The translations under genes were made by a program, and so were the position numbers. The notes beneath the pieces were generated by a model. It saw only the letters and a program-made list of their open reading frames with translations. It had not been told where the DNA came from and did not search any database. A stretch of DNA of 64,000 nt from a virus: the IMG/VR virus record IMGVR_UViG_3300036770_008715, positions 32,001 to 96,000 of that record. The stretch is one strand, 5' to 3'. This document shows, in pieces, positions 1 to 64,000 of the stretch. How positions within the stretch are numbered: position 1 is the stretch's first letter; each line of letters opens with the position of its first letter.

Positions 1-317
1 GGGTTGGCTTCAGGCACGAAAGATTCAGTAACGTTCAGAGCACGTTTGGTATGCATCTGGACTACCTGAGCCACCATTGCAGGAGCAGCTTCGAGTTGAG
101 GAGTAGCATCGACACGTTTTTTCGCGGGAGTTCCGCTGTCAAGAAGGCGATAGACGCCATGGCTGACTTTCTCGGTGAATGATTCGCCGAAGATAAAGTT
201 GGGTACATCATATCCCTTGGTTGCAGCAAAGCTCTTTACCTCTTTGGCCCTGAAAGTCGTACCGAGCTGATCGAGCACGATAGATACGAATTCATTCTTG
301 GTTTGCTTGTTCCACAT
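1..317 (-). CDS. N-terminal part of probable CobS/MoxR-like AAA+ ATPase (runs off the window edge)
   Basis: Manually translated from ATG at 317 (GAGGA SD upstream): MWNKQTKNEFVSIVLDQLG...TESFVPEANP, open to position 1. The position downstream of a VWA protein and gp46 matches cobS-like genes of T4-like phages. ATPase motifs lie outside the window. Confidence 0.55.
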   Translation of the reverse strand, partial: MWNKQTKNEFVSIVLDQLGTTFRAKEVKSFAATKGYDVPNFIFGESFTEKVSHGVYRLLDSGTPAKKRVDATPQLEAAPAMVAQVVQMHTKRALNVTESFVPEAN

Positions 318-331
318 ATTCACTTTCCTCA

Positions 332-712
332 TTACTTAGTCAGAATGTAAGGCTTGTTCCACTGGCCGATGTTGACATCAACATACCAACCCACATCGAA
401 ATAGTCAGTCATCGCATCCGAGCGATCGTGATTGCCGTCATTGGCAGCAGCCAGCAGTTCTGCAAGAAACTTTTTGCAGTTCCCGCTGAAGTGATCCTGG
501 TACCAATATGGATTAACGGAGAGACCGTTGGATGCTGGTTTATTGGTGGTCGAATGGTAATTTGTCAAAAAGTCCAGCCTACCCTCTTTGACATTGATAA
601 CGAGCGTACTGTGACTGCGTACAGCCAGAGTTGCTTTGATTCCATACTTGCTACAGATCTTCTTGATCAGCGGAGCCAGTTTGGCTTTTTTTTCTTGCGA
701 CATATAGGCCAT
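332..712 (-). CDS. conserved phage hypothetical protein
   Basis: 126 aa ORF with C-terminal SDAMTDYFDVGWY...IGQWNKPY motif typical of small early phage proteins; function unknown. Confidence 0.75.
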   Translation of the reverse strand: MAYMSQEKKAKLAPLIKKICSKYGIKATLAVRSHSTLVINVKEGRLDFLTNYHSTTNKPASNGLSVNPYWYQDHFSGNCKKFLAELLAAANDGNHDRSDAMTDYFDVGWYVDVNIGQWNKPYILTK

Positions 713-729
713 GATATATACTTTCCTAA

Positions 730-912
730 TTAAAGGTTGGTCTTGATGTAGTCTTTGAGTTCGGTAAGGAACTCGGTGAGTTCTTCTACCCCGTATTTGC
801 TGAGGTCGTCCTCTCTGGGGTAATCGAAACCTAGTAATATTGCTACTGGCGCGTAGCCGTTGATCTTGCTAATTACGTTCTCTTTTTCCACTTTCTTACT
901 CCAGTTAATCAC
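730..912 (-). CDS. small hypothetical protein
   Basis: 60 aa, GTG start, directly downstream of a TATAAT promoter, fills the gap on the coding strand. Confidence 0.55.
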   Translation of the reverse strand: MINWSKKVEKENVISKINGYAPVAILLGFDYPREDDLSKYGVEELTEFLTELKDYIKTNL

Positions 913-924
913 TCTACAATTACC

Positions 925-983
925 ATTATACGCTTGTAGAAAGAAAAAACTAGCATAAAAACGCTTTATAAATCAATAACTTA
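925..983 (-). promoter_or_regulatory. putative early promoter (TATAAT at 930-925) with upstream IHF-consensus site
   Basis: Minus strand TAAGTTATTGATTTATAAAGCGTTTTTATGCTA-N20-TATAATGG; plus strand 971-983 AATCAATAACTTA fits WATCAANNNNTTR; near-duplicate at 3230-3289. Confidence 0.6.
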
Positions 984-3203
984 GCAAACATAGTCCATCA
1001 GGGCAGTGGTGAAGATGCGGTCGCTCTTCTTTTTGGCCTGGTTTTTGCCGAATTCTTTGGCTAGGCTATTGACCACCTTCTTGTTAAGCTCATTGACATC
1101 AGTCGTAAGAACAGATTCCTGAGTCATATCATCGTTGATTGCAACGTTGAAGTATGCATCGAACCCTTCTTCCTGAGTAGTGAAGAATCCATTATTCTTA
1201 AGGCTCAGTTTCTGCTGTTGTTTCTCATCTTCTGTAAGATCACGCAGCCGATTGCGGATAGCATACCCATAACCAATGTAGAAACCAATGTTATTGGAGC
1301 CAGTGATCTTGCGAATAAACTTTAACAGATCCGTACGAAGGTTATCTCCACGAGTAAAGTTCATGACTGAACGAGACTTGCGATCTGTGATTCGAAGAAT
1401 TTCTTTAATGTAGCTATCATACTTAGTATAAGTGATTCGTTCGCCAAAACCCTTTTCGTTTTTCAAGAAGAAGGAGTCCGTCTCCTCACCATCAGTCAGA
1501 TAGATGGCATTGACAACATCAAGACGATACTTGTTTTTGAACTGCTCAATGATTTCTCGCGAAACAGCAATTGTAGCAATAAGTGGAGTTGAGTTCAGTT
1601 CGAATGCATAGTAGATCGGATTATTAGATCTGCTATGCGGATAGGCAATATTAAGCAACATTTTGACAGCTTGGCTATAGACAGAATTGCTGAAGGAAGA
1701 GCTCAGAATATGTTTGAGATGGAAGTTGTTGGCAGCATTTGGCCACTCGCTATTGCCAACATACAAATTATCACCAGATACAAACTTATCACCTTTCCTG
1801 GTGTGATGCCCACCATCATTAAATCCATAGATGTCGAAGGGCAAATTGACACGCTTGCAAAAAGTAGAAAGGATTAGCAGCTGCTCAACTGTTTGGGGAA
1901 GTATACGATTCATCGAACCAGAGAGATCGACGAACATGACAATGCCATGCGATTTACCCTTCGGCACAACAGTCATCTTGGCAAAGATATCGTTGGTGAA
2001 CCGATAGCTGTGCAGTTTACCCATATCCAACTCACCAGTCTTGGCAGTCAGCTGGCGGGCATACTGCGACGCATTACGCTTCATCAGAAACTGTTTAACA
2101 AGGAGTTGGATATATTTGTCGTTATTACGGGAAAACCGCTGAGCATTTTGTTTATTACGCAACGCAACATCAAATGTTCTTTGTTCATAGAAAGGTTTGA
2201 ATCGCTCAAGAATTTTATCGATCGGCTCAATGATGTTTGAGAGAATGGGTTCGGGGAAATTGCAATTGTGAATTTGAAGTCCATCGACCACTAGTTCTTT
2301 CTCGCGAGCTCGGAAGATTGCGTCAGTGATGGAGTCATCTTCCGAAACTGTATCTCCCAGCTCATCGAGCATTTTATCTGATGCAGTTGACTCTTCTTCT
2401 TCGTCTTCGTCACTCGAATCAAAAGACTGAGCACCGTCTTGTTGATCGTCATCGTAATCATTGGAGTCGAAGTCATCATCCTGATCTTGTTCTTCACCCT
2501 CTTCGCCTGAATCGCCGAATTGGTAATCGAGCTCTTCGTCGAGCCCATCTTCCTGTTGTTCTTGGTTTTGTTTTTTGATCTCGTTACGAAGATCTTCGAT
2601 TGAATCAATCTGATCGGTTTCAGTTTTGTTCTTACCCATGATGCTGCTGACTCGGCGAGCAATATCAACAACTTCATCAAAGGTTTCAACTTCGTCCAGC
2701 GCCTTTACTATCTCCATTTCCTCTTCGGAGAAGGGGATGTGGTTCAGTGCACCAAACTTGAAATGAACATTGAGTCGATCAGCCAGATTCAGTTTGCTGA
2801 AGTCTTTGAGATCTTTGATACCAAAGAAGTCGCGATTGTGCAGCTCTTTGTATGCACGAAACATTGGGCGCGAAAGGCCAGGATACTTGCGTTTCATCAG
2901 CTTCTCAATGCGCGCATCCTCGCAGACGTTGAGTACTGACTTGTTGACGTCAGAAATGTTCGAGGATCCACCATCGATGGCGCTGTGCCAACCTTCGGAT
3001 GGAGTAAAGAGGGAATGGCCAACCTCATGACCCATGAGTAGATCATAAAGATCGCCGTCGATCACTTCCCAGATCGGGCAGTAGAGAGTGCGCGTCTTGA
3101 GGTCAAACGCAGCAGTTGGTATCTTCTGGTGGACGATATTGATATTCTCGCCCGCCAGAAGTTTAGCGAGTGCGGACTTATTGGCTCTGAGGTCTTGGTT
3201 CAT
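981..3203 (-). CDS. CobT-like VWA-domain protein with N-terminal HExxH metallopeptidase-like domain
   Basis: HEVGH and EDARIE motifs, acidic linker, MIDAS motif FVDLSGSM, STPL and YLTDGE; ATG at 3203 has an AGGAG SD (ORF track uses TTG at 3209). Confidence 0.85.
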   Translation of the reverse strand: MNQDLRANKSALAKLLAGENINIVHQKIPTAAFDLKTRTLYCPIWEVIDGDLYDLLMGHEVGHSLFTPSEGWHSAIDGGSSNISDVNKSVLNVCEDARIEKLMKRKYPGLSRPMFRAYKELHNRDFFGIKDLKDFSKLNLADRLNVHFKFGALNHIPFSEEEMEIVKALDEVETFDEVVDIARRVSSIMGKNKTETDQIDSIEDLRNEIKKQNQEQQEDGLDEELDYQFGDSGEEGEEQDQDDDFDSNDYDDDQQDGAQSFDSSDEDEEEESTASDKMLDELGDTVSEDDSITDAIFRAREKELVVDGLQIHNCNFPEPILSNIIEPIDKILERFKPFYEQRTFDVALRNKQNAQRFSRNNDKYIQLLVKQFLMKRNASQYARQLTAKTGELDMGKLHSYRFTNDIFAKMTVVPKGKSHGIVMFVDLSGSMNRILPQTVEQLLILSTFCKRVNLPFDIYGFNDGGHHTRKGDKFVSGDNLYVGNSEWPNAANNFHLKHILSSSFSNSVYSQAVKMLLNIAYPHSRSNNPIYYAFELNSTPLIATIAVSREIIEQFKNKYRLDVVNAIYLTDGEETDSFFLKNEKGFGERITYTKYDSYIKEILRITDRKSRSVMNFTRGDNLRTDLLKFIRKITGSNNIGFYIGYGYAIRNRLRDLTEDEKQQQKLSLKNNGFFTTQEEGFDAYFNVAINDDMTQESVLTTDVNELNKKVVNSLAKEFGKNQAKKKSDRIFTTALMDYVC

Positions 3204-3229
3204 ATACAAACTCCTATCTGATAGGGTCC

Positions 3230-3289
3230 ATTATATATGACTGATCCCTCTAAAATAGCAACAAAAACTCTTTATAAATCAGTAACTTA
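3230..3289 (-). promoter_or_regulatory. putative early promoter (TATAAT at 3235-3230) with upstream IHF-consensus site
   Basis: Minus strand TAAGTTACTGATTTATAAAGAGTTTTTGTTGCTA-N20-TATAATGG; plus strand 3277-3289 AATCAGTAACTTA. Confidence 0.6.
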
Positions 3290-3838
3290 CGCGGCAGCTA
3301 GTTTTTTCATCTTTTTCAGGTTGGTTTTGATCTTCCGTTTTGCTTCCATCAGCTTCACTTTGGGTACTCGATCGGTGTATACAACACCATCAAGATGATC
3401 CATTTCGTGAAGGACGCAGGTAGCTGTGAGGCCATTGAACTCCTGTTGCTTCCTTTCGCCTCCAACAATATCATATTGGAGAACAACTGAGTCTGGTCGG
3501 CCAACTGTAACGTACAATCCAGGATATGATAAGCAACCTTCTTGGAATTTAGTTTTGGTTTCTGATACTCTGACAATAACTGGATTGACTAGGCACCAGA
3601 TCTGTTTGCCAACATTAAGCGCAAACATGCGATATGGAAGGCCAACTTGATTGGCTGACAGACCAAGCCCGTTTAGTTTGTTAAGAGTTTCCATCAACGA
3701 CAAAGCAGCATAGGCAACATTTTTATCTGTGACATCAACCCAGTGAGTAGGCTGTCGAAGAATAGGATCATAGAAATCTACTAGTTTCAGAATTTCATAT
3801 TCAAACATCTGGCCATTAACAAACTTTAGCTTCTTCAT
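3287..3838 (-). CDS. def: peptide deformylase
   Basis: All three PDF motifs: GLGLSANQVG, EGCLSYPG, HEMDHLDG. Confidence 0.95.
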   Translation of the reverse strand: MKKLKFVNGQMFEYEILKLVDFYDPILRQPTHWVDVTDKNVAYAALSLMETLNKLNGLGLSANQVGLPYRMFALNVGKQIWCLVNPVIVRVSETKTKFQEGCLSYPGLYVTVGRPDSVVLQYDIVGGERKQQEFNGLTATCVLHEMDHLDGVVYTDRVPKVKLMEAKRKIKTNLKKMKKLAAA

Positions 3839-5553
3839 GCTGCTAGCCTCTTATGTGAGAAGTTGCCTTTCTTTTCAAATCGAATCACGTGTTCAAACTT
3901 ATCTTGAAGTGAATCGCCTTTGTGGGAAATTATGAAAATATTTATATTGTCGAGGCTACTCAGCACTTGCATCAAACACTCAACACCAAACGAATCCAGA
4001 CTGGAATCAAACACTTCATCAAGAATGAGTAAGTTTGTATTGGCACTGTTTTTCATTCGAGCAACATTGCGCCATGTAAACAGCAGAGCAAGATTGATTC
4101 TGGTCTTTTCGCCCTCTGAGAAGTTTTCATAACTAAAGTCATCGCGATTACGGGACTTAATAGTTTCCTTGAACTCTTCGTCCATATGGAAGTTGACAAA
4201 GAAGTCCATTGCAGCCAGATACTTGTTGACCAACTTATTAATAATCGGCAGATACTGTTTAATAATTTTAGCCTTGATGCCGCCATCTTTGAGCAACTGC
4301 GCCGCAGCATCATAATATTGTTTTTCTTCAACTGCTTTCTTGCGCTCTTCAACTATAGTAGTCAACTCGTCAAGCAATTTCTTTGACTGTTCTTTGGATT
4401 GTACGTTGGTATTCTTTTTACTTTCAAGTTCTTCGATCTCTTGTTGCAGAGTTATATTGTACTTCTGCATATGTCGAATCAATGTTTGGTTGCTGTTTAT
4501 TTGTTTTTGCAACTCAATAATACCATCATTGATTTTTTTAATTTGTTCTAGGTTTTCTATTACCTGCCTTTGCTCTTCCCTGAGCGTAGTCAGTCCTTCT
4601 ACGAGATTCTGCATCTTATCCTGACATTCACCAATTATCTGTTTCTTGAACTCAGGCTCAATTTCCTGCTTACAAGAAGGGCACTGATCGTTGTCATTAT
4701 AGAACTCAATTTCTTTCTCAGCCTTCGATATGTTGTTTTCAATCTTAGCCTGATAAGAAGTCAACAGCTTTTGTTTCTTGAGCATTGACTCTTGATGCTG
4801 AATCTCAGACTCCAGCTCTGTTATCTTTGTAGCTTCTTCTTCGTTTGTTGCAATCAACTTTTCTAGTTCTGTTTTGTTTTCTTCAAGTTGTTCTAGTTTC
4901 TTGTCGATGATCTCTTGATTGTTTTTCTTGATGCTCTCAATGTGCGCTTTGTGTAGCTCAATCTTTTCTTTGGTTGACTCAAGTTTGATCTTGAGTTCAT
5001 TCACTTTGTTCTTGAGGCCATTTACCTTTTCTTTGACCACCTGATTCATGTTAGAGAAGATCTGAATATCAAGTAGATCTTCAATTACCTGTCGGCGGTC
5101 GTTGGCTGACAGTTGCATGAATGGAGTAAATGATGCACTACCAAGTATCACAATCTGAGTGAATGACTTGTAGTTCATCTTGATGATACTTTTCTCCAGC
5201 ACTTCCTGATATTCTTTAGCCGAAGAATTCTGATCAAGTAAACTGTCGTCAACATAGATCTCAAAGATATTGGGTTTGATGCCTCGGCGGATGATATACT
5301 TTCTATCTGCAATATCAAAGTAAAGCTCAACAAGACAATCTTTGCCGTTAACTGAGTTCACCAGTTGTGGTTTGTTGATATTGCGATAGGGTTTGCCAAA
5401 CAGAGCAAACGTAATTGCATCTAGAATGGTTGATTTACCTGCGCCGTTTTCACCAAGGATAAGAACATTGCTTTCCTTGTTGAGTTCGACTTCAGTAAAT
5501 ACGTTACCAGTGGATAGTAGATTCTTCCACTTAATAGTCTTGAATGTAATCAT
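3835..5553 (-). CDS. gp46: recombination endonuclease ATPase subunit (gp46, Rad50/SbcC-like)
   Basis: Walker A GENGAGKST, coiled coils, zinc hook CPSC, signature FSEGEK, Walker B LILDEVFD. Confidence 0.96.
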   Translation of the reverse strand: MITFKTIKWKNLLSTGNVFTEVELNKESNVLILGENGAGKSTILDAITFALFGKPYRNINKPQLVNSVNGKDCLVELYFDIADRKYIIRRGIKPNIFEIYVDDSLLDQNSSAKEYQEVLEKSIIKMNYKSFTQIVILGSASFTPFMQLSANDRRQVIEDLLDIQIFSNMNQVVKEKVNGLKNKVNELKIKLESTKEKIELHKAHIESIKKNNQEIIDKKLEQLEENKTELEKLIATNEEEATKITELESEIQHQESMLKKQKLLTSYQAKIENNISKAEKEIEFYNDNDQCPSCKQEIEPEFKKQIIGECQDKMQNLVEGLTTLREEQRQVIENLEQIKKINDGIIELQKQINSNQTLIRHMQKYNITLQQEIEELESKKNTNVQSKEQSKKLLDELTTIVEERKKAVEEKQYYDAAAQLLKDGGIKAKIIKQYLPIINKLVNKYLAAMDFFVNFHMDEEFKETIKSRNRDDFSYENFSEGEKTRINLALLFTWRNVARMKNSANTNLLILDEVFDSSLDSFGVECLMQVLSSLDNINIFIISHKGDSLQDKFEHVIRFEKKGNFSHKRLAA

Positions 5554-6614
5554 GCTTCGACAGTCAAAGCCTCTGCATATATTTCACGTAGTATACTCTT
5601 TAATTTGGGTTTATTCAAATCAATTTCAACTCCATCAACATATTTGTCAAGGATAGTTAGAGTATCATCTGCCTGATCAATCTCAGACTCATCCTCAAGT
5701 GCTACTTGTTCGCTGAAGTCTTCGACAATAGAAAGATCGGCAGGAGCAGAACGAATCAGATTATCAATGAATGTTTCAAAAACAAACTCATTAGTCTTTT
5801 TGGAAACAATAACTTTGATATACTTTGAAGTGTACTGACTGTAGTCGTGGTTCTTGACTTCATTGTAGAAGAAGTCTTCATCGTTGTAGATGAACTTCTT
5901 GAAGATAGTATGCGGATTCTCAAAGAACTCAAGCTCGCGGGTTTCGGTATCAAAAATATGAAACCCGCGAGGATCATTGTAATCACTCCATGTCATTTCA
6001 TATGGAGTGCCAACATATAGAATATTCCCTTTCTGCGAGCGATGATGAAAATGACCAGTTAGGACAAGCTCATAACGCTTGAGCTCTTCGGCTGATTGTC
6101 CTTCGTGGCATACGTTCCCTCGATCCATTTCAAAGCCAGCCAACTCAAAATGACCAAGACAGAAGCTACTAGTAGAATTTTTAATGTATGCAGCAACGTC
6201 TTCCCGATTCGAATCGCAAATCCAAGGAATAATATCAAAAGCAATCCCACCGAAATGTAAAGTGTTAGGCTCTCTATGTATCCAAACATTACCGTATTCT
6301 CCCAGAACTAGTTCGGTTGAGTTGACATCTAGAGTGTTCTTATAAAACACATCATGATTACCAAGTAATGTGTGGAAAGGAATGTTTCTATGTTTGACAG
6401 GATTGAACAGATATTCCTTAGCCAACTTTAGGCTTTGGAAGTTGATGTACTTCCGTCGATCAAACAAATCACCAAGTTGAACAATATTCCTGACTTCATA
6501 TTTATCAATGATAGGGAAAAACGTTTCCTCATAGAACTTCTTGAACAACTGGTGAAATATTAGGCTGTCGTTCCGAGCGCCTATGTGAGCATCTCCGAGT
6601 ATGGCTATCTTCAA
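5550..6614 (-). CDS. gp47: recombination endonuclease nuclease subunit (gp47, Mre11/SbcD-like)
   Basis: Metallophosphoesterase motifs GDAHIG, GDLFD, GNHD, GHFH; TTG start overlapping the upstream stop. Confidence 0.96.
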   Translation of the reverse strand: MKIAILGDAHIGARNDSLIFHQLFKKFYEETFFPIIDKYEVRNIVQLGDLFDRRKYINFQSLKLAKEYLFNPVKHRNIPFHTLLGNHDVFYKNTLDVNSTELVLGEYGNVWIHREPNTLHFGGIAFDIIPWICDSNREDVAAYIKNSTSSFCLGHFELAGFEMDRGNVCHEGQSAEELKRYELVLTGHFHHRSQKGNILYVGTPYEMTWSDYNDPRGFHIFDTETRELEFFENPHTIFKKFIYNDEDFFYNEVKNHDYSQYTSKYIKVIVSKKTNEFVFETFIDNLIRSAPADLSIVEDFSEQVALEDESEIDQADDTLTILDKYVDGVEIDLNKPKLKSILREIYAEALTVEA

Positions 6615-6829
6615 GCAGCTTCCCTCTTAATTTCCCAAGCCCAGTTTACCGCGCACCAATCAACAATGCATCGATCTTTCGAAAGTTTAGCAATGTTCTC
6701 TCCACGTTTAATCATTCGCATACACCAATCATCCCAATACTCTTTAATAATTTCTTCCTCGCTCAGAGTTACTTCTACAGATTGGCCAAACGCATCATCA
6801 GCTGGTATGATATACCTATAATACCTCAT
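6611..6829 (-). CDS. hypothetical protein between gp55 and gp47
   Basis: 72 aa, Trp-rich (EYWDDW, DWCAVNWAW), start and stop overlap both neighbours. Confidence 0.75.
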   Translation of the reverse strand: MRYYRYIIPADDAFGQSVEVTLSEEEIIKEYWDDWCMRMIKRGENIAKLSKDRCIVDWCAVNWAWEIKREAA

Positions 6830-7332
6830 TCTGATTCCCCTTTCAACTTTTTTGTTTTGACAGAAGTTTCATAGTTCTCAATAAACGCTGAAATATTATC
6901 ATACAGTTCAAACTGTCTGTTAACACCATCAGCATCTAGTTGATTGAATTCATCAATAACACCAGACATCTCTGCTGACTTGTACTTGACATAGAGTTGT
7001 TTCTTCTCGCGTTGTATCCGCCTCAAGAATGCATAATATACTATTTGAGTGAAATAAGCAAATGGATTACTGGATTTTGTTGGGTCGAAGTTGTCAGCAT
7101 AGAGCACACAGTTTTCAATAGCATCGGAAATCATTTCATCACGAAAAGTATAAGAGATAAAGTTGGGCTTATGTGATAGGTTCTCAGCTATCATCATGAA
7201 ACACTTCCCAACATACTCAGGAATCCGAGGCTTCTGTTTGTTGGCTTCTTTAGCTTCCTTGATCTTATCCTTGTATGCAATCATTTCTTTCAGGAACATT
7301 GAATTGTCAATATAATGCGTTCTTTTCTTCAT
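6826..7332 (-). CDS. gp55: late transcription sigma factor gp55
   Basis: HYIDN, IAENLSHKPNF, DEMISDAIENC, NPFAYFTQI..AFLRRIQREKKQ motifs. Confidence 0.96.
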   Translation of the reverse strand: MKKRTHYIDNSMFLKEMIAYKDKIKEAKEANKQKPRIPEYVGKCFMMIAENLSHKPNFISYTFRDEMISDAIENCVLYADNFDPTKSSNPFAYFTQIVYYAFLRRIQREKKQLYVKYKSAEMSGVIDEFNQLDADGVNRQFELYDNISAFIENYETSVKTKKLKGESE

Positions 7333-7338
7333 AAATAT

Positions 7339-7366
7339 TTGCCTTTTTTCAAAAAGATAGTATAAT
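7339..7366 (+). promoter_or_regulatory. sigma70-like promoter on the non-coding strand
   Basis: TTGCCT-16 nt-TATAAT in the intergenic gap upstream of gp55, pointing into the uvsW operon. Confidence 0.4.
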
Positions 7367-7385
7367 CACTGTGTGGTCTTTTAAG

Positions 7386-7778
7386 TTAATGTTTCTTTAT
7401 ACTCTTCCAGACATCTTCGAAAGACACTACGGTTTTATCCGCATTTTCCTGCAGTACCTTCTTCTTCATGTCTTCATCAGGAATAATGGAGAAGAAGATC
7501 TCAGAAACCTCAATGTAGTTATCAAGAAAGTTCTTTTGTACTTCTAGAACAAATAGAACATCTTTCATTGAAACTGTCAAATAATCAAACTTAGCAATCA
7601 AGGGTGGTACCCATTCCTTGATATGTAAGATCTGCTGTTCTTCATAGTCACCAACATTATCGTGTTGTATTTGAATAGGTCTTGCCAAATACATGAAGTC
7701 ATCATGCATTTCAGTGTGGGCAACAATATTCTCTCCATTTCGCAGTTTGATAAAGCGAACTGTATCTGGTGTTAGCAT
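7386..7778 (-). CDS. conserved hypothetical protein downstream of uvsW (possibly Sm-like fold)
   Basis: 130 aa; FIKLRNGENIVA N-terminal pattern; position between uvsW and gp55. Confidence 0.75.
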   Translation of the reverse strand: MLTPDTVRFIKLRNGENIVAHTEMHDDFMYLARPIQIQHDNVGDYEEQQILHIKEWVPPLIAKFDYLTVSMKDVLFVLEVQKNFLDNYIEVSEIFFSIIPDEDMKKKVLQENADKTVVSFEDVWKSIKKH

Positions 7779-9229
7779 TATTGGATCTCCACTTTCTTTG
7801 TGCTGATTGGGAACTTTTCTTCGTTGTACATTTTAATACGTTCCTCAAAGTGTTTCAATGCAAAGTTCACATTACTTTTATATCGCAAATCATCTGCTAT
7901 ATCGTAGAGCACTGCTTGCTCTTTATCATCACCTAAACGTAAACCTCGACCAATAGACTGAAGGCTTCTAATTCTGCTCTTCGTTGGTGACGCGAAGATA
8001 ATATTATGGAGGTTCCTTATATTTATTCCAGTAGAAAAGGTGCCATACGAAGCTATGATAATTGCATCTTTTTCTTTCTCAGTAATATGACGGATCTCTT
8101 CTCTATCCATCACATCAGTTGATCCGCATACAAAAAATATTTTTCTGTTGTAGTTCTTTTGTTTGAACAGTTCGTGTAATACTTTACCATGCTTTTCAAC
8201 ATAGGTGTAGAGGATTAGAGTGTTGCCTTCAAGACTAGCAGCCAGTCCACGAATAAATTTATTACGCTCTTCATTTGATACAAGGAAATCCATCTCTTCT
8301 GGATAAGTCATACCGCGAACATGTTTGCAAACAGCTTCAGGATACTTGAGTATCATACACTTGATTGCAAAGTTTGCTAGGTGTTTCTGTTCAATCAGTT
8401 CTTTGGTTGTGACAATCTTTTTTACTGGACCAAACAATCCTTCAAGAACTAGTTTGTTTACTTTAGTGCCATCAAGTGTACCTGTTGTACCAATACGATA
8501 GTCGCAGTTAATCAGTTTGGTCATAATATCAGTAAGTGACTTGGCCTTGAATGTATGAGCTTCATCGCCGATCACATAATCAAACTTCGAAAAATATTTT
8601 TTTGGCATATCGTAGATTGATTGCCAAGTTGAAATGATTACAGGAGCAAGTGGTTCTTTCTCTCGCCCCTGATAAATTTTCTGGCAGTAGTTTTCTGCAT
8701 CCCAACCATAGGATTTAAAGTCGCCATACATCTGCTCAACAAGTGATACAGTTGGCACAATCAACAGACCTTGCTTTTTACCAAGAGCCATGAGCTTACG
8801 GATGATCAGATAGATGATAAGAGATTTGCCTGATGCAGTTGGTGAAATAATTACTGCTCTTTTCTTTGTTGCTGAGTAGCCAAAGGCAGTTAGCTGATAA
8901 TCTCTTGGCGCAAAAGGCAGACCGAGTGTATCAACAAAAGAAAGATCTATTGGAGTTTTGCCGAAGTAATTGGTGTTATCTTCAACAGGATACTCATTGA
9001 TATTACAGAACTCGATGATGTATGGGACTAGACCAGCATATATTTTTCTAAACCTATAATTAAAAAGTTTGATAGTACCATCCCAGTGTTTATTTCTATA
9101 TGCAGGAGAAAATTTTGCATTTGGTACTTGAAATGTAAAAAATTGATTTAATTCCATTGCAATAGAATCTTCACAATCTACATGACAATAGATATTGTCT
9201 ATTTTATTTATTTGTATCTGTATTTCCAT
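7778..9229 (-). CDS. uvsW: UvsW SF2 RNA-DNA/DNA-DNA helicase
   Basis: PRDYQ Q-motif, SPTASGKS, DEAH, GTTGT, FSTGINI, QSIGRGLR. Confidence 0.96.
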   Translation of the reverse strand: MEIQIQINKIDNIYCHVDCEDSIAMELNQFFTFQVPNAKFSPAYRNKHWDGTIKLFNYRFRKIYAGLVPYIIEFCNINEYPVEDNTNYFGKTPIDLSFVDTLGLPFAPRDYQLTAFGYSATKKRAVIISPTASGKSLIIYLIIRKLMALGKKQGLLIVPTVSLVEQMYGDFKSYGWDAENYCQKIYQGREKEPLAPVIISTWQSIYDMPKKYFSKFDYVIGDEAHTFKAKSLTDIMTKLINCDYRIGTTGTLDGTKVNKLVLEGLFGPVKKIVTTKELIEQKHLANFAIKCMILKYPEAVCKHVRGMTYPEEMDFLVSNEERNKFIRGLAASLEGNTLILYTYVEKHGKVLHELFKQKNYNRKIFFVCGSTDVMDREEIRHITEKEKDAIIIASYGTFSTGINIRNLHNIIFASPTKSRIRSLQSIGRGLRLGDDKEQAVLYDIADDLRYKSNVNFALKHFEERIKMYNEEKFPISTKKVEIQ

Positions 9230-9702
9230 GGTTGTACTTTTTTCATCCTTATAGACCTTTTCTCACTATCTGCTAATGCTGCGGCTTTCATTTTTTCTCT
9301 AACTTCTGGCCTTTTTGCAGGGTTTTTGTCTCCTAGAGTTCCGCATTTTGAATGATCTCTGTTGAATCTTCCTTCATCCCACGCTTTTTTTATCTGTTCT
9401 CCACATTTTTTCCTATCGACTCTAGAAGAAAATTCTCGCTGTTTCTTTGCATCTTTAAATACGCAGTTGGACCTTCCTCTTTTCCATCCTTCTGGTATCG
9501 TCTCAAAATTAAAAATATAATTGTCGACAGTCCCATTAGTTATCCATATTTTACCACTAGTGGTCGATCCGCCCAATGAGGTTTTCTTTGAGTCTTCTGG
9601 TATCTTATCCAGTTCCTGATCGCTGAGTGAAGGCATTTCTTCGAAAGGTATTTCTAGAATTTCGCAAAGGTTTTGCGAAAAGTTGTATGTATAAATAGAC
9701 AT
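9208..9702 (-). CDS. homing-endonuclease-like protein with NUMOD-type DNA-binding motifs but no recognisable nuclease domain
   Basis: ATG at 9702 with TAAGGAG SD; KIWITNG...IPEGWKRGR and GDKNPAKRPEVREKM motifs; sits between uvsY and uvsW and overlaps the uvsW start. Confidence 0.65.
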   Translation of the reverse strand: MSIYTYNFSQNLCEILEIPFEEMPSLSDQELDKIPEDSKKTSLGGSTTSGKIWITNGTVDNYIFNFETIPEGWKRGRSNCVFKDAKKQREFSSRVDRKKCGEQIKKAWDEGRFNRDHSKCGTLGDKNPAKRPEVREKMKAAALADSEKRSIRMKKVQPWKYRYK

Positions 9703-9769
9703 GCTGGCACTCCTTACAGTGTTAGAGTCCCTGGGAATTGCAGTTCCGCGAGGGACATCTCTATTTATA
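9690..9769. ncRNA. structured leader / putative antisense RNA flanked by convergent late promoters
   Basis: TATAAATA on + at 9690-9697 and on - at 9769-9762; stems GTCCCT/AGGGAC, GGAA/TTCC and CTGGCACT/AGTGTTAG. Confidence 0.55.
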
Positions 9770-9775
9770 AAATAT

Positions 9776-10240
9776 TTAATGCTGACCATGTATAAACTTT
9801 TCCCAAGACATATATTCTTTTAATTGCCATGTTCGATTGTTCAATTCTTTCATCACATTTACACAAAATGCAGCTGCTTCTTCGTGGTAACTTTTCTTAG
9901 CCTGGAGCCTAGTCAAATCATCATCACCTTCAAGATGCATTGCTAGATCTTGCTTGAGTACAAACGGAAACTGTTCCCAGCCATACTTATCAAGTTCTTC
10001 CTGAGAAAGTTTTCCATTGTAATACATCCACTTCAGTTTTCTTAGTTTGTTGTACTCAATAGCAATTTTCTTAGCAGCAAGATTGTGGGCTGAAAGAAAC
10101 TTATTGTATTTGTTGTGGAGAATAGGAATACGAATGATTTCTTTTCCAGGTTCAGTGGAATCGACATTTGAGTCTTTGGTCCACTCACTCATAATTTGTT
10201 CGATTGCTACAGCTTCAAGTTTCATAGTCAAAACATCCAT
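9776..10240 (-). CDS. uvsY: recombination mediator UvsY
   Basis: W..DS.VD...IPILHNKY, KWMYYNGK, NNRTWQLK..W.KF pattern; upstream of uvsW; true start may be 10225. Confidence 0.9.
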   Translation of the reverse strand: MDVLTMKLEAVAIEQIMSEWTKDSNVDSTEPGKEIIRIPILHNKYNKFLSAHNLAAKKIAIEYNKLRKLKWMYYNGKLSQEELDKYGWEQFPFVLKQDLAMHLEGDDDLTRLQAKKSYHEEAAAFCVNVMKELNNRTWQLKEYMSWEKFIHGQH

Positions 10241-10255
10241 CTTGAATTTATCCCA

Positions 10256-10284
10256 AGTATACTATAAATTATATTTTATGTCAA
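10256..10284 (-). promoter_or_regulatory. sigma70-type promoter for uvsY-uvsW
   Basis: TTGACA (10284-10279)-17 nt-TATACT (10261-10256). Confidence 0.8.
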
Positions 10285-10285
10285 G

Positions 10286-10831
10286 TCAAACTCTTTCGAT
10301 GTCGTAATAGGAGAACCTGAACGTAGCATCTGATGTAGTGATGACATCAGCTGTATCACCTGTATTGAACAGAATAGATCCAACAGATGTGGGAAATACA
10401 TCTTTAAATTTCACTCTGAAGTTTACATTATTTTTATTTGTATACACTGTAAGTGTAGCATCAGTATATTGAGGAGGAAGTCTGTTTGCTCCTCTGTATG
10501 CTGCAGTTGATGATAGCCTCTCCAGTTCACGATACTCTTTAAAGTCAGTTGGGAAACACATTGCCCGAATCCAGTCATGGAGTGATTGCCAGCCTCTAAG
10601 ATTTTCATCTACAACAAACGTGACATTAAACGTATCATACATCATCTTTTCGCCTGGAACATACAAATCAATGAATGGAGTATTGCGCGGAACTTCAGAA
10701 AGAGATACGCCAGGCAAGTTAGCAGTCTGACAGAAAAACGTAATGTTCTCAAGTCTAGTGAAATTGAGTCTGAACTTAGTTGTTTGTAGAATATCTTTGT
10801 TGAGAGGATTTCTTACTGCAACGTTAGCCAT
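10286..10831 (-). CDS. gp3: tail tube terminator / tail completion protein gp3
   Basis: FFCQTANLPGVSL, FVVDENL..W..LHDWI, DATL, F.DVFPTS; follows gp23. Confidence 0.88.
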   Translation of the reverse strand: MANVAVRNPLNKDILQTTKFRLNFTRLENITFFCQTANLPGVSLSEVPRNTPFIDLYVPGEKMMYDTFNVTFVVDENLRGWQSLHDWIRAMCFPTDFKEYRELERLSSTAAYRGANRLPPQYTDATLTVYTNKNNVNFRVKFKDVFPTSVGSILFNTGDTADVITTSDATFRFSYYDIERV

Positions 10832-10855
10832 TATAGTTTCTCGAGGAATATAAAG

Positions 10856-10863
10856 TATTTATA
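10856..10863 (-). promoter_or_regulatory. T4-type late promoter for gp3
   Basis: TATAAATA just after the gp23 terminator. Confidence 0.8.
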
Positions 10864-10864
10864 G

Positions 10865-10891
10865 AAAAGAAAAGGGGGACCGAAGTCCCCC
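10865..10891 (-). terminator. intrinsic terminator after gp23
   Basis: GGGGGAC-TTCG-GTCCCCC followed by TTTTCTTTT; C(UUCG)G tetraloop. Confidence 0.92.
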
Positions 10892-10925
10892 AAAAATCGC
10901 TGTTATTGTTATAGTAGCGATTTTA

Positions 10926-12272
10926 TTAACCCGTAAGGTTAAGTACACGGAATCGACGATAGTAGAGGTTGCTATTGTTAGCAAGCGCACCATCACCTGC
11001 CGAAGTAGCGAAAGGATTCGCAACGAGACCATAACGGGTCTTGAAGCCAATCTTAGGCTGGAAGGTGTTTGGATTGATTGCACGTACCATCTGGAGAGGT
11101 ACGTATGGGCAATAGAACATACCAGCGTCATAAGGAGTTGTTCCCTTATAACCGACAACAACGAAGTCCTGAGCCTGTACGGAGTATGGATCAACATACA
11201 CCTTGATTCGACCGAAGAGCGTACCAGCGAAGGTATTGCCCGTGTCGTCAACAGTCAGGTTCGTGCTATTGGTGAGGCCGCTGTTGTAGTCAAGAAGGCC
11301 AGTCATTGCGAGAGCGGATGCTACGTCTGTGGAGACGATAAGCATGTTGCCCTTGCCACGACGGGTATCTTTAGCGATCTGGTTGCTTGCGCGCTCGATC
11401 GCGAACAGAAGTCCCTTGAAACGCTCAACAGCCCAACGGCCAGTTGTATCAGCACTGTTCGTCAGGTTGAAGATAGCAGATGTTGCGGTATTGTTGAGAT
11501 AACCAACTTTAGCAGTTGCGTAGATCTTACGAACAACTTCGCGGTTGATTTCAGCAAGGATTTCCGTTGACAGGATATTGCTGAGTTCTGCTTCGGCGTC
11601 GAGGCCATGGATAGCCTTGAGGTCCTGGGCGAGTTCAAGCGTATATTCTGCCTTCAGAGCGCGGGTTCCTGCAACAACCGATACGCGATCGATCGTGAAG
11701 CCCATTTCACCGAATGCCGTACCACCACCGAGATCTTCAGCAGTGATTGTGGCAATGCTGCTACCCGTGTTACCAAGTTCGAATTGCTGAGTGATTGCTG
11801 GTTGTGAGTTAGCAGTACCGCCAAATGGCGTGTTGTTGTCATGGGTGCCTGATCCAGCGAAGTCGGTGTCGGCTTCGTTGAACAGAGCTTCACCAGTGAC
11901 AGCAGTTGTATTGGCATACTGTGAACGCATTGCGAAGATAAGGCCAGTTGGACCCGTCATTGGCTGAACGCCGCAGATGTCATATGCCATCAGGTTGGGC
12001 ATTGCACGACGGACGAGACCGATGAGGATAGGATCGAAGCCTTTTACGTTGCCTTCTGAACCTTGAATTGGTGACATACCACCAGCAACAGCGTTGACTG
12101 GGGATGCTTCCCAAAGGTTATTCATTGCCATTGCTTCTTCGCGAAGGGCACGCTCTTGGTTCTCCAGAACGAGGGCAGTTACGGCACGACGATAGGGGTC
12201 GGCAATTTTGCTGAGTTCTGGGTGATCAAGAACGGGAGCCCACTTCTTTGTGTGAGTTTCTGATAGATACAT
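10926..12272 (-). CDS. gp23: major capsid protein gp23
   Basis: KKWAPVL, LVLENQE, GVQPMTGPTGLIFAMRS, ELAQDLKAIHGLDAE, FQPKIGFKTRYG. Confidence 0.99.
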   Translation of the reverse strand: MYLSETHTKKWAPVLDHPELSKIADPYRRAVTALVLENQERALREEAMAMNNLWEASPVNAVAGGMSPIQGSEGNVKGFDPILIGLVRRAMPNLMAYDICGVQPMTGPTGLIFAMRSQYANTTAVTGEALFNEADTDFAGSGTHDNNTPFGGTANSQPAITQQFELGNTGSSIATITAEDLGGGTAFGEMGFTIDRVSVVAGTRALKAEYTLELAQDLKAIHGLDAEAELSNILSTEILAEINREVVRKIYATAKVGYLNNTATSAIFNLTNSADTTGRWAVERFKGLLFAIERASNQIAKDTRRGKGNMLIVSTDVASALAMTGLLDYNSGLTNSTNLTVDDTGNTFAGTLFGRIKVYVDPYSVQAQDFVVVGYKGTTPYDAGMFYCPYVPLQMVRAINPNTFQPKIGFKTRYGLVANPFATSAGDGALANNSNLYYRRFRVLNLTG

Positions 12273-12299
12273 GGTTAGTTCTCCGTAGTTCTAGTTGCT

Positions 12300-13487
12300 T
12301 CACTTAGGAAGCGTTTTGGTTATAGCTTTAACATAATAATCCATTGCACCGCTAACCTCCTGGTCATCAACCGTTTCAACCGCAGTGACAGGAGCTTCGC
12401 TTCTGGCAGCTTTGGTTGGGAAGTAGCTCTCGCGAATCACTGCGAGCTTCTCCGTATACTCACCCTCTGTGGTGAACTCAACGCCCTCTGCGAGCGACTT
12501 TATCTTCTGAACCTGCATTTCTGTGAGTCCTTCACAGGTGCGGCGAAGAATTTCGACAGACTTAGACTCATTGAGTTGCTTTTCGAGTTGCTCCATCTGG
12601 CCAAGAGCTTCTTCAAGCAGCCCTTCAGCTTCGACGACTCGACCAGCCATTTCTTCAACGAGGTCAGCCTTTTCTTCGGGAACTTCGATATAATGTTCCA
12701 CGAAGAGATTCTTGAGACCATTGATGAAGTCTTCGGCAATTTCAGCGCGAAGGCCAGTTTCAATGGCTACTTGGTTTTCTTTCATCCACTGCTCAACAAC
12801 ATAGTTGAGATACTCATCAACTTGCTCGGAGAGTTGAGCCTGGATAGCTTCGATTTCAGAAGCAACTTCTTTCTCATTCTCTTCGGCGATTTGATGGACG
12901 ATTGTTTCTACGCGTGCACGAACAGCTGCTTCGAAGATCGTGGTCGCCTTGGTGCGGAACTCTTCGGAGAGTGACTCGCCATTGAAGAGTGCATCAACGT
13001 CTTCTTTGCAAGAACCCATGCTGGAATCAACCATGCCTTTCATCTTAGCCTTACGCGCTTCGATGATTTCTTCTTCGGTCAGTTCGGGGAGTTGCTCGAC
13101 TTCTTCTTGCTCAGCGACAACTTCTTGCGCTTCTTCTGATTCAAGCTCAGCGAAAAACTGCTCGCGCTCTTCGTCAGTTAGGCTCTCAAGGAACTGCTCA
13201 ACTTCTTCTTCGGTGAGCTCTTGCTCTTCCTCAATAACTTCTTCCGTTGACTCAACTTCGTCTTCGGCGAGCTTTTTCATTGGCTCAGAAGTAGCGCCTT
13301 CTTTGCCAGGCTTAGGTGCTTCTTTCTGCTTGCCAGCAGCTGTAACGCCAATAGCAGTTGGCTCGGTTGTTGGCGTTTGTCCGCCAAGTTCTTCGGCGTC
13401 GCCTGGACCCTTTTGCATTGGATCCTTTGCTTTGCCGAGTGTTTGGCTAAGGATTTCAGCGGCAGATTCTGTGAGAGACTTGCTCAT
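12300..13487 (-). CDS. gp22: prohead core scaffold protein gp22
   Basis: Acidic coiled coil; LSEEF..KA.TIFEAAV, VDEYLNYVVEQWM.EN. Confidence 0.95.
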   Translation of the reverse strand: MSKSLTESAAEILSQTLGKAKDPMQKGPGDAEELGGQTPTTEPTAIGVTAAGKQKEAPKPGKEGATSEPMKKLAEDEVESTEEVIEEEQELTEEEVEQFLESLTDEEREQFFAELESEEAQEVVAEQEEVEQLPELTEEEIIEARKAKMKGMVDSSMGSCKEDVDALFNGESLSEEFRTKATTIFEAAVRARVETIVHQIAEENEKEVASEIEAIQAQLSEQVDEYLNYVVEQWMKENQVAIETGLRAEIAEDFINGLKNLFVEHYIEVPEEKADLVEEMAGRVVEAEGLLEEALGQMEQLEKQLNESKSVEILRRTCEGLTEMQVQKIKSLAEGVEFTTEGEYTEKLAVIRESYFPTKAARSEAPVTAVETVDDQEVSGAMDYYVKAITKTLPK

Positions 13488-13513
13488 TTGTAAACTCCTA
13501 TAAGAGATTAATT

Positions 13514-13521
13514 TATTTATA
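13514..13521 (-). promoter_or_regulatory. late promoter for gp22-gp23
   Basis: TATAAATA upstream of gp22. Confidence 0.8.
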
Positions 13522-13525
13522 ATAA

Positions 13526-14170
13526 TTAAAGTTTTGACATAAAGTTTTCAAAGATCTTCAAGGAGATCTCTTCTATTTGTCGTTGCTTTGCCTTCTTCAT
13601 TTGCTCATGGTATTCTACGATATTGACCTCATGGACAACACCATTGTTCCATACCCATTCTTTGCCTTCCATGATACCTTGTACAAAGGCACCTGGAGCT
13701 GAAGGATCTGCAACGATATCTGCCGCTGTAGCTAGATAATAGTCATCTTGCACCACGTTGACACCATTCACTTCTTTGAGTGAACCCATGCCACGCGATG
13801 ATACACCAAGGGTAGCTCCGCCTTCCATCAGTGCTTTGGCGATTTTACCCATTGGAGTTTCAAGAATTTTTGCCTTTCCGACGAAATTGTTTCCCTCTTG
13901 CTTGAGCGAAACAATCATGTGTGATACTCGATCGAGGTTGATTGAAGGTGAGTCGGGATGACCAAGCTCTCCAAATGCTCGATTGTTCTTGACATATTCT
14001 TCGTTATAACGATCAACTTCCTTGGCCAGCGTACCAATTGGATAGATACGGCCATTGCGGTTCTTTTGTTCACCAACAAGGAATGGACCTTGAATGAAGA
14101 GAGACTTAACACCATTTTTAGTTTCGGTGATAATCTTTACTTCATTGATATTTTCGGTGATAAGTTTCAT
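13526..14170 (-). CDS. gp21: prohead protease gp21
   Basis: KNRNGRIYP, GELGHP, GVSSRGMGS, DIVADPSAPGA. Confidence 0.98.
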   Translation of the reverse strand: MKLITENINEVKIITETKNGVKSLFIQGPFLVGEQKNRNGRIYPIGTLAKEVDRYNEEYVKNNRAFGELGHPDSPSINLDRVSHMIVSLKQEGNNFVGKAKILETPMGKIAKALMEGGATLGVSSRGMGSLKEVNGVNVVQDDYYLATAADIVADPSAPGAFVQGIMEGKEWVWNNGVVHEVNIVEYHEQMKKAKQRQIEEISLKIFENFMSKL

Positions 14171-14172
14171 CC

Positions 14173-14502
14173 TTATACTCCAAGTGTTGATCTTTTTCTT
14201 AGTGATCTTTTTCTTTTCATCAACGCTCTGGCTAACTTAGCTTTTCTTTTGAGCTTACCACGACGCTGAGAGATCTTACGATTGAGTCGCTCTTTGGCAC
14301 TCATTCTCTTCATCTTTCCACCACGAAGCGTATAACCAGCGACATTAGAAACTTTCTTTCTTCGCTGAATCTTTCCGCCTCGAACTCTCGCTTTAACTAT
14401 TTTTACTCTAGGTGCTTCATCTAGCTGGATAATATCCTTCAGCATATCCAACTTTTCTTCAAGAATGCGACGAAGTTTTGCTTCAATTATTTCTCTATTC
14501 AT
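14173..14502 (-). CDS. basic prohead core protein (gp68-like position)
   Basis: Very K/R-rich 109 aa protein directly upstream of gp21; QLDE possible cleavage site. Confidence 0.7.
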   Translation of the reverse strand: MNREIIEAKLRRILEEKLDMLKDIIQLDEAPRVKIVKARVRGGKIQRRKKVSNVAGYTLRGGKMKRMSAKERLNRKISQRRGKLKRKAKLARALMKRKRSLRKRSTLGV

Positions 14503-14720
14503 TCTGCAACACCAGAGATAGGAGCACTGAGCTGACCAATTTCATTGAAAGGAATCGTGAATACCATGCCGTACTGATCGTTTGTGTACATTGCAACTTT
14601 TCTACCATCAGGGAATATACGAATACCACGACGGCGAAGTACCAGCATTGCTGCTGGAATTATTTCTTTATCAAACGATCTAGCTTCGGCTAGATTTTCA
14701 CGAAGCTCCTTAAATCTCAT
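14499..14720 (-). CDS. small head-morphogenesis-region protein
   Basis: 73 aa, MRFKELRENLAE N-terminus, overlaps both neighbours. Confidence 0.75.
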   Translation of the reverse strand: MRFKELRENLAEARSFDKEIIPAAMLVLRRRGIRIFPDGRKVAMYTNDQYGMVFTIPFNEIGQLSAPISGVAE

Positions 14721-16045
14721 TGCATTTTTTCTTTCTTGAGAGCCGACATAGCAGCACTTCTGTTAACAGCACTGAGGCCGCCAGTCTTTTCCATATAGCT
14801 TGTTACCAGAGTACGATGTCCAGCGGATAGCTTATTGATATCGCCGTGCTTACGATATGCTCTGAGTGCATTGATTGTCGAAGAACGCTCTGACCCTTTC
14901 ATCCCAAGAGCAGACATCTTTTGTGTATCAGAAACTTCTTCGCTCATGCCTTTTCTATTTTTTGCCTTCCATGCAGTAGCATACGCAATGGCTTTTTCTT
15001 TGTTAGTCAGAGTGCCATCCTTTGAGTATGATTTTTTGATGTCCTTGACCATACGCTCATACTTTGCGCCAGGAGGAGCTTTCTCTGATACTTGTTCAGG
15101 CTCTTCCTTCATCATTCTATTTTTGATTTTATCTTTTAATTTGGTTTGGACATCTTTGGTAATCTTACCAGCTCTTGGACCTTTAGTTACAACATTTCTC
15201 ATTTGATGAGCTTTGCGAGTTGCTGCATCAACTTTTGGACCACTGTCTGAATAGCCAGTAGTTGTGCCTATAACTTCTTGTACTTGCTCGACTTCTTCCT
15301 TTTTCACTTTTTTTGATATAGCGAGATGCTGTTGTATTTCGTCATCAGTCATTTTTGTTTTGCGTGTTACTCTCGCCAATTTCTGCGCAGCATCACCTTT
15401 GGACATTGACCAACCTTTTTTTCTAAGTTTGCCCGTCGCTTTATCTATGCCATAACCTATACTTGTAAGTTTGCGTCGCAAATCGCTGCGTGGACCTTCG
15501 TCGATTTGCTCGGCTTCTTCTTTCATATTTCTTTTCTCAGCCTTAGCTCGGCCAAGTTTAGCCAGAAACGCAGCTCGATTCTTGACTACGTTGCCATACT
15601 TATCTTTACGTGATGTGCTAGCTTTACGATAAGGCCCAGCAAAAGGAGCATTCTTCTTATCTTCTTCGTAGCCTTCTTTGACCAACTGATCAATTACTGA
15701 TTTGTCAGCTGTGATCTTTTTGTTTGTTACTTTTGGAGGAAGTCCTTTACCACGACCAAGTTCTGTTGTTGTCACATCGACAATACCACGATTGGGCATC
15801 TCAGAAAGAGTTTCTTCTTTCATTTCTTCTTCGTCGTCATCTTCTTCTTCATCTTCACACTCGCAGTCTTTCATTGGTTTGCCACACTCAGGGCACTCTT
15901 TTGCTTCAGCAAACATTGTTGATGCAAGTTCAACTTTCTTCACTTCAAGAGTATCTTCGATCTTTTGAGAAAGAATATTCAGGAAAGAATCAACTGAATC
16001 TTCTTCTTGATTGAGAATTGATACAACAAGGTTTTCCGTGGACAT
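14717..16045 (-). CDS. gp67-like prohead core protein with long modular extension
   Basis: N-terminal F.NILSQKI...LE.KK.ELASTMF directly after the portal gene; then basic modules separated by KEE.EQ..E linkers. Confidence 0.7.
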   Translation of the reverse strand: MSTENLVVSILNQEEDSVDSFLNILSQKIEDTLEVKKVELASTMFAEAKECPECGKPMKDCECEDEEEDDDEEEMKEETLSEMPNRGIVDVTTTELGRGKGLPPKVTNKKITADKSVIDQLVKEGYEEDKKNAPFAGPYRKASTSRKDKYGNVVKNRAAFLAKLGRAKAEKRNMKEEAEQIDEGPRSDLRRKLTSIGYGIDKATGKLRKKGWSMSKGDAAQKLARVTRKTKMTDDEIQQHLAISKKVKKEEVEQVQEVIGTTTGYSDSGPKVDAATRKAHQMRNVVTKGPRAGKITKDVQTKLKDKIKNRMMKEEPEQVSEKAPPGAKYERMVKDIKKSYSKDGTLTNKEKAIAYATAWKAKNRKGMSEEVSDTQKMSALGMKGSERSSTINALRAYRKHGDINKLSAGHRTLVTSYMEKTGGLSAVNRSAAMSALKKEKMQ

Positions 16046-17670
16046 TATTGATTCCCCTGAGGAGTAGTGTTAGCATTAGCATTATTTATATTTTGTTGTG
16101 CTTGTAGTTGAGCTTCTGCTTGTGCTTGAATACTTAGTGCGCTCTTCTGCGCTTCGATCTGAGCAATTGCCATAGTCTCATCTTGATCCTCGGCAATCTC
16201 TTTTTTCATCTCATCAATTTCTTCTTCGCTGAGTTTCAGAATATTTTTCCGAACCCACTGCATTGAGTAGTATGTTCCAATGAATGGAGTCATTGTATTC
16301 AGAAGCATTACACGCGAAGTCATTAGATCAGCTTCTTTGAGCTCAGCAAAGTTATTGTCTTCGATGAAATCGTAGTGGATGAATTCTTTGATCTGATCCC
16401 ACTCTTCCATCGAAGCAATATTTTTCAGAGCCAATTGCCTTTTCATTAGCTCGTCAAAAATAGTGCAGAACTTATTACGAAGTTTCTCAACAAACTTTGA
16501 GAACTTCAATTCGTCTCGAGTGATTTCTGTTGTTCGACCAAGCGTAAATCCTTGGTTGGGTTCAAGACGAGATACTGGAACGTTGAGTGATTTGTATAGT
16601 TTCTGCTCAAAGTATTTGACGTCTGTTAGTTCGCCAAGATTCTGACCAGCTGGCAGTGTAGTAATCTCAGTTGATTTACCTTCGCCGCGCCGTGGAATCC
16701 AGAAGTCTTCGATCATTGACATGAATCGACGATCATCTCTGACTTCACCAGTTGATGCGTCGTATACGATCTTGTTACGGAACTTAGTCATAATATCTTT
16801 AAGGTACTGTTCTGCCTTCATCTTGGGCAGATTACCAACGTCAATATAAAACACTCGACGCTCAGGCGCACGAGAGAGGCGATAGATTACAATCGCATCT
16901 TCAATCATACGCAACTGGTTGAGTGGTTTAATTGCCTTGTGTAGATAAGAGAGAACCAGGTTTCTGGAAACGTCCATGAGGCCTGAGTTAATGTTTACAA
17001 CTGAATCTGTTGCAAGTTTAACTGAGTTATCGACTGGACTTGTTACAACGGCAGTACCTGAACTAGTAAGTGACTTGTCGTTGTAAATGTAAAATTCTTG
17101 AACTGATTTGACATATTCTGCACCAGTTCTTGGATCTTTTGCTTTATCAACAGCTTTTACCTTTCGAATCTTTCTTGGATCAAGATATACAAGACCGCTG
17201 ATGCCTTGGGCTGGATTCTTTTGATCAATTTGTACTTGATAGAATAATCTGCCGTCGACATACCAACGGCGGAATACATCTGATCCTGAGTTATTAAAGT
17301 CAAGAAGACGAAGAACGTTTTTAAATTCTTCGCGGATCATGTCTTTAATTTTATCATCAACCTCAAGATCATCAAGAACAATATCGACAGACATGCCTTT
17401 GTCATCGCGGACAATGGCTTCATTGACAATTTCGTCGACAGCTTGTTCGACCTCTGGCTGCATATCCATTGAACGATAGCGAGTGATTAGCTCGTTCTCG
17501 TTCTTAAATGCAGTGTCTAGATTAAGATAGGTTCCATAGTAGCCACCAAGTGCACTGGAACCAAGGACATATGCACCATCATCTTCTTGAGGTGCAGCAA
17601 TCGCTGGTAATTCTGATTGTACCAGGTCTTGCTTTCGAACAATTTCGAAACCGAAAAGTGAAACTGCCAT
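16045..17670 (-). CDS. gp20: portal vertex protein gp20
   Basis: FRRWYVDGR, SYLHKAIKPLNQLRMIEDA, RAPERRVFYIDVGNLP, EDFWIPRR. Confidence 0.99.
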   Translation of the reverse strand: MAVSLFGFEIVRKQDLVQSELPAIAAPQEDDGAYVLGSSALGGYYGTYLNLDTAFKNENELITRYRSMDMQPEVEQAVDEIVNEAIVRDDKGMSVDIVLDDLEVDDKIKDMIREEFKNVLRLLDFNNSGSDVFRRWYVDGRLFYQVQIDQKNPAQGISGLVYLDPRKIRKVKAVDKAKDPRTGAEYVKSVQEFYIYNDKSLTSSGTAVVTSPVDNSVKLATDSVVNINSGLMDVSRNLVLSYLHKAIKPLNQLRMIEDAIVIYRLSRAPERRVFYIDVGNLPKMKAEQYLKDIMTKFRNKIVYDASTGEVRDDRRFMSMIEDFWIPRRGEGKSTEITTLPAGQNLGELTDVKYFEQKLYKSLNVPVSRLEPNQGFTLGRTTEITRDELKFSKFVEKLRNKFCTIFDELMKRQLALKNIASMEEWDQIKEFIHYDFIEDNNFAELKEADLMTSRVMLLNTMTPFIGTYYSMQWVRKNILKLSEEEIDEMKKEIAEDQDETMAIAQIEAQKSALSIQAQAEAQLQAQQNINNANANTTPQGNQ

Positions 17671-17685
17671 ATATTACTCCATTTC

Positions 17686-17712
17686 AAAGAAAGGGGGAGT
17701 TTTACCTCCCCC
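17686..17712 (-). terminator. intrinsic terminator after gp19
   Basis: GGGGGAG-GTAAAA-CTCCCCC followed by TTTCTTT. Confidence 0.85.
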
Positions 17713-17721
17713 GTTCAACTA

Positions 17722-18309
17722 TTAACCACCAGTTACAGGATTAGCAACAGTCTGATCAAGTGAAGTCCAGTACTGATAGGCAAGAGTTACAGAGAACTCT
17801 TCAATCGTATCGTTTGAACCCCAGTCCAGATCGATTGCTGCAATATCCGTTGGGAACGCACCAACAAACTTATACTTCTTGATTGGAACTCCGCCATACT
17901 TAGCGTACTGGCGAACTTCCATATCAACCGCATAAGAAATACCAGGTGTTGCTGGTGATGTGCTTAGAGCACGAACGTCGCGCAAGTTCAGAACGTTCTC
18001 GTTGATCCCACGATGCCAACGCTCAAATGCGTTCTTAAGAAGGAACGTCTCGTCGTTGATAATCGTTACTGACCACTCGGTAAAAGTTCTGTTACCAGCT
18101 ACCTTGACTTCACGGCCCCAGTAAGGAACAGTGATTGCACCAATCGTTGAGCCTGGAAGCTGGGCGCTCTTGCAGAAGAAACGAGAGGTTGTGCCAGCAA
18201 GATTCCCCAATTCAACATAGTTGGGGAACTGCATGACACACTCGAACAGGTTTGGCCTAGCTCCATCAAACACCATTGCAGATCGAAAGATATCTACATT
18301 AAACGCCAT
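17722..18309 (-). CDS. gp19: tail tube protein gp19
   Basis: GARPNLF, KSAQLPGS, GREVKVAGNRTF..W, LDWGSNDTIEEFSVT. Confidence 0.97.
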   Translation of the reverse strand: MAFNVDIFRSAMVFDGARPNLFECVMQFPNYVELGNLAGTTSRFFCKSAQLPGSTIGAITVPYWGREVKVAGNRTFTEWSVTIINDETFLLKNAFERWHRGINENVLNLRDVRALSTSPATPGISYAVDMEVRQYAKYGGVPIKKYKFVGAFPTDIAAIDLDWGSNDTIEEFSVTLAYQYWTSLDQTVANPVTGG

Positions 18310-18335
18310 TTTGTCTTACTCCTATGAGTTTTTAT

Positions 18336-18342
18336 TATTTAT
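18336..18342 (-). promoter_or_regulatory. late promoter variant (ATAAATA) for gp19
   Basis: ATAAATA overlapping the gp18 stop codon. Confidence 0.6.
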
Positions 18343-20051
18343 TAGAACTGACCAACAACTTCCTCGAAGGAAACACCAGTCGCAACAGCTACGAAGTTCA
18401 ACTGGATAAAGTTGATGCTCTTAGCTGGTTTAATATAGATGTCTCCGACGAACTCATTTCGGTCAATCACATCAGGCGTATTGTTTGATTCGTCGCACAC
18501 TACGCGGAAGTCGTAGATACCACGACGGCCCTGTACGGTGCGTAGGAATGGTTCAACAAGATTGACAAACTGAGCTCTTGTGAATTCGTCATTGAACTCA
18601 AAGAGGCTGGTTCTAGCAGCACGAGAGATTGCTTTCTCTAGCGTGATGAACAGTCGACGGACGTTGATTCGATCGAATGCGCTAGCATAGCTGAGCATCG
18701 TCTTATCGCCAAACAACAGAGTACCATCGCCAGCAGCGCTAACTACTGGGTTGATTCCGTTCTTATAGAGAGTATCTCTTTCAGTTTTGTTTGGATTGTA
18801 TGCCAGCTTCAGAGCATTCTTGATTTGACCGCGAGTTAGACCAGCGGGGGAGAACCAAGGATCTCTTTCAAAGTCTGTACGAGCACAGAGACCAGCGATA
18901 TCGCCGTTGAGTGGAACCCAACGATAGATTTCGTTGTAGCGGTCGTACATATACTTCCATCCACTATCCATTACTGCATAGCTAGAGGAGAGGTTGGCGA
19001 GAGTCGCAGTTCTGAAGTTGACAACTTGAGTTACGTTTGTCGCTCCAACAACGTTAGCCCTGTCTGGTGAAATGAACACAACAACATCTTTTCTAACTTC
19101 AGCAATGTTATCAACAATATATTTTGGAATTGTTGCAGTCTGGTCGCCTCCAGCCATAATTAATGAAACATCAGTTGCTAAATCTTCCGTCTTAAGGAGA
19201 TCGTATGCGCTTTGCATCTGAGCAGCTGTGGCGCCAGTCAAAGATCCGCCAGTTAGGTTAAATGTTGTTCCTCCAGTTTGCCACCCGAAAACTTTTGTAT
19301 TGCTCGTGACAGCATCATCCCAAGCATCTCCATCAGTAATAGCGCCAGGTTTTGAAGTTACATAAATGTATTTGGAGTTTTTATAGATTACATCTCTCCA
19401 CCAGTTGCTTTGGCCGTCTTGAGTTTTTGCATTTCTAGCCTTAGAAACTGCTGCAAACCTCTCAAGAACTGTATTGGCGGCTCCAGTAAATTTGCCTTGG
19501 CCATCAATAACGACAACGTGCATTTCATCGTTGGCGAGAGTATTATTAAAGTTTGATTTAATGTATTGGCTGGTGCCAGGAATTCTGTCAAACAGACCGC
19601 TGTATGGCCAGCTACTGAATGCTGTCGCGTCGGTATTTGCGAAAATCTCAACACGAAGTCCTGTTCCTAATGTACCTGGATAGCGAGCTGTTAGTACAGC
19701 AGTGCTATCAATTCCATATCTGCTAGTTTGATAATCCTCTTCGTTTTTAATGAGAATTGGCGAACCTGCATCGATAGCATTAACATCGCTAGATTCCACT
19801 GAACGAATCACTCGAATATCGCCAGAATAAGAAAGGAAGCTGGCTGCAGTGAAAAATGCGTTTGCTGTTGTATTTGTTGGCTTACCGAACGTTTCGACAA
19901 GCTGCTTTTCTGATGTAATTTGAGTTAGTTGAAGAGCTGGACCCCACTCAAAGTTTCCTGCAACAGCACCAACTGAAGAAGAAGGTGGTGAAATGATGCG
20001 AGTAAGATCGATCTCAGATACGTTCACTCCTGGTGATACTTGAAATGCCAT
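18342..20051 (-). CDS. gp18: contractile tail sheath protein gp18
   Basis: MAFQVSPGV..SEID, PWFSPAGLTRG, FDRINVRRLF, FEFNDEFTR, IKPAKSINFI. Confidence 0.98.
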   Translation of the reverse strand: MAFQVSPGVNVSEIDLTRIISPPSSSVGAVAGNFEWGPALQLTQITSEKQLVETFGKPTNTTANAFFTAASFLSYSGDIRVIRSVESSDVNAIDAGSPILIKNEEDYQTSRYGIDSTAVLTARYPGTLGTGLRVEIFANTDATAFSSWPYSGLFDRIPGTSQYIKSNFNNTLANDEMHVVVIDGQGKFTGAANTVLERFAAVSKARNAKTQDGQSNWWRDVIYKNSKYIYVTSKPGAITDGDAWDDAVTSNTKVFGWQTGGTTFNLTGGSLTGATAAQMQSAYDLLKTEDLATDVSLIMAGGDQTATIPKYIVDNIAEVRKDVVVFISPDRANVVGATNVTQVVNFRTATLANLSSSYAVMDSGWKYMYDRYNEIYRWVPLNGDIAGLCARTDFERDPWFSPAGLTRGQIKNALKLAYNPNKTERDTLYKNGINPVVSAAGDGTLLFGDKTMLSYASAFDRINVRRLFITLEKAISRAARTSLFEFNDEFTRAQFVNLVEPFLRTVQGRRGIYDFRVVCDESNNTPDVIDRNEFVGDIYIKPAKSINFIQLNFVAVATGVSFEEVVGQF

Positions 20052-20097
20052 TGCGGTGTACTCCTAATTAGGAAAGAATTGTGAAAGATGTACCTAT

Positions 20098-20104
20098 TAT
20101 TTAG
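20098..20104 (-). promoter_or_regulatory. late promoter variant (CTAAATA) for gp18
   Basis: CTAAATA in the gp17-gp18 intergenic region. Confidence 0.6.
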
Positions 20105-20111
20105 TTTTTTT

Positions 20112-21740
20112 CTAATTTACGACATCCCAAACAGCACCATCAAATACCTCTCGACTGGCCATAAAATCATCACTAGTCATTGGAATCGGAAGCATTTCTT
20201 CATCAATCCGACTCATCTGATCTCTATACAGCCTGTCTTTAATATTCATATTACATATATCAGCAAAGAAACTCTGGTTAGTCATCCAAGAAAATAAAAC
20301 TAGACACATCACCAGATCGTCATGGGACCCTTCATCAGCCTCATAGCTATTCCCTTTATTTATAAATGTAGACAATTCAGAGATAATCTCGAAGTCTTCG
20401 ATGATTATTTTGTAAGATTCAATCATACTTTTCATCAAAGAGCAGCCAAGGCGCTTGACTGATTTGGTTGTTCGAATACCTCGATCGGCTTTTCTGCCTC
20501 CAACTGACCAACTCAAACTTACTCTATTTTTAATCACCGTTGTAGATAATATATTCTCATACTCAAAGTCATCAAATAGACTATCAACTACCTGCTGACC
20601 ATTATCATTAATCTCGACTAGCACATATGCATCATTGTATAATTTACCGATCCTGGATATAATCGAAGGAAACACAACTGGCGATACTTCGTTATCTTTA
20701 TATCGAGCTACAATCTGATAAGGGATTTCACTTACATCAATCACCACAAAGGCAGAATAGTCTAACCCCTTACCTCTAGCTGTATCAGCCACAATTACAT
20801 AATTTCTCCCAATTACTGGTTCCTGGAAGAATACCAGTCCATGAATAACTGGAGCTGAAATCTTTGGAGTCTTGAATACCAGCGACTTCAGAACATAGCC
20901 TGAGATAAGAGTTCCTGCGCTGCCTTGGAATTCCGTTTCCATTTCTTGCAAGTATTTCTCATCACCAAGAACTCTCCGCTGTTCCATGGCCCATTCTTCG
21001 GTTCGACCTGGAACCTGGCGCCAGTTAGCCTCAACATGGACAAATCCATTGCGCCCTTCAGTTGCCTCATTCCACATCTTGTAATAGTGGTTCATACCGT
21101 TAGGCGTCGAAGAGATCAAGATCTTCGAAGATTTACCAGAAGTAATTGTAGGGTAAACTGAGGTGAAGAAGTCTTCGGCTATGTTATTTGGTACGAATGC
21201 AAATTCGTCAAGATACAGTAGAGAGATAGAGAAACCTCGAATAGCAGAAGAAGCAGTTGAGTCAGCTAGAATTCTTGAATTATTCTCTAACTCAATGTCA
21301 CCTTTGTTCCACGTTCGAACTCCCTGCTGAATCCAATGAGGCAATTCTTCATAGGCTATCTTGATACGCGACAGAATTTCTCTGGCTGTCTTTGCTTTGT
21401 TGGCCAGAATAGCAACCAGCTTTTCTTCATTGAATAAAATATACCAGAGAATATAACCAACAACCATCGTGGTCTTACCAACCTGACGGCCAGCTTTGAT
21501 GATCACCATTCGATTGTTGTTGATTTTATCGACAGCTTCTTTCTGAAATGGATAAAGTTGTATTTTCTTTAAGCCTTCGTCAAGAGTAATAATCTTGACA
21601 TATCGCTCAATAAAATAACAGGGATCAGTAGCGCAGCGAATATATTCTTGTACTTCTTCTTCGCGGAGGTTTACTTGGACGCCAATTCGCTTGAGCTTCG
21701 GCGAGCCCATATAGCCACGAAAACGTTCAATCGTCTGCAT
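20112..21740 (-). CDS. gp17: terminase large subunit gp17
   Basis: GRQVGKTT Walker A, LLYLDEFAFV Walker B, SSTPNG, ADTARG..LDYS, HDDLVM. Confidence 0.98.
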   Translation of the reverse strand: MQTIERFRGYMGSPKLKRIGVQVNLREEEVQEYIRCATDPCYFIERYVKIITLDEGLKKIQLYPFQKEAVDKINNNRMVIIKAGRQVGKTTMVVGYILWYILFNEEKLVAILANKAKTAREILSRIKIAYEELPHWIQQGVRTWNKGDIELENNSRILADSTASSAIRGFSISLLYLDEFAFVPNNIAEDFFTSVYPTITSGKSSKILISSTPNGMNHYYKMWNEATEGRNGFVHVEANWRQVPGRTEEWAMEQRRVLGDEKYLQEMETEFQGSAGTLISGYVLKSLVFKTPKISAPVIHGLVFFQEPVIGRNYVIVADTARGKGLDYSAFVVIDVSEIPYQIVARYKDNEVSPVVFPSIISRIGKLYNDAYVLVEINDNGQQVVDSLFDDFEYENILSTTVIKNRVSLSWSVGGRKADRGIRTTKSVKRLGCSLMKSMIESYKIIIEDFEIISELSTFINKGNSYEADEGSHDDLVMCLVLFSWMTNQSFFADICNMNIKDRLYRDQMSRIDEEMLPIPMTSDDFMASREVFDGAVWDVVN

Positions 21741-22131
21741 TTTTTATTTTCTTAAGAAGATCACTAGTTGAACCAACAAACACTGCTTTTTCTACGTTTA
21801 CTTGTTGGACTTCGGCTTTGTTGCCTTCGAGTTCTTTCTTTTGTTTTTGTAGCAGTAAAAGTTTGTCGGTCATATCACTGAGATTCTTTAGCATATTACC
21901 AGCAACTTCATAGGCCCGTGGATGCTGGCCTTCACGAGCAACCTCAAGAATACCTTCAAGTGCTTCGTTACCTTTCTCAATTAAATTATAATAATTTGCT
22001 CGAGAATAGTTGTAATCATCCTGAGCGTCTTTTGGTATAGCCAGAGGTTTCGGTTCTTCACGAACAACTGGAGCCATATCATTAGGAACTTCAAGAATGT
22101 CACTCATGTTATTATCAAATTCTGTACTCAT
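21727..22131 (-). CDS. gp16: terminase small subunit gp16
   Basis: DDYNYSR.N, HPRAYEV, VFVGSTSDL. Confidence 0.95.
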   Translation of the reverse strand: MSTEFDNNMSDILEVPNDMAPVVREEPKPLAIPKDAQDDYNYSRANYYNLIEKGNEALEGILEVAREGQHPRAYEVAGNMLKNLSDMTDKLLLLQKQKKELEGNKAEVQQVNVEKAVFVGSTSDLLKKIKNADD

Positions 22132-23123
22132 GTGATATTAGGTGCTTCCTCAACAGTTTCATCGAATCCATATGCTGAAGTAGCATTGGCCGAAAGTGGA
22201 TCTGGTTGTACAGTCAGATTTACTAGTTGGTTTGATCCATACTCAAAACTATTTAAATTCCAATCTGAGTTGGAAATTATTCCACGAATTCTATTATTAG
22301 ATGCAAAAGTGCCAAAGGTATCATATACAATTAATGTATTGGATGTATTGGCCCAGCCGCTAACATAAGCACGTGCAAAAGAGGACTCAAGCGTTGGCCC
22401 TTGGTATACCAATTCGCCAGTGCTGAATTTGCCTGATCCCGAGGATAACTTTAGAGTTTGAGTTCCATCGCCAGGAATATTGCCAAATGTATTAGCAGTG
22501 ACTTTGCGAATAATTTTGACCGAATTGATTGGCCCAAACAAATATCCTTTCATTGTAAAATTTAAATTCCAGATTAATGTTCTGGTTGGTTCAGGCAGAC
22601 CCTCAAAGTCTGGTTCATAATTGATTGTATTGAATACAATCGGAACATCAAGTTTGACATTATCCATTCCAACAAAGTCAAGAGTGACTGTGTAATCTGG
22701 AGCGAAGTATGGTAGAATCTGCTCAACTATCTGAGTACCATCTTCGGTATTACGAACAAAGATACTTAGATTAAAATCAAAATTATATGGAACCCATTTT
22801 ACTCGATTGGCCGTATCGTTGCCAGCATTTTCGTAAAGGTCAATATGTGAAGACAATTTACGCTGAGCGTCATAAGTTAGCCCAGTCATTTCAAACGCCA
22901 TTCTTGGTAAAACAGTCAGCGTCTGATTGGCTAGGTTTGGATCTTCCGTAATTCGACGATAGAACTTTTCTTTGTTGGCATAACTGATTGGAACATTAAT
23001 GCGTTCAATTTCAGTCAACCCATCTTGAGTGTATCGAACAAGTTTAAGATTGTTGAATACGTTACCAAAGGCAACGACCATCTTACGAATTATGCGATGA
23101 TAATAATGCTGATTAGATAACAT
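22128..23123 (-). CDS. gp15: tail sheath stabiliser / terminator gp15
   Basis: YHRIIRK.VVAFG..F, LPRMAFE, QIVEQILPYF.P; extra C-terminal domain. Confidence 0.95.
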   Translation of the reverse strand: MLSNQHYYHRIIRKMVVAFGNVFNNLKLVRYTQDGLTEIERINVPISYANKEKFYRRITEDPNLANQTLTVLPRMAFEMTGLTYDAQRKLSSHIDLYENAGNDTANRVKWVPYNFDFNLSIFVRNTEDGTQIVEQILPYFAPDYTVTLDFVGMDNVKLDVPIVFNTINYEPDFEGLPEPTRTLIWNLNFTMKGYLFGPINSVKIIRKVTANTFGNIPGDGTQTLKLSSGSGKFSTGELVYQGPTLESSFARAYVSGWANTSNTLIVYDTFGTFASNNRIRGIISNSDWNLNSFEYGSNQLVNLTVQPDPLSANATSAYGFDETVEEAPNIT

Positions 23124-23992
23124 TATACTTCACCGAATGGATTTGTTTCGCTGAAGTCAAGTATATTACTTGCTTCAGTTTGTAATAGAACGTTGTCATC
23201 AAACTCTGATGCTGAATTTTCCATAGGATCAAAATTCGCAAGAGTATAACTTGCCCCAGTTTCTACGCCAATAATAGGCGATGTATTGGTAAATACACCC
23301 TTGATGTTTCTTAGTCTCAGTTCCAGATTGACTCGATCAAACTCAGCAACAATACCTTTGGCTGTTGCGCTTCCGATACTTGCTCCCTGATATACTGGCT
23401 CGCCTCGAATATATGATGTTGTCTGTCCAGCTTCTACCATATCAAACGTCAAGGAAGGAGCAACGTTGTCAGCAATTTGATCTACAACGTCCATACCTGT
23501 ATTCAAGAATTCGCCATTATATTTAAATGTTTCTATTGACAGTCCATACATATATGGTGCAACTTTACCAAGCTGGAAGAAGTTCTTTTCTTCTTCGACA
23601 AATCGAACCTCAAGCAACTTTTCTTGAATAGGAAGATAAATTAAATCGCCTTCCTTTGGAAACTTTCTTACAGCCGAAGGAACTAGGCGCTGGAATGTTC
23701 GACGCGCAACTGCAACTTTGGCTGTCTTGTCAATCTGCAGACCAAACTTAGAAAAGAATTCTTGCTGACCTTCAAAGTCATTGAATGTTTCAAGATACAT
23801 ATCAATCTTATATGCCTTGTCATAATATTTGACAGGATCATCACCAAACAATTTATCAATGCTGCTCTGTGAAGTTCTTGGTAGGTAATAGATGTCGATG
23901 CCGTGATTGCGGATTGATTCAATAATTAAATCTTCGACCAGAAACTGTTCACGAGTTGCATTTTGATTGTTGAAATATACCGATGTTGGCAT
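23123..23992 (-). CDS. gp14: neck protein gp14
   Basis: EQFLVEDLIIESI, YYLPR, FSKFGL, PKEGDLIY, DFSETNPFGE. Confidence 0.96.
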   Translation of the reverse strand: MPTSVYFNNQNATREQFLVEDLIIESIRNHGIDIYYLPRTSQSSIDKLFGDDPVKYYDKAYKIDMYLETFNDFEGQQEFFSKFGLQIDKTAKVAVARRTFQRLVPSAVRKFPKEGDLIYLPIQEKLLEVRFVEEEKNFFQLGKVAPYMYGLSIETFKYNGEFLNTGMDVVDQIADNVAPSLTFDMVEAGQTTSYIRGEPVYQGASIGSATAKGIVAEFDRVNLELRLRNIKGVFTNTSPIIGVETGASYTLANFDPMENSASEFDDNVLLQTEASNILDFSETNPFGEV

Positions 23993-23994
23993 GA

Positions 23995-24756
23995 TTATCC
24001 AACCTCAAACATCGGTGGTTCTTCGTAGGTATCTCTGAGTTCTTCGTCGAGCTTTTCTAGTTCTGTGATTGCTTCAAGATATATCTGAGGGCCATTGATT
24101 ACCATTCCACCTGGCAAAACATAGTTGCCATACTTAGAAAGGTTTGCTCCCCATTGTTTTTTAATTAGCTGAGTTGCATAATTTTTGAGCCAGTTATCAT
24201 TCCATACTTTTGTAAATACTTCTGGATCAAGAACCTTAAAGCATTCAATTAAAATAAACTTTCCTGGAGCTGCTTCGTTTGGCCAGCTCATGTCAATGTG
24301 TAATCGCCCTTCGCGCTTATTGAATCGGAATGGGTTATCGCCAGTAAGAATCATCTCAAGCATTCTAATATGGGATCTGGCAATGTAATAATATGTATAA
24401 GAGGAAGAAGTGAAGTCGTATAATTCGTTTAATCGAAGCTGATAATTCAGATCAAAGATATTGAAGTCGACCGAAGATCCGCCACCAGAAACAGTTCCTG
24501 AAACTGGAAATACTTGTTTAACTCCAATAATTGATTCTGGTAGAGTAAAATAGGTATTGCTAATATCTGCCTGATTGACTTGAATAGCCAGATACTCTTT
24601 GGTAGTCCCATCATAATGATAGTCAGCATACTTTGACAGCGCATCGTCGATACGATCTTCTACCTGATCGTCATCGACATTAATATCAATAACAGGAAAT
24701 CCAAGTTTTCTTAGGCAATAATCTTTGAATTCTGTTCTTGAGGCTGGTTTTGCCAT
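23995..24756 (-). CDS. gp13: neck protein gp13
   Basis: YCLRKLGFPVIDINVDDDQVEDRIDDAL, WL..YA...IK.QWG.NLSKY. Confidence 0.97.
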   Translation of the reverse strand: MAKPASRTEFKDYCLRKLGFPVIDINVDDDQVEDRIDDALSKYADYHYDGTTKEYLAIQVNQADISNTYFTLPESIIGVKQVFPVSGTVSGGGSSVDFNIFDLNYQLRLNELYDFTSSSYTYYYIARSHIRMLEMILTGDNPFRFNKREGRLHIDMSWPNEAAPGKFILIECFKVLDPEVFTKVWNDNWLKNYATQLIKKQWGANLSKYGNYVLPGGMVINGPQIYLEAITELEKLDEELRDTYEEPPMFEVG

Positions 24757-24790
24757 TTATTCTTCTCGTTTAATTTGTTGTCCAGTTAAC

Positions 24791-24797
24791 TATTTAT
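24791..24797 (-). promoter_or_regulatory. late promoter variant (ATAAATA) for gp13-gp17
   Basis: ATAAATA overlapping the stop codon of the upstream gene. Confidence 0.6.
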
Positions 24798-25336
24798 TCC
24801 CATGTTAATGGTGGCAATTCTGGTTCTATTTCTTCATAACCAGAAGGTATTGGCCTAGTACCATTTTGAACTTCATCCAATATTTCATAAAGAGTGTTCC
24901 AAGTGCTAGATCGTAATTCTACAGCCCTCTGCCCTTCTGTGGAGAACTTTGGATCTGGATCTGTTGCATAAGTACAAGCAGAAAGAATACCATCATAGTA
25001 TCTAGTTTGCGCAAAAGAGTCTAATCTTGCTTGCGTTGAATCAATAATATTCTTTTGTAGTTTTTGTAATTTAATTTGTTCTTCTGCTGATAATTCTTCT
25101 TCTGATTTGTCTACAACTTCTACTGCATAAACAACGCCATCTTCAATATATGGAATGACAGAAACAAGTCTTTGAGTAGAACTATCATAAGATCTCCAAA
25201 AATTTACTACATAACAAGAATTTTCTATAAGAAATTCTTCAGGTGCGCCTGATGCAGGAAAGGATATATTTGGAAAAATATCTCCCAATTCTGCAACTTG
25301 CTCAATAATATCATCAACAACTCTTGCTACGATCAT
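24794..25336 (-). CDS. tail-fibre-assembly-like protein
   Basis: Acidic 180 aa protein after an adhesin; LDSFAQTRYYDGILSACTY and ELPPLTW C-terminus resemble fibre chaperone families. Confidence 0.6.
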   Translation of the reverse strand: MIVARVVDDIIEQVAELGDIFPNISFPASGAPEEFLIENSCYVVNFWRSYDSSTQRLVSVIPYIEDGVVYAVEVVDKSEEELSAEEQIKLQKLQKNIIDSTQARLDSFAQTRYYDGILSACTYATDPDPKFSTEGQRAVELRSSTWNTLYEILDEVQNGTRPIPSGYEEIEPELPPLTWE

Positions 25337-25337
25337 A

Positions 25338-27404
25338 TTATCTTCCTGGTAATCTTTCTGGTGGCGTGAAGTTTGCAGTATAACGAATATTTCCTTTAGT
25401 TATCCTAAAGCCATCCATATAACCTATCCATGGATATGGATTTGTAGTAGAGAAGTAACCAATATATCCTGGTAATGCTTTATCGTGATTTGCAGATCCG
25501 TTTGGAGTATTTTGAGTTGATCTTAGAACTCCATTTAGATATAATTTTAAAGTGTTTCCACTTCTAGTTCCAGCAAAATGCGTCCAAGTGTTAAGCGACA
25601 ATGCAATGTCGCTTAAAACATATTCAGAAGCTGAGCTGTTTCCATATCCAAAATATGGCCGACCAGTAGTAATCGTATGCACAAAAAACCACCCAACACT
25701 TGAAGATGTTCCGTCATTGGCTCGATTGTATATAGACCTATAATTACTAAAAGATGTAGGATACAACCAAGCCTCTAAACAAAAATCAGCTGTACCAAAA
25801 TCTAATGACTCATTGTTTAAAATTTCAATATAATCCCCAGTACCATCAAAATACACAGAAGAACTATTATAATTGGTTATATTAGTTCGAACCTGCGCGT
25901 TTCCTCTAGTTAACAAATTATTTAATTTGGCACCGTCATATATTGGAGCTTCGGAACCAGTTAATAACAGTTTTGTATTTGATATGTCTGTTAATGTCTG
26001 CATCGGCGGCGTAAAATTACTAGTGTATAGAGCTGTACCTCTAAGTACACGTAGGTTTGAAATATATCCATTAAACCATCTTGCCGCAGAAGAAGACGCT
26101 CCTTTACCTGCAGTAACAATAAATCCACTTACACCTGTGCTATTATCAGGAGTTCCTGTTATTGTTCCTGTTGCAGAAGATACACCATTAATATAAATTG
26201 TTAAAGCGTTCGAATTATTAACAAATGCTAAATGAGTCCATCTGTTTAAAGGTATTGTAGCTGATGTTGTCACAGTTCTTATTTGAGGAACTGATGTATC
26301 ATAATAATAAAATCTTACTGTGCCGCCTAATATGGGCCCAAAACTAAAAGACTCTCCTGTAGTTGTTAAAGCTATAGATCCGTAAGCTGGACTGCCTCCA
26401 TTTTCGCTCGAAGAGAACGCTCTCGGATATACCCACATCTCAATAGTATAGTTTGTATTATACCATTGACACAAATCCGAAGAAGTTGGAGCAGTTAAAT
26501 AATCTCCAGTTCCATCAAAATTATAACTACCGCCATTTGTATCTGAAGACCAAGGAGAACTTGAGGTGAACTGACTGAATGGATAGGCTGATGATATTGT
26601 GGAAGTTAATGTTAGAGCAGATGAGCTACTATCTTTAACTATGTAATCTTGTACTGTCAATAACTTAGTATTGGTTATTGCAGTTAATGGTGCAGTTGGT
26701 ACAGTTATAGTACTGGATGTAGCATTGTATGGGTTTGAGCCTACCACGATTCTGGCATTAGAAATATATCCTTGGCATTGATATCCGCTATACCCGTTCA
26801 GATATCTAAATGTACCATTATAAGATGAAGTTCCTGTACCTACTCTAGTGCCATTATAAAATATGGAACAAGTCGTACCAGTTCTACACCAAACTACGTG
26901 GTTCCATTGATTGAATTTAAATGTGCCAGCAGCTGCCGAAGTGGAAGCATTAAATCCTTCCATAATCATTCCTATACTACCATTATTACCTACCTGGAAT
27001 TGAAGATTTCCTGCATTACCACCCGCGCCAAAAATATTAGAACCAGCAAATATATTTCCATATGACTGGCCAGTATTACTACCAGTTAAAAACAACCACG
27101 CTTCGCAGCAGAAATCTTGAGAAGTATTGGCTGTAATATCTGATGGCCAAGTAATATTATTAGAAGTGGTAAATCTAGCGGACCATTTACCAGCTTCTTT
27201 AGAAAAAGGAGAAAATGCACCAATACTGGTATCTCCTAATCTAGTTATTGTATTGTTTATTGATGATATATCATCAGCAGTTAAATTTTGGGCACCATTA
27301 GCAGAGCTAGTCCCTTGCATCAATAATACAACATTTTCGAAAAAAGGATCTGCTGGAGAAGTTTTTCCTCCACTAGCCAATATTGGCATCAATAGTTCAT
27401 TCAT
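25338..27404 (-). CDS. adhesin with three LamG/concanavalin-like domains
   Basis: Three repeats of FDG.GDY / DF..E.W.Y / N.W.H....R / YING / GYISN.R. Confidence 0.88.
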   Translation of the reverse strand: MNELLMPILASGGKTSPADPFFENVVLLMQGTSSANGAQNLTADDISSINNTITRLGDTSIGAFSPFSKEAGKWSARFTTSNNITWPSDITANTSQDFCCEAWLFLTGSNTGQSYGNIFAGSNIFGAGGNAGNLQFQVGNNGSIGMIMEGFNASTSAAAGTFKFNQWNHVVWCRTGTTCSIFYNGTRVGTGTSSYNGTFRYLNGYSGYQCQGYISNARIVVGSNPYNATSSTITVPTAPLTAITNTKLLTVQDYIVKDSSSSALTLTSTISSAYPFSQFTSSSPWSSDTNGGSYNFDGTGDYLTAPTSSDLCQWYNTNYTIEMWVYPRAFSSSENGGSPAYGSIALTTTGESFSFGPILGGTVRFYYYDTSVPQIRTVTTSATIPLNRWTHLAFVNNSNALTIYINGVSSATGTITGTPDNSTGVSGFIVTAGKGASSSAARWFNGYISNLRVLRGTALYTSNFTPPMQTLTDISNTKLLLTGSEAPIYDGAKLNNLLTRGNAQVRTNITNYNSSSVYFDGTGDYIEILNNESLDFGTADFCLEAWLYPTSFSNYRSIYNRANDGTSSSVGWFFVHTITTGRPYFGYGNSSASEYVLSDIALSLNTWTHFAGTRSGNTLKLYLNGVLRSTQNTPNGSANHDKALPGYIGYFSTTNPYPWIGYMDGFRITKGNIRYTANFTPPERLPGR

Positions 27405-30400
27405 AATAATTTCCCATAAACAGTTGTTCCTGCGTTTCTGGTCCAGAAAATGAAGAAATCTGTTCCAGAAGATTGTAAAGTTCTACCTACATCTGTCAAA
27501 TATGTAGATATCGAAGTTGTGAAGGTTCCATCGGATTTAATCCAGTTTACAGTTGGCCATGTAACAGTGGCGGATCCTCCATTTACCAATTCCATTTGAA
27601 GCATACCCATGTTCCCGCTAGGAGGGAAATTGCTGAACGCAATAGTAAGAGCACCACCGACTTGCATTCTCTGCAAACTTCCACCAGTGTAATCAAATGT
27701 TTGCGTACCAGTTGTCTGTGTTCCTTTATCAACATACACAGTTCCCATGTCTTTGGTCATACCACGGGTAATTGTGTTATCTTCAAACGCCACAGTTCCT
27801 GTTGAGAACGTTGTAGTATTAGAGTTGATTGCAAATGCTGTACTTGGTGCTGATGTTCCAGTACTTGACGCAACTCTGAATTGAATTTCACCAGGAACAT
27901 ATCGACCAATAGTTCCTTCTCCTACTAAACCAGCTATTTCCGACGAATCTGTAAATGAGGTGCCATTAGCAGCATTCCAACGAACTTCGCCAATACCATC
28001 TCCAGCAGATACTGCAGTATACGTTCCAATAGTAGAGGAACCACTTCTAGACATGGAAAACCCACCAAGAGTGCTAGGGTTGGTGGTTCTGTCTCTCCAT
28101 TTAACTACACCAACCGCAGAATCGGCAAAGACTGTAGATATAGAGTGTAATTGTACTGATGGTGTTCCTCCTGTTCCTCCTATAGCATAAGCAACTGGAG
28201 AACCAACAACAACAGTTCCAGTAGAATCAATGACAAATGGAGTTGCATCTGGGTTTGTTGAATCTTCTATTACGATTGCGTTACCAGTACCTGTTTGGGT
28301 GATTCGCAGAGCATCATCAACAGTGGTGTTAATGATTAATACATTACCTGTTATGCTGGCACCACCAGAAGAAGTGTTTATTTGACTGGTAAATCGAGGA
28401 ATTCCTATAAAACTAACGTTAGCATTACCAGAAGTCCCTGAACCAACTGAAACTGTAATAGTGGATGTATTGTTAAAATTCAATCCCACGCTAGAAAGTG
28501 TAGAGCCAGTATTTGCTGAAACACGCACAGTGTTTGCAGCCGCAATTGCAGTGGTGGTTGCTGAATTTGCTTGATTATATGCTAAATTTGCTTGGGCATA
28601 TGCCGAGTTTAGTGCAGGAGCTAAAACAACATTTGTTCCTTTGTATGTAAACGCAGCGTTAGAAACTGCCAGCAATTGCTGTGAATATGGACCACCAAGA
28701 ACATTATTTTTATCTATTACATAGAAGCCATCATTGCTGTCATTGCCTCTAATTCCAATAACAAAGTGGGCAGCATCTGCAGCTTCGATTATTGAGCCAG
28801 AAGTGCTTCCTGGTAGTACTGAATCTATATCAGTATCGGAAGAAGTCCATTGTCTTATAAAAGTTGTTCCGCCAATAACTACGTTGTTTAAGAATCTAAC
28901 TCTTCCAGATACAGATAAACTAAATTGATCTAGATCACTAGTCGACCCGATTCCGACTGAACCAGCAAAGTAGTTATTTGCTGTTCCGCTGGCATAGAAG
29001 TTCCATCTATTTGCAGCAGCAGCACTTGCAGATAAAACTCCATAGCTAGTGTTTGCATTTGTAATAGCTTCAACAGAAACTCCATAGAAATTAGAAATAT
29101 TGTTTCCAGAAGCCGCACCAAGAGAAGGATTGGGTACTCTAAGGCCATATGCGTTAGTTATTGTTCCATTTGGCCCTTGAGATGTGATGCTTGTCTGGAA
29201 TGCAGCCATACTTGGAATGGTGCCAGTGAAATTGTGTGTTCCTTGTCCAACAACTCCTACAAGAGCTCCAGTAGATGCATGTCCAGAACTCGTCACAACC
29301 CAACCAGCAACACCAACAGAACTAGCTATACCCGATGCCTTTGTCGCATCAATCCTAGACAAGGTTCCATATTCAGATAATGTTGTATCTGATGCTTGAT
29401 CATACACATATAACTTAGACTGGTTTGTAAACCCTCCAATTCCAACTGTCCCTGCGAAATAGTTATTTGCCGTCCCAGCAGAATAGAACCCCCACTTGTT
29501 TGCACCAGCAGATACTCCAGAATAGAATCCGTAGTCGTTTAAACCAGAAGTTAGATCGCTTGTGTAATACCCAAACAAATTAGTTATTGTATTGGCGCCA
29601 CCAGTTCCTAAGCCAGCATTTTGACAGTAAAAATTATAACCATCTGTTATAGTTCCACCACCGACAGATTGAATATATGAACCGACGCCTGCGGCTGCCG
29701 CGACCGTCGCTGTGCTTCCGTGCGAAAATGCGCCAGCCACTCCTCGAGCAAAATGATCTGTAGAACTAGAACTTGGGCTGGTGAGGGCTAGGCCATAAAC
29801 AGCAACTTTAGCATTTGCACCACCAGCAGAAGAGTCAGTCAGGAGTCCATATATTCCATAGTTCGATTCAATTGAACTAGAATTAAATGTAGTATACAAT
29901 TTAGTAGATGGCACTGGAACAGTTGTTCCAATACTAACGTTTCCACCAGCATCGATGATAAATGGAGTTGCATCTGGATTTGTTGAATCTTCAACAACGA
30001 ATGCATTACCAGATCCTGTCTGATTGATTCGCAGAGCATCAGTTGCGCTATCAACTTGTATAGTTAAATCTGTATATATTTTTGTCTTAGCGATATCATT
30101 AGAGTTTTGGTATGTGGCTAGTGTTTCAGTTCCATTAATATAAAACCGATGCCCCAAAGACCCCGCAGTTATCGGTGTTGTATTGGTGTCACATTTATAT
30201 TTCGTAAATTTCGCATTATTGTTTGCTGAAATTGAAATATATTCTGGCCCAGCCGCTCCTGTATTTTCTAGTATTGAATATTGTGTGCTATTTCTTTTTA
30301 ATATTAGTGATCCGCCAACATCGTCAGCAACTTGCGTTATTGATACATTTCCTTTAATATCTACTGTGTCCGCCCAATTTGAAGCGTCTGTAGTATCAGT

Positions 30401-33397
30401 TTCTCCATATCCTACTCTAAATGTATTAGCAACATATAAGTTACCATCAGTCGTAAGCGCCATCGCACCTTGCGCACTAGTGTGGCTAGAATCTCCCCAC
30501 CAAAAACCTCTATCTGAATTATTACTAAATCTAAATGTCATTGCCCAGTTATTCAGAGGGCCGAAGGTTATAGCACTAACCATTCCTATGCCAAAAGACG
30601 CTTCCGTTCCATACAATGTAAATTTCGTATAACTTGAACTCAACGTTGATGCAAACTGTTCAGAATATACATCCCTCCATAATCTGGTAGAAGAACCAAG
30701 ATCATATGTTAAGTTTGCTGATGGGATTATACTTGCTGCAGCTGCACCAACGTTATTGTCGTTCCATACTTTAGCATTATTAGAAAAAATATCTCCGTCT
30801 CTAAAAACGTAAGTGTCCCAACTAACTAAGCCACCAGCTGTGACTGGTCCATCTTGTACGAAAAGTTGAAATCCTGTTCCACTTCCACCATTTCTGAAAG
30901 CAAATGCACCATCTTGGGTATTTTTAGCTTCCCATCTTGTGTCGACACCATCATAGTATGCATTAAATCCAACATATCCCCCAACCGCAAAATCAGCTGT
31001 GGTTGTTGCAGTCCCACCCACTATCAAAAATTGATCTATATCATACCCATCTAACAAATCAGCATTTAGGTTGTTAACCTTTGTTGTCGAAGAAACAGCA
31101 AATGGTGTAGTGTTTTGGAACAAAACAGTTTTGTTTGATTGGAAAAATGTATTTGAATTTAATGTTGTAGTTGGAGAAGTGATATTTACATTTCCACCAA
31201 CATTCAATCCCCCAGCAACACCCACACCACCAGCTACTTTCAGAGCACCTGTTGTTGTGCTTGTGGAATTGGTATTACCAACAATATTAACATTTTCAAA
31301 ATAATTGATGCTATTTCCAACTGAAGCGTTATATTGATCAGTTCCAGTTGACCCAACAGTGGCGCCATTTTCATACGTTATTGTATGGGTTCCATTAACT
31401 GCATAACATTCAATTACAAGATGATATTCTCTAAATTGAGCTTCGTTTTGAATTTGGATTTCATAGTTGCCTGTTGATGTTTTGACTGCACGAATTCTAT
31501 CTCCTGGTCCGCGAACAACACAAAGATCTGGAGTGTTTGTAGTAGTGCTTTCTGTACGAACGCAGGCAACCATATATGTTTCAAAATCTGAATTGACAGA
31601 TCCTTGTATTGCGTGCGACCAATTTGGATCTGTTACAATTATCTTGAACCCAATCGTTGAGTACAAGACGTCTGCTAGAGAAGCAACAATAAATCTCCTC
31701 CATGTGCCTGCAACAGCACTACCAAAATCTATATTCAGTTTAAATGTTGGTTGAGCCTCATAACCATGGTTCACTCCGCCCAAAAACCTACCAATTCCAG
31801 CAGCTTGTAACACATTAGTAGTTTTATCAAACGTTAAATTGGCATTGGCACCAACAGAACCACCATCATTAAAAAGTATTTGAGTGGTTGATCCTGGTGT
31901 TGTTAATGTTCCTGTTGCGCCTTGGACTCCTTGGAATCCTTGAGAACCAACTGCGCCCTGCCTGCCCTGTTGACCTTGTACTCCTTGGAATCCTTGAGGC
32001 CCAGCTGAACCTTGTACTCCTTGAAATCCTTGAGGCCCAGCTGAACCTTGTACTCCTTGAAATCCTTGTGGACCGACAGCGCCTTGTACTCCTTGGAATC
32101 CTTGTGGACCAGCTGAACCTTGTCGACCTTGAAATCCTTGTGGACCAACTGCTCCTTGGACTCCCTGGAATCCTTGAAATCCTTGAGCTCCAACAGCACC
32201 TTGTACTCCTTGGAATCCTTGAGCCCCGACAGCACCTTGTCTGCCTTGTTGACCTTGAACTCCTTGGAAACCTTGAGCTCCAACTGCACCTTGCGGTCCT
32301 TGAGTTCCTGGAGTACCCGCTAGGTTAATCGTCCAAAAAGTGAATGTGCCAGATCCACTAGTTGAAGTTGCATTGATATCTAGAGAGCCAGTACCAGAAT
32401 TATAGCTGGTAACAGTACCCTCAACATAGTTCGTTGATGTGTTAGCTGCTCGAACAGTCTGGGAAGTAGAATATGCTAGTCCAGTTGCAACAGTGAATAC
32501 TTTCGAGCCAGTTCCAATAGTAATAGATGTTGTACTAGTGGTTGCATACTTATCGCCAGCGGTTCCTTGAATTCCCTGATGACCTTGAAATCCCCGTTGG
32601 CCCTGGATACCTTGAAACCCTTGAGCCCCGACAGCACCTTGTCTGCCTTGTTGACCTTGAACTCCTTGAAATCCTTGAGCTCCAACAGCACCTTGTACTC
32701 CTTGGAAACCTTGTGGACCAGCTGATCCTTGTCTGCCTTGTTGACCTTGAACTCCTTGGAACCCTTGTGGACCAATATCACCTTGAACTCCTTGGAATCC
32801 TTGTGGACCAATATCACCTTGAACTCCTTGGAATCCTTGAGGCCCAGCTGAACCTTGTCGACCTTGAAATCCTTGAGCTCCAGCGGCTCCTTGAATACCC
32901 TGGAATCCTTGAGGCCCAGCTGAACCTTGTCGACCTTGAAATCCTTGTGGACCGACAGCGCCTTGGACTCCTTGGAATCCTTGAGGCCCAGCTGAACCTT
33001 GTACTCCTTGGAATCCTTGCGCACCAACAGCACCTTGGACTCCCTGGAATCCTTGAGCCCCGACAGCACCCTGTCTGCCTTGTTGACCTTGCGCTCCAAC
33101 TGATCCTTGTCTACCTTGAGAACCTTGAACACCAGTTGCAGTAAACTGAATATTGGCATTACCACCAATACCTGCAGTCACTGATACTGTGACTGTTGCG
33201 CTATTGCGGAAGTTAAGGCTATCAGCTGTAACTGTCGATGCGCTATCAACTGAAACTGGAATATCAGCTAGGCCACCGCCTCCACCAGAACCAGCATAAT
33301 TATCTGTGCGCCAAGAGAATCCGTCCCAAGTCCAGACAGTACCGTCTTCGGCTGTAAATGTATTTCCTACTACTGGTGAACTTGGAAAATCTGCCAT
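27401..33397 (-). CDS. 1998 aa collagen-like fibre protein
   Basis: Two Gly-X-Gln tracts, NLNADLLDG fibre motif, duplicated EDSTNPDATPF and GTANNYFAG modules, C-terminal adaptor-like domain. Confidence 0.88.
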   Translation of the reverse strand: MADFPSSPVVGNTFTAEDGTVWTWDGFSWRTDNYAGSGGGGGLADIPVSVDSASTVTADSLNFRNSATVTVSVTAGIGGNANIQFTATGVQGSQGRQGSVGAQGQQGRQGAVGAQGFQGVQGAVGAQGFQGVQGSAGPQGFQGVQGAVGPQGFQGRQGSAGPQGFQGIQGAAGAQGFQGRQGSAGPQGFQGVQGDIGPQGFQGVQGDIGPQGFQGVQGQQGRQGSAGPQGFQGVQGAVGAQGFQGVQGQQGRQGAVGAQGFQGIQGQRGFQGHQGIQGTAGDKYATTSTTSITIGTGSKVFTVATGLAYSTSQTVRAANTSTNYVEGTVTSYNSGTGSLDINATSTSGSGTFTFWTINLAGTPGTQGPQGAVGAQGFQGVQGQQGRQGAVGAQGFQGVQGAVGAQGFQGFQGVQGAVGPQGFQGRQGSAGPQGFQGVQGAVGPQGFQGVQGSAGPQGFQGVQGSAGPQGFQGVQGQQGRQGAVGSQGFQGVQGATGTLTTPGSTTQILFNDGGSVGANANLTFDKTTNVLQAAGIGRFLGGVNHGYEAQPTFKLNIDFGSAVAGTWRRFIVASLADVLYSTIGFKIIVTDPNWSHAIQGSVNSDFETYMVACVRTESTTTNTPDLCVVRGPGDRIRAVKTSTGNYEIQIQNEAQFREYHLVIECYAVNGTHTITYENGATVGSTGTDQYNASVGNSINYFENVNIVGNTNSTSTTTGALKVAGGVGVAGGLNVGGNVNITSPTTTLNSNTFFQSNKTVLFQNTTPFAVSSTTKVNNLNADLLDGYDIDQFLIVGGTATTTADFAVGGYVGFNAYYDGVDTRWEAKNTQDGAFAFRNGGSGTGFQLFVQDGPVTAGGLVSWDTYVFRDGDIFSNNAKVWNDNNVGAAAASIIPSANLTYDLGSSTRLWRDVYSEQFASTLSSSYTKFTLYGTEASFGIGMVSAITFGPLNNWAMTFRFSNNSDRGFWWGDSSHTSAQGAMALTTDGNLYVANTFRVGYGETDTTDASNWADTVDIKGNVSITQVADDVGGSLILKRNSTQYSILENTGAAGPEYISISANNNAKFTKYKCDTNTTPITAGSLGHRFYINGTETLATYQNSNDIAKTKIYTDLTIQVDSATDALRINQTGSGNAFVVEDSTNPDATPFIIDAGGNVSIGTTVPVPSTKLYTTFNSSSIESNYGIYGLLTDSSAGGANAKVAVYGLALTSPSSSSTDHFARGVAGAFSHGSTATVAAAAGVGSYIQSVGGGTITDGYNFYCQNAGLGTGGANTITNLFGYYTSDLTSGLNDYGFYSGVSAGANKWGFYSAGTANNYFAGTVGIGGFTNQSKLYVYDQASDTTLSEYGTLSRIDATKASGIASSVGVAGWVVTSSGHASTGALVGVVGQGTHNFTGTIPSMAAFQTSITSQGPNGTITNAYGLRVPNPSLGAASGNNISNFYGVSVEAITNANTSYGVLSASAAAANRWNFYASGTANNYFAGSVGIGSTSDLDQFSLSVSGRVRFLNNVVIGGTTFIRQWTSSDTDIDSVLPGSTSGSIIEAADAAHFVIGIRGNDSNDGFYVIDKNNVLGGPYSQQLLAVSNAAFTYKGTNVVLAPALNSAYAQANLAYNQANSATTTAIAAANTVRVSANTGSTLSSVGLNFNNTSTITVSVGSGTSGNANVSFIGIPRFTSQINTSSGGASITGNVLIINTTVDDALRITQTGTGNAIVIEDSTNPDATPFVIDSTGTVVVGSPVAYAIGGTGGTPSVQLHSISTVFADSAVGVVKWRDRTTNPSTLGGFSMSRSGSSTIGTYTAVSAGDGIGEVRWNAANGTSFTDSSEIAGLVGEGTIGRYVPGEIQFRVASSTGTSAPSTAFAINSNTTTFSTGTVAFEDNTITRGMTKDMGTVYVDKGTQTTGTQTFDYTGGSLQRMQVGGALTIAFSNFPPSGNMGMLQMELVNGGSATVTWPTVNWIKSDGTFTTSISTYLTDVGRTLQSSGTDFFIFWTRNAGTTVYGKLL
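32288..32557 (-). repeat. ~90 aa collagen-interrupting domain, copy 1 of 3
   Basis: GDKYATTSTTS.TIGTGSKVFTV.TGLAYSTSQTVRAAN...FTFWTINLAGTPGTQGPQG; also at 48718-48987 and 49732-50001. Confidence 0.9.
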
Positions 33398-33400
33398 CTA

Positions 33401-34435
33401 TTATACCATGTAAATTAAAACTACTAATCCTGGATTTCCATTTGAACCTACAGAGTTGTTTCCACCAGGTCCACCTTGGCCTGCAGTTCCATTATAATCT
33501 ATATCACCAGTGTTTGGTGGGTTTTGTGTTGATGCGTTTCCGTTTGTACCAGTTCCGCCTTGCTGACTATCAGTTAAAGTTCCGCTGACATAATTGGAAC
33601 CTCCGCCGCCTCCGCCGCCGCCTTCACCACCAGTACCTGTTTGACCTGATTCACCACCACCACCGCCATAATAACCTGCACCGCCACCACCGCCTGCACC
33701 AGAGTCGTTGTTAGATGTACCTGATCCTACTCCTGAGGCTCCGCCATATGGACTTCCGCCTGGTTCGCCACCGCCAGTTCCTCCGCCAGCTACGTTTCCA
33801 CCATCCCCACCGTTAAATCTGCCGTCAACTTCTCCATTCTCACCGTCGCTTCCTGTTCCTTGTCCACCAGAACCACCAGGTCCACCAGCAGATTGAGTGC
33901 CACCATCTCCGCCGTTACCTCCGTTACCAGAGGCTCTTGCTCCTGAAGCTCCTGTATCTCCTCCTCCACCGCCTCCAACTCCACCGTCTTCGTTGGCAGC
34001 GTCACCGTTTCCTCCGCCTCCACCACCAGCACCAGCAAGAATTAATTCTGCACCTGAAGTGCCGACTGTTCCTCGAAAGATTCCAGTCAATCCGCCACCA
34101 GAACCTCCCATGTCACCGCCACCAGCAGACTGAGAAGTTCCACCAAGACCACCACCACCAACACAAACGTTTAATGTTTCGCCTGGAGTTACTGTAATTG
34201 TGCCCTGAGCATATCCACCACCGCCACCATCACCACCAATACCACCATTAACAGAACTAAATCCACCACCACCACCAGCACCCCATGCTTTAACAGTAAC
34301 AGAGGTGACACCAGCAGGAACCGTCCAAGGAGTGCTATTTGTTTGAGTATCAAATACTTCTTTAAATTCTTGCGTAGTGACTGCTGGCGCACCGAATCCA
34401 TGCACATGGGTTGCAACTGACAGCAAATAAGACAT
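33401..34435 (-). CDS. glycine-rich adhesin-like protein
   Basis: WTVPAGVTSVTVKAWGAGGGGG, TVTPGETLNVCVGGGG, many poly-Gly runs, C-terminal GNPGLVVLIY. Confidence 0.8.
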   Translation of the reverse strand: MSYLLSVATHVHGFGAPAVTTQEFKEVFDTQTNSTPWTVPAGVTSVTVKAWGAGGGGGFSSVNGGIGGDGGGGGYAQGTITVTPGETLNVCVGGGGLGGTSQSAGGGDMGGSGGGLTGIFRGTVGTSGAELILAGAGGGGGGNGDAANEDGGVGGGGGGDTGASGARASGNGGNGGDGGTQSAGGPGGSGGQGTGSDGENGEVDGRFNGGDGGNVAGGGTGGGEPGGSPYGGASGVGSGTSNNDSGAGGGGGAGYYGGGGGESGQTGTGGEGGGGGGGGSNYVSGTLTDSQQGGTGTNGNASTQNPPNTGDIDYNGTAGQGGPGGNNSVGSNGNPGLVVLIYMV

Positions 34436-34436
34436 T

Positions 34437-34805
34437 TTAGATCAGATCTCTAATTTTAATTTTGTATTCTTCAAGAGTAATTGTTGGTTGTTGCTCAAGA
34501 GTTAGTAATCGATTTTCTTGATTGAACAATGCAGTCATCACGGCTCTTTCGATGGAATTAACCCAACTAGTTTTTCTGCTTAATATTTCTTCAGGCGTAA
34601 AATCAACAATTATCCAACCGCGAAGAACCTGAGTTTCTTGGACAGTAACTGTTCCGATAGCATTCTGCAGTTCTGGATTGTATGGTGGTCTTTCTTCATC
34701 AACAACAGGAAGCCATCTCCAGCCTGGTTTTGTTTGAACTTCTGGATCGACATTTGATTGAATTCGATCCACAGTATCTTCTGGACTAATTAGAGCGTAT
34801 AACAT
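34437..34805 (-). CDS. small fibre-associated (chaperone/adaptor-like) protein
   Basis: 122 aa, WLPVV...PPYNPELQ motif, between a fibre gene and a glycine-rich gene. Confidence 0.6.
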   Translation of the reverse strand: MLYALISPEDTVDRIQSNVDPEVQTKPGWRWLPVVDEERPPYNPELQNAIGTVTVQETQVLRGWIIVDFTPEEILSRKTSWVNSIERAVMTALFNQENRLLTLEQQPTITLEEYKIKIRDLI

Positions 34806-37800
34806 TAGGTGTCGTCCTGTGCATCTGTTGTTACAAATAACGTTATACCAATCAATCTTGCATCTACACCAAGTGTATCGTTACCATCACCAGTCACTCG
34901 AGAAACCTGAAAGAAAGTAATATCTTCGGGAGTCGGAGTTCCTGCTATTGTCACAGCACCAGATATTGGAGATACATGTATATCATCGGCAGCTATGAAT
35001 GTGTCTTGAACGTTGACCGCAGTTCCAAATGCTGTATCAATTGGATCATCATCACTCAATGAAACGCCAGCAAGGCTCCAAGTTACGCCACCTGATCCTG
35101 ATGCTGCTGTCCATGCTGCTTGATATGTGATAGTACCCTCGTCCCAAGACTTTGGCATTCGAATTGAAAACTGAACAAACTCTTGGGTTGTTGTATCAAA
35201 ATCATATGTTTTGACCATAACATTATTTGTTGTTGATTCTGTTGTGGTTGAACCTGCACCAGCTGTTGTTCTTGGTAGCATTGTCTGAGCTGGAACCCAG
35301 ATAGTTCTTAGGCCAACACCACCAGCTGAGCCTTGGATACCTTGGAATCCTTGAGCACCAACAGCACCCTGAATACCTTGGAACCCTTGCGCTCCTGCTG
35401 CTCCTTGAATACCTTGTGAACCTTGAGCGCCTACTGCTCCTTGAATTCCCTGGAACCCTTGCGCTCCAGCAGCACCTTGAATACCCTGGAACCCTTGCGC
35501 TCCTGCTGCTCCTTGAATACCTTGTGAACCTTGAGCGCCTACTGCTCCTTGAATACCCTGGAAACCTTGAGCACCAACAGCACCCTGGAAACCTTGAGCT
35601 CCTTGCACACCCTGTGCGCCTTGAGCACCACCACCACCGCCACCAAGATTGGGTACAATATCTACACCAGCAACGATCAGATTGCCAGAGATATTGACAG
35701 TGTTGGCGTAAAACTCAACGTTGGCATTGCCGTCAGTTGGTCCAATGATTATATTTGTTTTAGACCCAGCAGTTCCGTCAGTTCCTATTCTAACGTTTTT
35801 GGTTGCTGTTGCTTCAGTGGCGCCAAAGGCAATGTTTGCTTCTGTATCACCAACACCACCGCCGATTTCTATTCTAGCGTTACCAGAAGTTCTATATGCT
35901 TGCGATGCTGATATAAATGGAGCAGATAATGTAGCAGTTGACCCACTCACTGTGACACTTCCGCTGGTTGTGACAGTACCAGATGATGTTACTGTAAATT
36001 GCTGCGTACTACCAACTTGCAATTCATTAGAGACAACTCCTTCTGTTACAATGACATCACCCCAAACAAAAACATCGTCTTTAAAGGAACCTTTTCCTGT
36101 CACTGAAAATTGTTTGGCATCAACTGTAACACCATTTATTAAATACTCAATAATATCATCAGTTTGGGTTCCAACAAGATACATTCTATTGTTTGGATAT
36201 GCGACATATATGCCAGTGACGCTGCCTTCAGAAGAATAGACTGCTTTCACATCTCTTATTCTCTTTCTGTTTTCAGTGAAAACTGCACCAGATATATTCC
36301 ACGCAGTTGGTAGAAAGAATTCATAGATATAATCGTTGGTTATTCCAACCAGATACATATATTTTCCATCTGGGGAAAATGACAATGATTGAAGAGAAGT
36401 ATCTACTCCAGGAGTTAGTGAAATTGAATCGTAGGTCAAAGAAGCTGCTGTCAAATCCCAAGGAGTTGACATAGTAAATTGCCAAATTATAGATGTAGAA
36501 CAAACCCACAATTTAGTCCCATCAGGTTTGAAATACATTCCTGATGGAGAAGTAGTTTGAATTGCACCAGAAACTGTATTGGAGTTGGTTGTGAATGTTG
36601 CAGTTGTAACATCCCAAGGAGTGCTTAGATCATACCAAGTGATGTCATTACCAGTATCACCAAGAACATACATCACATTGCCTTCAGGAACTCTGAATGC
36701 TAAATCTACAACAGCTGTTTCTTGAGCACTAATATTATAGGATGTTGTTGTTGTTGCCGTCGCTAAATTCCATGCTTCACTCAGTTCTATTTGATATACT
36801 AACTCTGGCGTTTGATCTGAAACATATAATCTAGTACCGCTAGTGTTGGCAAAAATTCCAGAAGGAGTTCCATTACCAGCTGGTAGAGGATAAATATTAC
36901 CATCTCTATTATGGACCCATTCTAACATTCCTCCAGTGGTTTCAATTTTGGTATTATCACTGGTATATAATGCATCGGATACAATAATATTACTGGATGC
37001 GATTAGATTACCAGTAACATTTGCTCGGCCACTCACAGTAAGCGATTCAGTACTGGAACTTCCAGTTACTGTAATTGAAGTAGAAATGATACCACCACTT
37101 GATTGAATTGTAGTTTGACCAGTGCTCCCAAACCTCGAAACGCCAGTGACTCGAAGGTCATCTTCTACTACAATTTCTCTATAAAATTTTACAGTGTTTG
37201 CAAAGGAAGCTGCGCCATTTACGTGCAATTTTCTAGACTCAACTGTCATTCCACCATATAAATCAAACTCAGCAACATCATCTGCAACAGAACCGACAAT
37301 ATAGAGCCTATTATTTGGGTAGGCAAAATACATTCCTGCTGGTATAATTTCTTCATATGGAACTGATACTGATGTATCAGTCGCAGATAATCTTTTTCCT
37401 GTTGGTGTTGCACCAACAATATTCCATGCAGTCGGCAATGTATATTCTATGATCTTATCAGCACTTTCACCAAGGACATACAAAAGTTTACCATCGGGCG
37501 TCAATGATATTGAATATGGAGTGGTTTCTTGGCTAGTTGTAATTACGTTTTGTAGGACGTTAGTTGTTGCAGTTGCCACGTTCCATGGAGAAGACATTGT
37601 ATATTGGTAAACGTTTGCTGCTCCTGTTCTAGTAACCGCAAAAAACATCGTACCATCTGGTTTGAAAAAGAACCCTTCCCAATTTCCTGTTCCAAGAGAA
37701 TAATTATTTGATGTTGATACAGTTGCAGTTGCTACGTTCCATGGAGTGCTCAAATCATATGTGGTTATATCATCTCCACTGTTGCCAAGAAGGTACATAA

Positions 37801-38206
37801 CATTACCTTCTGGCCTAAAGAATACATCAATAGGAGTAGCTTCTTGAGAGGCGACGTTTAATGTTTGTGTTAGAGTTGCTGTTGATATTTCCCATGGTGT
37901 GGATAGTTCCAGCTGATGAACAACATCCACAAGACCAGCAGCTAAGGCACTATTTTGATCGACAACATATACTCTTGTTCCATCAGTATTAGCAAAAACG
38001 CCACTTAATTGACCATTAAGAATACTTAATCCTGCTCTAAACGACGCCTCTTCTATACCATATGTCGTTTTAAGTCTTGCATTGGCACTAGTGTGGAATG
38101 CATCAGTTGCAATGATATTACTGGATCCGATTAGGTTCCCAGTAACGGTTGCACCACTGCTTACATTAAGCGTTCCAGTTACTGTGGTTGAAAGTAAATC
38201 AGCCAT
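34805..38206 (-). CDS. fibre protein with two beta-propeller regions, collagen tract and C-terminal beta-sandwich
   Basis: Repeated (L/M)STPW(D/N)..TA and F.PDG.K blades in two blocks; Gly-X-Gln tract; FSIRMPKSWDEG C-terminal domain. Confidence 0.82.
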   Translation of the reverse strand: MADLLSTTVTGTLNVSSGATVTGNLIGSSNIIATDAFHTSANARLKTTYGIEEASFRAGLSILNGQLSGVFANTDGTRVYVVDQNSALAAGLVDVVHQLELSTPWEISTATLTQTLNVASQEATPIDVFFRPEGNVMYLLGNSGDDITTYDLSTPWNVATATVSTSNNYSLGTGNWEGFFFKPDGTMFFAVTRTGAANVYQYTMSSPWNVATATTNVLQNVITTSQETTPYSISLTPDGKLLYVLGESADKIIEYTLPTAWNIVGATPTGKRLSATDTSVSVPYEEIIPAGMYFAYPNNRLYIVGSVADDVAEFDLYGGMTVESRKLHVNGAASFANTVKFYREIVVEDDLRVTGVSRFGSTGQTTIQSSGGIISTSITVTGSSSTESLTVSGRANVTGNLIASSNIIVSDALYTSDNTKIETTGGMLEWVHNRDGNIYPLPAGNGTPSGIFANTSGTRLYVSDQTPELVYQIELSEAWNLATATTTTSYNISAQETAVVDLAFRVPEGNVMYVLGDTGNDITWYDLSTPWDVTTATFTTNSNTVSGAIQTTSPSGMYFKPDGTKLWVCSTSIIWQFTMSTPWDLTAASLTYDSISLTPGVDTSLQSLSFSPDGKYMYLVGITNDYIYEFFLPTAWNISGAVFTENRKRIRDVKAVYSSEGSVTGIYVAYPNNRMYLVGTQTDDIIEYLINGVTVDAKQFSVTGKGSFKDDVFVWGDVIVTEGVVSNELQVGSTQQFTVTSSGTVTTSGSVTVSGSTATLSAPFISASQAYRTSGNARIEIGGGVGDTEANIAFGATEATATKNVRIGTDGTAGSKTNIIIGPTDGNANVEFYANTVNISGNLIVAGVDIVPNLGGGGGGAQGAQGVQGAQGFQGAVGAQGFQGIQGAVGAQGSQGIQGAAGAQGFQGIQGAAGAQGFQGIQGAVGAQGSQGIQGAAGAQGFQGIQGAVGAQGFQGIQGSAGGVGLRTIWVPAQTMLPRTTAGAGSTTTESTTNNVMVKTYDFDTTTQEFVQFSIRMPKSWDEGTITYQAAWTAASGSGGVTWSLAGVSLSDDDPIDTAFGTAVNVQDTFIAADDIHVSPISGAVTIAGTPTPEDITFFQVSRVTGDGNDTLGVDARLIGITLFVTTDAQDDT

Positions 38207-38233
38207 GGGTATCTCTTGAGAATAGTTGTTTAG

Positions 38234-38240
38234 TATTTAT
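38234..38240 (-). promoter_or_regulatory. late promoter variant (ATAAATA)
   Basis: GATAAATA upstream of the 38206 start. Confidence 0.55.
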
Positions 38241-40339
38241 CATACTTCTTTGAGCCCACCAACCCATATATCCGAGTTTGCATGGACTTTCATCTGGGCC
38301 AATAGTTCCTTTTCGCTGAAATAGCCAGCCTGTATCGTGCCGTCTTCAAATATCTGCATGACTTTTCTTTGTGGAGTTGGGTTCAGATCAACAGCATAGA
38401 AATTGTCGCCTTTTGATGTGTTTATGTTTCCTCTATTATAAAATATACCAGGCTGACCTGAAGTTATAGCAGTATTAGAAACTTGATCGATCTGGACTCC
38501 ATTTTTATATGCTGTAAGCGTAGAACCTTGCACTCTTAATTTTATAATATCACCAGCCACGAATGTTATATTAGTTGTTCCTATAATTATTTTTGTGGAA
38601 TTATCTTTAATATATGCAATTCTTCTATCACTATTATTAGTACCATCAGAACTAATAGCATAACATCCATTTGCAATTATTCTAACAGCTGGACCTAAAG
38701 AATCAAAAGTTGCTCTAGTGGCTATTCTTATTTCAGCTTCATGATCATCGGAAAAATTTACAGTGGCTTCGGCAACCTTTGCGTATGAATCTGAAGTTAC
38801 TGCATCAAATGTATTGGCAGTTATTCTGAATCCGCCTCTAATTATTTCCCAATCTGGACCTAATTCTCCATAATTAGCATTTGCTAACGTGGCATATGCT
38901 TCTGTATTTGCTCGATTGAAATTATCTGAGAAACTCTGGTAGATCCCAGTCTCTTTGAATCTCTCAGCTTGTAGTATGTATTTTGGTGCTTCTTTGATTG
39001 CGAATGCATAGGATGCAACATAATTTATTGTTCCACTGGCTGTAATATTAGATCGCCTTGATCCTGTATTACCTGCAACTGGCCTTCTCTCATAAGCTAT
39101 AGCTGCCCCTACAGCTGCATATGACACTCTAGTTCTTTTATATAAAATCTGAGTAGTTTCTGGCGCGGATGCGAATACATCATTAGCAGCCAAAAAATTA
39201 CTATCTTTTCCTGTAGTATAATACATCACCAGAGAATTATTATAATTTGTAGTTATTCCCGAAATAGCTTGAGTATCAGTTGTATTTGTTAATTTCGTAT
39301 CTATTGGGTTGTTCTTGTCAGCTCCAATCACACGGAACATCCAACCAACATCATCTTCATTATCTTGAGGTGCACTAAAAGAATAACTTACTGGCTCATT
39401 ATTTGCTATTCTGTATCCAACCCAAGTTGCAATGTTGAAGTTACCATTGAGGTTTTTATCCCAATTTGTAACTAGTGTAGTCCAATTAGTTGGGGGTGTT
39501 CCAACAAATGGGTTATTGTCAGTCGATCCAAAAAGAAATGCTAGTAATAGATCACCATCCATTGTATTTGCTGGGACATTGATAGTTAATGTCGCGTTGT
39601 TGGAGAAATTAGTAACGCTAGCATAAGTATATCCATTGGCAGTAAGATCAAGTTCAACTCTTTCGCGAATCCATGGATTGAACACGAGCAAATTGCTATA
39701 GAAAAGTGTACTGGTATCTCCAGTGACAGTTAGCCTTTCTTCTTTGACGTCATTATCATACACTTTATCAAATATACCAAAACTAAAATCGTTTAAAGAG
39801 TTAACATAATCTCTTCTTATTGTCCAACCAGAAGTTGCAGAAAATGGTGGTGGAGATGGGCTATTTGATGTTAATGTTGCTATAGCAAAACTGCCGCTTC
39901 TAGCCTTTACTGTAAATGGTACTGATACTGTTAAAGCTGGTGATGCACTTTTAGTGTTTAGATATATTGGATTTTCTTGATCAACACCAGAAAGGGTGTA
40001 TAGTGTAATTGCTCTTCCTCCACCTGCTTCGTTTGGAGTTGCACTAAATGTTATTGACTGAGATCCTGCTGGTATATCCTTTTCTAGAAGATAGAAAACC
40101 AAATTAACAGCAAGTCCAGATCCTGTTTGTGGACCTCTTAATGAAGATGATGCCAGAGTAAACTGCGCAGATCCCATCGAAAGAGTAAATGTAGGTGTAT
40201 CATAATATGAACCACCTTCATATCCCATAACAGCAACAACAACTCTACTTCTACCCGATTCTGCAGTATATGTTGTTGGAACATTATTAGCTGAAAATGG
40301 AGTACCAAGAATTTGTATTTTATTATTATAAATTGGCAT
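38240..40339 (-). CDS. multi-domain virion adhesin-like protein
   Basis: Several S/T/N-rich beta-sandwich modules, lectin-like SDNFNRA domain, C-terminal QIFEDGTIQAGYFSE. Confidence 0.7.
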   Translation of the reverse strand: MPIYNNKIQILGTPFSANNVPTTYTAESGRSRVVVAVMGYEGGSYYDTPTFTLSMGSAQFTLASSSLRGPQTGSGLAVNLVFYLLEKDIPAGSQSITFSATPNEAGGGRAITLYTLSGVDQENPIYLNTKSASPALTVSVPFTVKARSGSFAIATLTSNSPSPPPFSATSGWTIRRDYVNSLNDFSFGIFDKVYDNDVKEERLTVTGDTSTLFYSNLLVFNPWIRERVELDLTANGYTYASVTNFSNNATLTINVPANTMDGDLLLAFLFGSTDNNPFVGTPPTNWTTLVTNWDKNLNGNFNIATWVGYRIANNEPVSYSFSAPQDNEDDVGWMFRVIGADKNNPIDTKLTNTTDTQAISGITTNYNNSLVMYYTTGKDSNFLAANDVFASAPETTQILYKRTRVSYAAVGAAIAYERRPVAGNTGSRRSNITASGTINYVASYAFAIKEAPKYILQAERFKETGIYQSFSDNFNRANTEAYATLANANYGELGPDWEIIRGGFRITANTFDAVTSDSYAKVAEATVNFSDDHEAEIRIATRATFDSLGPAVRIIANGCYAISSDGTNNSDRRIAYIKDNSTKIIIGTTNITFVAGDIIKLRVQGSTLTAYKNGVQIDQVSNTAITSGQPGIFYNRGNINTSKGDNFYAVDLNPTPQRKVMQIFEDGTIQAGYFSEKELLAQMKVHANSDIWVGGLKEV

Positions 40340-42813
40340 TAAAATCCACCAACTTTTACTTTCTTTGATTTATATGGTTTAATTGAAACAACAGCAAGAT
40401 ATTTGTTTCCTTCTGTTCCAGTCGATGTTGCAGTAATTGTTTTAGATCCGCCTGTATATTGAATCTTATCTGCAGTTGCTATTCTAAAGTCAGTTTCTTC
40501 AACTGGCTGCGCTCGGTCAACAACTACATCATAATTCCATCCCCATGTTCGAGCAGGCGAAGAGCTGACTGCAGTTGCTAGAACCATTGAACCTTCGCTA
40601 ACAGTAATTGTATTAGATACAGTTGTCACCACAGCCGTTGTTGTAACATTACCAAAGGCTTCAAAATCTCCAGGTTCAGCATTATTTAATTGCCATGCTT
40701 GCCAAGAGCAGACGTTGGTGCTAGCAATAGTTTCCATGGATATTTTCTTTGTTCCAGCTTCAGAAGCATCCATGAATCTCAGATTTTGTATGGTTGCTGT
40801 TACTGTTGCTGCTGTTCCAGTAGCATATCTACTAGCAATATAACAATATCTAAACGATGAGACTTCAGTTAGATCTATAGATAATGTTGTAACTAGATTA
40901 GAATAGTTTGAATCTTTATATATCTTACAATATGCGACTAAACCAATTCTACTCAACTCAATATAAAAGGGATTATTTAAATATATTTCTGGTCCATCGT
41001 ATGTTGAAATCTTAGTTGGAGATGTTACGATTGTTGCCGCAGAATCAAATTGAACTAATTGTAATTGTGCATTTGTGGAAGAAGTAGTTCTATTCCATCT
41101 TACTTGAATTGAAGGTTTTTCATTGTTCCCAACACCACCACCAATTGTTGTTTGTAAAGATATTGGAGTAAATACTGATGTGCTAGCAGTTGCTGCTGTT
41201 ATACTTATTGGCCCAATTTTGACTCTGAAATCTCCAGTTTTCCATTGTTCTCCGCAATCCAATCGATACCCAGTTTCTCCAGAACCAGCACCGCTCATTG
41301 TATTGATATTAATTTGATTATTGCCAGTCAATGTCAAGTCTGAGCCTGGATCAAATTCAACAAAGTCCTTGGCGAAATCCATTAGCTGACCGCCGCTATC
41401 TGGCACGTCATAATACCAAACAGAAAATGCATCAGTAATTAATGGCGGTCGAAGCGAGAGTTTCGGTGTCATTGGGACGCCATCAAATCGGCAGTTTGCC
41501 ATGGCTACTGTTTGGTCCTCAGAATATCCCATCACAACAATCTTTCTACGTGTTCCAGGATCAAATCTAAAATCGCCAGAATGTGATGTGCCAGAAACGG
41601 TATTGTTGAAATATCCAGCTGAAGAGATATGGAGTTTTCTTGGATTTCTTACTGGAGCAAAAACTGTATATGGATTGACAGCAGTAGTGGAATTAGTCCA
41701 AGTTGAAGCGAACCCAAACGATCCATTTAATGTGGATACTCTTGTGGCAGTATCGCCGTTATATCCTGCAACAGATAATCTCAAATTAGTTGCAGATTTT
41801 GTGCTCCAAGCAACAGCATATGTTTTATCTTTGATCAATTTAATTGGTGGATAAAATGTATTTCTATATACTGCAGTTGGACCTACATTTACTGAAGCAG
41901 TTCCTACTAATGGCGCCGCTGAAAAAGTATCACTTACATCATAAATTGCAATATCTAACGGCGAACCATCACCATAAATTGTAGTTGATCCTGTGCTGCA
42001 ACCAACTTCTCCAATTTCTTCATCTTCCTTGGCAAGAAATAATGGAAGAAATCTAGTTGGATTTCCGTAGTTCATAAATTGGCCAGTATTTCTTGTTATA
42101 TCTATGCCAGCTGCTCTAAAATAACCTCCGCCATAGTGACCCACAGCTTCTGTGTTTGGGACAATACTGAAAGTTAATGCTCTTTTATTATCTAATGTTC
42201 TGCCCCATAATATATTACCATAACTAGTATTTGTGCCAGGCCTGTCTTGATAGGAAACAATCAAAGAAGTTCGGTTTGTATTCGCTTTGGCAATTAAAGT
42301 CGTTCCGCTTGGGATATCGCTATCACTAAATGCAGTATTACTTTGGGAAGCGCAAACTGTCATTAGTAAAAACCCATCTCCACCACTAGGTGTTTGAGTT
42401 GGGTTACCAGAAGTTATTGCTGCTATACCATCAACGCTGGTATTACTAATAAAGGCTGAGCAGGGAGTAATTCTATGAGCACCCTCAACTCTCATTGCGA
42501 TAACGCAAAACTCTGCATCTGCAGTTGTACTAGTGGTTCTAATCCTGGCTACAGTTTCTTGGCCATTAGATATTTTTGTTCCGACATATATGTTTCCATA
42601 AAATGTACCAGCCTCATTAGTAGACAAAAATTGTTGATACCCATGAATATTTGCTGTATGGCCAGTTGTTGTTGTATTTCCTGATGCTATAAGGATTATT
42701 GTGTCGCCCTTTTTTCCAGGAGGTATTGGAAATTCAAAACTTCTTAATCCGCCATTAGTATTGGCAACAGTATATCCAACATTCAACGTGTTGTTAAACT
42801 TAACAACAGCCAT
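40339..42813 (-). CDS. multi-domain virion adhesin-like protein
   Basis: 824 aa, S/T-rich beta modules, coupled to neighbours. Confidence 0.7.
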   Translation of the reverse strand: MAVVKFNNTLNVGYTVANTNGGLRSFEFPIPPGKKGDTIILIASGNTTTTGHTANIHGYQQFLSTNEAGTFYGNIYVGTKISNGQETVARIRTTSTTADAEFCVIAMRVEGAHRITPCSAFISNTSVDGIAAITSGNPTQTPSGGDGFLLMTVCASQSNTAFSDSDIPSGTTLIAKANTNRTSLIVSYQDRPGTNTSYGNILWGRTLDNKRALTFSIVPNTEAVGHYGGGYFRAAGIDITRNTGQFMNYGNPTRFLPLFLAKEDEEIGEVGCSTGSTTIYGDGSPLDIAIYDVSDTFSAAPLVGTASVNVGPTAVYRNTFYPPIKLIKDKTYAVAWSTKSATNLRLSVAGYNGDTATRVSTLNGSFGFASTWTNSTTAVNPYTVFAPVRNPRKLHISSAGYFNNTVSGTSHSGDFRFDPGTRRKIVVMGYSEDQTVAMANCRFDGVPMTPKLSLRPPLITDAFSVWYYDVPDSGGQLMDFAKDFVEFDPGSDLTLTGNNQININTMSGAGSGETGYRLDCGEQWKTGDFRVKIGPISITAATASTSVFTPISLQTTIGGGVGNNEKPSIQVRWNRTTSSTNAQLQLVQFDSAATIVTSPTKISTYDGPEIYLNNPFYIELSRIGLVAYCKIYKDSNYSNLVTTLSIDLTEVSSFRYCYIASRYATGTAATVTATIQNLRFMDASEAGTKKISMETIASTNVCSWQAWQLNNAEPGDFEAFGNVTTTAVVTTVSNTITVSEGSMVLATAVSSSPARTWGWNYDVVVDRAQPVEETDFRIATADKIQYTGGSKTITATSTGTEGNKYLAVVSIKPYKSKKVKVGGF

Positions 42814-42817
42814 AGTT

Positions 42818-43708
42818 TTATCCTAGGAAAGTAAAGTCGATTGATTTGGTCGACACGTTGTAGGTTATTGACATATTGGAATTGGCAATATTATTGTTTG
42901 CCTGATCTCCACCAAAGTATATTCCATTATTGGTAGATAGTTTAAGGTTTGCATTTGCACTTATTAGGCTGGCTGAGGTGTTGTATGTGAAGTTTGCATT
43001 GCCAGCAAACGTTCCATCGTTATTGTATTGTATGTCAGTATTTGATCCGCCAGGAGTTCCGCTTCCACTAGAAGTGAACTGAATATTCGCATTGCCTTCT
43101 ATTCCAGAAGTGACAGTAACTGTTACTGTTGCGCTATTGAGGAAATTAATTCCATTGGCAGTTACAGTCGAAACGCTGTTGGCCGAAACAGGGAATGTAC
43201 CAGAACCGCCACCGCCAGAACCAGGTGCACCTTGAACACCTTGAGCTCCTTGTACCCCAGTTCCAATTTGGCCTTGAACACCTTGGAATCCTTGAGCACC
43301 TACTGCTCCTTGAATTCCCTGGAACCCTTGCGCTCCAACAGCGCCTTGTACACCCTGAAATCCTTGAGCACCTACTGCTCCTTGAATTCCCTGGAACCCT
43401 TGCGCTCCAACAGCACCTTGGAATCCTTGTGCTCCTTGTACGCCGCTACCACCAACAACAGTTATTGCAATATTAGCATTACCATCTGTCGAATCAGTTA
43501 CTGCGATTGTCGCCGTTGCAGTGTTGACAAAGTTGAGTTGTTTGGCTGAAAGAGTAGATTCACTGTTTTGAGAAACGCGAACCGTGTTGGCCGCACTGGC
43601 TAGGTTTGCATTAAAAATAGAACCCGTAACAGTAAGATTCCCAGAAACCGTGGTATTCTGGGTTACAATTAGATTTCCAGTTACATTACTGTTTAATAGC
43701 TGGGCCAT
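42818..43708 (-). CDS. short collagen-like connector protein
   Basis: Gly-X-Gln tract; C-terminus ...SIDFTFLG shared with 48025-50724. Confidence 0.82.
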   Translation of the reverse strand: MAQLLNSNVTGNLIVTQNTTVSGNLTVTGSIFNANLASAANTVRVSQNSESTLSAKQLNFVNTATATIAVTDSTDGNANIAITVVGGSGVQGAQGFQGAVGAQGFQGIQGAVGAQGFQGVQGAVGAQGFQGIQGAVGAQGFQGVQGQIGTGVQGAQGVQGAPGSGGGGSGTFPVSANSVSTVTANGINFLNSATVTVTVTSGIEGNANIQFTSSGSGTPGGSNTDIQYNNDGTFAGNANFTYNTSASLISANANLKLSTNNGIYFGGDQANNNIANSNMSITYNVSTKSIDFTFLG

Positions 43709-43735
43709 TTTGATTCTCGGATATAGATTACTCTG

Positions 43736-43742
43736 TATTTAG
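43736..43742 (-). promoter_or_regulatory. late promoter variant (CTAAATA)
   Basis: CTAAATA overlapping the upstream stop, just before 43708. Confidence 0.55.
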
Positions 43743-45256
43743 TCTGGTGGCACTTCAATAAACTCAGCCGTTTGTACTGCTCCATTGGCAAATAATCGAA
43801 GAGAAGGAGTTAATGCTTCTTCGAATAATTCTCCCATTTGGATAGTTCCATTGGCAAAAATTCTGAGAACATCGCTTGATGGGATTGATATTGTGTTAGG
43901 GATGCCGACATTTGCTGTATTGACTCCCATGTCTGAACCATTTTCTGCTGCAGAAACCCCTATCGAAGAAGAATCTAATTTAAACCCTGATATTGAACTT
44001 GGGTATGTTCCGCCAGAAAAGACTATCGCTCCATTCACAGAACTGGCGTCTTGTCCATAAAAAGTTTGCCAGCCAGATAAAGTATAAGATATGCTATTAT
44101 TCCAAATTGCACCTCCATATCCATTATAATTGGTTGTTGTAAAATGTGGCGCAGAATTATACCTATGTATCTCTGTAGTGCCTAGAATAATGTTGTTTTT
44201 GACGATATTCCCTATGGCGCCGTTTGCGGCTGGCGGATCATCAGGATCTGTAGCCCAGAGCAACGTTATGTTATTTGCTATTGTATTATATTGAATATCG
44301 TTGTAATCTCCACCAGCAACACCATTAGATTCATTTATAACTAATGATACATTAGATGCAAAAATATTATTAATAATATTTGCATAGTTGGTATTAAAAA
44401 ATGAAGCGAACCTATCCGTATCTTTTATGTAATTTCCCGAAATCGTAATGTCTGTATTTGATAGGTTGGACTCATTGGCATGTTTAAAATAAATCCCACA
44501 TGGAGAGTTGGACATAATGTTGTTTCTTATGACCAACTTTCCTACTCTAAATGCAACTATATTCCCTGTGTTATTATGAATTCCACTAGCATTAGATCCA
44601 GGACCATTGAACGTATTGTATTGTATGGTTGTATAATTGCTTAACGTTCCACCATTTATCTTAATGGCGCCCGAATTATCGCCCCCATATTCTTGATTAA
44701 TAGTACACCATTGGATTGTGTTATTGCTACTATCTACGTTCGTGCCTAGCTGAAATGCTACTGAAGTATTCGCAAATTCTAATCCATGAAATCTCCAATA
44801 TTGCTTTCCTTCGAGCATCATAAACATATTATTTGTTGTGCCGCCACCACTGACTCCAACAGTATTAGCGCAATTAATTATAACTCGTTCGCCAGGATAA
44901 TTTCTAACAGTAATTGGTTGTGATGCAGTTCCTGTTTGTGAATTGACTGTTGCTGATGGATTTCCTCCATATGTCTGGGAATAAAATGTTCCTCTAAGAT
45001 GAAGGAGAAAATCTAGATTATATGTTCCACCTCTAATCAACAGAGTGTCATTTGCGTTAAGATTATACACTCCTTTTTCAATCGTAAGCCATGGTGTGTT
45101 TGGATTATTTGGAGTGCTAGAAGAATCGCTACCTGTTAATGACACATATTTTAAGTTAGCACTCATACCAAATGTTGATTCATCGGTATTACTATCAACT
45201 TCAGTGCGTCCAGTCTCAATAAATTGTTCTGCTTGGAATACGAATTCGTTTGGCAT
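43739..45256 (-). CDS. right-handed beta-helix protein (pectate-lyase-like, putative depolymerase)
   Basis: YVSLTGSD...PWLTIEKG...DTLLIRGGTY...GTASQPITVRNYPGERVII, then Asn-ladder repeats (TIQYNTF, IRNNIM, ISGNYI, IINNIF). Confidence 0.8.
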   Translation of the reverse strand: MPNEFVFQAEQFIETGRTEVDSNTDESTFGMSANLKYVSLTGSDSSSTPNNPNTPWLTIEKGVYNLNANDTLLIRGGTYNLDFLLHLRGTFYSQTYGGNPSATVNSQTGTASQPITVRNYPGERVIINCANTVGVSGGGTTNNMFMMLEGKQYWRFHGLEFANTSVAFQLGTNVDSSNNTIQWCTINQEYGGDNSGAIKINGGTLSNYTTIQYNTFNGPGSNASGIHNNTGNIVAFRVGKLVIRNNIMSNSPCGIYFKHANESNLSNTDITISGNYIKDTDRFASFFNTNYANIINNIFASNVSLVINESNGVAGGDYNDIQYNTIANNITLLWATDPDDPPAANGAIGNIVKNNIILGTTEIHRYNSAPHFTTTNYNGYGGAIWNNSISYTLSGWQTFYGQDASSVNGAIVFSGGTYPSSISGFKLDSSSIGVSAAENGSDMGVNTANVGIPNTISIPSSDVLRIFANGTIQMGELFEEALTPSLRLFANGAVQTAEFIEVPPD

Positions 45257-45269
45257 TATACTACTCTAC

Positions 45270-47177
45270 TTATCTATAGATGACTTCAACGTTATCAATA
45301 TATCTTGTTTCACTAGAAACTGGTGCACCACCTGATTCCCATCCACCAATAGCAAATTGATGGAATGTATAATCATTACTACTGCCTCTTATATTAATAT
45401 TACTAGCAGAACCCATTAATTCGCCATCTCTCCACAATTTTATCCAACCATCAGAATTACCTATAGAATTTAATTGAATTTCAACAGCAATAGTATACCA
45501 TTGTTCTCTATTCATGTTCCAATCGTTGTCAATAACAAAATTTGAACTAGTTCCTAATCCTTGACCAAATACAATAGCTCTTGTTGAATTTCCAGGAGTT
45601 CCGCTGCCCTCAAGTCCAAGTAAAACATCTAATGTGACATTACCATTAGATAATCTACCAACAATTCTACAGGATTTATCTGCCTGGAAATCCCAGTTTG
45701 CGTCTCTATACTCATCCCATTGTAATCTAATATAAGTTTTTCCTGTACTAACATCACCATTAATAGCGCCAGGAAATCTATAATATAATAAAGTCCGTGA
45801 TTCATTTTGAGTCCATGTTGAAGTATATCGATTAGATCCCTGGAATAGGCTAATAGAATGAGTTCCACCGTTTGATGTATCTTGACTATCCCATGGACCA
45901 TTAATAGCATCAGTTATTGTTGAATATGTTTCGAAACTTTCAAAAAAATCTCTAACTACTCTGATATACATTTTAATCTTATTGGAGATTTTCGTCAATC
46001 CGCTGGCTGTGAATGTTCCTGCTTCTCCCCAAACATAATATAGATCAGAGTATATTCTATAGTCAAACGAGTCTGTTGTATCATTAGGAGAATTAATCTC
46101 AATGAATCCTTGCGAATCAACATATAAATCATTTCCAAGATTAGTTTTAGTTGGGAGATAGAATTTATCCCCTACAGAAACTGCTGGTGATAGTCCATAA
46201 TATAAAGAATATGTATTTGCGGCCTGGGATATATCTGTAACTGTGTGTATATTATAGAATGTATTTGTGGTAAGAGTGCCAGAAATACTTGCTGTTGCAA
46301 CGTTAAATGTCACATTACCAAATCCAACATTTGATGCGAATAATTGTTCAGAATATGGAACATCAAATACAATAGCTGATGCATTAGTAGTTGTTGGAGC
46401 TACATTGATGCTTCTTGTTTGATATACTATTTGTACTGCAGTTTGGCCACTTAAATTATAACCAGATAGAATAACTCCAGGCTGCCCAGCATATACAGTT
46501 TCGTCCGTATCAACATCAATTATTGATACATCTGTTGATGCAATAGAAAGTGCTATATGAGTAGTTTGACCTCCTCCTCCGCCAACAGTCCAGGACATTA
46601 TAGAATTAGATGAAGAATTTCCATCTTCAATGGAAGAAGCTATTCTTGCGGAATTTCCACCTGCTCCTGCAGATCCAATAAAGTTGCTAAGTTGTGTTTG
46701 ATTCGCATCAGCAGTATATGTTGTACTGTCGCCACTTCCAGTTCCAATTGCATCAAATACAATAAATCCAGTTCTAGAAGCAATACTTACTGAATTGCTA
46801 GTTGATGTTCTGAAAGTAAAAGGTGGAGTTACTAATTGAGAAACGTTTGCAAAAGATGTTGCAATTATCCCACCTCTGGTAGTTGATGCTGCCCAACGAA
46901 CAATTACAGTATTATTCCCTGTTGGAGGATTAACCATGTAATATGTTCTTAGATATACACCGCCATTAATTACTGTGTTGGCAAATGTCATTGCGGCATT
47001 ATTATAATACACATATGACGGATCTGTTGGCGCACCCGCACTAGTGGTCACTATATTAACAACTAAAAATCTATCTTCCCCCGAACATGTATGATAAAAA
47101 AGTGAATTTGTTCCAGAGTTAACTCCAGCTCCAGACAAAGAAAGAAAGGTATTTGCATTAAGAGTTACTGCAGGCAT
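45270..47177 (-). CDS. virion protein with C-terminal polysaccharide-lyase-like jelly-roll domain
   Basis: REQWYTIAVEIQLNS.GNSDGWIKLWRDG...GGW...YIDNVEV. Confidence 0.65.
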   Translation of the reverse strand: MPAVTLNANTFLSLSGAGVNSGTNSLFYHTCSGEDRFLVVNIVTTSAGAPTDPSYVYYNNAAMTFANTVINGGVYLRTYYMVNPPTGNNTVIVRWAASTTRGGIIATSFANVSQLVTPPFTFRTSTSNSVSIASRTGFIVFDAIGTGSGDSTTYTADANQTQLSNFIGSAGAGGNSARIASSIEDGNSSSNSIMSWTVGGGGGQTTHIALSIASTDVSIIDVDTDETVYAGQPGVILSGYNLSGQTAVQIVYQTRSINVAPTTTNASAIVFDVPYSEQLFASNVGFGNVTFNVATASISGTLTTNTFYNIHTVTDISQAANTYSLYYGLSPAVSVGDKFYLPTKTNLGNDLYVDSQGFIEINSPNDTTDSFDYRIYSDLYYVWGEAGTFTASGLTKISNKIKMYIRVVRDFFESFETYSTITDAINGPWDSQDTSNGGTHSISLFQGSNRYTSTWTQNESRTLLYYRFPGAINGDVSTGKTYIRLQWDEYRDANWDFQADKSCRIVGRLSNGNVTLDVLLGLEGSGTPGNSTRAIVFGQGLGTSSNFVIDNDWNMNREQWYTIAVEIQLNSIGNSDGWIKLWRDGELMGSASNINIRGSSNDYTFHQFAIGGWESGGAPVSSETRYIDNVEVIYR

Positions 47178-47178
47178 T

Positions 47179-48018
47179 TTATGTACCTATAAATTTCCTG
47201 CGGCCTGAATCTGATCTATATGGCGGACTAACATTTGTAGCAATAACAATATCGTCAAGATATGTGTCGTTATTTGGAGGAGTTTCATTATTCCAATAGG
47301 TGAACCAATATAAACTAGTCATAATATTGGTTGCTTCATTCATTGTTCCAGTATCAGCTGCTGTGCGTTCTTGGACGAGATTACCATCAACCCAGAAACG
47401 GAAAAGGACTCCTGATCCACCCATAGATTCTTTCACATCTAGTTTACAATACACTTCATATGTTATCCATTGATCTCGAGGGATAGGAACTAGAGAATAT
47501 TTCCATATATTATTATTATCAAATTCTCTGATTGTCCCATAAGTCCAAGATCCCCAGCTCGCTTCTTCATTAACATACAAATCCATATACCCAGCATTAA
47601 CAGCAGATTCAGCTGCGCTCTTAAACATCCTAAGTCGTAGAAATTTCATTGCTGGAGTTGCACTGAATGTAAATTCACTTGGCCAGTATTGCCTCCATCT
47701 AACCCAAATCTCATCACCTCTTACCAAGTTAGTAGGTAAGGCATATGTCCCACCCCAATTACCAAATCCACCACCATCTCCAGTTCTAATTGACATTAAT
47801 GCCGATGCGCCACTTGTTCCATATTTCGTTGTTGTATTTGCTTTGGTTCTTCCTGCAGTACCAAAAACAGGACCATTCAATGAAACCCCATCAGCATAAG
47901 AATTAAAATTCTGAGTAGAAACAGGAGTGTATGTTCCTCCTGTTGGGTATTTGCTGTATCGTATGCCATCTTCTGATGGTATTATTCTAAAAGAACGTTT
48001 AGTGCCATTGATAGCCAT
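47179..48018 (-). CDS. polysaccharide-lyase-like / lectin jelly-roll protein
   Basis: EIWVRWRQYWP..F, MKFLRL, PRDQWITYEVY, RFWVDG, YLDDIVI. Confidence 0.65.
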   Translation of the reverse strand: MAINGTKRSFRIIPSEDGIRYSKYPTGGTYTPVSTQNFNSYADGVSLNGPVFGTAGRTKANTTTKYGTSGASALMSIRTGDGGGFGNWGGTYALPTNLVRGDEIWVRWRQYWPSEFTFSATPAMKFLRLRMFKSAAESAVNAGYMDLYVNEEASWGSWTYGTIREFDNNNIWKYSLVPIPRDQWITYEVYCKLDVKESMGGSGVLFRFWVDGNLVQERTAADTGTMNEATNIMTSLYWFTYWNNETPPNNDTYLDDIVIATNVSPPYRSDSGRRKFIGT

Positions 48019-48024
48019 ATTAAA

Positions 48025-50724
48025 TTACCCCAAGAACGTAAAGTCTAACGATGTCGCACTCGCGTTATATGATACTCTGAATTTAGAGTTTGAGAATTGG
48101 TTGTTAGACTGTTCGCCACCAAAGTATAGATTACTTGTTCCTGGCAATCTTAGCTGAGAACCGACAGAAACAAGGTTAGCGGCAGTATTGTAGTAGAAAT
48201 TAGAATCGCCACCAAAAGCGCCATTGTTATTGTACTGTATTTGAGTATTTGCTCCGCCAGGAGAGCCGCCTGATGTAAACTGGATATTTGCATTGCCTTC
48301 TATTCCTGCTGTTACTGTAACAGTTACTGTTGCGCTATTAATAAAATTCAGAGCATTGGCTGTTACTGTTGAACCGCTGTTGGCTGAAACAGCAAAGTTT
48401 GCAATTCCAGAAGATCCTGGAGCTCCTTGGACACCTTGATGACCTTGCACTCCAGTTCCAGTTTGCCCTTGAGCGCCCTGAGATCCTTGAATCCCCTGGA
48501 ACCCTTGCGCTCCAACTGCACCTTGAATACCTTGGAAACCTTGGGCACCTATTGCTCCCTGGGCACCTGCTGCGCCTTGAATACCTTGAAAACCTTGTCT
48601 ACCTTGGGCTCCCTGAATACCTTGGAAACCTTGTGCCCCAACAACTCCCTGAGCGCCAGCGGCTCCTTGTATTCCCTGGAAACCTTGGGCACCTACTGCT
48701 CCCTGGGCACCAGTTGCTCCCTGTGGTCCTTGGGTTCCTGGAGTACCTGCTAGGTTAATAGTCCAAAAGGTAAATGTGCCTGAACCACTAGTGCTAGTAA
48801 CATTAATATCAAGAGAACCAGTTCCACCATTATAAGTGGAGACTGTTCCTTCCATATAGTTTGTTGAGTTATTAGCCGCTCGAACAGTTTGAGAAGTAGA
48901 ATATGCTAGACCAGTATCTACTGTAAATACTTTTGAACCAGTACCTATGGTTTGGCTAGTAGTACTGGTGGTGGCATATTTGTCGCCAGCAATACCTTGA
49001 ATACCTTGAGAACCTTGAGCACCAGTTGTTCCTTGAAATCCTTGTGCGCCTTGGATACCTTGAAACCCTTGAGCCCCAACAGCTCCTTGAGCACCAGTTG
49101 TTCCTTGAAATCCTTGTGCACCCTGAATACCTTGAGACCCTTGAGCCCCAACAGTTCCCTGTGCCCCAACAACACCTTGGGCGCCAGCGGATCCTTGTAT
49201 CCCCTGGAAGCCTTGGGCACCTACTGTTCCTTGCGCCCCAGTAACTCCTTGCGCACCAGTGGCACCTTGAATTCCCTGAAATCCTTGTGCGCCAGTAGCT
49301 CCCTGGGCACCAGCATCACCTTGAATACCCTGGAACCCTTGCGAACCCTGAATACCTTGAGAACCTTGAGTTCCTGTTGCTCCCTGAAATCCTTGTGCTC
49401 CCTGAATACCTTGAGAACCTTGAGTTCCTGTTGCTCCCTGAATACCTTGAGAACCTTGAGTTCCTGTTGCTCCCTGGAACCCTTGCGAACCCTGAATACC
49501 TTGAGAACCTTGAGTTCCTGTTGCTCCCTGAAATCCTTGTGCGCCCTGAATACCTTGGAATCCTTGAGCTCCAGCAACTCCCTGGAATCCTTGTGCACCA
49601 ACAGCACCTTGGACTCCTTGGAACCCTTGTGGACCAGCTGATCCTTGAATTCCCTGGAATCCTTGTCTACCCTGAGCGCCTTGTATACCTTGGAAGCCTT
49701 GAGCTCCAATAGCACCTTGAGCGCCAGTTGCTCCCTGTGGTCCCTGGGTTCCAGGAGTTCCAGCAAGGTTAATTGTCCAAAAGGTAAATGTTCCGCTTCC
49801 GCTGGTTGACGTTACGTTAATATCAATAGAACCAGTTCCACTGTTGTATGTGGATACGGAACCTTCCATATAATTTGTTGCGGTATTCGCAGCACGAACA
49901 GTCTGGGAAGTAGAATATGCTAGTCCAGTTGCAACAGTGAATACCTTAGATCCAGTACCAATCGTTTGAGATGTTGTACTAGTGGTTGCATACTTATCGC
50001 CAGCAATACCTTGAATTCCCTGAGAACCTTGGGCTCCAGCAACTCCCTGGAAACCCTGAGAACCTTGAATACCTTGGAAACCTTGGGCTCCAACAACACC
50101 CTGAAACCCTTGTGAACCTTGGATGCCCTGGAATCCTTGTCTACCTTGTGCTCCCTGAATACCTTGGAATCCTTGTCTACCTTGTGCACCCTGAATACCT
50201 TGAGAACCTTGAGTTCCTGTTGCTCCCTGGAACCCTTGCGAACCCTGAATACCTTGGAAACCTTGGGGTCCAGCGGCTCCTTGAATTCCTTGAGAACCCT
50301 GAATACCTTGGAATCCTTGGGGTCCAGCGGCTCCTTGAATTCCCTGAGAACCTTGGGCTCCAGCAACTCCCTGGAAACCCTGAGAACCTTGAATACCTTG
50401 GAAACCTTGGGGTCCAGCAACACCCTGAAATCCTTGTGCGCCTTGAATACCTTGGAAACCTTGTACTCCAGTTGCTCCTTGAAATCCTTGTGCGCCAGGT
50501 AGACCAATTGGACCTTGATCGCCCTGATTACCTTGAACCCCTTGGGCACCTTGTACGCCTTGAGATCCTTGGACGCCCTGTTCGCCCTGAACTCCAGGAG
50601 CTCCTTGTGGGCCAACAGTATTGGTTGCGAAAGATACCCAGGATGTACCATTCCACTTCCAAATCTTTCCGTTGGAAGTGAAAATCTCATTAAGAGCTGG
50701 ATTATCTGGGAAATTGATTGCCAT
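48025..50724 (-). CDS. collagen-like fibre protein (three Gly-X-Gln tracts)
   Basis: MAINFPDNP...WKWNGTSW N-terminus, long GXQ tracts split by two copies of the ~90 aa domain, C-terminal LDFTFLG. Confidence 0.88.
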   Translation of the reverse strand: MAINFPDNPALNEIFTSNGKIWKWNGTSWVSFATNTVGPQGAPGVQGEQGVQGSQGVQGAQGVQGNQGDQGPIGLPGAQGFQGATGVQGFQGIQGAQGFQGVAGPQGFQGIQGSQGFQGVAGAQGSQGIQGAAGPQGFQGIQGSQGIQGAAGPQGFQGIQGSQGFQGATGTQGSQGIQGAQGRQGFQGIQGAQGRQGFQGIQGSQGFQGVVGAQGFQGIQGSQGFQGVAGAQGSQGIQGIAGDKYATTSTTSQTIGTGSKVFTVATGLAYSTSQTVRAANTATNYMEGSVSTYNSGTGSIDINVTSTSGSGTFTFWTINLAGTPGTQGPQGATGAQGAIGAQGFQGIQGAQGRQGFQGIQGSAGPQGFQGVQGAVGAQGFQGVAGAQGFQGIQGAQGFQGATGTQGSQGIQGSQGFQGATGTQGSQGIQGATGTQGSQGIQGAQGFQGATGTQGSQGIQGSQGFQGIQGDAGAQGATGAQGFQGIQGATGAQGVTGAQGTVGAQGFQGIQGSAGAQGVVGAQGTVGAQGSQGIQGAQGFQGTTGAQGAVGAQGFQGIQGAQGFQGTTGAQGSQGIQGIAGDKYATTSTTSQTIGTGSKVFTVDTGLAYSTSQTVRAANNSTNYMEGTVSTYNGGTGSLDINVTSTSGSGTFTFWTINLAGTPGTQGPQGATGAQGAVGAQGFQGIQGAAGAQGVVGAQGFQGIQGAQGRQGFQGIQGAAGAQGAIGAQGFQGIQGAVGAQGFQGIQGSQGAQGQTGTGVQGHQGVQGAPGSSGIANFAVSANSGSTVTANALNFINSATVTVTVTAGIEGNANIQFTSGGSPGGANTQIQYNNNGAFGGDSNFYYNTAANLVSVGSQLRLPGTSNLYFGGEQSNNQFSNSKFRVSYNASATSLDFTFLG
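48718..50001 (-). repeat. two copies of the ~90 aa collagen-interrupting domain (48718-48987, 49732-50001)
   Basis: Near-identical protein sequences with mostly synonymous DNA differences. Confidence 0.9.
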
Positions 50725-53700
50725 TTAGTCTACCGTTCTCGTGGCTTTTAGTGTCTTACCAGCATCAAAGTGAATATAGAATCCATCTTCAGGCGAAGTC
50801 CAAGAAGCATCAGTATATCCGCCAATCAGAATATTATCACCATCAAGAGCGCAGCAGGATCCAATATCACCACCAGTTGTGCCAGTCTGGTATCTAGCGA
50901 AGTTTCCAGTATTTAGGTCGCAAATGGCTACAAGCAAATCAGATCCACCAACCGAAGTTCCAACACCAGAAACAACACCAGCCGTTGATCCTACGATAAC
51001 AACTGTATTGGACTCAGGCAAAAATGTTGATACTCTACCATTAGTATCAAGAATTTCCGAAGAAACAGTACCTGTTTGGTATGCAACGTTGAATGTATTT
51101 GATCTGTAATTATAGATCACAACACCAATATCATCTGCTCCAGCAGATGTAGTTATAATTGGAGTCAAGTTATCTGTTGTCTGGTATACTAGAGCAATCT
51201 GGCCGCCACCAATATCGTGCAAGTTAACTGCTTTATCGTCACCATCGCCGCCGATCTGATTATGCTTAAAGGTATTTGATGTTGTATCAAGAATAGAAAC
51301 TAGAATGTCATAAACACCATATTGCGTTCCGCCAATATTACTGGTTGTTCGACCACAAACTGCAACGTTGCCGTCTTCAAGTTTTGTGATGGCATAATAT
51401 TCTTCGTCTAGATTAGTTCCTGTCTGGTAGAATTCAAATTCTCTGCCTGCAGGCTTGCTTTCGTCGAATCGAATAATTAGACCATCATATACTCCAGAAC
51501 CTCCAGTGTTTTTCTTACCAACATCGCCTGAGGTCTGGCAGATAAAGTAGAATACATTATCTGAATATTGCACTAGGTCATATCCGAAAATATTACCATC
51601 GTCAGCAATAGAGTCGCCGACTGTTCCGACAACATAGAACTTTGTAAATGCTTCGCTATCATACATTGGCAGATAGTCACGATGCTCAGCATGTTCTGGA
51701 TCATTCATATGCTGCTGAGCTTTGTCTAGGTCAAAGACAGCAAGAACAAAGTTCCACAATCCGCTTGATCCATCAAATATGGATTGCTGTATTGTTTCAA
51801 TTGAACCTACTGTGTGAGATGGCGTAGTAATAGCCAGTGTGCTATTTGTTATTGATGGTGCTATACCAACAGGCGATGCAGTTCCAGCAAAACTTTCTTG
51901 TGGATAGGTGTCATACAAGAAGTTAAATGTAATATCCAGATCTAGGTGGCAAACACCAGTACCAAATCCTTTACGCCAGAATCGAGTTAATAGACCGTTC
52001 TCCTGGAAGAATGGATCTTGGGCAAAGTTAGTGCCGCAAACATAGATGTTGTCATTCAGATGATCCATCGTACAACCAAGGAAATTAGTATCATATACAT
52101 CCATCGATGGATTGAAATACTTTAACCAATTTTTCCAGAGCGAAGTTCCCGATTGATCGAATCCAAATATGAATCCTCGGTTCTTCACTTCGCTCATCAT
52201 ATGATGTTCTATTCGAGAAATCTGATTCTCATAACCTACAGCATAGATGTAATTCTCATTATCTACAGTAACTCCAGTAAATTGGGAATCAATATTAACT
52301 GACTGAACCCACTGTTGAGTACCAATAGAATCAAACTTAATAATAGTTGCATTTGGCGTGGTATTGGCGCCGACAGCAATTACGTTTCCGCCAGCATCAA
52401 CAGCAAGACTATTGTAATTAATTGTGCTAGATTCTCTGGCCCATACGAGCGATCCACTGCTGGTTAATTTGAATACTTTATTATTACCAGCTGCATATAC
52501 ATTATTTGACGAATCAACTGTTACTTGTTTTAGCTGGAAATCTGGAACTTTCTTTTGCCAAACTTGAACGCCATTAGTTTCAAGTTTAACAATATAACTA
52601 TTATTAGTTTCTTTGAGGCCAAGGTACAAATATTCGCCAGAGGCTTTGATGCTTTCAATTTGTTGATCGCCGCTCGTATCAATAGTACGTGTCCAGACTG
52701 GCTGGCCATTACTCAAAAATTTAGCATACAATCCAGCTTTACCCGAACCTTCTGTCGTCGATCCGCCAACATAAATTGAATCTGTTGAATCAATTGTAAC
52801 TGCAAATCCTGAATCAATACTAGAATTCTCTAATGTTTTAGTCCAATCGATTTCAAGATTAGCTGTGAACTTAGTCAAAACTAATTTATCGTCTGCCGAA
52901 GAACCGACTGTTACAACAAGACCATTACTGTCTACTGCAACACCGCGATATATTGTATTGGCGTCGTTATAATATGTGGTTCGAACAAAAGGATGAACTC
53001 TTGTTTCTTTTAAATCAATTAACTGGCTCTTGGTGTAGCCAGTGAGATATATTAAGTTTGTATTGGCTCGTAGCTGCATTCCAGTAAAATAGTCTTGACC
53101 TGGACCGCCTGCGCAATAATAATCGCCGCCACCTTGTTCTTCGTCGCCATTATAAATGGTAACCATAAAATCATCGAAACCAAGGTTGCCTTCATTCTCT
53201 TCTATCTTACCGCAGAATACCATTCGACCATCATTCAGAGCAAGAACGTCATAGAAGTATTCACCGCCGCCAACACCAGCAGTTGATTTCTTTTTATAGA
53301 ATTGAGGAGATGCCAAATCATACTGGAAAACTGCATTTCCTGTTGGAATTGGATCTGGCTCTTCTTCATTAATTCTTCGCCAAGTCTGAGATTCTAATTC
53401 ATATTGGACATAGCCAATTGTACCTGCTGGCCTTAGAATAAAAGCATTATTGGCAACATCAAAATCAAAGTGTGGGTATATTTGTCTAGTGAAGTTAATT
53501 TGAAAACCATAAACTCCTTGGCCTTGGTATGTTCCAGTAACGTCTTTATCGCCACTTAATATGGTATAGAATCTTCTTTCCGATGCTCTATATGAAATGC
53601 CATGTACTCTGAGTGGATTACTACCACTTCCATTGGTTACTATTTGACCTTCGTCAATCCACTCAGCGCCATCAAATCTGTATAAACTAACACCATCAGA

Positions 53701-54792
53701 TTCTCCGACAACTGCATATAATTCATTACTAACCACTATTAAATGGCAATCGGGTTTAATTGTAACTCCTGTCTGAATAGTTGATACTACAATTGTACCA
53801 GCAGCAAGAGTATCAGCTGAAGTGATCTCCCAGATTTTGAGATCATATCCGCTGGATGGATTATTATAGATGACTGGAATATAAAGTTTGTCTGCTATTA
53901 ATTCTCCGCAGGAAGCTCTGAATGGATACTCAGCAATGTTAGTGTTGTTGACATAAATTGGATCTGCTAAGTCATAAGTTCCTAGGCTGACTTCGGCAGT
54001 AAATGTTCTTGTCGATAGCACATATGTTCTACTATAGACTTTCCATTGAGTAGAATCTGCTGCAATATAAAACGCATGGTATCTATTGGAAGAACCTTTA
54101 TGCATCCCGCCTATGATATGATTCTGCACTGTATTAGCTGGTAGAATTACATCTAGGTGTGAAGAGTGCGCACCACCAACGCTTGGCTGGTGAATTCGAG
54201 CCAGAACCGATTGATATTCTGTCATACCAGAAGTAGTTTCTGTGTAGATCAAATATCCATAATGCGGATCGGCATCACTAATAAACTTTCCGTCTGTAAA
54301 TGTAATTCTTCCATTTGAAAAATCATTTTCATATGCATCTGGATTATGTTGGTGGTATTGGAAATAACTCCAGTCTTCACCTTCGTTTTGCAGCAATCTG
54401 TCCCAGTAAAATGGCGTATCGTCTTGGGCACTTCTAATAGTTCCAAGATGCGCAAAGAACATTGCGTCTTCTTCGGTAAGGCCAGTCACTTCGTTGATAT
54501 TTGGGCCAATGTGAGAAACTGAAGAGTTGTGATATTCTCTTACCACTCCATCCCAAGTTTCAGTTATAATCTCAAAAGAACCGTTCATTGGCAACGATTC
54601 TAATCCTGGAGTTATTGGCAGCTGCTCATTGAATCGATATGGTATTACTTCGTCGTCGTCTTTATCAGTGTAACTTCCTGGTAATGCTTTAATCCAGTAA
54701 CCAGCACTCATTCCTGGAATAGCAGGATGGCTTAATACTTGGCTGGCCAAATTTACTGATTGGATTACTGTCGAAGTATTAACTGTTGCCAT
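50725..54792 (-). CDS. large multi-beta-propeller protein
   Basis: SBBP-like blades GVAVDSNG, VTIDSTDSIYVGG, VTVDSSNNVYAAG, LAVDAGGNVIAVG, VTVDNENYIYAVG; acidic; His clusters. Confidence 0.78.
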   Translation of the reverse strand: MATVNTSTVIQSVNLASQVLSHPAIPGMSAGYWIKALPGSYTDKDDDEVIPYRFNEQLPITPGLESLPMNGSFEIITETWDGVVREYHNSSVSHIGPNINEVTGLTEEDAMFFAHLGTIRSAQDDTPFYWDRLLQNEGEDWSYFQYHQHNPDAYENDFSNGRITFTDGKFISDADPHYGYLIYTETTSGMTEYQSVLARIHQPSVGGAHSSHLDVILPANTVQNHIIGGMHKGSSNRYHAFYIAADSTQWKVYSRTYVLSTRTFTAEVSLGTYDLADPIYVNNTNIAEYPFRASCGELIADKLYIPVIYNNPSSGYDLKIWEITSADTLAAGTIVVSTIQTGVTIKPDCHLIVVSNELYAVVGESDGVSLYRFDGAEWIDEGQIVTNGSGSNPLRVHGISYRASERRFYTILSGDKDVTGTYQGQGVYGFQINFTRQIYPHFDFDVANNAFILRPAGTIGYVQYELESQTWRRINEEEPDPIPTGNAVFQYDLASPQFYKKKSTAGVGGGEYFYDVLALNDGRMVFCGKIEENEGNLGFDDFMVTIYNGDEEQGGGDYYCAGGPGQDYFTGMQLRANTNLIYLTGYTKSQLIDLKETRVHPFVRTTYYNDANTIYRGVAVDSNGLVVTVGSSADDKLVLTKFTANLEIDWTKTLENSSIDSGFAVTIDSTDSIYVGGSTTEGSGKAGLYAKFLSNGQPVWTRTIDTSGDQQIESIKASGEYLYLGLKETNNSYIVKLETNGVQVWQKKVPDFQLKQVTVDSSNNVYAAGNNKVFKLTSSGSLVWARESSTINYNSLAVDAGGNVIAVGANTTPNATIIKFDSIGTQQWVQSVNIDSQFTGVTVDNENYIYAVGYENQISRIEHHMMSEVKNRGFIFGFDQSGTSLWKNWLKYFNPSMDVYDTNFLGCTMDHLNDNIYVCGTNFAQDPFFQENGLLTRFWRKGFGTGVCHLDLDITFNFLYDTYPQESFAGTASPVGIAPSITNSTLAITTPSHTVGSIETIQQSIFDGSSGLWNFVLAVFDLDKAQQHMNDPEHAEHRDYLPMYDSEAFTKFYVVGTVGDSIADDGNIFGYDLVQYSDNVFYFICQTSGDVGKKNTGGSGVYDGLIIRFDESKPAGREFEFYQTGTNLDEEYYAITKLEDGNVAVCGRTTSNIGGTQYGVYDILVSILDTTSNTFKHNQIGGDGDDKAVNLHDIGGGQIALVYQTTDNLTPIITTSAGADDIGVVIYNYRSNTFNVAYQTGTVSSEILDTNGRVSTFLPESNTVVIVGSTAGVVSGVGTSVGGSDLLVAICDLNTGNFARYQTGTTGGDIGSCCALDGDNILIGGYTDASWTSPEDGFYIHFDAGKTLKATRTVD

Positions 54793-55453
54793 TGAAATCT
54801 AACCAAGTATGGGTTGGTTCTAAAGCTCGCCAAGCTGATAATGGCTTAACATTGAATTCAGGAAACGCTTCTTGCGCTACAATATGTATTACATTTGTTG
54901 CTATTCGTTCGCAGTTTCTTAAAAAAGGATCTAATTCATTATCAGCATAGGAGGTTAATACATCTTCAGTTATGATATAATCGAATCGATTTATTTTCGT
55001 TTTTCTTTGAACGTCATTCATAAACCTCGGCGAACCAAGATCAATATCATGCACTGCGATAGTAGATTCAAGACGTTTTTGTTGCTGAATATATCTTGAG
55101 TTATCAAATCCCCAAGCATTCATTTCTAGTTTGTTTAATTCTTCGACAAGGAATCCAAATGCGCAACCAGCAACTAGAATAGTTGAACCTTCTGGTAAAT
55201 TTAATCCGTTAACTATATTGGCAGCTCTTGTAGTAAACAGTGGATAATCCTCGAAGAATAATCGAGAATATGTCATATTATATCTGTCGTCTACTTGGGC
55301 TCGACTTGGCTCTGGTCTGGTTGGTGGATTCTGGCATTTGCAATAGAGCATTTCAGCTTTGGGGCAACGAGTCCACCCACTAGGATAAATGGGATCATAC
55401 CTATGTTTTTTATAGGACCGCTTAAATCCCAACTCGTCCCAGTCGTATGCCAT
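54779..55453 (-). CDS. class I SAM-dependent methyltransferase-like protein
   Basis: TILVAGCAFGFLV motif I, AWGFDNS motif II, FDYIITEDVL. Confidence 0.75.
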   Translation of the reverse strand: MAYDWDELGFKRSYKKHRYDPIYPSGWTRCPKAEMLYCKCQNPPTRPEPSRAQVDDRYNMTYSRLFFEDYPLFTTRAANIVNGLNLPEGSTILVAGCAFGFLVEELNKLEMNAWGFDNSRYIQQQKRLESTIAVHDIDLGSPRFMNDVQRKTKINRFDYIITEDVLTSYADNELDPFLRNCERIATNVIHIVAQEAFPEFNVKPLSAWRALEPTHTWLDFNGNS

Positions 55454-55455
55454 GA

Positions 55456-55824
55456 TTATTGACCTGAGATTACTATGCCAGGTCTAAACAAAAGAGTTGT
55501 TGAATTTAGGGCAAATCCAACATATAAAGCTCTAACTGTTGAGGATGGAGTTGGCGCTGAGGCAGTTAATGACCCATCAGCTCCAAGAAAATATGCCGAT
55601 GATGCAGTTAATCCAGTAAATCCAGCAACAACACCTTGGGCATAATAGACATTATTTTGTTTGAGAAGAATAGAATTTAATTGGGCCACTGAGTTATTAT
55701 ATGAGGCATCAACAACAGTATTACTTGTTGTAACTCGAACAATTCTACCATTAGTACCACCAGATAATCCTGGTACTGTAATTGCACTTGCTGTAACTAA
55801 TGCAGTTGATTTGACGAATGCCAT
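55456..55824 (-). CDS. small virion structural protein
   Basis: 122 aa; GLTASSAYFLGADGSL...VGFALNSTTL resembles small capsid-fibre/decoration beta domains. Confidence 0.6.
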   Translation of the reverse strand: MAFVKSTALVTASAITVPGLSGGTNGRIVRVTTSNTVVDASYNNSVAQLNSILLKQNNVYYAQGVVAGFTGLTASSAYFLGADGSLTASAPTPSSTVRALYVGFALNSTTLLFRPGIVISGQ

Positions 55825-56781
55825 TTAAATTCCTACCCTTGTTACTGTTATGTATGAATCAGAAGATATTGCGCCTGCCGATCCAGATTCTGCTGCTTCT
55901 ACTCTTAGATAATCGTTAGTATTTAACTTAATAATTTCATCATATGAAATGAAATCATTTGGGCTAAGAGTTATAGACTCTAGAGTCGAAGAATTATTCT
56001 TTCTAAGATTAATTGTATACGAATCAGTAGAACCGCCAGATTCAGTTGCAACATACAGCTGGACTCGATAATATCCTGTTGTATATATTGAGACATTTGT
56101 CGATTGCTCAGAAGTCCAATATACGTTTCCTGAAACATCAGCATTAACATTAAACTCAGTATTATCCCATTGTATTGCAGTATTAACATTGGTTAAATTT
56201 TCAACTGAGTTTAATTTGGTCTTGACACCGCTGAATAGGTTATATGTATTAAACGTTGTTGTCGATGCTGCAGATCCAAATAGTGTAAACTCACAGATTG
56301 TATCTGTAGTTATAACGCCAGAAGCAGTCGACTCAGAAACAAATATTTCAACATAATCACCCAACCCAAAAAAGACAATTTCATCATAGACTGTAGCTTG
56401 GTTGGGGCCTGAGTTTGTGGTTGATATTACTGTCGTTCCATTCTTTTTAATTTCAATAGTATAGCTGTTACCAGAACCAGTCGATCCAGTAAAAAGATTT
56501 AGATGCACATTATAAAAGCCAGCATCTTTGGCTGTAAATCTAGTTGGGTTTAATGTAGAAAATAATTCGCCTTGATTATATTCAATTGAGCTCCAGCTAA
56601 TAGCAGATGGAGTTGCGGCCAAATTAAGATTAGAAAGCAATTCAACTTTAGCTCCATTAAAGATTCTAAAGCTAGAACCTAGATAAGGCTCCCAGCCGAA
56701 GCCATTATATTTCCAGACCGTTCCGTTCTGATCAGAATATTGTTGGCCAATAGTTGGAGAAGCAGGAAATGACAGTGGCAT
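55825..56781 (-). CDS. virion protein with two C1q/TNF-like domains
   Basis: Tandem RFTAKDAGFYNV / SIYTTGYYRV and GDYVEIF / NDYLRVE patterns; N-terminal FP..P...W.YNG..W motif. Confidence 0.7.
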   Translation of the reverse strand: MPLSFPASPTIGQQYSDQNGTVWKYNGFGWEPYLGSSFRIFNGAKVELLSNLNLAATPSAISWSSIEYNQGELFSTLNPTRFTAKDAGFYNVHLNLFTGSTGSGNSYTIEIKKNGTTVISTTNSGPNQATVYDEIVFFGLGDYVEIFVSESTASGVITTDTICEFTLFGSAASTTTFNTYNLFSGVKTKLNSVENLTNVNTAIQWDNTEFNVNADVSGNVYWTSEQSTNVSIYTTGYYRVQLYVATESGGSTDSYTINLRKNNSSTLESITLSPNDFISYDEIIKLNTNDYLRVEAAESGSAGAISSDSYITVTRVGI

Positions 56782-57647
56782 TATGCTCTCCTGAAATAGA
56801 AAGTTATTTTTAAACCAGTGGCATCTGTGGCACCATCGTCAATATCAATTGTAAATCTGTCGTCTTCAACTACAGTAGCATCAACAACTGTACTTTGAAC
56901 TGCAGCATTATAAGAGCTCCAGTCACCTGGATCGATTGTTATTTTATTGGCGCCAAGAATAGAAGTGCCGTTTTTATTTACATCGACAGTTACAGTGCCC
57001 GATGTTGCAACGTTTGTTAGTGTAACCTTTGGGACCTGAGTCAGAATAAAATCAAATGGTGGCCTAAGAGTTGCTACATCTGTTCTGGCTGTTAATGGAG
57101 TTGTTTCATCAGACAAAGGATAGATAAAGAACTCGGGATAAAAAACTTTTGCAGTATATGTATTATTCAGACTATCAACAATTGATATTGCTGAGTTAAC
57201 GTTAGACCAAGTAAATGATACAATGTTTGCGCCAGGATCGCCTTTGTTTACTGGGTCTGAGAATAGAACCCAGGAGTTTGAAACTCCGTCGCTATAATAG
57301 ATGTAGGACTTGGCTGTATTAGAATTAAACCAGACTTCACCGACTTTTGGCGAAGCTGGAACAGAATTGGCAATGGTGAACTTACCATTATCGCCTGCTG
57401 GGCCTTGAGGTCCAACCGTTGTTGTAAACGCATCAACCCACTGATTTGATGTTCCATCGCTATAATAGATTTTTAGAACACCTTCGTTGCTTGAATACCA
57501 AAGTGAATTGGCCGAAACGTTGGCTGGAACTATGTCAGAAACAATGATATTGGCAGATCCTGTTCCTCCGCCTCCAAACACACCAATGCCGCCTGTTCGG
57601 ATTTTTACCAATCCGACATCGGTTTCTGTCGAGACAGTTACCTTCAT
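56781..57647 (-). CDS. virion fibre hub-like protein
   Basis: Two copies of P.....W..S.....IYYSDG.SN.WV separated by GPQGPAG; C-terminal beta domain. Confidence 0.7.
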   Translation of the reverse strand: MKVTVSTETDVGLVKIRTGGIGVFGGGGTGSANIIVSDIVPANVSANSLWYSSNEGVLKIYYSDGTSNQWVDAFTTTVGPQGPAGDNGKFTIANSVPASPKVGEVWFNSNTAKSYIYYSDGVSNSWVLFSDPVNKGDPGANIVSFTWSNVNSAISIVDSLNNTYTAKVFYPEFFIYPLSDETTPLTARTDVATLRPPFDFILTQVPKVTLTNVATSGTVTVDVNKNGTSILGANKITIDPGDWSSYNAAVQSTVVDATVVEDDRFTIDIDDGATDATGLKITFYFRRA

Positions 57648-57976
57648 TAGCGACTAACCTGTGGAGTAACTGTAATTATCCCTTCAATAATTCTAGTTGT
57701 GGTATTACCTGATGTCATCTTAAGATCGTAGAGATAACGGCCAGCCTTGATATTAGCTGTCTGTTCAGCTGGCAGCGATAAAGAAATTTTTGCATTAGCT
57801 TGGCTAACAACAGAAACTATAAGATTCGCAGTAGCTGAAGTGGAATAATAAGACTTTCTTATTTGAGATTGGAACGTTGCATCAGCTATATTTACTGGAG
57901 TGCCATCGTCATTTGCAAGATCCAGTGATGCTAGAAACGTTGCGCCTTGGTCTAAAGTTAGCTCTGCATAAGCCAT
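57647..57976 (-). CDS. conserved T4-like virion structural protein (Ig-like)
   Basis: LDQGATF, QIRKSYYS, T..IKAGRYLYD, RIIEGIITVTPQV. Confidence 0.8.
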   Translation of the reverse strand: MAYAELTLDQGATFLASLDLANDDGTPVNIADATFQSQIRKSYYSTSATANLIVSVVSQANAKISLSLPAEQTANIKAGRYLYDLKMTSGNTTTRIIEGIITVTPQVSR

Positions 57977-58008
57977 TCTGCTTCTCTGGGATGATTATAA
58001 GATATTTC

Positions 58009-58016
58009 TATTTATA
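58009..58016 (-). promoter_or_regulatory. late promoter
   Basis: TATAAATA right after the oxygenase stop, upstream of 57976. Confidence 0.8.
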
Positions 58017-58610
58017 TCACCTGAACTTTGGGCCTGCAATCCAAACAACCAAAGACCGTCTTGTTCCTGCTGTCACTGGGGTTACCCTGTGCATTAAATA
58101 GCTAGGAAACGCATATACTAGTCCACGTTCTTTTTTGGCCACAGTAGATTCATTACTCGTAAAGAACTCTAAATCTCCACCATCATATTCTTCAGGGTCG
58201 GATAATTGCAATATAAGCGATAACTTTCTTGGGGATGTATTTTTAATACCCATATCCATATGCCAAGTGTAATGATCATTAGATCCAGAAGAATATACAG
58301 TATATTGCAAATCTTCAACAAACCCAAAAAGATCAAAATCAAAAAACTGTCCATTCAATTGATTGGCAATATAGGATAAACGATCATACACATATGAAGT
58401 TTCATTTGTGCATGGAATCCAAGAAATTGTAGATTTTCGTAAAGCTGGATCTTCAACTCCATTATCGGTATATGCATCAAACTTATCGAAAGTTTCGCAT
58501 ACTGTTATGATTCTATTGAGCTCGAATTCTGAGAATCCACCTTCCCAATAAGCAAATCCATTTTGCAACCCTAAAACGTCAGGCGAAGGAACCATTTTAT
58601 ATACTGACAT
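58017..58610 (-). CDS. 2OG-Fe(II) oxygenase (PKHD / prolyl-hydroxylase-like)
   Basis: HxD (WHMD), RKLSL, GGDLEF, FPSYLMHRVTPV..GTR.SLV.W; likely start 58610 via TAATG overlap. Confidence 0.93.
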   Translation of the reverse strand: MSVYKMVPSPDVLGLQNGFAYWEGGFSEFELNRIITVCETFDKFDAYTDNGVEDPALRKSTISWIPCTNETSYVYDRLSYIANQLNGQFFDFDLFGFVEDLQYTVYSSGSNDHYTWHMDMGIKNTSPRKLSLILQLSDPEEYDGGDLEFFTSNESTVAKKERGLVYAFPSYLMHRVTPVTAGTRRSLVVWIAGPKFR

Positions 58611-59326
58611 TATTTTCTCTCCCATATTGTATCTCGATAATGAGATTCGTGTGATTGTAATTTTCTGCGAGTTTTTGATAAAACTTCGTTGTCTTTATCG
58701 CTGAGTTTGTTACATTTATGTTTTTTAATTGCTACATCTCTTTTGTATGGAATAGCCTGGACTAGTGGTGTTCCTGCTCTTATGATCCCAGTGTAGTTTG
58801 GGATATTAAATAAAAATGGGAAATTGACATATTCAAAATACCCATCAACATCAACTAAACCAGACATACAAGTAAATCGATAATCAGGCCTATTTAATGG
58901 TGGAACAAATAAAACTGAGTATCCCTTTGGTACTCGTATCATCCAATGATTTATAAATTTCATTGGAGGTTTTGGAAGTTCTGGGTGCGGAACTTTATCT
59001 GATGAGATTTGAGTATATGAATGGTTCTCTATTAGATTTTTATAGAATGTCCATGTGTAGGTTACGCCACTAACATCATCATTACTTGTTATTTCAACAT
59101 CACCAGCTAATGGAATAATCCAACCTATTGACATAGCATCAAGAAAAGGTGGACATCTTTTTATTGTGCTATTCTTTAATTTTTGCTTACCATCAACTTT
59201 TGGTGGTAGAGCTTTGTACCATTCAGGTAAAAGTTTTCGAGAGGGATATGGTTCAGGAATTACACCATAATCTTCTTCTGCACACAAAAATTCAATCTCA
59301 GGCGTCTTGATAAAAGACTTAAACAT
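58610..59326 (-). CDS. conserved hypothetical protein (DUF6065-like)
   Basis: LPEWYK, TIKRCPPFLDAM..GWIIP, W....PKGYS.LF, SGLVD.D, GTPLVQ.IP..R. Confidence 0.7.
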   Translation of the reverse strand: MFKSFIKTPEIEFLCAEEDYGVIPEPYPSRKLLPEWYKALPPKVDGKQKLKNSTIKRCPPFLDAMSIGWIIPLAGDVEITSNDDVSGVTYTWTFYKNLIENHSYTQISSDKVPHPELPKPPMKFINHWMIRVPKGYSVLFVPPLNRPDYRFTCMSGLVDVDGYFEYVNFPFLFNIPNYTGIIRAGTPLVQAIPYKRDVAIKKHKCNKLSDKDNEVLSKTRRKLQSHESHYRDTIWERK

Positions 59327-59336
59327 AATGCCTCCA

Positions 59337-62288
59337 TTATTGACTTGCCCAACTCACCGTCACAGATCCTCCGCTAGCACCAGTACCAACAGTAATAGCT
59401 AAAAGTGCCCCAACGCTTATAGTCTTATTTATAGTTCTAATTCCATTACCTGGAGCCCCAAAGTCACCAACTCCTCCAGCACCACCAACTGTTGCGCCAG
59501 TTCCATTTGCACCAGCAGTACCAGCAGTGCCAGCAGCACCAGCATTACCAGCTTGACTCGGCCAACTAGTTGGTGCCGCTCCACCTGGGTTTCCTGGTGT
59601 GGCACCAGTACCAGCTGCGCCATTTGTACCAGCAGTACCTGCAGTACCTGCTACTCCAGCTTGACTTGGCCAAGTTGTTGGAGCAGCACCACCTGAGTTT
59701 CCTGGTGTGGCACCAGTACCAGCTGCGCCATTCGTACCAGCAGTACCTGCAGTACCTGCTACTCCAGCTTTACCAGTCCAGTTTGTTGGTGCTGCTCCTC
59801 CTGGATTACCAGAAGTTGCACCAGTACCAGCTGCTCCGTTTGTGCCAGCAGTACCTGCAGTACCAGCAACTCCAGCTTTACCAGTCCAGTTTGTTGGTGC
59901 TGCTCCTCCTGGATTACCAGAAGTTGCTCCAGTACCAGCTGCGCCATTCGTACCAGCAGTACCTGCAGTACCTGCTACTCCAGCTTTACCAGTCCAGTTT
60001 GTTGGTGCTGCGCCCCCAGAAGTTGCTCCAGTACCAGCAGCACCTGTTGTTCCAGCATTTCCTGGACCTCCTGCTCCGCCAGAACCCCCTGGGTTGGCTG
60101 AACCAGGACCAACTGCACCAGTGCCAGCTCCACCAGCAGATCCAACATTTGATCCACCAGTACCAGCAGTTCCAGCTACTCCGCCACTTCCAGAGAAATA
60201 AGATGTTGTGGGTGTAGGAAAACCTGTGACAGATATACCATAACCACCGCCTGCGCCGCCACCACCTCCACCGCCACTACCAACTCCCCCTGAGGTTCCA
60301 ACTCCTCCTGGATTTCCAGCAGTTCCAGCGTTCCCGCCAGGTCCAAAGGCACCGTTGGTTCCTGCTGTTCCTGGGTTACCAGCAGCACCTTTAGTTCCTG
60401 GATTTCCAGCAGCACCAGCAGTTCCAGCATTACCTCCTGGACCAAACGCCCCATTGGTTCCTGCTGTTCCTGGGTTACCAGCAGCACCTTGAGTTCCTGG
60501 ATTTCCAGCAGCACCAGCAGTTCCAGCGTTCCCGCCAGGTCCAAAGGCACCGTTGGTTCCTGCTGTTCCTGGGTTACCAGCAGCACCTTGAGTTCCTGGG
60601 TTTCCTGCTGCACCAGCAGTTCCAGCAGTTCCACCAGGTCCAAATGCTCCATTGGTTCCAGGATTACCAGCGTTTCCTGCGCCACCTTGCGTTCCTGGGT
60701 TTCCTGCTGCACCAGCATTACCTGCTGTACCTCCTGGACCGAAAGCACCACCTTCCCCATTATTTCCTGGATTTCCTGGGTTTCCAGCAGTACCTGGGTT
60801 GCCAGCATTACCAGCATTACCAGCAGCGCCGCCTGCACCGCCAAAAAAAGTTATACTAGTTAATGTTGTTCCTGTAGATTGAACTACTGATGATGGATTT
60901 CCTGGGATACCAGCCGTTCCTGCACCCCCAACACTTCCATCTTTACCGCTCCAAGAAGTAGGAGCTGCTCCTCCTGAGGTAGCGCCAGTACCAGCAGTAC
61001 CAGGGCTACCACTAGCTCCTACGCTACCAGCAGAACCAGCAGATCCAGATTGACTTGGCCAAGTTGTTGGAGCAGCACCACCTGGGTTACCAGAAGTTGC
61101 TCCAGTACCAGCTGCGCCATTTGTACCAGCGGAACCAGCAGTACCTGCTACTCCAGCTTTGCTTGGCCAAGTTGTTGGAGCAGCACCACCTGGGTTACCA
61201 GAAGTTGCTCCAGTACCAGCTGCGCCATTTGTACCAGCAGTACCTGCAGTACCAGCAACTCCAGCTTTACCAGTCCAGTTTGTTGGTGCTGCTCCACCTG
61301 GGTTACCCGAAGTTGCTCCAGTACCAGCAGTTCCATTTGTTCCTGCAGAACCTGCCGATCCTGCTGCACCAGCTTTGCTTGGCCAATTAGTTGGTGCTGC
61401 TCCTCCTGGATTACCAGAAGTTGCTCCAGTACCAGCTGCTCCGTTTGTACCAGCGGAACCAGCAGTACCTGCACCCCCTGGGCTGCCTGCTGTACCAGTA
61501 CCACCGCCTCCTCCTCCGCCGCCTTCACCACCGCCACCGCCAGACCATGGCCCCCCATTACCAACGCTACCACCAGGTCCACCATTTCCACCACGGCCAC
61601 CACCTGGAGTTCCTGCATTTCCTGCTGTGGATCCACCAGCACCGCCTGCACTAGTGTTCGAAGTTAGCCCTGATGCGCCAGCATTACCTGGATTTCCTGA
61701 CGGCGTGGCACCAGCGCCACCAGTGCCTCCGCCACCACCAGATCCTGCTCCTCCTACAAATCCATTACTTCCAGCTGAACCGCCATTCCCACCACTGCCG
61801 CCCGAGCCTCCAGCACCGCCAGCGCCGCCTGCACCGTTAGTTCCTGGGTTACCTGCAGCTCCTTGAGTTCCTGGATTTCCAGCAGCACCAGCAGTTCCAG
61901 CAGTTCCACCAGGTCCAAATGCTCCATTGGTTCCAGGATTACCAGCATTACCTGCAGCTCCTTGGTTTCCAGGGTTACCAGCAGCACCAGCAGCACCAGC
62001 AGTTCCACCAGGTCCAAATGCACCGTTGGTACCAGGATTGCCAGCATTACCTGCAGCTCCTTGAGTTCCAGGATTGCCAGCGTTGCCTGCAGACCCAGCA
62101 TTTCCACCAGGGCCGAAAACGCCATTAGTTCCTGGAGTTCCTGGGTTTCCAGTTCCTCCTCTTCCTCCAGTGCCAGAAATAGTAACTTTTCTAACACCAA
62201 AAGGCACTACCCATCCAGTGCTACTATTAAAAGTTTGAGACCCCGCTTTGACTCGCGTTCGAAGCAGAGTGGAGGAACCTAACGGCAT
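59337..62288 (-). CDS. 983 aa glycine-rich Gly-X-Y repeat protein (adhesin-like)
   Basis: N-terminal TFNSSTGWVVPFGVRKVTISGTGG; repeats GTNGAFGPGG...GNPG and GTGATSGNPGGAAPTNW; C-terminal GSVTVSW. Confidence 0.85.
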   Translation of the reverse strand: MPLGSSTLLRTRVKAGSQTFNSSTGWVVPFGVRKVTISGTGGRGGTGNPGTPGTNGVFGPGGNAGSAGNAGNPGTQGAAGNAGNPGTNGAFGPGGTAGAAGAAGNPGNQGAAGNAGNPGTNGAFGPGGTAGTAGAAGNPGTQGAAGNPGTNGAGGAGGAGGSGGSGGNGGSAGSNGFVGGAGSGGGGGTGGAGATPSGNPGNAGASGLTSNTSAGGAGGSTAGNAGTPGGGRGGNGGPGGSVGNGGPWSGGGGGEGGGGGGGGTGTAGSPGGAGTAGSAGTNGAAGTGATSGNPGGAAPTNWPSKAGAAGSAGSAGTNGTAGTGATSGNPGGAAPTNWTGKAGVAGTAGTAGTNGAAGTGATSGNPGGAAPTTWPSKAGVAGTAGSAGTNGAAGTGATSGNPGGAAPTTWPSQSGSAGSAGSVGASGSPGTAGTGATSGGAAPTSWSGKDGSVGGAGTAGIPGNPSSVVQSTGTTLTSITFFGGAGGAAGNAGNAGNPGTAGNPGNPGNNGEGGAFGPGGTAGNAGAAGNPGTQGGAGNAGNPGTNGAFGPGGTAGTAGAAGNPGTQGAAGNPGTAGTNGAFGPGGNAGTAGAAGNPGTQGAAGNPGTAGTNGAFGPGGNAGTAGAAGNPGTKGAAGNPGTAGTNGAFGPGGNAGTAGNPGGVGTSGGVGSGGGGGGGAGGGYGISVTGFPTPTTSYFSGSGGVAGTAGTGGSNVGSAGGAGTGAVGPGSANPGGSGGAGGPGNAGTTGAAGTGATSGGAAPTNWTGKAGVAGTAGTAGTNGAAGTGATSGNPGGAAPTNWTGKAGVAGTAGTAGTNGAAGTGATSGNPGGAAPTNWTGKAGVAGTAGTAGTNGAAGTGATPGNSGGAAPTTWPSQAGVAGTAGTAGTNGAAGTGATPGNPGGAAPTSWPSQAGNAGAAGTAGTAGANGTGATVGGAGGVGDFGAPGNGIRTINKTISVGALLAITVGTGASGGSVTVSWASQ

Positions 62289-62306
62289 TTTTTACCCTAC
62301 TGGAAA

Positions 62307-62630
62307 TTATACCAGATGTTTATTGGCAATCAGAGATGAATTTCTAAGCTCATCAATACCAACTGCACATTCAATATCAACTTCAAAATCGTCATAGCAA
62401 TTTTTCCAGGTTACAATTGGGAAATTGGAAAATGTTTTTTGACCATCTTTCCAAGTCCAAGTACCAAGAGCATCGAAAACGCCAGAATGTTGGCTGTTAT
62501 CAAAATATGCTAGAATTGAAGCAGTGATTCCACTTGATTCTAGTAATTCTTTAGCTTGGTAACACTCATAGGCTTTATCAGTAAAGCCCATGTAGATGTG
62601 AACCTCTTTAATTTTGACTAAATTAGCCAT
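62307..62630 (-). CDS. glutaredoxin/thioredoxin-fold-like protein with degenerate CxxC
   Basis: HIY......AYECYQAKELLESSGI and FPIV cis-Pro-like motif. Confidence 0.5.
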   Translation of the reverse strand: MANLVKIKEVHIYMGFTDKAYECYQAKELLESSGITASILAYFDNSQHSGVFDALGTWTWKDGQKTFSNFPIVTWKNCYDDFEVDIECAVGIDELRNSSLIANKHLV

Positions 62631-62643
62631 TTAATTAGACCCC

Positions 62644-63057
62644 CTATTTTCCGAGATTTGCTAATGAGTGAGAAGCGTAATAAGTTTGACCACCATCGAA
62701 AGTGATCAGATTAATCACATCAGCATAATTAGATTTTTTTGCGAGCACTGGTACTTCGTTAAAAGACCAGAGCACGTTTTCAGGAAACACGACTTTACGG
62801 TTTCCAACATGATCTTGTTTAATCACGAGAACAGCAGAATAAGAATAGTCTGGTTCAGGTAGATTATCAAAAACGATATTCACAACACTATTTCGAAGAG
62901 TAATATTAAAGATATTCGAACCACTCAGATCTAAAACCAGATAATTATCATCTGCTGATAGTTTCTGAATTTTTTCGCGATATGATTTAAGAACGCCATC
63001 GAATTCTTCATTTTTAGAATTCTTTCTAAATTCGACAACGTTATCTACTGTTTTCAT
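62644..63057 (-). CDS. stand-alone fibre C-terminal-type domain
   Basis: LDLSGSNIFNITL, KQD..GNR.V.FP..V.W....PVL...ADVI; paralogous to the C-terminus of the upstream fibre. Confidence 0.75.
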   Translation of the reverse strand: MKTVDNVVEFRKNSKNEEFDGVLKSYREKIQKLSADDNYLVLDLSGSNIFNITLRNSVVNIVFDNLPEPDYSYSAVLVIKQDHVGNRKVVFPENVLWSFNEVPVLAKKSNYADVINLITFDGGQTYYASHSLANLGK

Positions 63058-63069
63058 TTAACTTCTCCA

Positions 63070-64000
63070 TTAGGGTAGAGGTGCTGGGCCAACATCAGCC
63101 AAAGAGTGGGCTCCCAGAAAATAAGAAGATCCCGCTATAGCATATATAGTCACTACATCCAACTTACCAGAAGTTCCTGTAGCTAGCACTGGAGTTTCTC
63201 CTCCTGACCAATATACTGTATTGGCCCAAGTTACTGTATTGGCTACAGTACTGGATTGTCTGAATACAAATGTTGCTGGTGCGCCAGTTCCTGCAACAGG
63301 AACGTTAGTTAACGTTATTGTCGTAGAAGAGCCGCCAGATCTAGATAAAGTTATATCAAATATATTTGTTAGTGCCAAGTTAGCAGAATATGCTCCGCTG
63401 GTTACGTTGGCAAACGTGATAGCTTCCGTATAGGCTTTGAGCGTTGTACTCGTATTGCCTGTTACCCGTAAATCGCCAGAAGATGCGTTGAAAAATAATT
63501 TTGGAGTGGAAATCTTTGGTCCCTGGGTTCCAGTTCCAGGAACTAACACAGGATAGAGCGTTGTTGTAGTTGTATCGTCATTAGTTGTTATCGACGATCC
63601 AACGCCAGGTGCACCTTGTGCGCCAACAGCTCCTTGCCTACCTTGAGACCCCTGGGCACCAGAAGCGCCTTGAATGCCTTGGAATCCTTGAGCTCCAAAT
63701 CCACCTTGAATACCTTGGAATCCTTGGGCTCCAATAGCACCTTGAGCGCCAATAGTTCCTTGTCTACCTTGAGATCCTTGAGCGCCAATAGCACCCTGCC
63801 TTCCTTGAGATCCTTGAGCACCAATAGAGCCTTGCGCCCCAGCTGCCCCCTGAATTCCCTGGAATCCCTGGGCTCCAATAGCACCCTGCCTTCCTTGAGA
63901 TCCTTGAGCACCAATATCTCCTGTTCTATAAAAATCGATCGCAACATCATTTCCATTGATAAAGAAGTCGCCAGCTGCTCCAGAAACAGTCAAAGTGACT
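63070..64000 (-). CDS. collagen-like fibre protein, C-terminal part (start lies beyond the window)
   Basis: Gly-X-Gln tract, NDDTTTTTLYPVLV, C-terminal adaptor-like domain; frame open to the window edge. Confidence 0.85.
   Translation of the reverse strand, partial: VTLTVSGAAGDFFINGNDVAIDFYRTGDIGAQGSQGRQGAIGAQGFQGIQGAAGAQGSIGAQGSQGRQGAIGAQGSQGRQGTIGAQGAIGAQGFQGIQGGFGAQGFQGIQGASGAQGSQGRQGAVGAQGAPGVGSSITTNDDTTTTTLYPVLVPGTGTQGPKISTPKLFFNASSGDLRVTGNTSTTLKAYTEAITFANVTSGAYSANLALTNIFDITLSRSGGSSTTITLTNVPVAGTGAPATFVFRQSSTVANTVTWANTVYWSGGETPVLATGTSGKLDVVTIYAIAGSSYFLGAHSLADVGPAPLP

Follow-up and report, generated by a model that had tools for sequence, protein, structure and literature searches.

In this DNA a gene has been inserted between uvsY and uvsW, and the control element of about 90 bp that precedes it is, as judged from sequence comparison, one copy of a portable cassette that heads hundreds of free-standing homing-endonuclease and homing-endonuclease-like genes. 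The hosts of the cassette are uncultured aquatic T4-like phages. Base-pair conservation among the copies shows that the conserved fold is that of the strand opposite the gene, so far as aligned sequences can tell, and this makes a small antisense RNA that restrains the gene the most likely product. The reading that we regard as probable is that a late promoter drives an antisense RNA of about 65 nt over the leader and Shine-Dalgarno (SD) sequence, and that a weaker mask of the T4 type covers the start codon on read-through mRNA. Among the selfish elements of T4-like phages, homing endonucleases are the main ones, and to our knowledge the controls described for them in these phages are gene-specific mRNA hairpins and autorepression. 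Positions below refer to the window, that is, the whole 64-kb stretch of DNA that was analysed, and the features are collected in Table 1. Hairpins are called P1 and P2 on the mRNA strand and P1' and P2' on the opposite (plus) strand.

Table 1. Features of the cassette and of the gene that it heads (window coordinates)
Feature	Position	Strand	Remarks
Control element	9686-9775		about 90 bp, upstream of the uvsY-uvsW insert
Inserted ORF, 164 aa	9208-9702	minus	ATG at 9702-9700; overlaps the uvsW start
Inverted repeat P0	9690-9703 and 9756-9769		arms of 14 nt, 93% complementary, 52 nt spacing
Sense late promoter of the insert, TATAAATA	9762-9769	minus	within the arm 9756-9769
Antisense late-promoter motif TATAAATA	9690-9697	plus	complement of codons 2-4 and first base of codon 5
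Hairpin P2'	9704-9725 (9704-9711 with 9718-9725)	plus	8 bp, loop CCUUAC, two G.U pairs; complement of the SD region
Hairpin P1'	9727-9756	plus	6-bp outer stem; one pair between single-base bulges; inner stem of 4-5 bp
U-rich tail 3' of P1'	9757-9775	plus	complementary to the A-rich sense promoter
SD sequence of the insert, AAGGAG	9710-9715	minus	7 nt upstream of the ATG at 9702-9700; read from the sequence
Perfect 9-bp hairpin, 3-nt loop	9660-9680		within ORF codons 8-15; listed as terminator-like on the plus strand

The product of the inserted gene looks like a homing endonuclease without a recognisable nuclease domain, and no match to it was found among Pfam or PHROG families. In L001, a 224-aa ORF is also placed between uvsY and uvsW, and its C-terminal part shares 56% identity with residues 44 to 151 of this product. 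In a related phage (L004), uvsY and uvsW are adjacent without an insert.

The late-promoter motif TATAAATA occurs 9 times in the window, compared with 3.95 ± 1.84 expected. Eight of these copies are on the minus (coding) strand, among them two that immediately precede ORF starts: the copy at 10856-10863 lies ahead of the tail-tube ORF (start at 10831), and that at 13514-13521 ahead of a 395-aa ORF (start at 13487). The sole plus-strand copy, at 9690-9697, faces the minus-strand copy at 9769-9762. The initial annotation of this DNA had described perfect T4 late promoters that face each other, one in each arm of an inverted repeat, with the plus-strand one written into the first codons of the ORF. 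Both statements are confirmed: the plus-strand motif is complementary to codons 2 to 4 (TCT ATT TAT) together with one further base, the first of codon 5. No sigma-70-like site is present within the element, where the promoters on both strands are of the TATAAATA type. The repeat itself calls for caution. Convergent late promoters automatically make an inverted repeat, and an arm that pairs with ATAAATA reads ATAAATA on the other strand, so the sequence of the downstream arm alone proves neither a promoter nor a mask. Covariation of that arm with sense promoters of the CTAAATA type was also considered; it is impossible, because the TAG required would be an in-frame stop, and its absence is therefore uninformative.

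Further structural claims of the same annotation hold in the window. The repeat at 9690-9703 and 9756-9769 matches at 13 of 14 positions, the hairpin at 9660-9680 has the perfect 9-bp stem described, and the SD hairpin reaches its full 8 bp, two G.U pairs included, on the plus strand only, compared with 4 bp on the mRNA strand. The second hairpin (9727-9756) likewise gains a wobble on the plus strand, a U.G pair. The hairpin at 9660-9680 lies outside the family cassette, since the ORFs behind the cassette copies differ. One point of emphasis has to be tempered: the identity of CUCCUUA with the anti-SD of 16S rRNA is true, but it is trivial, as the motif is just the complement of the gene's own SD and adds nothing beyond ordinary cis-antisense complementarity. 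The 90-nt plus strand folds at -30.0 kcal/mol (z -3.84, with none of 200 shuffles equal) and the minus strand at -25.5 kcal/mol (z -2.96), and the predicted 66-nt antisense RNA has a clean fold of -23.7 kcal/mol. The element has no second copy in the 64-kb window or in the whole 140-kb record.

To collect relatives of the element, IMG/VR was scanned with two patterns that were in part independent, and each scan matched at least 120 viral contigs. The first pattern covered neither repeat arm and fixed CTCTAA and CAGC in P2, while the second left the hairpin columns free, fixed CAG and GGAG, and brought in many new contigs; the GGAG of the SD was fixed in both. The main alignment is made up of 124 unique copies among the matches listed (the listed copies), and an independent set contains 53; aligned copies are related to one another, so these counts are not numbers of independent events. 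The element is conserved in more than 170 distinct related sequences, which excludes chance. Each cassette contains a gene-facing late promoter, two covarying hairpins, an SD and the start ATG-nnT-ATT-TAT, the complement of which is a second late-promoter motif that faces back. The genes that follow share an M-x-I-Y start. They belong to the unrelated GIY-YIG, HNH and NUMOD-only families, which makes the cassette portable, and the different genomic contexts in which it sits point to a mobile module. The initial annotation had raised the possibility of a mobile RNA-plus-ORF module tied to NUMOD- or homing-endonuclease-like ORFs, with homologues whose stems covary. Such homologues exist in large numbers, the ORFs behind them are of the NUMOD, GIY-YIG and HNH homing-endonuclease types, and the varied contexts bear out the mobility.

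Searches for described relatives were negative. With Rfam at E ≤ 10, positions 9000-10400 gave five chance-level snoRNA and miRNA matches, far below gathering scores; one of them (TtnuCD16) is inside the ORF and none overlaps 9686-9775, so the element has no Rfam match. Comparison of three family members and the 1.2 kb around the element with GenBank phages by blastn returned no true match. A covariance model of the cassette found nothing in S-PM2, the Pelagibacter phages Mosig and HTVC008M, or Synechococcus phage DSL-LC03, a weak negative from four genomes.

Both promoter motifs can be followed through the 124 listed copies. At the sense-promoter position, 43 copies have TATAAATA, 34 have xCTAAATA, 22 have GATAAATA, 5 have AATAAATA, 2 have CATAAATA and 18 have none of these. 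The antisense motif NATAAATA is present in 91, and in 101 its distance to the base of P2' is the same 6 nt. It is kept where the sense promoter has been lost, as in both copies in L120, and it is kept ahead of unrelated protein families, all of which start M-x-I-Y. Two other candidate features of the antisense strand were rejected on the same set. For a conserved small ORF starting from the palindromic CATG, 67 of the 124 listed copies have stops in the frame, at scattered sites, and a YUNR U-turn in the P2' loop, a hallmark of antisense RNAs, occurs in 71 of them, about what the SD complement alone gives, and is therefore uninformative.

The hairpins covary, and the pattern of their wobble pairs identifies the strand. 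In P1, 10 of 11 pairs are changed on both sides, as are several in P2, where covariation is seen at alignment pairs 58/75, 59/74 and 60/73. The covariation score is 0.49 to 0.56, a level that none of 500 shuffles reached (0.15 to 0.21), and sliding the partners by 1 to 3 columns makes it collapse. When the same 19 pairs are read across the listed copies, pairing amounts to 98.5% on the antisense strand, compared with 87.4% on the mRNA strand; for the cells of P2, the values are 100% and 76.6%. The mean ΔG of P2 is -6.7 kcal/mol on the antisense strand and -2.6 kcal/mol on the mRNA strand, and the antisense form is the more stable in all 124. At two pairs where both outcomes were free, only one was taken: on the mRNA strand, pair 59/74 is CG in 38 copies, UA in 35, C.A in 51 and U.G in none, and pair 29/47 of P1 is GC in 83, AU in 16, A.C in 25 and G.U in none. 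The outer stem of P1 contains 14 A.C and no G.U on the mRNA strand, and the C.A types are found alongside 25 different P1 stems. The independent 53 copies give 878 Watson-Crick cells, 3 mRNA-only wobbles and 98 antisense-only wobbles, the last falling to 45 when the invariant pair is left out. The loop-closing pair of P1 leans the opposite way, with 15 mRNA-only wobbles against 4. Taken by hairpin, the G.U versus A.C comparison that the initial annotation had called for favours the plus (antisense) strand for both, and after this strand test the idea that the plus-strand promoter is a mere shadow of the read-through mask was dropped as a sole explanation.

The mask of the start codon may nevertheless exist beside the antisense RNA. 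On transcripts reading through from uvsY, the promoter sequence would pair with the AUG and codons 2 to 4 over 13 of 14 bp. The arms of P0 pair with their own partners at -6.05 kcal/mol, compared with -5.09 kcal/mol after shuffling of partners (none of 300 shuffles did as well), and the duplex is more stable on the mRNA strand in 82 copies against 36, both being small effects among related sequences. The start-codon sequestration that the initial annotation expected thus receives positive, if weaker, support. Helices of this type are known from T4-like phages, in which hairpins and late promoters together control I-TevI, I-TevII, I-TevIII, segB and mobE of Aeh1 (reviewed in PMC2988022). The cassette resembles these in that a late promoter lies directly upstream of a homing-endonuclease gene, within the 5' arm of a helix (9769-9762 in 9756-9769), with the 3' arm over the translation start. 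Late transcripts should also lack the 5' arm, as promoter spacing puts the predicted mRNA start, G9756, downstream of it. It differs in that the 3' arm, 9690-9703, does not occlude the ribosome-binding site but covers only the AUG and codons 2 to 4; the SD is in the separate hairpin P2, which leaves the start region masked and the SD unmasked. It differs further in that the helix encloses two more covarying hairpins, whose conservation fits the opposite strand, and in being a conserved sequence cassette common to unrelated nuclease families, where the T-even hairpins are gene-specific.

It is possible to read the whole element as an mRNA leader, a late promoter with a structured 5' untranslated region and no antisense RNA, in which a 5'-terminal P1 stabilises the mRNA, P2 presents the SD, the repeat only masks the start on early or middle read-through transcripts as in T4 I-TevI, segB, e and soc, and the plus-strand TATAAATA is a by-product of the arm that pairs with the promoter. 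We consider this unlikely. The order of late promoter, hairpin and start codon does match the T-even cases (PMC2988022), the arms do favour their own partners over shuffled ones, with the stronger duplex on the mRNA strand, and the predicted mRNA start falls on the first base of P1 at 5-nt spacing in 67 of the 124 listed copies. Similar leaders were also read in this way by Dassa et al. 2009 (PMC2677866), whose account of nucleotide features describes 16 endonuclease loci of ‘fractured genes’ from marine metagenomes, 15 of which have hairpins ahead of the start codon, 10 of them with TATAAATA, and two conserved, mutually complementary motifs before different endonuclease families. That section treats the hairpins as translational and on the mRNA, and it contains no antisense promoter, strand test or small RNA; the likeness to our cassette is one of text description rather than of motif sequence. 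A short intein motif, tried as a link to the gp41-1 fractured-gene locus of that study, was not found in the cassette loci. What an mRNA leader leaves unexplained is that the inner hairpins tolerate A.C and have essentially no G.U on the mRNA strand, that P2 is a weak mRNA structure (-2.6 kcal/mol) while the other strand keeps it perfectly, and that the antisense ATAAATA stays at a fixed distance from P2' and persists without a sense promoter. The mean energy of the outer helix is, moreover, only about -6 kcal/mol.

The antisense RNA that we favour would arise as follows. Two convergent gp55-type late promoters lie about 60 bp apart. The minus-strand one would give the mRNA of the 164-aa insert, starting near G9756 at the foot of P1, its first base, and the plus-strand one would give an RNA of about 65 nt starting near G9703. 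From its 5' end, this RNA would consist of hairpin P2', hairpin P1' and a U-rich tail at which it ends, with the complement of the SD placed in and beside the P2' loop. It would be fully complementary to the mRNA leader, from the first base through the base before the AUG, and its pairing would block the SD; the resulting duplex could perhaps also be exposed to RNase III, and promoters firing head-on could hamper one another. For both ends of the RNA, the prediction comes only from promoter spacing and the U-rich tail, and the firing of the plus-strand promoter, the end of the RNA and the repression of the gene are three steps that we infer. Because both promoters are of the late class, mRNA and antisense RNA would be made together, and the regulatory logic is likewise our proposal.

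At least five T in a stretch of 8 nt that starts 0 to 2 nt after the P1' stem are found in 113 of the 124 listed copies. In our window, the tail is interrupted (AUCUCUAUUUAU) and starts 1 to 2 nt beyond the stem, which could make for weak termination. The plus-strand scan of the 64-kb window lists for this tail only an alternative 5-bp stem, 9743-9756, as terminator-like. Such features would also suit a one-way terminator or insulator without regulatory pairing, which keeps antisense transcription from in or beyond the endonuclease gene out of the upstream host gene; P1' and its tail look terminator-like in those 113 copies, the scan lists the alternative stem with the same tail, and this role would equally select for folding of the antisense strand. 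We think it improbable as the sole function, since a second conserved hairpin without a U-tract, P2', and a conserved promoter motif 6 nt ahead of it are left without explanation, and an insulator has no need to overlap the SD and start region in every copy. Least probable is that the conserved fold is one of plus-strand single-stranded DNA, such as a recombination or replication intermediate of cassette mobility: G.T wobbles are tolerated in DNA hairpins too, so strand asymmetry alone cannot separate RNA from DNA, and the cassette is clearly mobile between contexts and gene families, but we know of no step in homing by free-standing endonucleases that needs a DNA hairpin, and a promoter motif at fixed spacing with a U/T-rich tail fits a transcription unit.

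If the antisense reading is correct, a single portable two-promoter cassette provides promoter, leader, start codons and antisense RNA to GIY-YIG, HNH and nuclease-less genes, and would be a general control of such genes in uncultured aquatic phages, which are abundant. G.U/A.C asymmetry would here offer a clean example from nature of how the same DNA segment can specify a stable hairpin in one of its transcripts and, in the other, a hairpin that is deliberately weak. The reading makes a directly testable prediction, an RNA of about 65 nt whose two ends are defined, and the covariance model is ready for annotating cassette-headed genes. P2' and the SD region are near-invariant across copies, which raises the more doubtful idea that each RNA could act in trans on other cassette-headed genes, the whole being a self-contained, horizontally exchanged module of promoter, antisense RNA and first four codons grafted onto unrelated nucleases. 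Action in trans would then amount to copy-number control among cassette-headed genes, and a resident phage could silence the homing endonucleases of an incoming rival in mixed infections.

A close parallel is RNA-OUT of IS10/Tn10, a small, stably folded cis-antisense RNA that restrains the transposase through its target, RNA-IN. The RNA-OUT promoter lies just inside the 5' end of the gene, convergent with the gene promoter, and the RNA is complementary to the ribosome-binding region. The cassette shares with it a DNA-cutting enzyme of a selfish element, an antisense-strand promoter within the start of the gene that is convergent with the gene's own (here a motif match, 9690-9697 on the plus strand), a predicted complement of the ribosome-binding region, a structure conserved on the antisense strand itself (98.5% against 87.4%) and, as a motif only, a defined 3' end in the U-rich tail. 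It differs in having phage late promoters, two hairpins, a tail that complements the sense promoter and homing endonucleases rather than transposases as targets, and the two have no sequence or structural homology (no Rfam match). On these comparisons, the cassette is an analogue, not a member, of described antisense RNA families, be it RNA-OUT, CfrI or any Rfam model. CfrI, as summarised in PMC2984593 from Millard et al. 2010, is an antisense RNA of about 225 nt opposite a free-standing homing-endonuclease gene of the T4-like cyanophage S-PM2, with which it is co-expressed, and it bridges the endonuclease gene and psbA. To the extent of that summary, the predicted RNA is alike in lying opposite a homing-endonuclease gene in a T4-like phage; the cassette is distinct from CfrI, as the covariance model finds nothing in S-PM2.

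Mobile cassettes of promoter and stem-loop are also known from T4-type phages as PeSL and PmSL (PMC2839356, PMC4122927). PeSL has a sigma-70-type early promoter and PmSL a Mot-type middle promoter, each with a terminator stem-loop (PMC4122927). The present cassette resembles them as a short conserved promoter-stem-loop module beside variable genes, and PeSL and PmSL are thought to promote modular shuffling. PeSL and PmSL are not tied to endonuclease genes. Unlike them, the present cassette has late promoters on both strands, an SD and the first four codons of the gene that it heads.

The window's phage is T4-like and comes from an IMG/VR record of 140 kb, estimated to be 78% complete. Its major capsid protein shares 58-59% identity with the capsid proteins of Pelagibacter myophages and Kyanoviridae cyanomyoviruses. 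All genes near the cassette, a control element of about 90 bp that heads a 164-aa ORF between uvsY and uvsW, lie on the minus strand. In L004, a contig from a relative of this phage, uvsY overlaps uvsW and no sequence separates the two, which marks the window's 164-aa gene, together with its leader, as inserted.

Features of the cassette and its neighborhood, in window positions
Feature	Positions	Strand	Remark
gp55 late sigma factor	6829-7332	minus	
130-aa ORF		minus	between gp55 and UvsW in gene order
UvsW helicase	7781-9229	minus	
Inserted 164-aa ORF	9211-9702 or 9208-9702	minus	
9-bp hairpin	9660-9680		perfect stem, within codons 8-15 of the ORF
Second, outer inverted repeat	9670-9684 / 9795-9809		15 nt, 87%; joins uvsY 3' end to insert codons 7-11
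Cassette	9686-9775		
Repeat arms	9690-9703 / 9756-9769		14 nt, 93% complementary
TATAAATA	9690-9697	plus	single plus-strand copy in the window
ATG of inserted ORF	9702-9700	minus	
Predicted antisense RNA	9703-9768	plus	66 nt
P2'	9704-9725	plus	complement of SD region
P1'	9727-9756	plus	
Alternative 5-bp stem	9743-9756	plus	same tail as P1', terminator-like
UvsY	9779-10240	minus	
TATAAATA	10856-10863	coding	before tail-tube ORF
TATAAATA	13514-13521	coding	before 395-aa ORF
Tail-tube protein		minus	after UvsY in gene order
Major capsid protein		minus	after tail-tube protein in gene order

The cassette is built as the initial annotation had described. The inverted repeat, the two hairpins between its arms and the plus-strand late-promoter motif are all present, and the promoter is indeed written into the start of the ORF, where codons 2 to 4 (TCT ATT TAT) and the next base complement the motif. 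In 64 kb the motif occurs 9 times, with about four copies expected; the coding strand holds eight of these, including at least two that lie closely upstream of late structural ORFs. The SD hairpin has the claimed full 8-bp stem, with two G.U pairs on the plus strand that are A.C mismatches on the mRNA strand, and the second hairpin likewise gains a U.G pair on the plus strand in place of an A.C mismatch. The 9-bp hairpin within the ORF is also real, and lies outside the part conserved elsewhere. It sits just upstream of the antisense promoter, appears terminator-like in a plus-strand scan, and is kept only in part among close relatives of the 164-aa ORF.

The strand on which these hairpins fold, called P1 and P2 on the mRNA (minus) strand and P1' and P2' on the antisense (plus) strand, can be read from their variation across the family. 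Heavy compensatory change was found both by RNAalifold and by direct counting, and homologues with covarying stems do exist: both sides change in 10 of 11 P1 pairs and in the inner P2 pairs. None of 500 shuffles scored as high, and the signal collapses when partners are slid by 1-3 columns. When the same 19 pairs were counted on both strands in 124 unique copies, 87.4% of cells were paired on the mRNA strand (P1 95.2%, P2 76.6%) and 98.5% on the antisense strand (P1' 97.4%, P2' 100%). The balance of G.U against A.C, which had been proposed as a strand test and is the decisive one, favors the antisense strand. Mean energies are -6.7 kcal/mol for P2' and -10.6 kcal/mol for P1', compared with -2.6 and -9.7 kcal/mol on the mRNA.

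Individual pairs display the same bias. At alignment columns 59/74 and 60/73, where the search pattern permitted all four combinations, the mRNA strand carries C-G 38, U-A 35, C.A 51 and U.G 0 at the former and G-C 78, A-U 43, A.C 3 and G.U 0 at the latter. The bulge-flanked pair 29/47 (G-C 83, A-U 16, A.C 25, G.U 0) and the P1 outer stem (14 A.C, 0 G.U) were wholly unconstrained by the pattern. Since an A.C mismatch in the mRNA reads as a G.U wobble in its complement, compensatory intermediates always leave pairing intact on the antisense strand. Copies with C.A combine it with 25 different P1 stems, so one inherited accident does not account for them. An independent set of 53 copies that fail the first search pattern contains 878 Watson-Crick cells; wobbles possible only on the mRNA strand number 3, against 98 possible only on the antisense strand (45 when the invariant 57/76 pair is left out), and covariation newly appears at 58/75 and 22/53. 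The sole exception to the bias is the P1 loop-closing pair, with 15 mRNA-only wobbles versus 4. In the SD hairpin, columns 57/76 hold A.C on the mRNA (G.U antisense) in 177/177 copies of the family alignments, even with column 57 left free, and never turn Watson-Crick; this invariant wobble may be a recognition feature.

The antisense strand also carries the elements of a candidate transcription unit. Its promoter motif is NATAAATA in 91/124 copies, and the last base of the motif lies 6 nt ahead of the start of P2' in 101/124. Transcription from T4 late promoters starts 6-7 nt past the last base of the motif. The motif itself occupies the -10 position (PMC7892883). This would place the 5' end of the predicted RNA at G9703 in the window, one base ahead of the hairpin. 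Within two bases of the P1' stem, 113/124 copies show a stretch of 8 nt holding 5 or more T, a T-rich tail that is the complement of the A-rich sense promoter. The predicted RNA of the window folds into exactly two hairpins and a free tail (-23.7 kcal/mol). Some copies have lost the sense promoter and kept the antisense one, for example both copies in contig L120, and no conserved ORF is found on the antisense strand among family copies.

In the proposed mechanism, gp55-RNA polymerase would use both promoters late in infection. One transcript, the mRNA, would begin at the foot of P1 and retain only a weak P2, leaving the SD accessible, while an antisense RNA of ~65 nt, fully complementary to the leader up to the base before the AUG, would pair with it and block the SD; head-on transcription over 54 bp may add interference. 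The analysis establishes the anatomy, how well it is conserved, which strand folds and the association with endonuclease genes; promoter activity, the RNA ends and repression are each predicted from sequence. We consider this antisense-RNA reading, with its predicted RNA, reasonably probable, and the proposal of convergent late promoters and an antisense transcript is supported by every test run.

Masking of the start codon on read-through RNA would be a second layer of control, in which the outer helix would silence earlier RNA from uvsY. An inverted repeat follows inevitably from two convergent late promoters, so the repeat alone is no proof of a mask. Variable bases beside the promoters pair at -6.05 kcal/mol with their own partners versus -5.09 with those of other copies (0/300 shuffles as good), and the outer duplex is stronger on the mRNA strand in 82 copies versus 36. 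Both results suggest that masking may also be under some selection; the effect is small and the sequences are related. The window's outer helix is unusually good (13 of 14 bp), and the promoter lies only 6 nt from the uvsY stop, which makes read-through plausible. Such late-promoter/hairpin masks are established for I-TevI, I-TevII, I-TevIII, segB and Aeh1 mobE (PMC2988022). In the minimum-energy structure, the second, outer inverted repeat lengthens the read-through fold.

Among described mechanisms, IS10 RNA-OUT/RNA-IN comes closest, as an analogue only, and the nearest phage precedent is CfrI of S-PM2 (PMC2984593), although a search of S-PM2 with the cassette covariance model found nothing. 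Rfam, searched with the cassette region as a check for already described families, gave no match. PeSL cassettes carry promoters of the early or middle class and have no connection with endonucleases (PMC4122927). Dassa et al. 2009 (PMC2677866) describe conserved TATAAATA-bearing hairpins before metagenomic endonuclease genes and read them as mRNA hairpins.

A protein search with the 164-aa ORF yielded two viral contigs with the same leader before related ORFs at different sites, following gp55 in L004 and a different gene in L003. A search pattern of 17 nt spanning the start codon matched 47 contigs, a pattern limited to the SD hairpin, outside both repeat arms, matched at least 120, and a third that left the hairpin columns free matched at least 120, many of them new. 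On the mRNA strand, the consensus is made up of nATAAATA, 3-5 nt ending in TG, P1 (a 6-bp stem, C-R-C opposite one base, and a 4-bp stem), CTCTAA, P2 carrying AGGAG, CAGC, and ATG-nnT-ATT-TAT. Among 185,579 prokaryote species genomes, the cassette occurs in only three contigs, all from MAGs (L225, L226 and L227, labeled Bacteroidetes, Geobacteraceae and Luteolibacter); with two of them just about 2 kb long, they may be phage sequence placed in the wrong bin. Two or three cassette-headed genes occur in 29/219 fetched fragments of up to about 15 kb each (e.g., L084, L114, L120 and L143), so some phages carry many copies; the window's record has one.

The suspected tie to NUMOD- and HEG-like ORFs is borne out by the genes behind the cassette. 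These ORFs (median 185 aa) come from unrelated families, namely several GIY-YIG subtypes, at least two HNH types, NUMOD3-only proteins and the window's type, and all start M-x-I-Y; the first four codons thus belong to the cassette, not to the proteins. The window's protein lacks a nuclease domain and starts with a 43-aa N-terminal module (MSIYTY...SDQELDKIPED); it may be a derivative that has no nuclease part, or it may act together with a nuclease provided in trans. The related contig L001 has, at the same uvsY/uvsW junction, a 224-aa ORF without a cassette, and residues 44-151 of the window's protein share 56% identity with its C-terminal part. The acidic 43-aa module recurs throughout a subfamily of ORFs behind the cassette, where the attached DNA-binding part varies, being either a WITNG...IPEGW region or NUMOD3 repeats. 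In L001 (1480-3402), uvsY is surrounded by two endonuclease-like genes, the 224-aa ORF and a cassette-headed GIY-YIG gene (cassette 2144-2232); the latter is on the opposite strand, so that its antisense promoter points towards uvsY.
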